Shown here piece by piece: positions 1 through 12,123 of a stretch of DNA of 12,123 bases. The position numbers and the translations under genes were made by a program. The stretch covers positions 1 through 12,123 of the IMG/VR virus record IMGVR_UViG_2778261276_000001; one strand, given 5' to 3'. Source of the DNA: a virus. Lineage: Duplodnaviria; Heunggongvirae; Uroviricota; Caudoviricetes. Positions within the stretch are counted from its first letter, which is position 1. Each line of letters starts with the position of its first letter. The notes under the pieces are model-generated. The model was not told the origin of the DNA. It was given only the letters and a program-made list of their open reading frames with translations, and ran no database searches.

Positions 1-401
1 GCACTACCTTGCAGCCTACTCCCGACACCAAAATTTCCCTTATGTAAAACGTCTGATAAACCAAGGTTTTCGAGAGCTGTTTTCACCGTGCCATCCGATT
101 TGATATCACCAAACGGATTCTTGCGGCTCAGGTATTCAACAGCAAACCCCGATCCCAGCAATTCAACAAAACCGGGCAGATCACCATTATCAAGCACATC
201 CCGTTGCGTTTTGTCACTTACAAACTGGGCCAGAGCTGCAGCAATAAAGCTGGCCTGCCGAATAACCTTATTGACTTGCGCACTGGATGCTTTCCCTGCT
301 GTAAATCCGGATAAAAGCGCAGGCAACGCTTCCCATTCCTCCTGCGACATAACATTGGCATTCCGATCAGTTGCAAACGCTTTAAAGTCATTTTTCGCCA
401 T
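1..401 (-). CDS. Tail fibre protein, N-terminal part (gene runs off the window start); start codon at 401..399
   Basis: Minus-strand ORF open to position 1; ATG overlaps the stop of the upstream gene (TGATG); translation [33 protein letters not shown]... resembles a phage side tail fibre N-terminus; position right after the gpI-like gene matches Mu/P2 baseplate-fibre order. Not listed in the ORF track because it is partial. Confidence 0.55.
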
Positions 402-1081
402 CAGAGTAATACTCCCCATGCCCCTACATCAAAACCACTGATGAATTCGTTATCCATATCAAAACCAAAAAATTTTGAACCTTCCGATGGAGTTTCCACC
501 GAAGGTGTTTCAATGCCACCCGCCCAAACCCCGGCGGCTTTTACTGTGAGATATCCCTGTTTAATTGCAGCAATTAACTCACGCGATACATCTGAAATAT
601 CAGTATCAGGAAAGAGCCAGACCGATATCGTCATGTCCTGGTTATCGACTATCTGCATTCGCAGTCCGGATCCTGCTGTCGCCGCGTCAAGAATTGCTGG
701 AAGCGAATCATTCCGTCCGTCCCAGTTATTAATCGCAATCTTCGCTTTAAGGATGACACGATAAGTTTCATCGCTGAGGTACATGTATCCGGAATCAGGA
801 TCGTATGGCCCCTGCCATACACCCTGATCATATCCAAGCCCGTCGGTATCCCAGCTGAAATAGACACCTGAGATAGGCTGGCTGACAACACGGCTACGTC
901 CGATCCACAATCCAAGAATGTCAAGTTGCACACCAACCGCAGAGTCAATATCAAATGCAGTAATCAGCCCTCTGGTGGCAGCCGCAACATCAATAAGCGG
1001 CCGGGTCATCAGATCAACATGTGCAAGAAATTTAGGTTTGGTGGCGTGGTAGTTCGTGATCAGTTCGGTGTATTTGCTCAT
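401..1081 (-). CDS. Baseplate/tail protein, P2 gpI / Mu gp48-like (YmfQ/DUF2313-like)
   Basis: 226-aa ORF, 4-nt overlap with the upstream gpJ-like gene and 1-nt overlap with the fibre gene; position between gpJ-like and fibre genes; resemblance to YmfQ-type proteins is from memory only. Confidence 0.55.
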
Positions 1082-2277
1082 GACTCCACCGTTATAACGA
1101 TATTTTCCGGTGTACAGGACGCAGATTCGTTGTATCTGATATCAATGTTTGATGACGACAAAGCCCCCGGGGATTTCCCAATCGTCAGTTCCTGAATATC
1201 GTAATAGCGTGCATTCCCGCCACTCACCACGCCAAGATTCGCCGGTGAGTAAATGCGACTTAAAAGGACCGAATCACCAATCATCAGACTATTGATATAG
1301 TCGGAAATAGCCTGCTGGATCTGCTGCCCTATCTGTGAGGTATAACCCGTAAAAACTTTTAATTTAATCCGGGCATAAACAGGTACATCACTGGAACGCG
1401 AGAATTTGATTACATGGGGATTGCCGTATTTATCCGGAACCGTAACGGATGTTGTACCGTGAGTGGCTGTCCCCTGGCCTTTATTCCCTCTGATAGCCTG
1501 AGCAATATCCGTCACATCACCGCCATCCACAATTACAGCAACAGAGTGTGGCGGTAACCCGTTACCGTCCTCCGAACCAGTATCGTTTTCATAGAGTTTG
1601 TGGCGGGTTACACCGGTAACATTAGAAACAGCACCATCCAGTGCTTCAAATGGGGTTATTGATGGCAACGCAACACTTTGCGACTGGCGGATACGTAACT
1701 CAGCATCAGTTTCTGCCGGAGAGCCAACAGTAGCCGCAGCAGGATTAGTTACCGAAACCCAGCCACGGGTTGGCGTATTAATTTCAGTGATAGTTCCAGC
1801 CAGCGCCGCCACTGCACCACTGACGGAACATGTTGCGGTCGCCATCACTGTACCATCCACGCCGACCACCACTGAAGCAGGCAAACGCCATATCACATTA
1901 TTACTGTCTTTCACGCTGCCATTAATGATGGTTGTTCCGGCAGTTCCTGTAAGAAGCAAATCAACCGTAGAGTTCGTCGCGCCTTTACGTGAAATACCAT
2001 TTATTTTCACGTTACTGGTCAGTGCAGCCCCATAGCCGGTTGCCGGTGAAAAACAGTTGTAGACAGTTATCGCCATATTATTGGCATCATGAATCGCCAG
2101 CGCCATCAGAGCCACCATCTGGCCGTCTTTGCTGTCCGGTTCGAGGTAGGCATCACTGCCATAAATCTGCTGAAAATAGCTAATCAGGGTGCTGAGTATC
2201 GTCTGATAATCAGGCGCACTGATCCCCTCCGCGGTTACCTTTGCAGATAAACCGAGAGAATCAAGGTTCAGAGCCAT
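1078..2277 (-). CDS. Baseplate J-like protein (P2 gpJ / Mu gp47 family)
   Basis: 399-aa ORF translationally coupled to its neighbours; size and position (after gpW-like, before gpI-like) fit the conserved V-W-J-I baseplate order. Confidence 0.6.
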   Translation of the reverse strand: MALNLDSLGLSAKVTAEGISAPDYQTILSTLISYFQQIYGSDAYLEPDSKDGQMVALMALAIHDANNMAITVYNCFSPATGYGAALTSNVKINGISRKGATNSTVDLLLTGTAGTTIINGSVKDSNNVIWRLPASVVVGVDGTVMATATCSVSGAVAALAGTITEINTPTRGWVSVTNPAAATVGSPAETDAELRIRQSQSVALPSITPFEALDGAVSNVTGVTRHKLYENDTGSEDGNGLPPHSVAVIVDGGDVTDIAQAIRGNKGQGTATHGTTSVTVPDKYGNPHVIKFSRSSDVPVYARIKLKVFTGYTSQIGQQIQQAISDYINSLMIGDSVLLSRIYSPANLGVVSGGNARYYDIQELTIGKSPGALSSSNIDIRYNESASCTPENIVITVES

Positions 2278-2630
2278 TACGCCTCCGATGTAACAGTCGT
2301 TATTCCATAGAGAGTGTCGATTTCAGCGGAAAACATGACACGTCGGGTCGTGGTATCCACCGTCGTATTGAAAGAGAGGATTGATTTAACGCCCTGCGTT
2401 TCGAGGATGCGCTTACGGATCGCCAGGTTGTAAGTTTCTGGTTTTTGCCTGCCCAGCACGGACTGGATCCACGGTGTTCCCTCTGTGGTATCAAGAAACC
2501 ATTGCCCATACCACAATTCGAATCGCGTTTTCACAGCCTGCGCTACGGCCTCAGGCGAGTTAATCAGCCAGGTGTCATCACCGCTGCCAAAGGTGTAATC
2601 GCCATCGGCGTCTTCACGTCTGTATCGCAT
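2277..2630 (-). CDS. Baseplate wedge protein, P2 gpW / Mu gp46-like (gp25-like)
   Basis: 117-aa ORF with 1-nt overlaps to both neighbours; size and synteny between spike and J. Confidence 0.5.
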   Translation of the reverse strand: MRYRREDADGDYTFGSGDDTWLINSPEAVAQAVKTRFELWYGQWFLDTTEGTPWIQSVLGRQKPETYNLAIRKRILETQGVKSILSFNTTVDTTTRRVMFSAEIDTLYGITTVTSEA

Positions 2631-3382
2631 CAGTTTACTCCGTCGGTATTGCTTCCACCGCGCTGAACACCACCATGAGTGTGCGTATCATCGATTGGCT
2701 TGCCGTTAGCCTTCACGCTACCCAAAAACTCAACAGCACCAGTGATTTTTGAAGCCACACCAGAAACAACAGACCCCACCATGCCTCCCATCCAGGTTAA
2801 CAGGCCATGAATGGTTACTTTCTCAGAAAAATCAGCCAGAGGGGCAACCACATCAAGGCCCCCCGGAGCGACAATTTTAATTTTCCTGGTATCAGGATTA
2901 AGCTCAAAATAGGTGCTGCCGTCATCACTACGCAACTGTGTGGCACTGGTATTAATACCGCTAATCTTCCTTGCCTGCGACTGGGGACCGACAATACAAA
3001 ACGCATCCGATAAATCATGCATTCTGTCATCGACCGGCTCCTGTATCCCGCCACTCTGCCACCAGAAATCAATACAACGATCGGCAAAAATCACCAAACA
3101 TTCATCACCGGCTTTAACTGGAAACGTTAGCGTACAGCCTCCGCCACGCGGGAATACCACTGGCACATCCACCAGCAATGGGTAATTTTTGGTAATGCGG
3201 TTGCCGTCGTTATCAATTTCAACGTAACGGATAGCAGGCTGTACAACCGCCGTCACCGCATCAGGAGCGAATGACTGAACAATGCCAGGCAAGGCGACAC
3301 GGATCTGGTTCTTTGTTGTTTCCCGTTCAGATTTAAATGTTTCGGCAAGGTCGCCGCTGCGGGTCTGGTCAGATACTGCCAT
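2630..3382 (-). CDS. Baseplate spike/assembly protein, P2 gpV / Mu gp45-like
   Basis: 250-aa ORF; C-terminal ...DDTHTHGGVQRGGSNTDGVN has an HxH motif typical of spike apex domains; synteny immediately upstream of the W-J-I genes. Confidence 0.6.
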   Translation of the reverse strand: MAVSDQTRSGDLAETFKSERETTKNQIRVALPGIVQSFAPDAVTAVVQPAIRYVEIDNDGNRITKNYPLLVDVPVVFPRGGGCTLTFPVKAGDECLVIFADRCIDFWWQSGGIQEPVDDRMHDLSDAFCIVGPQSQARKISGINTSATQLRSDDGSTYFELNPDTRKIKIVAPGGLDVVAPLADFSEKVTIHGLLTWMGGMVGSVVSGVASKITGAVEFLGSVKANGKPIDDTHTHGGVQRGGSNTDGVN

Positions 3383-3401
3383 TTAGTAGGCTCCAGAAAG
3401 C

Positions 3402-3424
3402 AAAAAACCCGCCAAGTGGCGGGT
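3402..3424 (-). terminator. Rho-independent terminator between the inserted cassette and the spike gene (hairpin can form on either strand)
   Basis: GC stem CCCGCCA-agt-GGCGGG at 3408..3423; on the minus strand it is followed by a T-run (plus-strand AAAAAA at 3402..3407); lies 22 nt after the stop of the 142-aa gene. Confidence 0.6.
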
Positions 3425-3446
3425 TTGAATTTTGAGAAATTTCAGC

Positions 3447-3875
3447 TTATGCAGTTAACGAGTCATCACCAATCTTCAGTAATTGATTAACGATTGCATC
3501 GACCTCTTCCGCATCCAGAATTACACTTCTCGCGGTAATCCGGTTGATTTTCCGCTCAAGCTTGTAATCAGAATTAACACGTTGGGCATGCGTCATTTTC
3601 AGTTTAACGCCGATTTTCTTTACTGCGTTAACATCAACATCGTTAAGTGCAGCTGCCTCACCACTACAAAAGGCCGTATAGACTCGCATGTGAACTCCAC
3701 CTTTTAGTTTTTCACCATCTTGTGTAGCGGTCGGTACCAGATTGTTGGTGATCCGTAAGGCGGAATGGTACATACCATAGTATGCTCGGCTAATAGCATT
3801 TCTCGTCCACATCTCACCGTTTAGAGCCAGGGAATGCTTAGCCAATTCAAGAAAACAGGTATGCTCAACCGACAT
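3447..3875 (-). CDS. Hypothetical 142-aa protein with an R-x6-H (HEPN-like) motif; second gene of an overlapping pair
   Basis: ORF with TAATG start/stop overlap to the upstream 243-aa gene; motif NAISRAYYGMYHSAL contains R-x6-H; about 43% GC in a sampled stretch versus about 55% in the flanking tail genes. Confidence 0.7.
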   Translation of the reverse strand: MSVEHTCFLELAKHSLALNGEMWTRNAISRAYYGMYHSALRITNNLVPTATQDGEKLKGGVHMRVYTAFCSGEAAALNDVDVNAVKKIGVKLKMTHAQRVNSDYKLERKINRITARSVILDAEEVDAIVNQLLKIGDDSLTA

Positions 3876-4606
3876 TAGAGTTCCCCGGCTTCAAAGCATC
3901 CGACGCATTCTGAATCCGCAAGCCCCGCAATAATAATCTCATCAGCCAAGGCATTATTCATCTGCGAAAGAAGCACTGGATCGTCTGTTTTGACTTCAAC
4001 GAACAGCGTATCAAGTTCTGACATTACATAAAAAGCATGAGCGCCAGCAAGACGAGCGCGGTACTTTTCTGCAACGTTCATCATGAGCCGCCCAATAGTT
4101 TTTAGCTCCTGAGCATGATCTTTTTGGGTATGCAGATAATTGAGCGTGTCATACCATTTGCCCATATCTTCAGGGCGCGGTACTTCCATTGCAGTTAGCA
4201 TCGGCATCACCTTTTCAAGCAAATCGATATCAACCCAGTATGCAGAAATTGTAGCAACCTCAGCCAATATCGTTGGATTAAGTGAATCAGATGCTTTCTG
4301 AATCATCACATACTGGCGAGCATGCAAACCTAAGTTACGCAGCGCAATCGTATAGTTACAAAAAGAAACTGGATCGTTAGGCGCTATTCTCAACCCCCGC
4401 TCACAGAGTGAACATCCTTCATCTATTTCACCAAGAACAAGCTTAGCTAAGCCTTCAATTGATAGCCCCTGATAACGTTCAGGTAGTTTCTTCGCTTCAC
4501 GAATGATTCGATGGATTTCAAACTCACTCAGAAGGTTTTCACCCTTAGTTAATGAAGGAGTCAGAAGATCTAACAGTTCTCCTGATTTTGGCTGCGCTAA
4601 ACTCAT
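3875..4606 (-). CDS. Hypothetical 243-aa protein, no recognisable motif; first gene of the overlapping pair
   Basis: Long ORF with a plausible RBS (AGGA about 10 nt upstream of ATG); preceded by a 149-bp intergenic region; translationally coupled to the 142-aa gene. Confidence 0.7.
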   Translation of the reverse strand: MSLAQPKSGELLDLLTPSLTKGENLLSEFEIHRIIREAKKLPERYQGLSIEGLAKLVLGEIDEGCSLCERGLRIAPNDPVSFCNYTIALRNLGLHARQYVMIQKASDSLNPTILAEVATISAYWVDIDLLEKVMPMLTAMEVPRPEDMGKWYDTLNYLHTQKDHAQELKTIGRLMMNVAEKYRARLAGAHAFYVMSELDTLFVEVKTDDPVLLSQMNNALADEIIIAGLADSECVGCFEAGEL

Positions 4607-4691
4607 GTTTTAGTTATTCCTGGCTTTAATGAAGTAGCATATCGATGGCAATCCACCATCAAAAAGTCAGTGCAGTGTAATCGCTCGTCTC

Positions 4692-4730
4692 AAAAAACAA
4701 CAGTTTTTAGAGCACATTTTGTTGTTTTTC
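4692..4730. promoter_or_regulatory. AT-rich inverted repeat (AAAAACAACA ... TGTTGTTTTT, 17-nt spacer) in the intergenic region upstream of the 243-aa gene
   Basis: Near-perfect 10-bp inverted repeat at 4693..4702 and 4720..4729; could be an operator or a weak terminator after the secreted-protein gene. Confidence 0.35.
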
Positions 4731-4755
4731 AGGCGTTACGAATTTCAGGTTACCT

Positions 4756-5097
4756 TCACCCAGCCACTTTTTTACAAGGGAAAGATCCGATGATTTTCGG
4801 CGCATCCATGCTGTTCTGCAGAAGCTGGACATTCAGGAATCGCGTTTCGGTACCAGGGCGACGAATGTATTCAAAGCCGTAGTTGTTACCGTCTTTGGCA
4901 GGCATAAGCCCCATGTCTACTTTCAAACCATTGGTACCCAGTTCGGTGATTTTTTGAGAGGTAACTCTTTCACCGTTGATAGTCGATAACTCGCCCTGGT
5001 TTGCAACCATAGTGTAGCCACCGCATTTAACCGTGAAGCCATCCGCCCACGCGCTGCACGCAGAAAAGACAGCTAACAGAAAAATAATACCCCTCAT
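4756..5097 (-). CDS. Secreted protein with N-terminal signal peptide (possible lipoprotein), 113 aa
   Basis: N-terminus MRGIIFLLAVFSACSAWA-DGF has a hydrophobic h-region and an AxA signal-peptidase I site; the Cys in FSAC could be a non-canonical lipobox; start 3 nt after the stop of the hub-like gene. Confidence 0.65.
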   Translation of the reverse strand: MRGIIFLLAVFSACSAWADGFTVKCGGYTMVANQGELSTINGERVTSQKITELGTNGLKVDMGLMPAKDGNNYGFEYIRRPGTETRFLNVQLLQNSMDAPKIIGSFPCKKVAG

Positions 5098-5100
5098 TGC

Positions 5101-6162
5101 TCATCCCCTTTGCAAAGCCGATCGCGTATACAGATCCGCCGCGCCACGCGCTTCGCACATCATATCCATGTACCACGCCTGGCCCCTTGTGTCGCCAGTG
5201 TACATAATCCCGCGCACAATATAAACGCCATCCGTTGCGATGCTGGCAGGCTGCGATGTGGTGCCGCTTAGCGTGATATTTCCATCCGTGTTCTGGTCGG
5301 TGATCTGACCACCAGCCATCGCAATATCGTTGTTCGACAAGGCGGTACGATACACGGAAGCCTGATCCAGTTGAATGAGCCCATTAACCCGGATGTTCGG
5401 ATTAATAAGCGCGCGGACGTTTACGCCGTTGCCGATGGTCTGCTGCGGCATGCCAATAAGCCCGGTAGCGCTGTTGAGCACAATCGCTTCGTGAACATAT
5501 TCATTATTCACCACCATCTGGCGCTGACCATCCACGAATTGCCATGTTGCGCCACATTGCCCGGCTACGTTATCCATTAGATGCCGCGTCATGCCAAAGA
5601 GCACCCGCCCCCGGGGGAATACAGTAGCAGGCATTTCAGGCGTCAGGCCTTCGGTCGCACCTTTGGCTTCGAAGTCTTTCATCAGCGCACGGTTCACATC
5701 AGCGACCGTGTAACCGGCAGCCAGCGTCTGTGAGGTTATACTGGTGGCAAAAGCCAGATCAGTATCTGCTGCCTGAATCAGGACGTAGGAATCAACCGGA
5801 CTGTCTTTTCCTGTGACCGAGTAGCGAATTTCACCGCTGAAAATCAGTCCGTAGTTGCGGCCATCTCTCTGGCCCACGTCCGCCGCGTCAACTTCCCGCA
5901 CGGTCCCTACGTCGCTTGCTGACACCTCCGGCGCGATACCGTCGTAACCGGCAATCAGACGCACTTTCGAAAATTCCTGCCCGGTGATTCGGTTCACAGT
6001 ATCTGCCGAGAGGTTATAAATTTTGATAGTCCCTACCCGGGACGCGCTGCTGATGTTGAACCAGTCGATCGTAAAGGTGACTTTGAAATCACTTAGCTCA
6101 ATTCCCTGACCGTTCCCGTCCACAAGCTGCAGCTCGAAATGTCTCATCCAGTTCTGTGACAT
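5101..6162 (-). CDS. Phage tail protein, probably baseplate hub (Mu gp44 / P2 gpD-like) by position
   Basis: 353-aa ORF with GGAG RBS; first gene of the tail operon in this window; function assigned only by synteny upstream of the spike gene. Confidence 0.45.
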   Translation of the reverse strand: MSQNWMRHFELQLVDGNGQGIELSDFKVTFTIDWFNISSASRVGTIKIYNLSADTVNRITGQEFSKVRLIAGYDGIAPEVSASDVGTVREVDAADVGQRDGRNYGLIFSGEIRYSVTGKDSPVDSYVLIQAADTDLAFATSITSQTLAAGYTVADVNRALMKDFEAKGATEGLTPEMPATVFPRGRVLFGMTRHLMDNVAGQCGATWQFVDGQRQMVVNNEYVHEAIVLNSATGLIGMPQQTIGNGVNVRALINPNIRVNGLIQLDQASVYRTALSNNDIAMAGGQITDQNTDGNITLSGTTSQPASIATDGVYIVRGIMYTGDTRGQAWYMDMMCEARGAADLYTRSALQRG

Positions 6163-6164
6163 GC

Positions 6165-6371
6165 TTACTCCGTTGATACCAGTAAATGACTGAGGCCGCC
6201 CAGATCAGTTTTCGTGGGATAATCCTGTGTGTTGTCATCGCAGACCACCACCAGCTTAAAACCAAGTCCCATAACTTCTTTCCACTGAGAGACTGCTGCA
6301 TCGCTAATGCCTAGTGCTTTAGCAACAGCACGCTGGGTTCCGAAGTGGTCAATAACATCTTTTTTGTACAT
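6165..6371 (-). pseudogene. cro: Truncated/chimeric cro: the first ~33 codons match P22/phage-21-type Cro, then fused in frame to unrelated sequence
   Basis: N-terminus MYKKDVIDHFGTQRAVAKALGISDAAVSQWKEV matches P22 Cro as I recall it (61 aa); the remaining 35 residues MGLGFKLVVVCDDNTQDYPTKTDLGGLSHLLVSTE are unrelated and the ORF stops 2 nt before the tail-gene ATG. Confidence 0.65.
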
Positions 6372-6385
6372 AGACTCGCTCCGAA

Positions 6386-6403
6386 ATTAAAGAACACTTA
6401 AAT
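6386..6403. promoter_or_regulatory. Operator OR1-like (ATTAAAGAACACTTAAAT), P22/21-type half-sites
   Basis: 18-bp near-palindrome with TTAAG/CTTAA-type half-sites overlapping the pR -10; the same architecture recurs at 6434..6451 and 7202..7219. Confidence 0.55.
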
Positions 6404-6429
6404 TATCCACCAAAGGAATCTTAAGTCAA
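6402..6429 (-). promoter_or_regulatory. pR-like promoter for cro (-35 TTGACT at 6429..6424, 16-bp spacer, -10 GATAAT at 6407..6402 on the minus strand)
   Basis: Near-consensus sigma-70 hexamers with correct spacing; overlapped by an operator. Confidence 0.6.
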
Positions 6430-6433
6430 GTTT

Positions 6434-6451
6434 ATTTAAGATGTCTTAACT
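6434..6451. promoter_or_regulatory. Operator OR3-like (ATTTAAGATGTCTTAACT) abutting the repressor start codon
   Basis: TTTAAG-N4-CTTAA palindrome ending 1 nt before the cI ATG; suggests a leaderless pRM transcript as in lambda. Confidence 0.55.
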
Positions 6452-7102
6452 ATGAATACACAACTGATGGGTGAGCGTATTCGCGCTCGCAGAAAAGAAC
6501 TCAAGATTAGGCAGGCTGCCCTTGGCAAGATGGTTGGCGTGTCTAATGTTGCTATTTCCCAATGGGAGCGATCTGAAACTGAGCCCAATGGCGAAAACCT
6601 ATTGGCCTTAGCCAAGGCTTTGCAGTGCTCCCCTGATTACCTGTTGAAAGGAGAGGATAGTCTTTCAAACATTGCCTATCACAGCAGGCATGATCCAAGA
6701 GGTTCGTATCCTCTAATTAGTTGGGTAAGCGCAGGATGTTGGATGGAAGCTGTAGAGCCATATCATAGGCGTGCAATAGATAACTGGTACGACACAACGG
6801 TAGATTGTTCTGAAGACTCTTTTTGGCTCGACGTTAAAGGCGATTCAATGACTGCCCCGGCAGGACTGAGTATTCCTGAGGGGATGATTATTCTCGTCGA
6901 CCCAGAAGTCGAACCACGTAATGGAAAGCTGGTAGTCGCCAAACTTGAAGGAGAAAACGAGGCGACATTCAAAAAGTTAGTTATTGATGCCGGTAGAAAA
7001 TTCCTGAAACCACTCAATCCACAATACCCAATGATTGAAATCAATGGGAACTGTAAAATCATTGGCGTTGTCGTTGATGCCAAGCTAGCAAACCTTCCTT
7101 AA
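6452..7102 (+). CDS. cI: Repressor, P22 C2 / phage 21 cI type (HTH plus S24 LexA-like autopeptidase domain)
   Basis: 216-aa protein MNTQLMGERIRARRKELKIRQAALGKMVGVSNVAISQWERSETEPNGENLLALAKALQCSPDYLL... is near-identical to P22 C2 repressor as I recall it; C-terminal GDSM (Ser nucleophile) and a conserved Lys; divergent from cro across the operator region. Confidence 0.93.
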   Translation: MNTQLMGERIRARRKELKIRQAALGKMVGVSNVAISQWERSETEPNGENLLALAKALQCSPDYLLKGEDSLSNIAYHSRHDPRGSYPLISWVSAGCWMEAVEPYHRRAIDNWYDTTVDCSEDSFWLDVKGDSMTAPAGLSIPEGMIILVDPEVEPRNGKLVVAKLEGENEATFKKLVIDAGRKFLKPLNPQYPMIEINGNCKIIGVVVDAKLANLP

Positions 7103-7124
7103 GGGGCTTTCGCCCCTTTTTTAT
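7102..7124 (+). terminator. Rho-independent terminator after the repressor gene
   Basis: AGGGGC-tttc-GCCCCT hairpin directly after the stop, followed by TTTTTTATTT. Confidence 0.8.
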
Positions 7125-7191
7125 TTCCCGTTAAAAATCAAAGACAAACTAAATTCACGCCCATAAAATTAAGTTTTCTTCAAAAATGCAC

Positions 7192-7220
7192 TTGACCAAT
7201 AAATTAAGAAGTCTTAAATT
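7192..7220 (+). promoter_or_regulatory. pL-like promoter (-35 TTGACC 7192..7197, 17-bp spacer, -10 TAAATT 7215..7220) with the OL1-like operator AATTAAGAAGTCTTAAAT (7202..7219) in the spacer
   Basis: Consensus-like -35, correct spacing, and an operator palindrome of the same family as the OR sites. Confidence 0.6.
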
Positions 7221-7266
7221 TAAGCCATCAGCAGGACGCTGGAAGCCAAACGGAACAGATTGGCAG

Positions 7267-7306
7267 GCTCTTTAACATCGACGGACTCTCAACCTAACCG
7301 TTGAGA
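7267..7306 (+). promoter_or_regulatory. nutL site: boxA (GCTCTTTAACAT, 7267..7278) and boxB hairpin (TCTCAAC-CTAACC-GTTGAGA, 7287..7306) of phage-21 type
   Basis: boxA matches the CGCTCTT(T)A consensus; the 7-bp stem and CUAACC hexaloop match the phi21 boxB as I recall it; located between pL and N. Confidence 0.75.
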
Positions 7307-7416
7307 CCAGAACTTGAGTGGTTTTGGGGATGGCGCGAATTGCAGCTGCAAGACAGCGATCGAGAAGATAAGCACCTCGACGCGTCATGCGCCAAAGCCA
7401 CTTAAAGGAGACCATC

Positions 7417-7722
7417 ATGGTAACCATTGTCTGGAAAGAATCCAAAGGTACGGCAAAAAGCCGCTACAAAGCTCGCAGAGCAGAACTTATTGCCGAGCGA
7501 CGCAGTAATGAAGCACTGGCGCGAAAAATTGCGCTAAAGCTCTCTGGTTGCGTCAGAGCAGACAAAGCAGCATCACTAGGAAGCCTTTGCTGCAAGAAGA
7601 AAGAAGAAGTCGTTCGAAAAAATAGAAGTATTTATTACAAAGATTCAAACCCGTTAGGAAACAAAATACATGCAGTCCAAAAAATAAAATTGTACAGTAA
7701 ACTACCGTACGGTGCTTATTGA
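7417..7722 (+). CDS. N: Antitermination protein N, phage-21 type
   Basis: AAGGAG RBS before the ATG at 7417; N-terminal arginine-rich motif GTAKSRYKARRAELIAERR matches the phi21 N ARM as I recall it; downstream of nutL. Confidence 0.8.
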   Translation: MVTIVWKESKGTAKSRYKARRAELIAERRSNEALARKIALKLSGCVRADKAASLGSLCCKKKEEVVRKNRSIYYKDSNPLGNKIHAVQKIKLYSKLPYGAY

Positions 7723-7730
7723 GTATGCTT

Positions 7731-8063
7731 ATGGTGAAAAAGACTATTTATGTTAATCCTGACCGCGGACAAAACAGAAAAGTATCTGATAGAGGTCTTA
7801 CATCTCGAGACAGGAGGAGAATAGCGAGATGGGAAAAAAGGATAGCATATGCATTAAAAAACGGTGTAACACCTGGATTTAATGCTATAGATGACGGTCC
7901 TGAATATAAGATTAATGAAGAACCAATGGACAAAGTTGACAAAGCATTAGCAACACCATTTCCTCGCGATGTCGAAAAAATTGAAGATGAAAAATATGAG
8001 GATGTAATGCACAGAGTTGTTAATCACGCTCACCAACGAAATCCAAATAAAAAATGGTCATAG
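7731..8063 (+). CDS. nun: Transcription termination/exclusion factor Nun (HK022-type); the exact start is uncertain (ATG 7725, ATG 7731 or GTG 7734)
   Basis: Contains the ARM SRDRRRIARWEKRIAYALKNGV and the C-terminus ...HAHQRNPNKKWS with the penultimate Trp characteristic of HK022 Nun; overlaps the N stop codon. Confidence 0.85.
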   Translation: MVKKTIYVNPDRGQNRKVSDRGLTSRDRRRIARWEKRIAYALKNGVTPGFNAIDDGPEYKINEEPMDKVDKALATPFPRDVEKIEDEKYEDVMHRVVNHAHQRNPNKKWS

Positions 8064-8085
8064 CCCACTTCGGTGGGTTTTTTAT
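8064..8085 (+). terminator. Rho-independent terminator after nun
   Basis: CCCAC-ttcg-GTGGG hairpin followed by TTTTTTATT immediately after the nun stop. Confidence 0.75.
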
Positions 8086-8202
8086 TGTCTGAACAAATCT
8101 AATTTACTACCGCAAGCCACGCAGTGAAATGAGGGTTACCTGCTCAGGCCGCCAGAAGCAACGCGGAAAATCAATTCCAGCTTATTACGATTGAGGTGAG
8201 CC

Positions 8203-8340
8203 ATGCTCAAGAAAGTCAAACGCCGACTTTACAAAGAAGGTAGATATTCATGCCAGTTGCCAAAATGCGACACAACAAAATGGAGTGTCGATGACTGGTG
8301 TAACTGGATAGATAGATACGGAACTTGGTGGGATAAATAA
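8203..8340 (+). CDS. Small hypothetical protein (45 aa, basic N-terminus, Cys/Trp-rich) at the position of lambda sieB
   Basis: ATG preceded by GAGGTGA RBS; MLKKVKRRLYKEGRYSCQLPKCDTTKWSVDDWCNWIDRYGTWWDK; below the ORF-track size cut-off; leader sequence repeated upstream of two other ORFs. Confidence 0.4.
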   Translation: MLKKVKRRLYKEGRYSCQLPKCDTTKWSVDDWCNWIDRYGTWWDK

Positions 8341-8394
8341 CAGGTAACTTAAGCGTATTTACTTTCGCAGCAAACCACTTATTTGAGGTGAGAT

Positions 8395-8481
8395 ATGGAA
8401 GAAGAATTTGAAGAGTTCGAAGAGCATCCTCAGGATGTGATGGAACAATACCAGGACTATCCGTATGACTACGACTATTGA
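8395..8481 (+). CDS. orf28: orf28-like small acidic protein (28 aa)
   Basis: GAGGTGA RBS; MEEEFEEFEEHPQDVMEQYQDYPYDYDY; length 28 aa and a 17-nt overlap with the ral start match the lambda orf28/ral arrangement as I recall it. Confidence 0.55.
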   Translation: MEEEFEEFEEHPQDVMEQYQDYPYDYDY

Positions 8482-8562
8482 TAAAAATCAATGGTGTGGA
8501 CAATACGAACGACGACAATGATTGCCAGAGAACTTGGTAAACAGAACTACAAGGCTGCCTGA
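8465..8562 (+). pseudogene. ral: ral (restriction alleviation) with an internal ~103-bp frameshifting deletion
   Basis: N-terminus MTTTIDKNQWCGQ matches lambda Ral and stops after 18 codons (8465..8521); the Ral C-terminus MIARELGKQN.KAA is encoded in another frame at 8518..8562; junction at a CAAT microhomology. Confidence 0.6.
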
Positions 8563-8620
8563 TGGTGGCCTTTATTTTTGTCCGTAAATAATTTCATGCT
8601 TATTACAATCAAGGTGATAT

Positions 8621-9070
8621 ATGGAAGAACAAGCAAACAAGATTCTCGTAGAACTACTGCAAAAAGCCAGCAATGGAATAGATGCTGCTGTTTCATTTAG
8701 CCAAGCACAGATTCCTGATGTTGTTCATCAGTTGCTGCTATGGAATATGGTTGACAGTCTGATTAAAACATTAATAGCCATTCTAACAATCCCACTGGTT
8801 TTCTGGTTTATGAAGAAGCAGTGCCAAAGAGTTGAGACAGGTAAAATCGGTGATGAAGGATACTCATGGGAGAGGGGAAATCCCAAATACAGGCCGACAA
8901 TGGTTTGGGATAGCAAAGGAGATATTAACCTTCTTATCATGCCATTGGTTGGAGTTTTGACTCTGTGGGGGATTTTTATTATTGGTGTAGTAACCAATAT
9001 GACTTGGTTAAAAATTTGGCTGGCCCCAAAACTTTACCTTATCGAATATGCAGCATCATTGGTTAAGTAA
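8621..9070 (+). CDS. Hypothetical inner-membrane protein (149 aa, two predicted TM helices) inserted between ral and ea10
   Basis: Hydrophobic segments LIKTLIAILTIPLVFWFM and INLLIMPLVGVLTLWGIFIIGVV; AAGGTGA RBS; about 700 bp separates ral' and ea10 here versus about 180 bp in lambda as I recall it. Confidence 0.75.
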   Translation: MEEQANKILVELLQKASNGIDAAVSFSQAQIPDVVHQLLLWNMVDSLIKTLIAILTIPLVFWFMKKQCQRVETGKIGDEGYSWERGNPKYRPTMVWDSKGDINLLIMPLVGVLTLWGIFIIGVVTNMTWLKIWLAPKLYLIEYAASLVK

Positions 9071-9219
9071 TTTCAGGCCGCATAATCGTCCTTTATTTTT
9101 GGCATAAACAACAGAATAAACACTGCACTGTGTATTCATTCCAACGAGTGAATACACGGAGCAATGTCGCTCGTAACTAAACAGGAGCCGACTTGTTCTG
9201 ATTATTGGAAATCTTCTTT

Positions 9220-9248
9220 GCCCTCCGATGTGAGGGCGATTTTTTTCT
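9220..9248 (+). terminator. Rho-independent terminator-like hairpin upstream of ea10 (tL2-like position)
   Basis: GCCCTC-cgatgt-GAGGGC followed by GATTTTTTTTC. Confidence 0.6.
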
Positions 9249-9264
9249 GTGAGGATATGAACAG

Positions 9265-9633
9265 ATGTCAAACATCAAAAAATACATCATTGATTACGAC
9301 TGGAAAGCATCAATAGAAATTGAAATCGACCATGACGTAATGACAGAGGAAAAACTTCACCAGATTAATAATTTCTGGTCAGACTCTGAATACCGACTAA
9401 ATAAACACGGCTCTTTATTAAATGCTGTATTAATCATGCTGGCGCAACATGCTCTGCTTATAGCAATTTCGAAAGACTTAAATGCATATGGTGTTGTTTG
9501 TGAGTTCGACTGGGATGATGGAAATGGTCAGGAAGGATGGCCTCCAATGGATGGTAGTGAAGGAATAAGAATTACCGATATCGATACATCAGGAATATTT
9601 GATTCAGATGATATGACTATCAAGGCCGCCTGA
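9265..9633 (+). CDS. ea10: Ea10-like protein (lambda Ea10)
   Basis: 122-aa ORF of the same length and position as lambda ea10, immediately upstream of cIII; sequence appears lambda-like from memory. Confidence 0.8.
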   Translation: MSNIKKYIIDYDWKASIEIEIDHDVMTEEKLHQINNFWSDSEYRLNKHGSLLNAVLIMLAQHALLIAISKDLNAYGVVCEFDWDDGNGQEGWPPMDGSEGIRITDIDTSGIFDSDDMTIKAA

Positions 9634-9706
9634 GTGCGGTTTTACCGCATACCAATAACGCTTCACTCGAGGCGTTTTTCGTTATGTATAAATAAGGAGC
9701 ACACCA

Positions 9707-9870
9707 TGCAATATGCCATTGCAGGGTGGCCTGTTGCTGGCTGCCCTTCCGAATCTTTACTTGAACGAATCACCCGTAAATTACGTGACGGATGGAAACG
9801 CCTTATCGACATACTTAATCAGCCAGGAGTCCCAAAGAATGGATCAAACACTTATGGCTATCCAGACTAA
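9707..9870 (+). CDS. cIII: CIII, inhibitor of FtsH (protects CII)
   Basis: AAGGAG RBS; 54-aa product [54 protein letters not shown] matches lambda CIII as I recall it; overlaps kil. Confidence 0.93.
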
Positions 9871-9982
9871 ATTCACTATCGCCACTTTTATTGGCGATGA
9901 AAAGATGTTTCGTGAAGCCGTCGACGCTTATAAAAAATGGATATTAATGCTGAAACTGAGAGCAAGCAAAAGCATTCACTAA
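9839..9982 (+). CDS. kil: Kil (host cell division inhibitor), 47 aa
   Basis: Internal ATG with AGGAG RBS inside the longer track ORF 9713..9982; [47 protein letters not shown]; 46-nt overlap with gam as in lambda. Confidence 0.8.
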
Positions 9983-10353
9983 CCCCCTTTCCTGTTTTCC
10001 TAATCAGCCTGGCATTTCGCGGGCGATATTTTCACAGCTATTTCAGGAGTTCAGCCATGAACGCTTATTACATTCAGGATCGTCTTGAGGCTCAGAGCTG
10101 GGCGCGTCACTACCAGCAGATCGCCCGTGAAGAGAAAGAGGCAGAACTGGCAGACGACATGGAAAAAGGCCTGCCCCAGCACCTGTTTGAATCGCTATGC
10201 ATCGATCATTTGCAACGCCACGGGGCCAGCAAAAAAGCCATTACCCGTGCGTTTGATGACGATGTTGAGTTTCAGGAGCGCATGGCAGAACACATCCGGT
10301 ACATGGTTGAAACCATTGCTCACCATCAGGTTGATATTGATTCAGAGGTATAA
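9937..10353 (+). CDS. gam: Gam (RecBCD inhibitor), 138-aa long form
   Basis: Near-identical to lambda Gam as I recall it ([22 protein letters not shown]... to ...[10 protein letters not shown]). Confidence 0.95.
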
Positions 10354-10358
10354 AACGG

Positions 10359-11144
10359 ATGAGTACAGCACTCGCAACGCTGGCTGGGAAGCTGGCTGAA
10401 CGTGTCGGCATGGATTCTGTCGACCCACAGGAACTGATCACCACTCTTCGCCAGACGGCATTTAAAGGTGATGCCAGCGATGCGCAGTTCATCGCATTGT
10501 TGATCGTCGCCAACCAGTACGGCCTTAATCCGTGGACGAAAGAAATTTACGCCTTCCCTGATAAGCAGAACGGCATCGTTCCGGTGGTGGGCGTTGATGG
10601 CTGGTCCCGCATCATCAATGAAAACCAGCAGTTTGATGGCATGGACTTTGAGCAGGACAATGAATCCTGCACATGCCGGATTTACCGCAAGGACCGTAAT
10701 CATCCGATCTGCGTTACCGAGTGGATGGATGAATGCCGCCGCGAACCATTCAAAACCCGCGAAGGCAGAGAAATCACGGGGCCGTGGCAGTCGCATCCCA
10801 AACGGATGTTACGTCATAAAGCCATGATTCAGTGTGCCCGTCTGGCCTTCGGATTTGCTGGTATCTATGACAAGGATGAAGCCGAGCGCATTGTCGAAAA
10901 TACCGCATACACTGCAGAACGTCAGCCGGAACGCGACATCACTCCGGTTAACGATGAAACCATGCAGGAGATTAACACTCTGCTGATTGCCCTGGATAAA
11001 ACATGGGATGACGACTTATTGCCGCTCTGTTCCCAGATATTTCGCCGCGACATTCGCGCATCGTCAGAACTGACACAGGCCGAAGCAGTGAAAGCTCTTG
11101 GATTCCTGAAACAGAAAGCCACTGAGCAGAAGGTGGCAGCATGA
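10359..11144 (+). CDS. bet: Bet (Red beta single-strand annealing protein)
   Basis: 261-aa product [72 protein letters not shown]... matches lambda Red beta; 4-nt overlap with exo. Confidence 0.97.
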
Positions 11145-11821
11145 CACCGGACATTATACTGCAGCGTACCGGGATCGACGTGAGAGCTGTCGAACAGGGG
11201 GATGATGCGTGGCACAAATTACGGCTCGGCGTCATCACCGCTTCAGAGGTTCACAATGTGATAGCAAAACCCCGCTCCGGAAAGAAATGGCCTGACATGA
11301 AAATGTCCTACTTCCACACCCTGCTTGCCGAGGTTTGCACCGGTGTGGCTCCGGAAGTTAACGCTAAGGCGCTGGCCTGGGGAAAACAGTACGAGAACGA
11401 CGCCAGAGCCCTGTTTGAGTTTACTTCCGGCGTGAATGTTACTGAATCCCCGATCATCTATCGCGACGAAAGTATGCGTACCGCCTGCTCTCCGGATGGT
11501 TTATGCAGTGACGGCAACGGCCTTGAGCTGAAATGCCCGTTTACCTCCCGGGATTTCATGAAGTTCCGGCTCGGTGGTTTCGAGGCCATAAAGTCGGCTT
11601 ACATGGCCCAGGTGCAGTACAGCATGTGGGTGACGCGAAAAGATGCCTGGTACTTTGCCAACTATGACCCGCGTATGAAGCGTGAAGGCCTGCATTATGT
11701 CGTGATTGAGCGGAATGAAAAGTACATGGCGAATTTTGACGAGATGGTGCCGGAGTTCATCGAAAAAATGGACGTGGCACTGGCTGAAATTGGTTTTGTA
11801 TTTGGGGAGCAATGGCGATGA
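11141..11821 (+). CDS. exo: Exo (lambda exonuclease, Red alpha)
   Basis: 226-aa product [44 protein letters not shown]... matches lambda Exo. Confidence 0.97.
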
Positions 11822-12000
11822 AGCATCCTCACGATAATATCCGGGTAGGCGCGATCACTTTCGTCTACTCCGTTACAAAGCGAGGCTGGGTATTTCCCGG
11901 CCTTCCTGTTATCCGAAATCCTCTGAAAGCACAGCGGCTGGCTGAGGAGATAAATAATAAACGAGGGGCTGTATGCACAAAGCATCTCCTGTTGAGTTAA
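11818..12000 (+). CDS. orf60a: orf60a-like protein
   Basis: 60-aa [32 protein letters not shown]... overlapping the exo stop (ATGA) and overlapped by the next gene by 28 nt, as in lambda. Confidence 0.8.
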
Positions 12001-12123
12001 GAACGAGCATTGAGATGGCACATAGCCTTGCTCAAATTGGAGTCAAGTTTGTGCCAATACCAGTAGAAACAGACGAAGAATTTCATACGTTAGCCGCATC
12101 CCTTTCACAAAAGCTGGAAATGA
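11973..12123 (+). CDS. orf63: orf63-like protein, N-terminal part (runs off the window end)
   Basis: [50 protein letters not shown]... matches lambda orf63 in sequence and position; truncated by the window end. Confidence 0.75.
   Translation, partial: MHKASPVELRTSIEMAHSLAQIGVKFVPIPVETDEEFHTLAASLSQKLEM

Follow-up and report, generated by a model that had tools for sequence, protein, structure and literature searches.

The window analysed here is a stretch of 12,123 nucleotides from a virus of the Caudoviricetes (IMG/VR record IMGVR_UViG_2778261276_000001), of which positions 58-6273 align collinearly, at 98.9%, with an E. coli strain WAT prophage. This part carries a run of tail genes on the minus strand (Table 1), and the interval between the baseplate hub and spike genes contains three further minus-strand open reading frames, of 113, 243 and 142 amino acids. 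An initial annotation, made from the sequence, had singled out the latter two as a translationally coupled pair inserted into the baseplate operon. Both genes were found where they had been placed, and the stop codon of the 243-aa gene indeed overlaps the start codon of the 142-aa gene (cTAATGt); likewise, the region upstream of the pair is non-coding over the 149 nt that had been claimed. The insert had also been described as poorer in GC than its surroundings. This is correct in direction, as the two genes have a GC content of 44.0% and 44.1%, respectively, and the whole insert one of 43.3%, compared with 50.5% for the tail genes overall; the figure of 55% given for the flanks, however, is true of the hub gene alone (54.5%).

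Table 1. Features of the tail gene run and of the slot between the hub and spike genes; positions are those of the 12,123-nt window.
Feature	Position	Strand	Assignment and evidence
DUF2612 gene	401-1081	minus	tail gene run
Baseplate J gene	1078-2277	minus	tail gene run
117-aa gene	between the baseplate J and spike genes	minus	tail gene run
Membrane-puncturing spike gene, downstream slot anchor	2630-3382	minus	Pfam spike N-terminal domain (E 3.6e-43) and GpV apex motif; RefSeq concurs
Intrinsic terminator (hairpin and U-tract) just upstream of the spike gene	3405-3426	minus	conserved backbone element
Variable cargo slot, 1.33 kb (leader and both cassette genes)	3427-4755	minus	borders from blastn; GC 43.3%
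142-aa HEPN protein gene	3447-3875	minus	non-canonical HEPN of the AF0298/UPF0332 (PF05168 'HEPN-T') type; proposed RNase effector/toxin
243-aa partner gene	3875-4606	minus	TPR array and small C-terminal domain; proposed neutraliser/sensor of the HEPN protein
AT-rich leader, 149 nt, upstream of the partner gene	4607-4755	minus	37.6% GC; non-coding
113-aa backbone gene, upstream slot border	4756-5097	minus	signal peptide and possible lipobox; phrog_3443, no function assigned
Baseplate hub gene, upstream slot anchor	5101-6162	minus	phrog_196 baseplate hub (E 5e-88); sub-threshold Pfam match to E217_GP41

We mapped the borders of the slot by blastn against eight loci that bear other cargos. On the spike side, homology ended at 3425/3426 (or 3441) in seven of the eight, the exception being phage YP3, where it was already gone at the start of the spike gene (3382). 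On the hub side it restarted at positions 4754-4769, at the stop of the 113-aa gene, in all eight loci. Since homology resumes at this point, the 113-aa gene, which is retained in every related locus examined, belongs to the backbone, and the variable unit is limited to 3427-4755. Of the roughly 1.7 kb reported to separate hub and spike, only 1.33 kb is therefore variable.

The cassette had further been credited with a downstream terminator of its own. A strong terminator does exist at 3426-3405, where a 9-bp stem with 6 GC pairs is followed by a U-tract (−15.7 kcal/mol, z −4.3; stability matched by none of 200 shuffles). However, because the shared-flank homology runs to 3425/3426, it is not carried by the cassette but lies within the flank common to seven of the eight alternative-cargo loci. 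A sub-threshold Rfam match to Trp_leader corresponded to this terminator itself. The Rfam search revealed no RNA element within the cassette, and a repeat search revealed no att-like repeats at its borders. Scanning of the 149-nt leader of this allele gave no match to the sigma-70 consensus, and the hairpin at about 4693-4729 is weak and AT-rich (−10.1 kcal/mol, z −1.8; not significant). The upstream spacers of other alleles and loci are 124-338 nt long, and several contain 9-10 of 12 sigma-70 matches. A promoter of the cassette would presumably lie within the 149-nt leader.

To see how the slot is occupied elsewhere, we compared related tail modules. Of 5,426 complete E. coli genomes, 336 matched the hub-spike query on one or both flanks, and only 33 of these carried the cassette (identity ≥99% in 28 of them and about 88.6% in 5); in many unrelated strains it was 100% identical. 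The same slot held two divergent alleles of the pair, encoding proteins of 243 and 140 aa (12 genomes) and of 256 and 131 aa (10 genomes), the latter also in the EPEC reference strain E2348/69, so that about 1% of complete E. coli genomes hold one of the three pair alleles. In 37 genomes the slot was occupied by a YafO-family toxin together with a 190-aa protein; further alternative cargos were a 79-aa DUF4282 membrane protein and, in E. coli, other small proteins as well. Phages SEN34, YP3 and vB_EcoM-606R2 lack the cassette; SEN34 carries instead a 138-aa membrane or secreted protein, and vB_EcoM-606R2 a 170-aa protein whose RNNLFH motif looks canonical. The comparison with related prophages lacking the insert, which had been proposed as a check, thus revealed a slot empty of the pair and filled with unrelated cargo.

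Cargo slots of this kind have been described as the hotspots of P2 and P4. Like the old/tin locus of P2 (Rousset et al. 2022), the slot is small, within 1-5 kb, and its cargo turns over frequently between two conserved phage genes, but it is a different site, in a SEN34/Brunovirus-like tail module, and the literature searched contained no description of the interval from the hub and 113-aa genes to the spike gene as a hotspot.

The pair itself is not confined to this slot. In a Lelliottia lambda-like prophage it lies between the tape-measure and distal tail genes, and in Klebsiella it has the tail tube gene on one side and the tape-measure gene on the other. In Providencia it is located upstream of baseplate genes, in Yersinia it is flanked by lysis and terminase genes, in a Brenneria prophage it follows a Rap1a gene, and in Klebsiella phage Chronis it lies among small early-region genes. 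In a Vibrio P2-like phage it is found between the portal gene Q and the replication gene A, which in P2 is the old/tin locus, a validated anti-phage hotspot (Rousset et al. 2022). The gene order was the same at each of the 11 loci inspected, the HEPN gene following the partner gene with an overlap or a gap of no more than 3 nt. This is the generic layout of type II toxin-antitoxin systems, i.e. two small, co-oriented, coupled and always-paired genes. All 36 pairwise comparisons showed stronger conservation of the HEPN protein than of the partner (means of 37% and 27%). The pair is thus a horizontally mobile accessory cassette and not a component of the baseplate, as the initial annotation had suspected in calling it a moron: most related tail modules lack it, and in other phages it occurs at unrelated positions.

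The 142-aa protein had been linked to HEPN RNases by a motif, and the fold, at least, was borne out. An AlphaFold2 model built from the family alignment was confident (pLDDT 90.9) and contained five helices (residues 5-17, 21-40, 61-76, 82-104 and 112-140), giving the all-alpha HEPN arrangement, in which helices 2 and 3 of the four or five core helices are separated by an insert. Profile evidence reaches known HEPN structures in two steps. The profile of the close family gave only a marginal match to 2hsb in the PDB, and Pfam PF05168 did not match the 142-aa protein itself at E≤0.1. Significance was reached through the sister subfamily of 131-aa proteins, which matches the 142-aa family with an hhalign probability of 99.4% and, in turn, the HEPN structures 9xbd and 9xbc (E 3e-8 and 2e-7) and 2hsb (E 1.5e-6); two of its members pass the PF05168 threshold of 22 bits (28.4 and 26.0 bits), and five others match below it. 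A literature search for the codes 9xbd and 9xbc returned no relevant paper. The initial search yielded 29 full-length or near-full-length relatives, apparently all from Enterobacterales; several are named 'UPF0332 family' by JGI, and 'HEPN domain-containing' also occurs as a name in JGI and UniRef. All HEPN alleles fall into one PHROGs family, 5176, with no function assigned. On the model and these transitive profile links, we assign the 142-aa protein to the HEPN-fold proteins of the AF0298/UPF0332 type.

The motif itself, NAISRAYYGMYHSAL, is present, and its R30 and H37 are invariant in 25 relatives, but it is not the HEPN catalytic signature for which it had been taken. In the model R30-x6-H37 is located in helix 2, whereas the Rx4-6H of HEPN domains sits at the end of the penultimate core helix (Anantharaman 2013); in the alignment, moreover, R30 corresponds to T in AF0298 and H37 to Y in 9xbd. 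We therefore rejected it as the catalytic signature on its helix-2 position and on the AF0298 alignment. The canonical position reads R99-V-N-S-D103-Y104, i.e. the R is kept and the H is replaced.

A non-canonical arrangement of this sort has been described. In AF0298-like 'HEPN-T' proteins (PF05168) and in AbiV, D replaces the H of the motif, and an alternative H is supplied by the insert that separates helix 2 from helix 3 (Anantharaman 2013). The 142-aa protein has both features, D103 in place of the motif H and H62 in the insert. H62 (in a GGxHxR motif), R99, D103 and Y104 are invariant across both subfamilies; in profile alignments H62 aligns with the His of the AF0298 'KTHRG' segment, and R99, D103 and Y104 align with the AF0298 R, D and Y. 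By analogy with these proteins, H62 is likely the catalytic histidine; because the canonical Rx4-6H is absent, the proposal of catalysis rests on this analogy.

For the 243-aa partner the model was similarly confident (pLDDT 90.5). It consists of helical repeats from about residue 7 to 181, tandem helix-turn-helix units that match TPR profiles, and of a beta-beta-alpha-beta domain at residues 186-240. We detected in it neither a DNA-binding or enzymatic domain typical of antitoxins nor features of a nucleotidyltransferase. The partner alleles are distributed over three PHROGs families without assigned function (22649, 37103 and 17809). When 1.84 billion cluster representatives were searched exhaustively with HMMER, 353 matched, among which only about 65 were full-length stand-alone proteins (236-276 aa), the rest being generic TPR proteins that cover profile positions 42-112. 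Named relatives come from Proteus, Providencia and Aeromonas as well as from Enterobacterales and Vibrio, and all are annotated as 'hypothetical'; two proteins from uncultured viromes resemble the partner over the entire fold (TM 0.66-0.68). Conservation is highest in the N-terminal 56 residues, where even the most distant alleles have a PKSxEL motif in common, and lowest in residues 141-183. We speculate that the variable repeat region might serve as a sensor surface. Since phage YP3 has a partner-like gene, for a protein of 266 aa, and no HEPN gene, the partner can exist alone.

The search for known systems covered databases and literature. Scans of Pfam, NCBIfam and PADLOC placed neither protein in a family above threshold. 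The PADLOC run that had been suggested as a check (PADLOC-DB v2) returned only a weak match to HEPN_IX (E 0.0094) and one to PDC-M71B (E 0.037), with no significant match of the cassette proteins to any system model and hence no established defence system. HEPN_IX was nevertheless the best, if weak, PADLOC match for all four family members scanned (E 1.6e-4 to 9e-3). Literature searches with the RefSeq accessions WP_000110002 and WP_000050470 found nothing, and the cassette proteins were not found in the accessible part of the DefensePredictor supplements; the DefensePredictor system DS-28, a HEPN with a hypothetical protein, was set aside since, as far as that part of the source describes it, its size and gene order are different.

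Judging from the name, HEPN_IX would be the HEPN effector of type IX retrons (Mestre et al.), which was modelled on 2hsb, lacks the motif H and keeps the alternative H (Mestre et al.). According to a 2026 preprint, the effector of Retron-Kva2 cleaves rRNAs and tRNAs and is toxic when alone, needs H64 in the third helix and R122 in the fourth, and is sterically restrained by a winged-helix partner and msDNA. This HEPN protein and that of the cassette are both small, stand-alone, AF0298-like and devoid of the H of Rx4-6H; H64 and R122 appear equivalent in position to H62 (third helix) and R99 (fourth helix); and the gene for the Retron-Kva2 effector overlaps that for its protein partner. However, the sequence similarity is weak (E 1e-4 to 1e-2) and the gene order is reversed, the cassette having the partner first, with TPR repeats instead of a winged helix. 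We found no RT-sized open reading frame near the pair, no retron RNA in Rfam and no winged-helix partner.

Other systems are further removed. The partner is not the minimal nucleotidyltransferase (MNT) of HEPN-MNT toxin-antitoxin pairs, no MNT adjoins the 142-aa gene, and the RX4HXY motif of MNT-regulated DUF86-type toxins is absent from its product. AbiV of Lactococcus, a proven anti-phage protein, is grouped with the AF0298-like HEPNs, also lacks the canonical H and has its alternative H at the same position (Anantharaman 2013); it differs in being a single gene product of about 200 aa from another host lineage, and no AbiV model matched the cassette proteins in the Pfam and PADLOC scans. 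In RnlA-RnlB and LsoA-LsoB of E. coli the toxins are far larger, multidomain and endowed with the canonical HEPN motif, the toxin gene precedes that of the antitoxin, and the latter has no relation to TPR proteins. LA2681 (with TPR) and AbiU2 (with Sel1 repeats) set a precedent for a HEPN nuclease combined with a repeat protein, operonic or fused, but these HEPN families keep the canonical Rx4-6H and do not belong to the PF05168/AF0298 branch. Thus, the HEPN branch, its non-canonical chemistry (in type IX retrons) and operons of HEPN and repeat-protein genes in other HEPN families are already known, whereas for this pairing, the partner family and the hub-spike slot we found no description, model or annotation in the databases and literature searched.

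We consider it probable that the pair is a partner-restrained HEPN RNase, functioning as a toxin-antitoxin-like or abortive-infection module carried by a mobile cassette of the cargo slot. By analogy with its relatives, the HEPN protein would most likely dimerise into an RNase, with H62 and R99 taking the place of the usual Rx4-6H motif in the active site. Freed of restraint, the enzyme would cut RNAs of the host and bring growth to a halt. The partner would bind the HEPN protein and most likely inactivate it by occlusion, a mode that we propose because the partner is without nucleotidyltransferase or other enzymatic features. Release of the HEPN protein might follow the loss of the partner or the binding of an infection-derived ligand to the variable repeat surface, and the outcome may be either a growth arrest of the toxin-antitoxin type or an abortive infection that spares the lysogen population. 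In a bolder form, which we put forward tentatively as a possibility, the pair would be a novel immune system borne by phages, in which a fast-evolving TPR sensor keeps a non-canonical HEPN RNase of the AF0298/retron-IX type inactive and frees it upon binding a protein of the infecting phage; the slot, in a widespread enterobacterial tail module, would then be a new hotspot of defence and toxin genes, and partner-only genes of the YP3 type might be decoy antitoxins by which the system is disarmed.

Lying between the genes for hub and spike and oriented like them, the two genes could also encode structural parts or assembly factors of the baseplate, such as chaperones for hub or spike assembly. 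The pair is, however, missing from about 90% of the flank-matching E. coli prophages (33 of 336 genomes carry it), which have unrelated cargo instead, and from the three phages SEN34, YP3 and vB_EcoM-606R2; in siphovirus, podovirus-like and P2-like phages it adjoins lysis, terminase or replication genes; and the predicted folds, HEPN and TPR, are not those of virion proteins. The proposed check for baseplate components conserved in all related tail modules thus came out negative, and the distribution effectively refutes a structural role, which we regard as extremely improbable. A role in the service of the phage could also be fulfilled by a HEPN protein that is catalytically inactive. Rather than a toxin, the pair might then be an adaptor that binds RNA or nucleotides, or else a factor for counter-defence or host takeover produced in late expression. 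The cassette does lie in the late operon, in the same orientation and without a recognisable promoter in this allele, the partner-like gene of YP3 stands alone, the canonical Rx4-6H is missing, and some HEPN domains are non-catalytic binders (Anantharaman 2013). Yet non-catalytic HEPNs typically lack such residues (Anantharaman 2013), whereas H, R, D and Y are invariant here and coincide with the alternative active site that has been proposed for AF0298-like HEPNs. In the HEPN of type IX retrons, whose non-canonical layout is the same, the equivalent H64 and R122 were found by experiment to be required. Low GC, patchy spread and exchange with the YafO pair are, furthermore, typical of morons and not of core phage functions. 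We therefore judge an inactive HEPN to be rather unlikely.

A further alternative is a plain addiction pair, which would stabilise the prophage or the segment by post-segregational killing and have no role against other phages. Two coupled small genes, with the putative neutraliser first, would suit such a function as they do our preferred reading; the same slot carries a YafO-family pair, with a toxin of the classical toxin-antitoxin kind; and the occurrence of a 100% identical cassette in many unrelated strains is consistent with selfish spread on a prophage. On the other hand, the partner is without a DNA-binding domain, which autoregulating antitoxins of type II usually have, the pair is found in the Q-A defence hotspot of P2, and the faster divergence of the partner, together with its variable repeats, fits the sensing of a ligand better than simple neutralisation. 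We think it unlikely, though by no means implausible, that addiction is the whole function. Many toxin-antitoxin systems are also defence systems, and the addiction and defence readings are not exclusive.

If the pair is indeed a partner-restrained HEPN RNase, a compact two-gene HEPN system of 1.3 kb with a new kind of partner would join the immunity and toxin modules of prophages, and the non-canonical His/Arg active site of HEPN proteins would extend from type IX retrons to a retron-independent setting. The arrangement of hub and 113-aa gene, cargo, terminator and spike would, in addition, be a new searchable slot in a common enterobacterial tail module, which could be mined for further systems.

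Within the window at 6163-6371, we found that the tail module breaks off inside the baseplate 'plug' gene, which is joined at 6273/6274 to cro from an immunity region of the lambda/phage-21 (DE3-like) type. The fusion of plug and cro gives rise to a chimeric ORF, and the sheath, tube, tape-measure, head, lysis and replication genes expected between a tail module and cro are missing. The right half of the window (6452-11821) is a lambda-like pL operon, including a match to the Rfam cIII thermoregulator. Because none of the complete E. coli genomes spans the junction, the window is either what remains of a prophage after deletion or recombination, or a chimera produced by assembly.

Features of the window and cargos found at the equivalent slot of three comparison loci (cargo positions are those of each locus)
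Locus	Feature	Position	Strand	Details
Window	AT-rich hairpin	4693-4729	minus	10-bp stem, 17-nt loop, -10.1 kcal/mol, z -1.8
Window	Conserved 113-aa gene	4756-5097	minus	phrog_3443 (annotated function unknown)
Window	Chimeric ORF	6165-6371	minus	68 aa
Window	LexA-like cI repressor	6452-7102
Window	Lambda_thermo	9693-9751	plus	88.5 bits
Window	Gam	9937-10353
Window	Bet	10359-11144
Window	Exo	11141-11821
Yersinia phage YP3 (L002)	Slot cargo	3207-4007		266-aa TPR protein
Escherichia phage vB_EcoM-606R2 (L004)	Slot cargo	3144-3656		170-aa protein, phrog_19013 (annotated function unknown)
E. coli EC17CM13 (L007)	Slot cargo	1326-2316		190-aa protein, then YafO-family toxin

The 113-aa gene keeps a constant place between the cargo slot and the hub gene. 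The encoded protein carries a signal peptide, along with a possible lipobox (LAVFSAC); it could act in superinfection exclusion, as a periplasmic protein or a lipoprotein, or it could be an accessory protein of the tail. Directly after this gene, within the cassette-specific leader, lies the AT-rich hairpin, whose stability (z -1.8) is statistically indistinguishable from that of shuffled sequence.

Residues 99-104 of the window's 142-aa HEPN protein were compared with the closest solved relatives by sequence, the recent PDB entries 9xbd_A and 9xbc_A, both titled 'HEPN domain-containing protein', for which our literature search found no paper. The two differ at the tyrosine of the R-x3-D-Y motif (RNRSDY versus RNRSDF), the equivalent of Y104 in the window, which suggests that the depositors consider this residue functionally important.

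Other cargos occupy the slot elsewhere. The YP3 TPR protein is remote kin of the family of the window's 243-aa TPR partner protein (24 bits against the family profile, with C-terminal motifs in common), and no HEPN gene lies downstream of it in the slot; candidate identities for it are an orphan partner, a decoy antitoxin and a remnant. The vB_EcoM-606R2 protein carries a canonical-looking HEPN motif, RNNLFHG; it may represent another HEPN-type cargo, unrelated to the first. In EC17CM13, the toxin was assigned to the YafO family (Pfam E 4e-17) and is preceded by a phrog_35514 protein (annotated function unknown); this two-gene cargo, present in 37 of 5,426 E. coli genomes, resembles a pairing of YafO toxin with a partner other than YafN.

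Follow-up and report, generated by a model that had tools for sequence, protein, structure and literature searches.

Small phage proteins that carry a cleavable signal peptide and act in the periplasm after adsorption are exemplified by Spackle (Sp) of phage T4 and Sim of phage P1, which in these respects resemble the role proposed here for a 113-residue protein encoded in a prophage tail operon. Spackle is helical, whereas the 113-residue protein is predicted to be all-beta, gave no match to Spackle in a PDB sequence-profile search and showed no fold homology to it; moreover, T4 sp is an early gene, whereas the gene studied here sits in a late tail operon. PliC/MliC-type lysozyme inhibitors differ as well, since no PF09864 match was found at E ≤ 10 (Pfam, 21 members), the inhibitory loops SxSGAxY and YxxxTKG are absent from 130/130 relatives, the similarity of the protein to these inhibitors is no better than that to avidins, and the protein does not co-vary with the tail lysozyme domain (see below). 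In genetic architecture, the locus is closer to the lambdoid morons (e.g., HK97 gp15, lambda bor and lom, and Cor), which likewise consist of extra DNA with its own terminator between genes that are adjacent in relatives, lie within a late structural operon and specify an envelope-targeted product. Unlike these morons, however, the 113-codon gene has no identified promoter and starts 3 nt past the upstream gene, while its product is neither a lipoprotein nor a membrane protein and has no homology to theirs.

The gene lies on the minus strand of the window, i.e., the whole stretch of 12,123 nucleotides that was analysed, within the following set of features, given in the direction of transcription.

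5101-6162, minus strand: baseplate hub gene, the invariant upstream neighbour (phrog_196, E 5e-88)
5098-5109, minus strand: 3-nt spacer, hub stop codon and AGGGG Shine-Dalgarno-like run (direct sequence reading)
4756-5097, minus strand: precursor gene of the 113-residue protein, PHROG 3443 family (ORF listing, PHROG match, dN/dS, homologous clusters)
5044-5097, minus strand: signal peptide, residues 1-18 (MRGIIFLLAVFSACSAWA), with a predicted SPase I cut after AWA (130-relative alignment)
4756-5043, minus strand: mature domain of 95 aa plus stop codon, predicted to be a small up-and-down beta-barrel with Cys25 and Cys108
3447-4755, minus strand: variable cargo slot, comprising a 149-nt spacer and the 243-aa and 142-aa genes (homology breaks against loci with other cargo)
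3397-3426, minus strand: intrinsic terminator, AAACCCGCC-ACTT-GGCGGGTTT plus T-run, directly upstream of the spike gene (terminator scan)
2630-3382, minus strand: gene of the membrane-puncturing spike, the downstream backbone neighbour (PF18352 N-terminal domain and Apex motif in Pfam, synteny)

The ORF at 4756-5097 has an ATG start, encodes 113 aa and begins MRGIIFLLAVFSACSAWADGF (ORF listing). Residues 2-112 matched positions 2-114 of the 115-position profile of PHROG 3443 ('unknown function') with an E-value of 8.4e-48, and homologous clusters numbered 396 in a single-sequence search and 595 in a profile search, all of them named 'hypothetical'. Pairwise dN/dS values were 0.10-0.14, against 0.05-0.21 for the neighbouring tail genes. 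Judged from the full-length match, the number of homologous clusters and the low dN/dS, the ORF is, far beyond chance, a real gene under purifying selection. Public assemblies contain the exact protein in 2,982 index blocks. PHROG 3443 itself can be described from these matches as an uncharacterised family of ~600 protein clusters in Enterobacterales prophages, among whose members are Klebsiella phage Mulock gp20 ('putative membrane protein'), a protein of ST340-VIM1phi10.1 ('putative exported protein') and the SEN34 and YP3 homologues, the RefSeq counterparts being 'hypothetical protein' entries of the WP_001214055 type. Searches of Pfam (also at E ≤ 10, 21 members), NCBIfam and PADLOC returned no family for the protein, the PDB sequence-profile search returned noise only (best match E 0.16), and a second profile search with the family matched only close relatives. 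No characterisation of PHROG 3443 was found in the literature on SEN34, on PHROG 3443 or on exported morons of tail operons.

The initial annotation placed the start of the ORF 3 nt past a hub-like gene, and both the ORF coordinates and the phrog_196 match of the hub bear this out: the hub stop codon ends at 5101 and the ATG lies at 5097, leaving a spacer of 3 nt (5098-5100). The hub ORF also gave a weak match to PF22759 (E217_GP41; Pfam). The AGGGG run lies inside the last codons of the hub, 7 nt 5′ of the ATG, and together with the 3-nt spacing it suggests that the two genes may be translationally coupled. In a comparison of 96 loci, drawn from bacterial genomes and from viral contigs, the hub was the direct upstream neighbour of the PHROG 3443 gene in every case (96/96), with a spacing of 0-6 nt or an overlap. 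Synonymous diversity over the last ~30 codons of the hub (5101-5190, minus strand) was 0.135-0.17, vs. a gene mean of 0.25, which could reflect either a regulatory signal for the downstream gene embedded in the hub or a recombination boundary. No consensus sigma-70 promoter above background was detected upstream of the gene, either in the window or in two further loci that were scanned, and aligning the 3′ end of the hub likewise gave no promoter, the lowered synonymous diversity being the sole hint.

A clear signal peptide had been claimed for the protein, and this reading held up in an alignment of 130 distinct full-length relatives and in a rule-based test (i.e., positive n-region, hydrophobic h-region and small residues at positions –3 and –1). 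The window allele conforms to the Sec/SPase I rules with R2, the h-region IIFLLAVF and the cleavage site AWA|D, while Ala occurs at –3 in 120/130 relatives and at –1 in 125/130. A Lys or Arg is found among the first six residues in 100/130 relatives, the median uncharged run is 21 residues, and only a single relative (1/130) has an acidic residue within the first 15 positions. The signal-peptide codons are the most variable of the gene, with a non-synonymous diversity of 0.54 vs. 0.07-0.14 in the C-terminal half; such drifting sequence with a preserved character is typical of a signal peptide. The mature protein (95 aa, 10.3 kDa and pI 8.7 by computation) retains Cys25 and Cys108, which are invariant in 130/130 relatives and may be linked by a disulfide in the periplasm that ties the first strand to the last.

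The further suggestion that the protein might be a lipoprotein was not upheld. Although the VFSAC motif of the window allele places a Cys at position 14, this lipobox-like residue is present in only 6 of the 130 relatives (108/130 have Phe) and is lost even in alleles that are at least 82% identical. Because Cys14 is not conserved, processing by signal peptidase II was ruled out in favour of the protein being a substrate of signal peptidase I. Among the relatives, a true lipobox (LSGC) occurs only in the fusion protein P0147 (6001-6879 of locus L113), a 292-aa product, likewise encoded directly after the hub, in which the lipobox is followed by an unknown ~190-aa domain and a C-terminal PHROG 3443 domain. 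With its lipoprotein anchor and its position in the same slot, P0147 also points to the periplasm as the location of the PHROG 3443 domain. The 113-residue protein is very probably an exported periplasmic accessory protein.

AlphaFold2 modelled the protein as a small up-and-down beta-barrel, with a low-confidence N-terminal helix (residues 3-15) apart from the barrel. Fold matches were to generic barrels only, the top ones being ligand-binding barrels (avidin, streptavidin, and fatty-acid or retinoid binders), and no ligand-binding motif was identified in the protein. An outer-membrane barrel was considered and rejected, as 95 residues with strands of 6-8 residues would be too small and the C-terminal aromatic signal is lacking.

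The tail module belongs to the 'minimal myophage' type of SEN34 (Brunovirus) and Pam3, with the order tape measure, Dit-like protein, Pam3_gp18 plug, hub, 113-codon gene, cargo and spike, followed by sheath initiator, baseplate J, wedge and fibres. In Pam3 itself, the plug, hub and spike are encoded by the consecutive genes gp18-gp20 (PMC11633184). Nearly all phage records with a hub that is at least 50% identical carry a PHROG 3443 gene. Among more distant relatives, hub and spike genes are adjacent or overlapping, with no PHROG 3443 gene in between, in Providencia PSTCR3, Bordetella IFTN9, Acinetobacter AbTJ and Ralstonia PY059. Moreover, Hafnia phage yong1, an isolated and viable phage with a 77% identical hub, has no PHROG 3443 homologue anywhere in its genome. 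Since yong1 and these more distant relatives do without it, the gene is not needed for building the tail. The protein therefore did not turn out to be a conserved tail-assembly chaperone, the outcome that would have spoken against the initial annotation: it carries export signals, and neither yong1 nor the relatives named above that share this baseplate encode it. Inserted between two genes that adjoin each other in related phages, and belonging to a unit with its own transcription terminator, the 113-codon gene is by comparative criteria accessory and moron-like, rather than a conserved tail-assembly component.

Other small exported products were seen in the same hub-spike slot. Phage EKP1 carries two unrelated small signal-peptide ORFs there (1324-1566 and 1591-1914 of locus L120), and Burkholderia phage Magia carries another unrelated one on the opposite strand (1969-2340, minus strand, of locus L104), which suggests that the site repeatedly recruits exported proteins.

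The window as a whole is, judged from its homologies, a deleted prophage. On its tail side, homology to E. coli prophages reaches position 6273, and the match of its immunity side begins at 6271, giving an overlap of 3 nt at the joint, where the ORF at 6165-6371 (minus strand) is chimeric: its residues 1-33 correspond to a P22-type Cro and the rest to the C-terminus of a Pam3_gp18-type baseplate plug. The deletion at 6271-6273 would amount to roughly 25 kb if the SEN34 genome (40.7 kb) is taken as the yardstick, and the joint is spanned by none of the complete E. coli genomes in the collection. The window lacks the replication, lysis and head genes together with most tail genes, while the 113-codon gene, the cargo and the distal baseplate genes are intact. 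The remaining half of the window consists of a lambdoid early region, with an S24/HTH repressor at 6452-7102 (plus strand) and, at 10359-11821 (plus strand), ORFs of 261 and 226 aa that we take to be lambda Bet and Exo. The best E. coli match of the window also has a feature named 'Bet'.

Downstream of the gene, a hairpin with T-run precedes the spike gene in 90/94 loci, usually ~16-25 nt before the spike ATG, and its stems vary in compensating ways (ACCCGC/GCGGGT, AAGCCGC/GCGGTTT, AACCTGC/GCAGGTT and AACCCGGC/GCCGGGTT). In cargo-less loci, as in locus L088, the terminator directly follows the PHROG 3443 gene, so that the basal unit consists of hub, PHROG 3443 gene, terminator and spike, and the terminator is, on this comparative reading, the right boundary of an accessory unit of gene plus terminator. 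A conserved terminator inside a tail operon in turn implies that late transcription needs antitermination to reach the spike, wedge and fibre genes.

Between the gene and the terminator lies the cargo, which in the window comprises ORFs of 243 aa (3875-4606, minus strand) and 142 aa (3447-3875, minus strand) on the same strand as the 113-codon gene. In BLAST comparisons with loci carrying other cargo, homology stopped at window positions 4756-4769 (i.e., the last codons and stop codon of the gene) and resumed at ~3425-3430. Across the 96 loci, the distance from the PHROG 3443 gene to the spike gene ranged from 9 to 2035 nt, the slot holding anything from nothing to ~2 kb. A hairpin in the 149-nt spacer after the 113-codon gene is AT-rich and not significant (z –1.3). 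The idea that the protein may act together with the downstream pair found no backing in the co-occurrence data: the 243/142 pair accompanies the PHROG 3443 gene in 19/96 loci, a 142-like gene with a different partner in 12/96, and neither in 65/96. Alleles at least 96% identical to that of the window are found with four or more cargo states, and more diverged alleles without any cargo. Since the pair is present in only 19 of the 96 loci, gene and pair are not obligate partners, and such a partnership was rejected also because the cargo boundary falls exactly at the stop codon of the gene. Gene and pair may nevertheless be transcribed together as far as the terminator that they have in common. 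The 142-aa protein gave a weak HEPN_IX match (E 0.009) and recurs with different partners.

At long range, the PHROG 3443 gene is the most divergent of the module, with 27-33% identity where the hub keeps 51-65%, and four E. coli phages with 98% identical hubs have PHROG 3443 proteins that are only 55% identical. Allele P0046 is a mosaic, with an N-terminal part of 37% and a C-terminal part of 100% identity. In Serratia aquatilis (NZ_CP173186.1, 4458-9346 of locus L017), the hub-to-spike interval contains seven tandem PHROG 3443 paralogues, one of which is truncated (5989-6216), with an IS transposase gene inserted on the opposite strand at 7325-8533. All full copies have a signal peptide and both cysteines and differ mainly in the N-terminal half, and the array ends in a strong terminator at 9420-9441. 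The seven paralogues, the P0046 mosaic and the long-range divergence argue for a binder with variable specificity.

The best explanation that we can offer for the locus as a whole is that it encodes an exported accessory barrel that excludes homotypic phages after adsorption, an account that we put forward tentatively, its probability falling somewhat short of even. Under this explanation, a unit of gene and terminator would have been gained between hub and spike by the Enterobacterales branch of the SEN34/Pam3-type myophage tail module, and the stop codon of the gene would later have turned into the left boundary of a cargo hotspot. While the phage grows lytically, the precursor would presumably be made together with the tail proteins via translational coupling to the hub, while the terminator would end any non-antiterminated transcription ahead of the spike gene. 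Following Sec export, signal peptidase I would cut after Ala18 and release a soluble, disulfide-bonded beta-barrel of 95 residues into the periplasm, which would be neither a virion nor an assembly protein. There, the barrel would bind and block a post-adsorption step of incoming phages of the same tail type, be it tail-tip penetration or DNA transit, and the outcome would be homotypic superinfection exclusion by a logic like that of T4 Spackle or P1 Sim. Within this account, the sequence comparisons establish the gene with its export signals, synteny and terminator and its standing as an accessory gene, whereas disulfide, solubility, pattern of expression and exclusion are inferred.

A periplasmic binder engaged in phage-phage conflict would fit a soluble periplasmic barrel that is dispensable for the virion, fixed beside the tail-tip genes, part of its own terminated unit, modular in its N-terminal variation and occasionally amplified in tandem. 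Its target is more likely the tail tip than the receptor, since identical alleles are found beside different fibre genes and since the divergence of the protein tracks that of the hub best among the tail-protein partners examined for co-variation (r 0.80); this correlation with the hub may be mere physical linkage. More specifically, the identical protein occurs beside different tail-fibre genes, with an adjoining resolvase gene in 6 of the 8 places shown. These loci (L105-L112, ~11.7-14.3 kb) have differing sets of fibre and chaperone genes, and in the six places with the resolvase, which is Hin/Gin-like by its Pfam domains, there are inverted fibre genes, which suggests an invertible fibre segment that serves as a host-range switch.

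Superinfection exclusion by the 113-residue protein, which is proposed by analogy, is plausible, at a probability somewhat below even. The main weakness of the model lies in expression in the lysogen, which classical exclusion requires: no sigma-70 promoter was found upstream, and the tight coupling to the hub suggests late expression. The overall dN/dS of ~0.1, which shows no gene-wide positive selection, also counts against exclusion. No homology was found to Cor, Bor, Llp, Spackle, any PADLOC model or any known exclusion family (Pfam, NCBIfam and PHROG at E ≤ 10; PDB profile).

Of the competing explanations, a lysogenic-conversion or envelope-physiology factor apart from exclusion survives best, for example as a calycin/avidin-type ligand binder or as a stress-tolerance or virulence factor. 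The avidin, streptavidin and fatty-acid/retinoid binders among the top fold matches, the moron-like architecture with terminator and the very wide distribution of the exact protein in E. coli genomes would all agree with such a factor. However, the strict tie to one tail-module slot over deep divergence, the tandem paralogues and the N-terminal allele swapping fit a phage-directed specificity better, and the protein lacks a recognisable ligand-binding motif, so that we regard this explanation as unlikely.

A periplasmic inhibitor of peptidoglycan hydrolases, acting either in a PliC/MliC-like manner on lysozymes or in a Spackle-like manner on the lysozyme domain of the tape measure, is less probable still. 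A possible target does exist, as the tape-measure protein of an intact relative has an Enc34-endolysin-like domain at aa 484-616 (E 5e-13 to 7q47; PMC8943055). Yet the divergence of the 113-residue protein correlated with that of the tape-measure lysozyme domain at r 0.40 only, the weakest value among the tail-protein partners and half that for the hub, and this domain has been swapped for an SLT domain in phages that keep PHROG 3443, while the PliC/MliC motifs are missing from every relative. The C-terminal peptidoglycan-hydrolase domain of the tape measure was seen to vary by lineage, being Enc34-endolysin-like (PHA02564) in an E. coli prophage (E. coli MS 119-7; 16054-18042, minus strand, of locus L004) and SLT (PF01464) in others (2016-4022 of locus L113).

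The 3-nt spacing to the hub, the shared late operon and the lack of a detected independent promoter imply late co-expression, and would thereby also suit a late-acting periplasmic factor of the lytic cycle, e.g., one involved in lysis timing or a T4 RI-like antiholin. Such a function is nonetheless improbable: the gene is distant from every lysis cassette, viable relatives do without it, a lysis regulator would not be expected to form a paralogue array or to swap alleles, and the conserved terminator suggests that transcription follows a logic of its own.

T5 Llp and lambdoid Cor are small exported proteins whose genes lie near tail genes, and by analogy the 113-residue protein might bind an outer-membrane receptor from the periplasmic side and block adsorption. 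Receptor masking of this kind is highly improbable, because the identical protein is found beside different fibre genes, mostly with an adjoining resolvase, and is thus not matched to one receptor; in addition, the protein is not a lipoprotein (Cys14 in 6/130) and is homologous to none of Cor, Llp and Bor in our searches. Least probable of all is a tail-assembly chaperone or minor virion or membrane-insertion component with the N-terminal helix as an uncleaved anchor, which would account for the fixed hub-spike position and for purifying selection like that on tail genes, but is at odds with the conserved AxA cleavage motif, the invariant Cys pair and the absence of the gene from Pam3, many same-baseplate relatives and the viable phage yong1.

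Returning to the exported accessory barrel, the 113-residue protein is a member of a widespread uncharacterised family within a known kind, namely the exported accessory proteins of phages. A more far-reaching proposal, which we consider rather doubtful at present, is that PHROG 3443 constitutes a new periplasmic immunity or exclusion family that recognises the tip of contractile tails, i.e., the complex of hub, spike or tape-measure end, during its passage through the periplasm, with a swappable N-terminal specificity module, protection broadened by arrays (possibly also against tailocins), and a stop codon and terminator that bound an undescribed cargo hotspot in one of the commonest prophage types of E. 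coli and Klebsiella.

Myophage prophages of the SEN34-like kind abound in E. coli, Klebsiella and Salmonella, and the index blocks of assemblies with this exact protein alone number ~3,000. Being conserved, periplasmic and encoded by such common prophages, the protein is therefore a cheap, testable candidate for a new exclusion or envelope factor, and it could affect the host range of phages used in therapy. Independently of what the protein does, the cargo slot is sharply bounded, from the stop codon of the gene to the terminator before the spike, and offers a place to search for defence genes such as the 243/142 pair.

Follow-up and report, generated by a model that had tools for sequence, protein, structure and literature searches.

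Genes and Control Elements of the Locus

The window, that is, the whole 12,123-bp stretch of DNA analyzed here, corresponds to contig NLFY01000068.1 of a draft E. coli assembly (GCA_002225755.1). It begins and ends inside a prophage, whose att sites and int and xis genes lie outside it. On the minus strand, an open reading frame (ORF) of 68 aa (6165..6371, from the ORF listing of the window) stands between the immunity region of a lambdoid phage and the baseplate genes of a contractile tail.

The repressor gene (6452..7102, plus strand) is intact and encodes a 216-aa protein of the imm21/P22 C2 type, identical to the proteins of phage 21 and of E. coli WAT. It contains an HTH_3 domain and a complete Peptidase_S24 domain (Pfam), the latter with the landmarks Ala-Gly at 94–95, GDSM at 130, and FKK at 173. 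In the phage 21 record (OL657228.1, 3260..3832) the repressor is annotated with 190 aa from an internal ATG; in RefSeq, as in the window ORF, it has 216 aa and begins right after the third mapped OR operator. The DNA being identical, this difference is a start-codon choice made in annotation. The 80-bp control region between the repressor gene and the 68-aa frame (6372..6451) is identical to that of phage 21, and three OR operators (6386–6403, 6408–6426, and 6434–6451) were mapped in it from the phage 21 annotations. A pR-like promoter on the minus strand (−35 at 6429–6424, −10 at 6407–6402), which is the best σ70-like site within positions 1–7400 with 10 of 12 matches, points toward cro. The upstream side of cro is thereby identical to phage 21, and downstream the nutR, tR1, and cII elements annotated in phage 21 are absent, the next gene being a baseplate gene.

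Beyond the repressor, the pL-side early arm (7103..12123, plus strand) carries two N-region ORFs, a ral remnant, a 149-aa ORF, an ea10-like gene, cIII, kil, gam, bet, exo, and genes of the DUF1317 and DUF1382 families, the last of which is cut by the contig end.

On the opposite side, a gene for a 353-aa baseplate protein (5101..6162, minus strand) has become the first gene after pR that is complete. RefSeq names its product a hypothetical protein, and its matches to PF22759 (E217_GP41; 22.4 bits against a cut-off of 27) and NF047561 (161 bits against 170) are below threshold; we tentatively assign it a hub role. The distal tail arm (1..5100, minus strand) consists of a 113-aa ORF, a cargo pair of 243 and 142 aa, the spike, sheath-initiator (gp25/W-like), Baseplate_J, and wedge (DUF2612) genes, and the 5′ end of a tail-fiber gene, which is cut by the other contig end. 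The first predicted intrinsic terminator downstream of pR (3405..3426, minus strand; a 9-bp stem and a T-run) is situated just after the cargo pair. The tail module had been called Mu-like in an earlier note on this DNA, a resemblance that was not shown; it is of the SEN34 type, with a simple baseplate like those of Pam3 and E217.

A Chimera of Cro and a Baseplate Plug

The 68-aa product of 6165..6371 (WP_089566742.1, labelled "Cro/CI family transcriptional regulator" in RefSeq) joins parts of two proteins in one reading frame, Cro residues 1–33 and, after them, residues 66–100 of a baseplate plug protein. Its first 33 residues, MYKKDVIDHFGTQRAVAKALGISDAAVSQWKEV, are identical to phage 21 Cro and, at 33 of 33 positions of the N-terminal part, to P22 Cro (PDB 1RZS), so that the assignment of about 33 residues to a P22/21-type Cro in the earlier note was correct. 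The corresponding DNA that is unambiguously of imm21 origin (6274..6371, minus strand; 100% identical to phage 21) runs from codon 1 through the second base of codon 33 and includes the predicted helix-turn-helix. Residues 3–33 match positions 2–32 of the P22_Cro profile (PF14549) with 51.6 bits, the cut-off being 30.2, which identifies the N-terminal helix-turn-helix. The match covers 31 of the 60 profile positions and falls short of the complete five-helix domain of ~60 residues, while intact phage 21 Cro spans positions 2–59 of the same profile. The chimera has kept the helix-turn-helix sequence and lost the Cro C-terminus, just as had been proposed.

What follows residue 33 had been regarded as unrelated sequence and proved to be a native gene end. 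Residues 34–68 are identical, in the same frame, to residues 66–100 of the 100-aa plug of intact relatives, where a gene for a 100-aa "phage baseplate plug family protein" lies directly upstream of the 353-aa gene. The retained 3′ end of the plug gene (Pam3_gp18 family; 6165..6270, minus strand; codons 66–100 and the native stop) is identical to the plug of E. coli MS 119-7 (WP_000155118.1). The intact MS 119-7 plug matches positions 1–100 of the 101 in PF22479 (Pam3 gp18 plug; E = 7.5e-24); no match of the chimera to PF22479 was found at E ≤ 0.01, and the full-length plug domain of ~100 residues is lacking from it. The stop codon of the chimera is the plug gene's own. Between it and the ATG of the 353-aa gene lie 2 nt, a gap that had been noticed earlier and that turns out to be the native spacing of the two genes, the same in intact relatives.

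With its C-terminus explained as a fragment of the plug gene, the chimera was rejected as a natural variant of Cro. In comparison with the Cro proteins of phage 21 and P22, residues 1–33, the promoter, the operators, and the ribosome-binding site are identical, whereas 35 baseplate residues stand in place of Cro residues 34–61, the part that supplies the C-terminal helices in the all-helical repressor fold. The P22-type Cro fold is a repressor fold of five to six helices (PMC6649833). By this comparison the fused product would keep about the first three helices and lack helices 4–5 of the five-helix form, and it is probably non-functional, unstable, or inactive. A single-sequence AlphaFold model of the chimera has low confidence (mean pLDDT 56), and the folding of helices 1–3 is undecidable from it. 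The annotation of WP_089566742.1 needs fixing: the entry is a Cro–baseplate chimera, to be flagged as a fusion or a pseudogene.

Base-Level Structure of the Junction

Alignment to the imm21 and tail parents places the junction at 6271–6273, within the interval 6265..6275 that had been predicted for it. These three nucleotides (ATA on the plus strand, TAT on the coding strand) are common to both parents, and there are no inserted bases. On the coding strand, phage 21 reads …GAAGT·TAT·CCCAGAG, the tail parent …CGCCTG·TAT·GGGACTT, and the window …GAAGT·TAT·GGGACTT, that is, the sequence switches cleanly from one parent to the other at TAT. The parental sequences agree at these three consecutive bases only and diverge at once on either side.

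The same picture emerged from a megablast search that covered 5,426 complete genomes of E. coli together with 50,697 phage records. All repressor-side matches begin at 6271, and those to phage 21, λ imm21, DE3, mEp235, and HK629 are 100% identical; in particular, phage 21, DE3, mEp235, and further phages of the imm21 type share bases 6271..6800 with 100% identity. All tail-side matches end at 6273, with identity of up to 99.5% in E. coli MS 119-7. As the matches to the two parents extend over hundreds to thousands of bases with 98–100% identity and E = 0, they are not due to chance.

The junction is known from one strain. Megablast found no record that spans it among the complete E. coli genomes and phage records just named, and the exact 26-nt junction pattern was not found in the GTDB species-representative genomes or the JGI metagenome contigs. 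At the protein level, the chimera forms a singleton cluster among ~15 billion proteins (exact and 90%-cluster look-up). Such rarity would also be expected if the join had arisen in assembly or library construction and were absent from the cells: it comes from one draft assembly only, a second copy is missing from the genomes, phages, plasmid-free E. coli set, GTDB representatives, and metagenome contigs searched, and its protein is a singleton. We nevertheless consider an artifact very unlikely. The chimeric protein is called both in the NCBI assembly and, identically, in the independent Logan assembly. From the way de Bruijn assemblers work, a false k-mer overlap join should be impossible with 3 shared nucleotides, and ~6 kb of contig on each side with no branching at the junction would argue against an intact cro–cII region or a full plug gene at comparable depth. 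A clean, in-frame join at a microhomology also looks biological.

Intact Relatives and the Missing Block

A prophage with both arms of the window and everything between them is found in E. coli WAT, where it occupies ~42 kb between torS and torT. Its left part has the order int–xis–…–exo–bet–gam–kil–cIII–…–repressor, followed by cro–cII–O–P–ren–nin–Q. After Q come tRNA-Asn, tRNA-Thr, holin, lysozyme, Rz, terminase, portal, head, neck, DUF3383, DUF3277, chaperone, and tape-measure genes, and the tape measure is followed by a baseplate protein, the plug, the 353-aa gene, and, farther on, the spike, J, wedge, and fiber genes. The window is collinear with this prophage in three blocks, 58–6273 (98.9% identity), 6271–8520 (99.4%), and 9090–12123 (97.8%). 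The sole large difference is the absence from the window of 21,806 bp (1,121,163–1,142,968 of the WAT record), for which the WAT annotation gives 33 complete CDS and two tRNA genes, together with the 3′ part of cro and the first 65 codons of the plug gene, the contents including cII, O, P, nin, Q, the lysis, terminase, head, sheath, and tube genes, and the tape measure.

The same design is present in the complete genome of isolate 23S01245-7, beside tRNA-Thr/proA. The repressor and Cro of this intact prophage have the same RefSeq accessions as those of WAT, and it also contains the 149-aa ORF and the ral remnant of the window, which makes it the closest relative of the early arm. In both strains the two arms lie in the same order and orientation within one undeleted prophage, a λ-type early region with the imm21 repressor and cro preceding a contractile-tail late module of the SEN34 type. 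At 98–99% identity and with different integration sites, the WAT and 23S01245-7 prophages are relatives of the element and not its actual parent. A prophage of WAT-like design, with another immunity region and several inserted IS elements, occurs in MS 119-7. This sister prophage (NZ_CP146653.1, ~1,586,000–1,636,000) decays in another way, through insertions of IS3, IS100, and ISEc62; its tail-fiber gene is truncated, and a fragment of an S24 peptidase gene adjoins intS at argW.

The design itself belongs to a kind of phage that is already known. Both arms have matches in Salmonella phage SEN34, at ~80% identity over 49% of the window; electron microscopy and sequencing have shown that this phage unites λ-like genes for regulation and replication with a contractile tail, and it is inducible by mitomycin C (PMC5261728). 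Like the SEN34-type lambdoid myoviruses (the "temperate 26" cluster; PMC5261728), the element of the window unites λ-like early genes with a contractile-tail baseplate module of the same transcriptional direction; it differs from them in missing the central 21.8 kb and is a remnant rather than a functional member of the group. The full set of replication, lysis, packaging, head, sheath, and tube genes is not present in the window.

The gene content also bears on the reading of the window as a natural, viable mosaic phage with a functional Cro variant and its own gene order. Lambdoid phages are indeed highly mosaic, and the structural module occurs with different early regions. However, the interval between the cro fragment and the hub-like gene holds no origin, O/P, Q, lysis, terminase, capsid, sheath, tube, or tape-measure gene; the plug is cut to its last 35 codons, the C-terminus of the chimera being fully explained as a gene fragment; and this Cro C-terminus occurs in no other sequence of the protein cluster look-up. 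An intact phage whose Cro ends in this way, the finding that would have spoken for a natural variant, was likewise absent from the 50,697 phage records and the ~15 billion proteins. The viable-phage reading is effectively refuted by gene content and retains next to no probability. A tailocin (an R-type or other contractile injection system) was rejected as well, since the DUF3383 and DUF3277 genes at the sheath and tube positions, the tape-measure-like lytic transglycosylase gene, and the lysis genes are all in the deleted block, and the distal baseplate genes are the only tailocin-relevant genes left in the window.

Origin of the Remnant

The arms are collinear with an intact relative, one contiguous block is missing, and the junction is novel and free of foreign DNA. 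We suggest that, very probably, one illegitimate deletion of ~21.8 kb in a SEN34-type "lambdoid myovirus" with a phage 21 immunity cassette left a defective prophage. One internal deletion is the most economical explanation. The earlier note had arrived at a single large deletion from the middle of cro to just upstream of the hub gene. The single event stands, with one 21,806-bp block missing relative to WAT, and its distal end has to be moved into the plug gene, 105 nt before the stop. The defectiveness claimed there is borne out, the replication, lysis, head, sheath, tube, and tape-measure genes being missing from the window, and so is the absence, within these 12,123 bp, of cII, replication, Q, lysis, terminase, and head genes between the cro fragment and the hub-like gene.

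In the proposed scheme, the parent would have combined an early region of the λ type and the immunity cassette of phage 21 with a late module for a contractile tail. Illegitimate joining, either homology-independent or mediated by microhomology, would have linked cro codon 33/34 to plug codon 65/66 at the shared TAT. Lost in this way would have been the 3′ part of cro, nutR/tR1, cII, O and the origin within it, P, ren, the nin genes, Q, and two tRNA genes. The loss would have extended through the lysis, terminase, portal, head, neck, sheath, tube, and tape-measure genes to one baseplate gene and the 5′ part of the plug gene. The retained ORFs all have the same length as in intact relatives, and thus the deletion is probably recent.

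The two arms could, alternatively, derive from separate prophages of one chromosome, an imm21 lambdoid phage and a SEN34-type myovirus, joined by recombination between them. Cassettes of the imm21 type are present in many unrelated lambdoid prophages, the tail module is also paired with non-λ early regions (for instance, in vB_EcoM-606R2), tandem prophages exist (for instance, PSS-04), and the contig stops short of the att sites. Against this, two complete genomes hold both arms in one prophage with exactly the required order, orientation, and spacing, and the closest relative of the early arm, the 23S01245-7 prophage with its 149-aa ORF and ral remnant, itself carries a SEN34-type late module. 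A direct-orientation join of distant prophages would, moreover, be expected to delete the intervening chromosome, which is usually lethal. We regard a two-prophage origin as improbable and retain the deletion within a single prophage.

As to the mechanism of this deletion, IS elements are not foreign to the family, with IS3, IS21, and IS1 insertions observed in relatives of the window's prophage. In the three-way base alignment, however, no IS remnant, repeat, or extended similarity was found at the breakpoints, where the parents match at 3 bases only, and for this reason a homologous, site-specific, or IS-mediated route is highly unlikely. The shared TAT suggests the use of microhomology and falls short of proving it, as shared sequence of at least 3 nt is expected at ~5% of random junctions. 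For E. coli, PMC4872102 (citing Chayot et al. 2010) documents an end-joining activity whose deletions arise at microhomologies and reach up to 40 kb, and the structure of the junction fits illegitimate joining of this type. Replication slippage and topoisomerase-mediated joining are indistinguishable from end-joining by sequence alone.

The element is a fresh instance of ordinary prophage decay, a well-known process. Its E. coli counterparts are the deletion-decayed lambdoid prophages Rac, DLP12, Qin, and e14, which, as is generally known, have likewise suffered large internal deletions, retain repressor or immunity, recombination, and scattered late genes, and make no particles. The element described here differs from them in resulting from one clean and apparently recent event, with arms 98–99% identical to intact relatives, in having an in-frame gene fusion as its scar, and in descending from a myovirus-tailed lambdoid phage rather than a siphovirus. 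Resolved to the base, it illustrates how an inducible prophage is reduced by one illegitimate deletion to a remnant that carries functions for immunity and Red recombination.

Expected Behavior of the Remnant

The prophage had been thought to be locked in repression. This part of the earlier proposal is not supported: as the repressor is identical to that of phage 21 and has a complete S24 self-cleavage domain, derepression should remain possible. The element would still confer imm21 immunity, and its pL operon (N, kil, gam, bet, and exo) would remain under a repressor that responds to SOS. It should be unable to replicate, lyse the host, or build particles, so that the functions that follow derepression, and not derepression itself, would have been lost.

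After derepression, transcription starting at pR would be expected to cross the chimera, then the hub-like gene, the 113-aa ORF, and both cargo genes, and to stop at the terminator (3426→3405). The pR transcripts would be unmodified, with no nutR-dependent antitermination, since nutR and tR1 fall in the deleted block. Without Cro, expression of N, kil, gam, bet, and exo from pL would not be turned down after induction.

A similar arrangement has been built in the laboratory. The recombineering prophage λ cI857 Δ(cro–bioA) of strains DY330 and DY380, reportedly introduced by Yu et al. in PNAS in 2000, is said to keep the repressor, pL, N, kil, gam, bet, and exo and to lack cro and everything rightward of it, and thus resembles the present element in outline. 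Its Red genes are said to be under repressor control without Cro feedback, as would be expected here. Unlike that construct, the element of the window is natural and has a wild-type imm21 region, its deletion ends in its own baseplate module and not in bio, and cro codons 1–33 and pR are kept.

The remnant might even serve as a domesticated unit, in which the imm21 repressor provides SOS-inducible Red, Gam, and Kil from pL and cargo from pR, the latter comprising the 113-aa secreted protein and the HEPN-like pair of 243 and 142 aa, expressed up to the terminator (3426→3405) free of Cro feedback and antitermination, with some residual operator binding by the chimera. We judge this quite improbable. 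If it were true, the host would keep immunity, recombination, and a possible defense cassette, with all lethal late functions lost. Prophage finders would score the region as phage-like, although no phage is possible from it. The finding opens no new biological question, and its main practical consequence is the corrected annotation of the chimera.

Further Genes of the Retained Arms

Several genes outside the junction deserve mention. The 113-aa ORF (4756..5097, minus strand), directly after the 353-aa gene, has a signal-peptide-like N-terminus (MRGIIFLLAVFSACSAWA…) and is conserved in WAT and MS 119-7 (WP_001214055.1). The overlapping genes of 243 and 142 aa (3405..4606, minus strand), which have a strong terminator of their own (3426→3405), are situated between the hub-associated and spike genes. 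Searches of the 113-aa, 243-aa, 142-aa, and 149-aa ORFs against Pfam, NCBIfam, and PADLOC gave nothing solid, the lone match being a marginal one of the 142-aa protein to PADLOC HEPN_IX (E = 0.009). In PSS-04, the same slot (26598..27588 of the fetched locus) is occupied by a YafO-family toxin gene and a partner, and in vB_EcoM-606R2 (9566..10829 of the fetched locus) by other hypothetical genes. Judging by these contents, it looks like a variable cargo or defense slot inside the baseplate operon.

In the early arm, a 569-bp mosaic block (8521..9089) that is absent from WAT and phage 21 replaces most of ral. It contains an ORF for a hydrophobic 149-aa protein (8621..9070, plus strand), which in the 23S01245-7 prophage is WP_000392424.1 and stands beside a frameshifted ral gene. 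This protein is possibly a membrane exclusion-type moron. Finally, the extreme ends of the window, 1..57 and 11976..12123, fall inside the tail-fiber 5′ region and the DUF1382 gene. Ends inside phage genes are typical of assembly breaks at prophage repeats, and thus the strain probably carries further related prophages.

Follow-up and report, generated by a model that had tools for sequence, protein, structure and literature searches.

The window analysed in this study is a stretch of 12,123 nucleotides from the IMG/VR virus record IMGVR_UViG_2778261276_000001. Most probably it holds the early-left control region of a lambdoid prophage of immunity type 21, with a nun moron at the end of the antitermination gene N and with Nun excluding lambda-type phages. 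The N-nun arrangement is already known and annotated in GenBank, and it is not a discovery. Little is changed for the mechanism: Nun, phage 21 N and the nun promoter have all been characterised. The value of the locus lies in its context. In nature, nun is found mostly together with an N gene, including in the Stx1 prophages of enterohaemorrhagic strains, and the textbook layout of HK022 is the exception.

Features of the window

The window, read from left to right, runs opposite to the lambda map. The features are listed below with the evidence for each.

1-6162, minus strand: Mu/P2-like baseplate genes
6271-6371, minus strand: 5' part of cro, ~33 codons, fused to the 3' end of a baseplate-plug gene (junction ~6271-6273)
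6452-7102, plus strand: cI repressor of immunity type 21, HTH plus S24 peptidase (Pfam HTH_3, Peptidase_S24)
7103-7126, plus strand: intrinsic terminator after cI (same as the terminator annotated in OL657228; terminator scan)
7138-7155, 7167-7184 and 7202-7219, plus strand: operators OL3, OL2 and OL1, respectively (identical to annotated phage 21 features)
7192-7197 (TTGACC) and 7215-7220 (TAAATT), start at 7227, plus strand: promoter PL (phage 21 identity; promoter scan)
7267-7274, plus strand: boxA of nutL, GCTCTTTA (same as boxA-L of OL657228)
7287-7306, plus strand: boxB hairpin of nutL, TCTCAACCTAACCGTTGAGA (same as the nutL stem-loop of OL657228)
7417-7722, plus strand: N antiterminator, 101 aa (match of the arginine-rich motif, phage 21 alignment, PHROG 271)
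7605-8080, plus strand: segment common to HK022 (96.8% identity, pairwise BLAST)
7670-7675 (-35, ATGCAG) and 7693-7698 (-10, TACAGT), plus strand: nun promoter, PNun (identity with the annotation of MH547045)
7731-8063, plus strand: nun, transcription arrest/termination factor, 110 codons (alternative ATG at 7725)
8062-8087, plus strand: intrinsic terminator after nun, AGCCCACTTCGGTGGGTT followed by a T run (terminator scan)
8102-8194, plus strand: orphan second N 3' end (allele B, Sf6 type), IYYRKPRSEMRVTCSGRQKQRGKSIPAYYD and stop, located after the nun terminator

The control region is of the phage 21 type

By BLAST, positions 6271-7639 of the window are 98.9% identical to phage 21 at the DNA level. 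The terminator after cI, the operators OL3, OL2 and OL1, the PL start, boxA, boxB and the ribosome-binding site of N (AGGAG, 7406-7410, the same bases as annotated for phage 21) agree base for base with the phage 21 record OL657228. The boxB hairpin folds into a 7-bp stem with a 6-nt CUAACC loop. The original prediction, which was made from the sequence without database searches, had placed N downstream of a boxB of this type and a terminator 3' of cI. The identity with OL657228 confirms both, and the terminator was also recovered by the scan. The operators, PL, boxA, boxB, the ribosome-binding site and N residues 1-57 make up the likeness to phage 21. The difference is that phage 21 carries another C-terminal allele of N and has ral directly after N, without nun.

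Residues 8-29 of N (ESKGTAKSRYKARRAELIAERR) are identical at 22 of 22 positions to the phage 21 N peptide of PDB 1NYB, which was solved with its cognate boxB. This supports the claim that the first gene is a phi21-type N with the phi21 arginine-rich motif (ARM). PHROG 271, 'anti-termination protein N-like', matches the protein with E = 4.6e-31, and 100% DNA identity suggests that the protein is RefSeq WP_000256573.1. The overall identity to phage 21 N is 80%. Residues 1-57 are identical and the remainder is divergent, with few mismatches up to 7588 and many from 7600 on; the part after residue 57 can still be aligned with phage 21 N (IYY, QKIKLxSK). The 3' part is a different N allele, here called A, which is known upstream of nun in HK022 as a relic. 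Judged by these alignments, N is a mosaic of phage 21 N and a second allele, and not a pure phage 21 N. The N allele of the window is also found in plaque-forming phages, and a related form is present in the full-length N of a Logan contig (L013, described below). The C-terminal third of N is unlike that of phage 21 N, and N is presumed to be fully active because phages with the same allele are viable.

The second gene encodes an HK022-type Nun

Nun of the window is identical to chain N of PDB 6ALG, a structure of Nun on an elongation complex, at 107 of 109 residues (E = 8e-71) and is 98.2% identical to HK022 Nun. The ARM equals the Nun peptide of PDB 1HJI, a complex with lambda boxB, at all 26 of 26 positions. 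The C-terminus reads ...HAHQRNPNKKWS, and the last 40 residues are identical to 6ALG. The two substitutions, S to R near the N-terminus and D to E in the middle of the protein, both lie outside the ARM and the C-terminal tail. The C-terminal residues that contact the polymerase are H93, R94, N97, H98, H100, R102, K106, K107 and W108 (PMC5386594), and all of them are unchanged in the window. The second gene had been predicted to be an HK022-type nun on account of its ARM and C-terminal tryptophan; the ARM and the C-terminal His/Lys/Trp are indeed unchanged. Comparison of both proteins by BLAST, which had been proposed as a check, gave these results for N (ARM as in 1NYB) and for Nun alike. The protein was named by PHROGs only (PHROG 5632, E = 8.5e-71), and no model recognising Nun was found in Pfam or PADLOC.

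An overlap between nun and the stop codon of N had also been claimed. This was not substantiated: the overlap comes only from TTG 7719, which is the start of the mechanical open reading frame and overlaps the N stop at 7720-7722. The nun starts annotated in HK022 correspond to ATG 7725 (X16093, MH547045) or ATG 7731 (AF069308). ATG 7731 lies 8 nt past the N stop, and this start fits because the literature numbering of Nun gives 109 residues.

A birth of nun by duplication of N is not supported, as BLASTP of N versus Nun gave no match.

The nun promoter and terminator

The reference for the promoter was the record of phage O276 (MH547045; HK022 immunity region), in which the -35 and -10 are annotated as features of a 'nun gene promoter'. 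This record came from the R. A. King laboratory, as acknowledged in PMC6256539. The spacer in the window is 17 bp, the same length as in MH547045, and the promoter falls inside N codons 85-94. Over the 130 bp before nun, the window and HK022 show three base differences, none of which is in the promoter hexamers. A consensus promoter scan missed the nun promoter, which is a weak match to the consensus; the assignment rests on homology because a generic scan does not detect it. The hairpin of the nun terminator is kept in HK022 with compensating changes.

These elements bear on the expression of nun in the repressed state, which the original prediction had called open. A separate nun promoter is needed because a terminator follows cI, and this part of the earlier argument stands. 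The question itself is probably answered by an annotated nun promoter that is conserved inside the 3' end of N. In HK022, King, Madsen and Weisberg (2000) reportedly mapped a constitutive promoter just 5' of nun, and they are said to have expected nun transcripts to end just past nun. By analogy with HK022, nun in the repressed prophage would be transcribed from the promoter inside N. The level of Nun in HK022 lysogens has been estimated at ~100 nM (PMC5386594).

Comparison with HK022 and history of the junctions

The segment shared with HK022 covers nun with its promoter and terminator as well as N codons ~64-101. At about 7590-7612 the sequence changes from phage-21-like to HK022-like, which marks the crossover. 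In HK022 (locus L003, AF069308), positions 2381-2506 correspond to window positions 7605-7724 and contain a relic of the last ~38 N codons directly upstream of nun. The relic reads EVVRKNRSIYCKDSNPLGNKIHAVQKIKLYSKLPYGAYW, and 37 of its 38 residues are the same as residues 64-101 of the window N. It is without the 5' part of N, and its stop has changed from TGA to TGG. The annotated nun promoter sits within this relic, and HK022 may have kept the relic because it carries the promoter. The stretch upstream of nun in HK022 is now explained concretely, as an N relic holding the promoter. The earlier statement that HK022 has no N is correct in that no functional N is present, but the last ~38 codons are retained.

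The likeness to HK022 includes a 98% identical Nun, identical promoter hexamers and an equivalent terminator. In HK022, Nun is made from the repressed prophage and excludes lambda. The difference is that HK022 has putL in place of nutL and the 5' two-thirds of N. HK022 is shielded from Nun by put, whereas the window element would be shielded by a nut of other specificity; polymerase modified by put resists Nun and reads through Nun-dependent termination (PMC8632103). No put sequence was found in the window, and no Rfam family matched between cI and nun. The locus is not of the HK022 genome type because it is without put and has an intact N and a phage 21 nutL.

A second N 3' end is found after the nun terminator. 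This orphan end is 82% identical to codons 72-90 of phage 21 N. Together with the next gene, a DUF5484 gene at 8203-8340, it matches the 3' end of intact N and the DUF5484 gene of Sf6, SfI and N7 at ~96-97% identity. Sf6 and SfI represent the empty site, with the same N end and DUF5484 gene (Sf6 gene 36) and no nun cassette. The N of Sf6 has a lambda-type ARM, unlike the window N. The cassette is made up of nun, its promoter and terminator, and the 3' end of N allele A; it lies between two unlike N 3' ends. A single illegitimate crossover, with one parent carrying N(A)-nun and the other N(B), would be enough for this layout. A 9-bp target duplication (ATTTATTAC at 7630 and ATTTACTAC at 8102) was also considered and was rejected, because the two copies simply correspond to the conserved IYY codons in each N allele.

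Like other morons, nun has its own promoter and terminator, and in HK022 it is expressed from the prophage. The cassette is absent at the homologous site of phage 21 and Sf6, which qualifies it as a moron. It differs in that the nun promoter lies within the coding sequence of the preceding essential regulator and not in an intergenic spacer.

Occurrence of the N-nun arrangement

Among isolated phages, mEp235 (JQ182731) contains the 7100-8110 stretch at 99.6% identity, and mEpX1 (JQ182727) contains the same nutL-N-nun-terminator module at 99.2% identity. Both have been annotated since 2012 with an 'antitermination protein N' and then a 'transcription termination factor Nun'. The arrangement is also present in PDP110P1, Kapi1, PA28 and eleven Stx1a-converting phages; in the Stx1a phages the module is ~90% identical. 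Phages mEp235, mEpX1, Kapi1, PA28 and the Stx1a phages are complete, with cro, nutR, replication and late genes, whereas the window element is without them. PA28 (locus L011, 1194-1839) and the Stx1a phages have lost the stop codon of N, so that the annotated N is 11 codons longer and overlaps the nun start. The GenBank record of PA28 calls only a 45-aa nun fragment, and the nun promoter hexamers are conserved in this phage.

Among bacterial genomes, E. coli F829 matches the 7100-8110 segment at 100% identity, and many complete genomes match it at 99.6% or more. The nun cassette was found in 221 of 5426 complete E. coli genomes (~4%), and it is kept at an identity of at least 99% in 155 complete E. 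coli genomes. A phage-21-like nutL-N lies upstream in 212 of the 221, counted as the genomes with at least 80% of the 7100-8110 stretch, a coverage that requires a phage-21-like nutL and N 5' part. Because nun mostly occurs with N in complete E. coli genomes, the N-less phages HK022 and HK75 with their put elements are a minority. The cluster of the exact Nun protein has 556 member sequences, which come from 860 contigs. The RefSeq labels for the products of N and nun are 'hypothetical protein' or 'transcriptional regulator'. A full-text literature search found no paper discussing the N-nun tandem, Nun homologues or the N relic of HK022. Reviews of 2014 and 2015 describe Nun as an HK022 protein without other known function.

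Proposed mechanism and alternative explanations

On induction, transcripts from PL would carry the boxA and boxB of the phage 21 type. N would bind through its phage 21 ARM and would let RNA polymerase read through terminators, including the terminator after nun. In the repressed prophage, PL would be off and the cI transcript would end at its own terminator; nun would be transcribed from the constitutive promoter in the last N codons, ending at the terminator just past nun. The low level of Nun would then bind the lambda-type boxB RNA of superinfecting phages through the ARM, and the C-terminal His/Lys/Trp tail would arrest the RNA polymerase of these phages, leading to exclusion. The resident element would be spared because its nut is of the phage 21 type, without a lambda-type boxB. 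The activity of the promoter, the exclusion of lambda and the lack of action on phage 21 nut are expected here from the work on HK022.

A lambda-type boxB, which would make Nun self-targeting, was looked for in the window and in 40 kb of the intact E. coli WAT prophage, and none turned up in either. Robert et al. (1987) reportedly found that Nun acts on lambda nut and not on the nut of phage 21 or P22. The viability of mEp235 and mEpX1 is consistent with Nun ignoring phage 21 nut. These phages form plaques while carrying the module, so the N-nun arrangement is compatible with growth. The element had been proposed to keep its own N/nut specificity while carrying Nun; the same module in mEp235 and mEpX1 and the finding of neither a lambda-type boxB nor put agree with this, as do the unlike ARMs in the nine other N/Nun-like pairs described below. 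A plating comparison of lambda with lambda-imm21, which had been suggested for this locus, would be confounded by the imm21 repressor that the locus itself encodes, with operators identical to those of phage 21.

Three other explanations were weighed. The nun gene could be an inert passenger, intact but not expressed or active, so that the locus gives imm21 immunity only. A promoter that is weak by consensus, two amino-acid differences from HK022 Nun, the RefSeq label 'hypothetical protein' for both genes, and a prophage that appears to be decaying, with cro truncated and ral internally deleted, would all fit such a passenger. However, the promoter hexamers, the ARM and the C-terminal tail are unchanged, and the exact protein recurs in the 556-member cluster on 860 contigs and the cassette at 99% or more in the 155 complete genomes, which makes an inert nun unlikely. 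Regulation of the resident phage by Nun, for example by tempering the PL operon or by competing with N, either besides or instead of exclusion, is very unlikely. Such a role could be expected from the position of nun directly behind N in the PL operon, which would give a high level on induction, and from the arrest of polymerase by overproduced Nun without any nut (PMC4496710). The strict N/Nun-like tandem in a diverse family, described below, could also reflect functional coupling. Against this role, reviews report that HK022 nun mutants show normal lytic growth and lysogenisation, the ARMs of N and Nun are unlike in every pair, and N and Nun are without sequence similarity.

The juxtaposition of N and nun could finally be an assembly or chimera artefact of the window. 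A separate junction of the window, between cro and the baseplate genes at ~6273, has no counterpart among the complete E. coli genomes and GTDB representatives, which lends this idea some ground. The N-nun segment 7100-8110 itself recurs with 100% identity in E. coli F829 and with 99.6% or more in many complete genomes, and isolated phages carry it as well. This recurrence refutes an artefact at the N-nun junction, and we give the idea practically no credence. An immunity-21 control region with a nun moron that excludes lambda-type phages is the explanation that we retain.

A family of Nun-like proteins linked to N

A profile of Nun and its 60-66% identical relatives found only 16 clusters among 1.84 billion representative proteins. 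All of the Nun-like clusters keep the C-terminal pattern ..M.[RK]VVNHAHQR.P.KKW, and their ARMs differ widely. Gene context was examined for P0021, P0022, P0025, P0027, P0028, P0031, Hafnia phage Pocitis76 and PA28. In each of these contexts the Nun-like gene is directly after an N gene, with gaps of -26 to 91 nt. In Pocitis76, a second Nun-like paralogue is 377 nt downstream. The two ARMs were never alike in nine other N/Nun-like pairs. In L019, for example, a P22-type N is followed by a Nun-like protein with the ARM TSRGRRRLKRKALQIK. In Pocitis76 (L009, 2240-3180), N is followed by two Nun-like genes, and one of their ARMs is nearly identical to that of lambda N (MDAQARRREKRKAKQEEWKK) and the other is different (SKGRRRLRRLEAARAVE). 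Both Nun-like proteins of Pocitis76 end in ..VVNHA.QRN...KW.

Two exceptions, a Citrobacter braakii contig and the Logan contig L013, have a putL-like element before the Nun-like gene or genes, and an N relic or N gene after. In the Citrobacter braakii contig (L012, MTJW01000031, 400-1060), the putL-like element is followed by a Nun homologue with 65% identity. Directly after it, a 45-aa open reading frame is the relic of an N 3' end (RKNHRTWYKDANPFGNKIHAVQKSRGKSTPLI), and this order is the reverse of that in HK022. In the Logan contig (L013, ERR3406188, 2654-4440), two Nun-like genes come after the putL-like element. The first has an ARM of the HK022 type, and the ARM of the second is phage-21-like (NSKNRRYKERGELIAKRK). 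Beyond a terminator there is then a full N whose ARM is of the lambda type (MDAQARRRERRAEKQAEWKAAN). To have a Nun directed at lambda boxB beside a lambda-type N looks self-defeating.

Nun-like genes nearly always directly follow an N with an unlike ARM, which supports the tandem as the usual state and HK022 as derived. It seems rather likely that Nun is the founder of a small N-linked family of exclusion factors, with an arrest tail and interchangeable ARMs, in which each prophage attacks rivals of other nut types, and that the N-nun tandem is ancestral and HK022 derived. The Nun-like proteins with other ARMs are candidate exclusion factors of other specificities.

Two further sequences were observed. 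One is P0002 (E. coli, 119 aa), a variant of Nun in which 7 residues of the ARM are duplicated (RIARWEKRIARWEK). PHROG 12139, a family of 289 residues with no assigned function, matches the last 29 residues of Nun with its C-terminus (E = 2.5e-4).

State of the prophage and other genes of the window

Homology to phage 21 and E. coli prophages begins at 6271. At this point cro is cut at codon ~33 and joined to the baseplate-plug gene, and a mechanical open reading frame (6165-6371) spans the fusion. The intact prophage of E. coli WAT has the same N-nun and baseplate modules, with ~21.8 kb between cro and the baseplate-plug gene. As cro is joined to the baseplate-plug gene, nutR, cII, O, P, Q, the lysis and head genes and part of the tail genes are missing from the window. 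The deleted site includes the cognate nutR of the phage 21 type. With nutR and all late genes gone, little is left in the window for N to control. The cro/baseplate junction was absent from the 5426 complete E. coli genomes and from the GTDB species representatives. Two origins come into question, a deletion specific to the strain or a join made in assembly. The prophage appears defective. If the deletion is real, the defective prophage would presumably still give imm21 immunity and Nun exclusion.

After the orphan N end, the gene order is the DUF5484 gene, ral, a 149-aa membrane open reading frame, ea10/DUF2528, gam, bet and exo. The ral gene (8465-8521) has an internal deletion of ~100 nt between short repeats and now reads MTTTIDKNQWCGQYERRQ and stop; E. 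coli F829 and phage 21 have an intact ral of 59-66 aa. Between ral and ea10, positions 8621-9070 encode a predicted membrane protein of 149 aa, which matches PHROG 3054 and gave no match in Pfam or PADLOC. Phage 21 is without any gene at this position. The 149-aa gene may be another moron or exclusion gene.

Three genes without an assigned function lie inside the baseplate module on the minus strand (3447-4606 and 4756-5097), and all of them are also present in the WAT prophage. The 142-aa protein has a faint HEPN-like match in PADLOC (E = 0.009), and the adjoining 243-aa protein gave no match in Pfam or PADLOC. These two genes could form an accessory or defence cassette. The third protein, of 113 aa, has an apparently hydrophobic N-terminus as judged by eye.

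Follow-up and report, generated by a model that had tools for sequence, protein, structure and literature searches.

What does a small membrane protein do in the early-left operon of a lambdoid phage, between ral and ea10? The question is raised by a 12,123-nt stretch of a Caudoviricetes genome (IMG/VR record IMGVR_UViG_2778261276_000001, positions 1 to 12,123), which we call the window. A preliminary description of this DNA reported an ORF at 8621-9070 whose 149-aa product has two membrane helices, and proposed that this inserted protein might replace sieB or be a new exclusion or abortive infection factor. The ORF was described exactly, as seen in the list of open reading frames, and so were its two hydrophobic segments, which span residues 46-64 and 106-124 (Kyte-Doolittle, 19-residue windows). 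The distance between ral and ea10, put at less than 200 bp in lambda and about 700 bp here, is 182 bp in lambda (ral 34087-34287, ea10 33536-33904) and 702 bp in the window, where the ral remnant ends at 8562 and ea10 begins at 9265. The origin of the gene, its relatives and its possible role are the subject of what follows.

The gene, its neighbours and its cassette

The CDS extends from an ATG at 8621 to position 9070 on the + strand, behind a strong Shine-Dalgarno sequence (AAGGTGA, 8611-8617, + strand). The 19 nt AAGGTGATATATGGAAGAA, which comprise the Shine-Dalgarno sequence and the first three codons, are the same as the start of lambda orf28 in our alignment. We took 80 close relatives of the ORF from IMG/VR, 79 of which were testable at full length. 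The frame of 149 codons is intact in 78 of these 79 sequences, and the overall pN/pS, computed pairwise among the close IMG/VR relatives, is 0.25. Hence, the ORF is a real gene under purifying selection. It also matches the profile of the PHROG 3054 (Sf6 gene 34) family and yields an AlphaFold2 model with a pLDDT of 89 (see below).

Upstream of the gene, and on the same (+) strand, are a cI-type repressor (6452-7102), an N-like antiterminator (7387-7722), a 114-aa gene resembling the nun gene of HK022 (7719-8063), a 45-aa DUF5484 ORF (8203-8340), and orf28 (8395-8481). The interval between N and orf28 had been described as holding only a 45-aa ORF. This ORF is present, but the interval also includes the Nun-like gene. 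Similarly, the sequence of ral, named as the upstream neighbour, is indeed found at 8465..8562 (+ strand), but blastn and tblastn with lambda ral, a three-frame translation, and the alignment revealed a frame-shifted pseudogene. In this remnant, nucleotides 1-40 of lambda ral are joined to nucleotides 140-201 by a 103-nt deletion between short repeats, which shifts the frame and leaves 18 codons. Downstream, also on the + strand, ea10 (DUF2528, 9265-9633) is followed by cIII with its thermoregulator and then by kil, gam, bet, and exo. Rfam matches in the window are limited to the cIII thermoregulator. The prophage small RNA svsR (PMC12803456) was considered as a transcript mapping to this gene and rejected, because svsR sits at the 3' end of cI. 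We could not detect sieB, rexA, or rexB on either strand of the window, and a tblastn search of the window with SieB gave no significant match.

A DNA alignment of the window with lambda, Sf6, and HK633 revealed one clean insertion relative to lambda between ral and ea10. The window follows lambda without a break as far as the T-tail of the hairpin that closes ral, and the two are collinear again from GGCATAAA. The intervening segment, defined by this alignment and by the spacing of two repeats, is an accessory cassette of 521 bp (8581..9101, + strand) that is absent from lambda. It consists of a 40-nt leader, the Shine-Dalgarno sequence, the ORF, and a 31-nt tail that closes with the second copy of the repeat. 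This 12-bp direct repeat, CCTTTATTTTTG, was found by exact-match search at 8569..8580 (+ strand), where it forms the T-tail of the ral terminator and the left edge of the insertion, and again at 9090..9101 (+ strand). The two copies lie 521 bp apart, whereas 0.00 copies were expected by chance and lambda has one. The hairpin that precedes the right copy is degenerate and unstable (RNA fold dG -2.9 kcal/mol, z +0.17). The GC content of the cassette (0.386) is within the range of the neighbouring sequence (0.37-0.43) and does not mark a foreign origin. The best explanation for this arrangement is that the cassette entered the T-tail of the ral terminator by recombination. The claim of an insertion thus stands as far as the comparison with lambda goes, since the cassette is accessory relative to that phage. 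The cassette is neither new nor unusual, because its gene is Sf6 gene 34, a member of PHROG 3054.

A widespread family with conserved ends

The protein matches PHROG 3054 over its entire length (phrog_3054, E=2.8e-64, residues 1-149 against positions 1-137 of the 137 in the profile), and the 120 representatives of the family all hit this PHROG as well. It has the two helices and the motifs QIPDV..QLL.W and IAPK.YLIEYAASLVK that characterize the family of Sf6 gene 34. PHROG 3054 is annotated as "unknown function", and Sf6 gene 34 (NP_958210) is labelled only "gene 34 protein". The 'TM helix-containing protein' of HF4s is the same gene in the same slot, with 98.7% identity, and E. coli prophages have many copies that are 98-100% identical and called "hypothetical protein" (RefSeq WP_000392424 and WP_000392423). 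The gene is also present in Gally, CUS-3, HK633, N7, and many P22-like phages of Salmonella. In comparison with these relatives (Sf6 gene 34, HF4s, and those of E. coli), which share 50-100% identity, two helices, and conserved termini with the window protein, only the length of the loop differs. At the DNA level, we found matches in 797 of 5,426 complete genomes of E. coli, including 112 that cover most of the query. The gene at 8621-9070 is an ordinary lambdoid member of PHROG 3054, already catalogued, and a copy that is not divergent.

The family as a whole is large. It comprises 1,694 clusters at 90% identity, and 4,089 representatives at 50% identity (E<=1e-3), or 1,937 with a stricter threshold (E<=1e-10). 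Among the matches listed, its members are single-domain proteins of about 112-184 aa. Using tblastn, we found the family in 181 phage records, of both temperate and lytic phages. The lytic carriers include N4-like Schitoviridae (of Vibrio and Salmonella) and phi92-like Justusliebigvirus, and further carriers are phages of Klebsiella, Pseudomonas, and Rheinheimera, as well as the Ralstonia jumbo phage RsoM2USA. The latter encodes three paralogues in tandem, in which the termini are kept and the loop differs.

Searches for a named relative were negative. None of the family members has a functional name in the sources we examined, where the distant cluster members are all "hypothetical", and searches by gene name, PHROG identifier, and accession retrieved no published study of the gene. 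The Pfam and NCBIfam scans of the 149-aa protein gave zero matches. Scanning the 120 representatives with Pfam gave scattered sub-threshold matches to unrelated membrane families, each in at most 2 members. A profile search of the PDB sequences revealed no relative at E<=10, and fold searches with the model returned nothing specific. The pair orf78 and orf87 of P22 was considered as a split homologue and rejected, as BLASTP showed no similarity.

The genomic location of the gene is variable. In Sf6, gene 34 follows ral and is itself followed by the annotated tL2A terminator and "boundary sequence" bsq4, and the slot in the window and its flanks match this arrangement. Among close relatives the gene is always within the early-left operon, with varying neighbours: ral, N, an ORF like that of Sakai Sap20, or DUF5484 upstream, and ea10, a gene like Sf6 gp33, cIII, or kil downstream. 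Elsewhere, the homologue of PhiR46_1 is found between Rz and Nu1, in a bor-like slot, and that of Vibrio phage 1220 g2 lies among tail genes on the other strand and is accompanied by a bidirectional terminator. The homologues of lytic phages are in early or middle regions, beside genes encoding RNA polymerase, thymidylate synthase, dUTPase, or NAD-salvage functions. The gene thus behaves as a mobile accessory (moron-like) gene of temperate and lytic phages. Two further arrangements bear on the proposal that it replaces sieB. In the prophage L076 (IMG/VR), the N, sieB (183 of 183 residues), orf28, and ral are identical to those of lambda, and after them come the cassette (95% identical) and ea10. 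Since L076 carries both, the cassette adds to sieB and does not replace it, and this part of the preliminary description is not supported. In the window, the cassette coexists with a homologue of Nun, itself an established exclusion factor. Furthermore, strictly lytic phages often have members of the family as well, and its function is therefore not specifically one of prophage immunity.

The 149-aa product is a two-helix membrane hairpin protein, and the two hydrophobic segments are present in 114 of the 120 representatives. An acidic N-terminal helix (residues 1-45, 8621..8755, + strand), delimited by the alignments, the pN/pS, and the model, is conserved and continuous with membrane helix 1. 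It includes the motif G-x-D-x-A-V-x-F-x-Q-A-Q-I-P-D-V-I-x-Q-L-L-x-W. Membrane helix 1 (residues 46-64, 8756..8812, + strand) is hydrophobic, as seen in the hydropathy, but the alignment columns show little conservation of its sequence among the family members. It is followed by a loop (residues 65-105, 8813..8935, + strand) that is rich in K/R beside helix 1 and variable in length according to the alignments, with low model confidence at residues 71-90. The loop has 21-69 aa across the representatives, and about 12 aa in HK633; the versions of the protein with 149, 140, and 121 aa differ in its length. Membrane helix 2 (residues 106-124, 8936..8992, + strand), delimited by hydropathy and pN/pS, precedes conserved amphipathic helices at the C-terminus (residues 125-149, 8993..9067, + strand; alignments, pN/pS, and model). 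These hold a second motif, N-x-x-W-L-K/Q-I-W-I-A-P-K-x-Y-L-I-E-Y-A-A-S-L-V-K, which ends the protein.

The AlphaFold2 model made with the alignment of 120 sequences (pLDDT 89, pTM 0.67) has a continuous helix at residues 2-68, which unites the N-terminal segment and membrane helix 1, and three others at 106-125, 128-134, and 136-148. With only 22 sequences in the alignment, the prediction had been of low quality (pLDDT 68). Selection is very uneven along the protein. Among the close relatives, the pN/pS is lowest at the two ends (0.11 for residues 1-45 and 0.10 for residues 125-149), reaches 0.19 in membrane helix 1 and 0.29 in the loop, and is 1.07 in membrane helix 2, which is the fastest-evolving region. 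The same is seen at the scale of the family, where both termini are nearly invariant from phages of E. coli to those of Vibrio, Pseudomonas, and Ralstonia, and the membrane helices and the loop are variable. The terminal residues are the same in more than 90% of the representatives, across morphotypes and host genera. Such a pattern of conservation is the reverse of that for a channel or a holin. What selection maintains is located in the two terminal helices and not in those that cross the membrane.

There are two membrane helices and, therefore, both conserved ends are on the same side of the membrane. The N-terminal tail has a mean net charge of -3.8 across the family, with few K/R, and in 111 of 114 representatives K/R are more numerous beside the helices on the side of the loop than on their outer side. 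On charge counting only, the positive-inside rule favours a placement in which the conserved termini would be at the periplasmic face. With cytoplasmic termini, it is the variable loop that would be exposed to the periplasm, and the interpretation given below would change.

Transcription signals and expression in a lysogen

The gene is on the pL strand, and the likely pL itself (7192-7220) is found about 1.4 kb before it. Upstream of the gene, the terminator scan identified a terminator-like hairpin at 8062-8079, and the end of ral has another hairpin like that of an intrinsic terminator, with a 9-bp stem followed by TATTTTTG (8551..8572, + strand, dG -13.9 kcal/mol, z -2.3). The alignment with lambda, Sf6, and Gally shows that this second hairpin also occurs in lambda and sits just upstream of the cassette. 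Beyond the gene, RNA folding revealed no stable hairpin directly after the ORF. The scan identified an intrinsic terminator of the tL2a type at 9218..9239 (+ strand, dG -12.9 kcal/mol, z -3.1), 148 nt past the end of the gene and common to lambda, Sf6, and HK633, which is the likely 3' end of the transcripts covering the gene. The scan for sigma-70-like promoters gave no match upstream of the gene. From these signals, the gene looks like an N-dependent delayed-early gene.

Published data are available for a very close copy, LF82_104 in Gally, a prophage of E. coli LF82, which is 98% identical and has the same 72-75 nt upstream as the window. In stationary phase in LB, this copy is at background, with 13 and 5 reads (PMC9928086, S1/S4 tables), and the morons listed by the authors include none from Gally (PMC9928086). 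In their condition B6, which refers to bacteria alone (no macrophages) at 6 h, with DMEM given as the medium in the S1 caption (PMC9928086), the copy has 539 and 466 reads versus 26 and 32 for N, and the structural genes are at background (PMC9928086). Per kb, these reads amount to about 11 times more signal for the Gally copy than for N in B6 (PMC9928086). In macrophages it is 8-fold above LB (q=4e-14), and the signal falls in the next gene downstream (PMC9928086). Because its reads in B6 are far above those of N and the structural genes are at background, transcription of the Gally copy need not depend on N, at least in certain conditions and in lysogens that are not induced. LF82_105, an early gene next to it, also rises (PMC9928086), so partial derepression is an alternative reading.

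Possible functions

We compared the protein with known phage exclusion systems. BLASTP against SieA of P22, SieB of lambda and P22, RexB of lambda, and Imm of T4 gave E-values that were all at least 0.1. The hhalign probabilities for SieA, SieB, RexB, and Imm were at most 0.2%, and PADLOC-DB 2.0 gave 0 defence families at E<=1. The preliminary description had regarded the protein as unrelated to SieB and Rex, and suggested comparing it by BLASTP and profiles with SieB, RexB, and Abi families. These searches agree with that view, since no homology was found and PADLOC had 0 matches, and the same is true for SieA and Imm.

The gene shares with sieB, whose product works through abortive infection, the condition of encoding an accessory membrane-associated protein in the lambdoid early-left region. 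It differs from sieB in lacking homology (BLASTP E=12, hhalign probability 0.1%) and in its orientation: the sieB genes of lambda and P22 run antisense to pL from promoters of their own, whereas the gene of the cassette is on the pL strand with no promoter match. RexB is also an inner-membrane protein of the lambdoid immunity/early region, but it has no homology to the window protein (hhalign probability 0.14%), has more membrane helices, is co-transcribed with cI, and needs RexA, a partner whose gene is absent from the window. Like SieA of P22, which blocks DNA entry (PMC10883804), the protein is encoded by prophages and predicted to be in the inner membrane. SieA lacks homology to it (BLASTP E=0.5 over 38 aa, hhalign probability 0.15%), is encoded in the immI/late region behind its own promoter, differs in size and in the pattern of its hydrophobic segments, and occurs in P22-like phages only. 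Finally, Imm of T4 is also a small early inner-membrane phage protein, and it offers the best analogy in function for an exclusion role, one that would be sensible in lytic phages too. No homology between the two is detectable (hhalign probability 0.11%), and Imm has 83 aa and is confined to relatives of the T-even phages, whereas the proteins of PHROG 3054, of about 112-184 aa, are found in many phage groups.

Our best guess, which is tentative, draws on the analogy with Imm: the gene would encode an early inner-membrane effector of superinfection exclusion. We rank this explanation first because superinfection exclusion is the commonest known role of small early inner-membrane proteins of phages (T4 Imm, P22 SieA), and because of the moron-like mobility of the gene, its expression in lysogens, and the tandem paralogues with divergent loops. 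The two hydrophobic helices would serve only as an anchor in the inner membrane, and the working part would be a module made of the two conserved ends on one side of the membrane, with the periplasmic side favoured. The protein would be produced as an N-dependent delayed-early product, with some autonomous transcription in lysogens under certain conditions. Its target would be a conserved component of the host envelope, and we would guess, from what is known of other systems, that the inner-membrane surface is altered so that the DNA of a second phage is kept out.

Several observations bear on this exclusion role in one direction or the other. The differing loops of the RsoM2USA paralogues resemble the behaviour expected from an arms race, and we counted them in its favour. 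The background expression of the Gally copy in LB and the negative results of the PADLOC, homology, and fold searches were counted against it. Known exclusion proteins are usually narrow in distribution and fast-evolving. Near-invariant termini in very different phages argue against exclusion, as they fit a conserved host target at least as well.

This leads to an explanation that we rank just below exclusion and regard as nearly as likely, namely host takeover or counter-defence. Early in lytic growth, the terminal module would bind and inhibit either a conserved machine of the host inner membrane or a defence effector that acts on membranes, and any exclusion effect would be incidental. The logic would be analogous to that of cIII with FtsH, Kil with FtsZ, or T4 RII versus Rex. 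Takeover is in line with the location of the gene among host-modulating genes of the early-left region (ral, kil, cIII, gam), with the copies of lytic phages in early or middle regions beside nucleotide-metabolism genes, and with the terminal residues shared by more than 90% of the representatives, which point to a conserved host partner and not to variable parts of phages. The lack of a promoter match and the background expression in LB lysogens also fit. However, profile and structure searches showed zero homology to known inhibitors, a purely lytic function has no need of autonomous transcription in lysogens or of moron-like placements, and the loop-divergent tandem paralogues look more like the diversification of a target.

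The view put forward in the preliminary description, that of an exclusion or abortive infection protein expressed by the prophage in the stead of sieB or rex to protect the lysogen, now seems unlikely. In its favour, the window lacks sieB and rex, genes of this kind are known from the early-left region, the product is a membrane protein, and transcription of the Gally copy does not depend on N in some lysogen conditions. Yet, the gene coexists with an intact sieB identical to that of lambda in L076, and with Nun in the window. Two terminators stand between it and pL, whose strand it shares, and it has no promoter match, whereas sieB is antisense with its own promoter. Moreover, the expression in LB lysogens is at background, PADLOC gave no match, and the family is abundant in lytic phages, which form no lysogens.

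We give even less credit to a role in lysogenic conversion or host fitness, akin to those of Bor or Lom, in which the membrane protein would be turned on in host-associated conditions and be unrelated to other phages. The Gally copy does rise 8-fold in macrophages (q=4e-14) and also in B6, with structural genes at background, and in one relative the gene is found in the bor-like slot flanked by Rz and Nu1. But such a role is inapplicable in lytic phages of marine Vibrio, Pseudomonas, Ralstonia, and Rheinheimera, and the concomitant rise of LF82_105 makes partial derepression possible. Lastly, a regulator of lysis timing (holin partner or antiholin) or a small pore-forming protein, suggested by the two-helix hairpin of holin-like size and by one relative about 1.6 kb downstream of a lysis cassette, is very improbable, given that no Pfam or PHROG holin family was matched, that lysis genes are not adjacent in 11 of 12 genomic contexts of family members and all the other sampled contexts are early regions away from them, that the carriers have unrelated lysis systems, and that conservation is lowest in the membrane helices (pN/pS 1.07 for helix 2), a poor fit to the lining of a pore.

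The gene of the window is in itself a routine catalogue entry, and the interest lies in its family, which gathers about 4,100 clusters at 50% identity with no Pfam model or structure and has an unusual pattern of invariant termini and free-running membrane helices. One may speculate, and we are rather doubtful on this point, that PHROG 3054 consists of inner-membrane effectors spread across the phages of Proteobacteria, in which a variable anchor would hold an invariant periplasmic two-helix module that disables a machine of the host envelope. If so, the targeted machine would be one needed for the entry of phage DNA or for a membrane-acting defence, and the family would be a broad one of exclusion or counter-defence, unrelated to Imm, Sie, and Rex, and common to temperate and lytic phages. 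Members are available in tractable model phages, such as Sf6, HK633, CUS-3, and the N4-like and phi92-like coliphages. The assignment of a function to them could extend to thousands of "TM helix-containing" ORFs of phages, and would show whether the early-left operons of lambdoid phages hold another exclusion or takeover activity.

Copies of the membrane-protein gene in other phages

The membrane-protein gene (8621-9070, + strand) belongs to a family whose members occupy different positions in their genomes. In Escherichia phage PhiR46_1, a copy that is 76% identical (positions 4001-4450 of the comparison locus) is placed between the lysis cassette and the terminase gene Nu1, which is the slot of bor in lambda. 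This position shows that the gene is mobile between accessory slots of the early and the late regions. The Ralstonia phage RsoM2USA has three paralogous members of the family within 1.8 kb (2169-2648, 2896-3360, and 3373-3903 of its locus; HMM E=1e-35 to 2e-40). All three have conserved termini, and the lengths of their loops are greatly different.

Borders of the cassette

The start of the membrane-protein gene is identical to that of lambda orf28 over 19 nt (AAGGTGATATATGGAAGAA, window positions 8611-8629; about 3345-3365 of the lambda locus, - strand), a stretch spanning the Shine-Dalgarno sequence and the first three codons (M-E-E). The window's own orf28 start (8385-8403) differs from it by one base. 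The membrane-protein gene of HF4s and HK633 lies directly behind N or gp43, and the similarity starts about 30 nt 5' of its ATG. The start common to the membrane-protein gene and orf28 may be a recombination joint.

On the left, the cassette (8581-9101) is preceded by a ral pseudogene (8465-8562, + strand), in which nucleotides 1-40 of lambda ral are fused to nucleotides 140-201. The fusion point falls at a short repeat, GGxCAAT, and the deletion of 103 nt shifts the frame, leaving 18 codons. On the right, a 160-bp non-coding stretch (9102-9264, + strand), which contains the tL2a hairpin (9218-9239), separates the cassette from ea10. In a DNA alignment, this stretch is almost base-for-base identical between lambda, Sf6, HK633, and the window; stretches between genes are not usually so highly conserved. 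An Rfam scan of the window gave no match there; its sole match was the lambda cIII thermoregulator RNA element (RF01804, 88.5 bits) at 9693-9751 on the + strand.

Published transcript data are available for the copy in prophage Gally of E. coli LF82 (LF82_104, positions 2562-3011 of the Gally locus). In bacteria kept without macrophages for 6 h (B6), the reads climb stepwise from N (26/32) to LF82_105 (108/137) and LF82_104 (539/466), and the transcript level falls 3' of LF82_104 (PMC9928086, tables S1 and S4). Such a stepwise climb followed by a fall suggests one or more putative internal promoters, active in non-induced Gally lysogens in the medium of condition B6 and silent in LB.

The N and Nun genes, the immunity region, and the baseplate module

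Among the genes of the window, the one with the clearest exclusion function is a full-length homologue of Nun, the transcription-termination (lambda-exclusion) factor of HK022 (7719-8063, + strand; PHROG 5632, E=9e-71). It is overlapped and directly preceded by an N-like antiterminator gene (7387-7722, + strand; PHROG 271, E=1e-31, with a weak match to Pfam N_peptide), and followed downstream by a remnant of 25 codons of the lambda N 3' end (8105-8179, + strand). Adjoining N and Nun genes are an unusual arrangement, and the same order was found in two IMG/VR loci (L037 and L092).

The immunity region carries a truncated P22-type cro (6165-6371, - strand), for which the Pfam P22_Cro match covers only residues 2-32 of the 60-position model. 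A myovirus baseplate-hub gene (5101-6162) is fused directly to this region, with a junction near 6273, the position where all E. coli genome matches to the window's left half end. In the genome match search, no complete E. coli genome covered at least 80% of the window. The truncation of cro and the fusion to the hub gene imply that the prophage is chimeric and defective and has undergone a large deletion or rearrangement.

Three ORFs, all on the - strand and without Pfam matches, are inserted in the baseplate module between the hub and spike genes. A 142-aa ORF (3447-3875) has a weak HEPN-like match in PADLOC (HEPN_IX, E=0.009), and the TGA stop of its upstream partner, a 243-aa ORF (3875-4606), overlaps its ATG by one base. 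The third (4756-5097, 113 aa) has a signal-peptide-like N-terminus. This insertion in the tail genes may be a moron, or it may encode a pair with a defence or toxin function.
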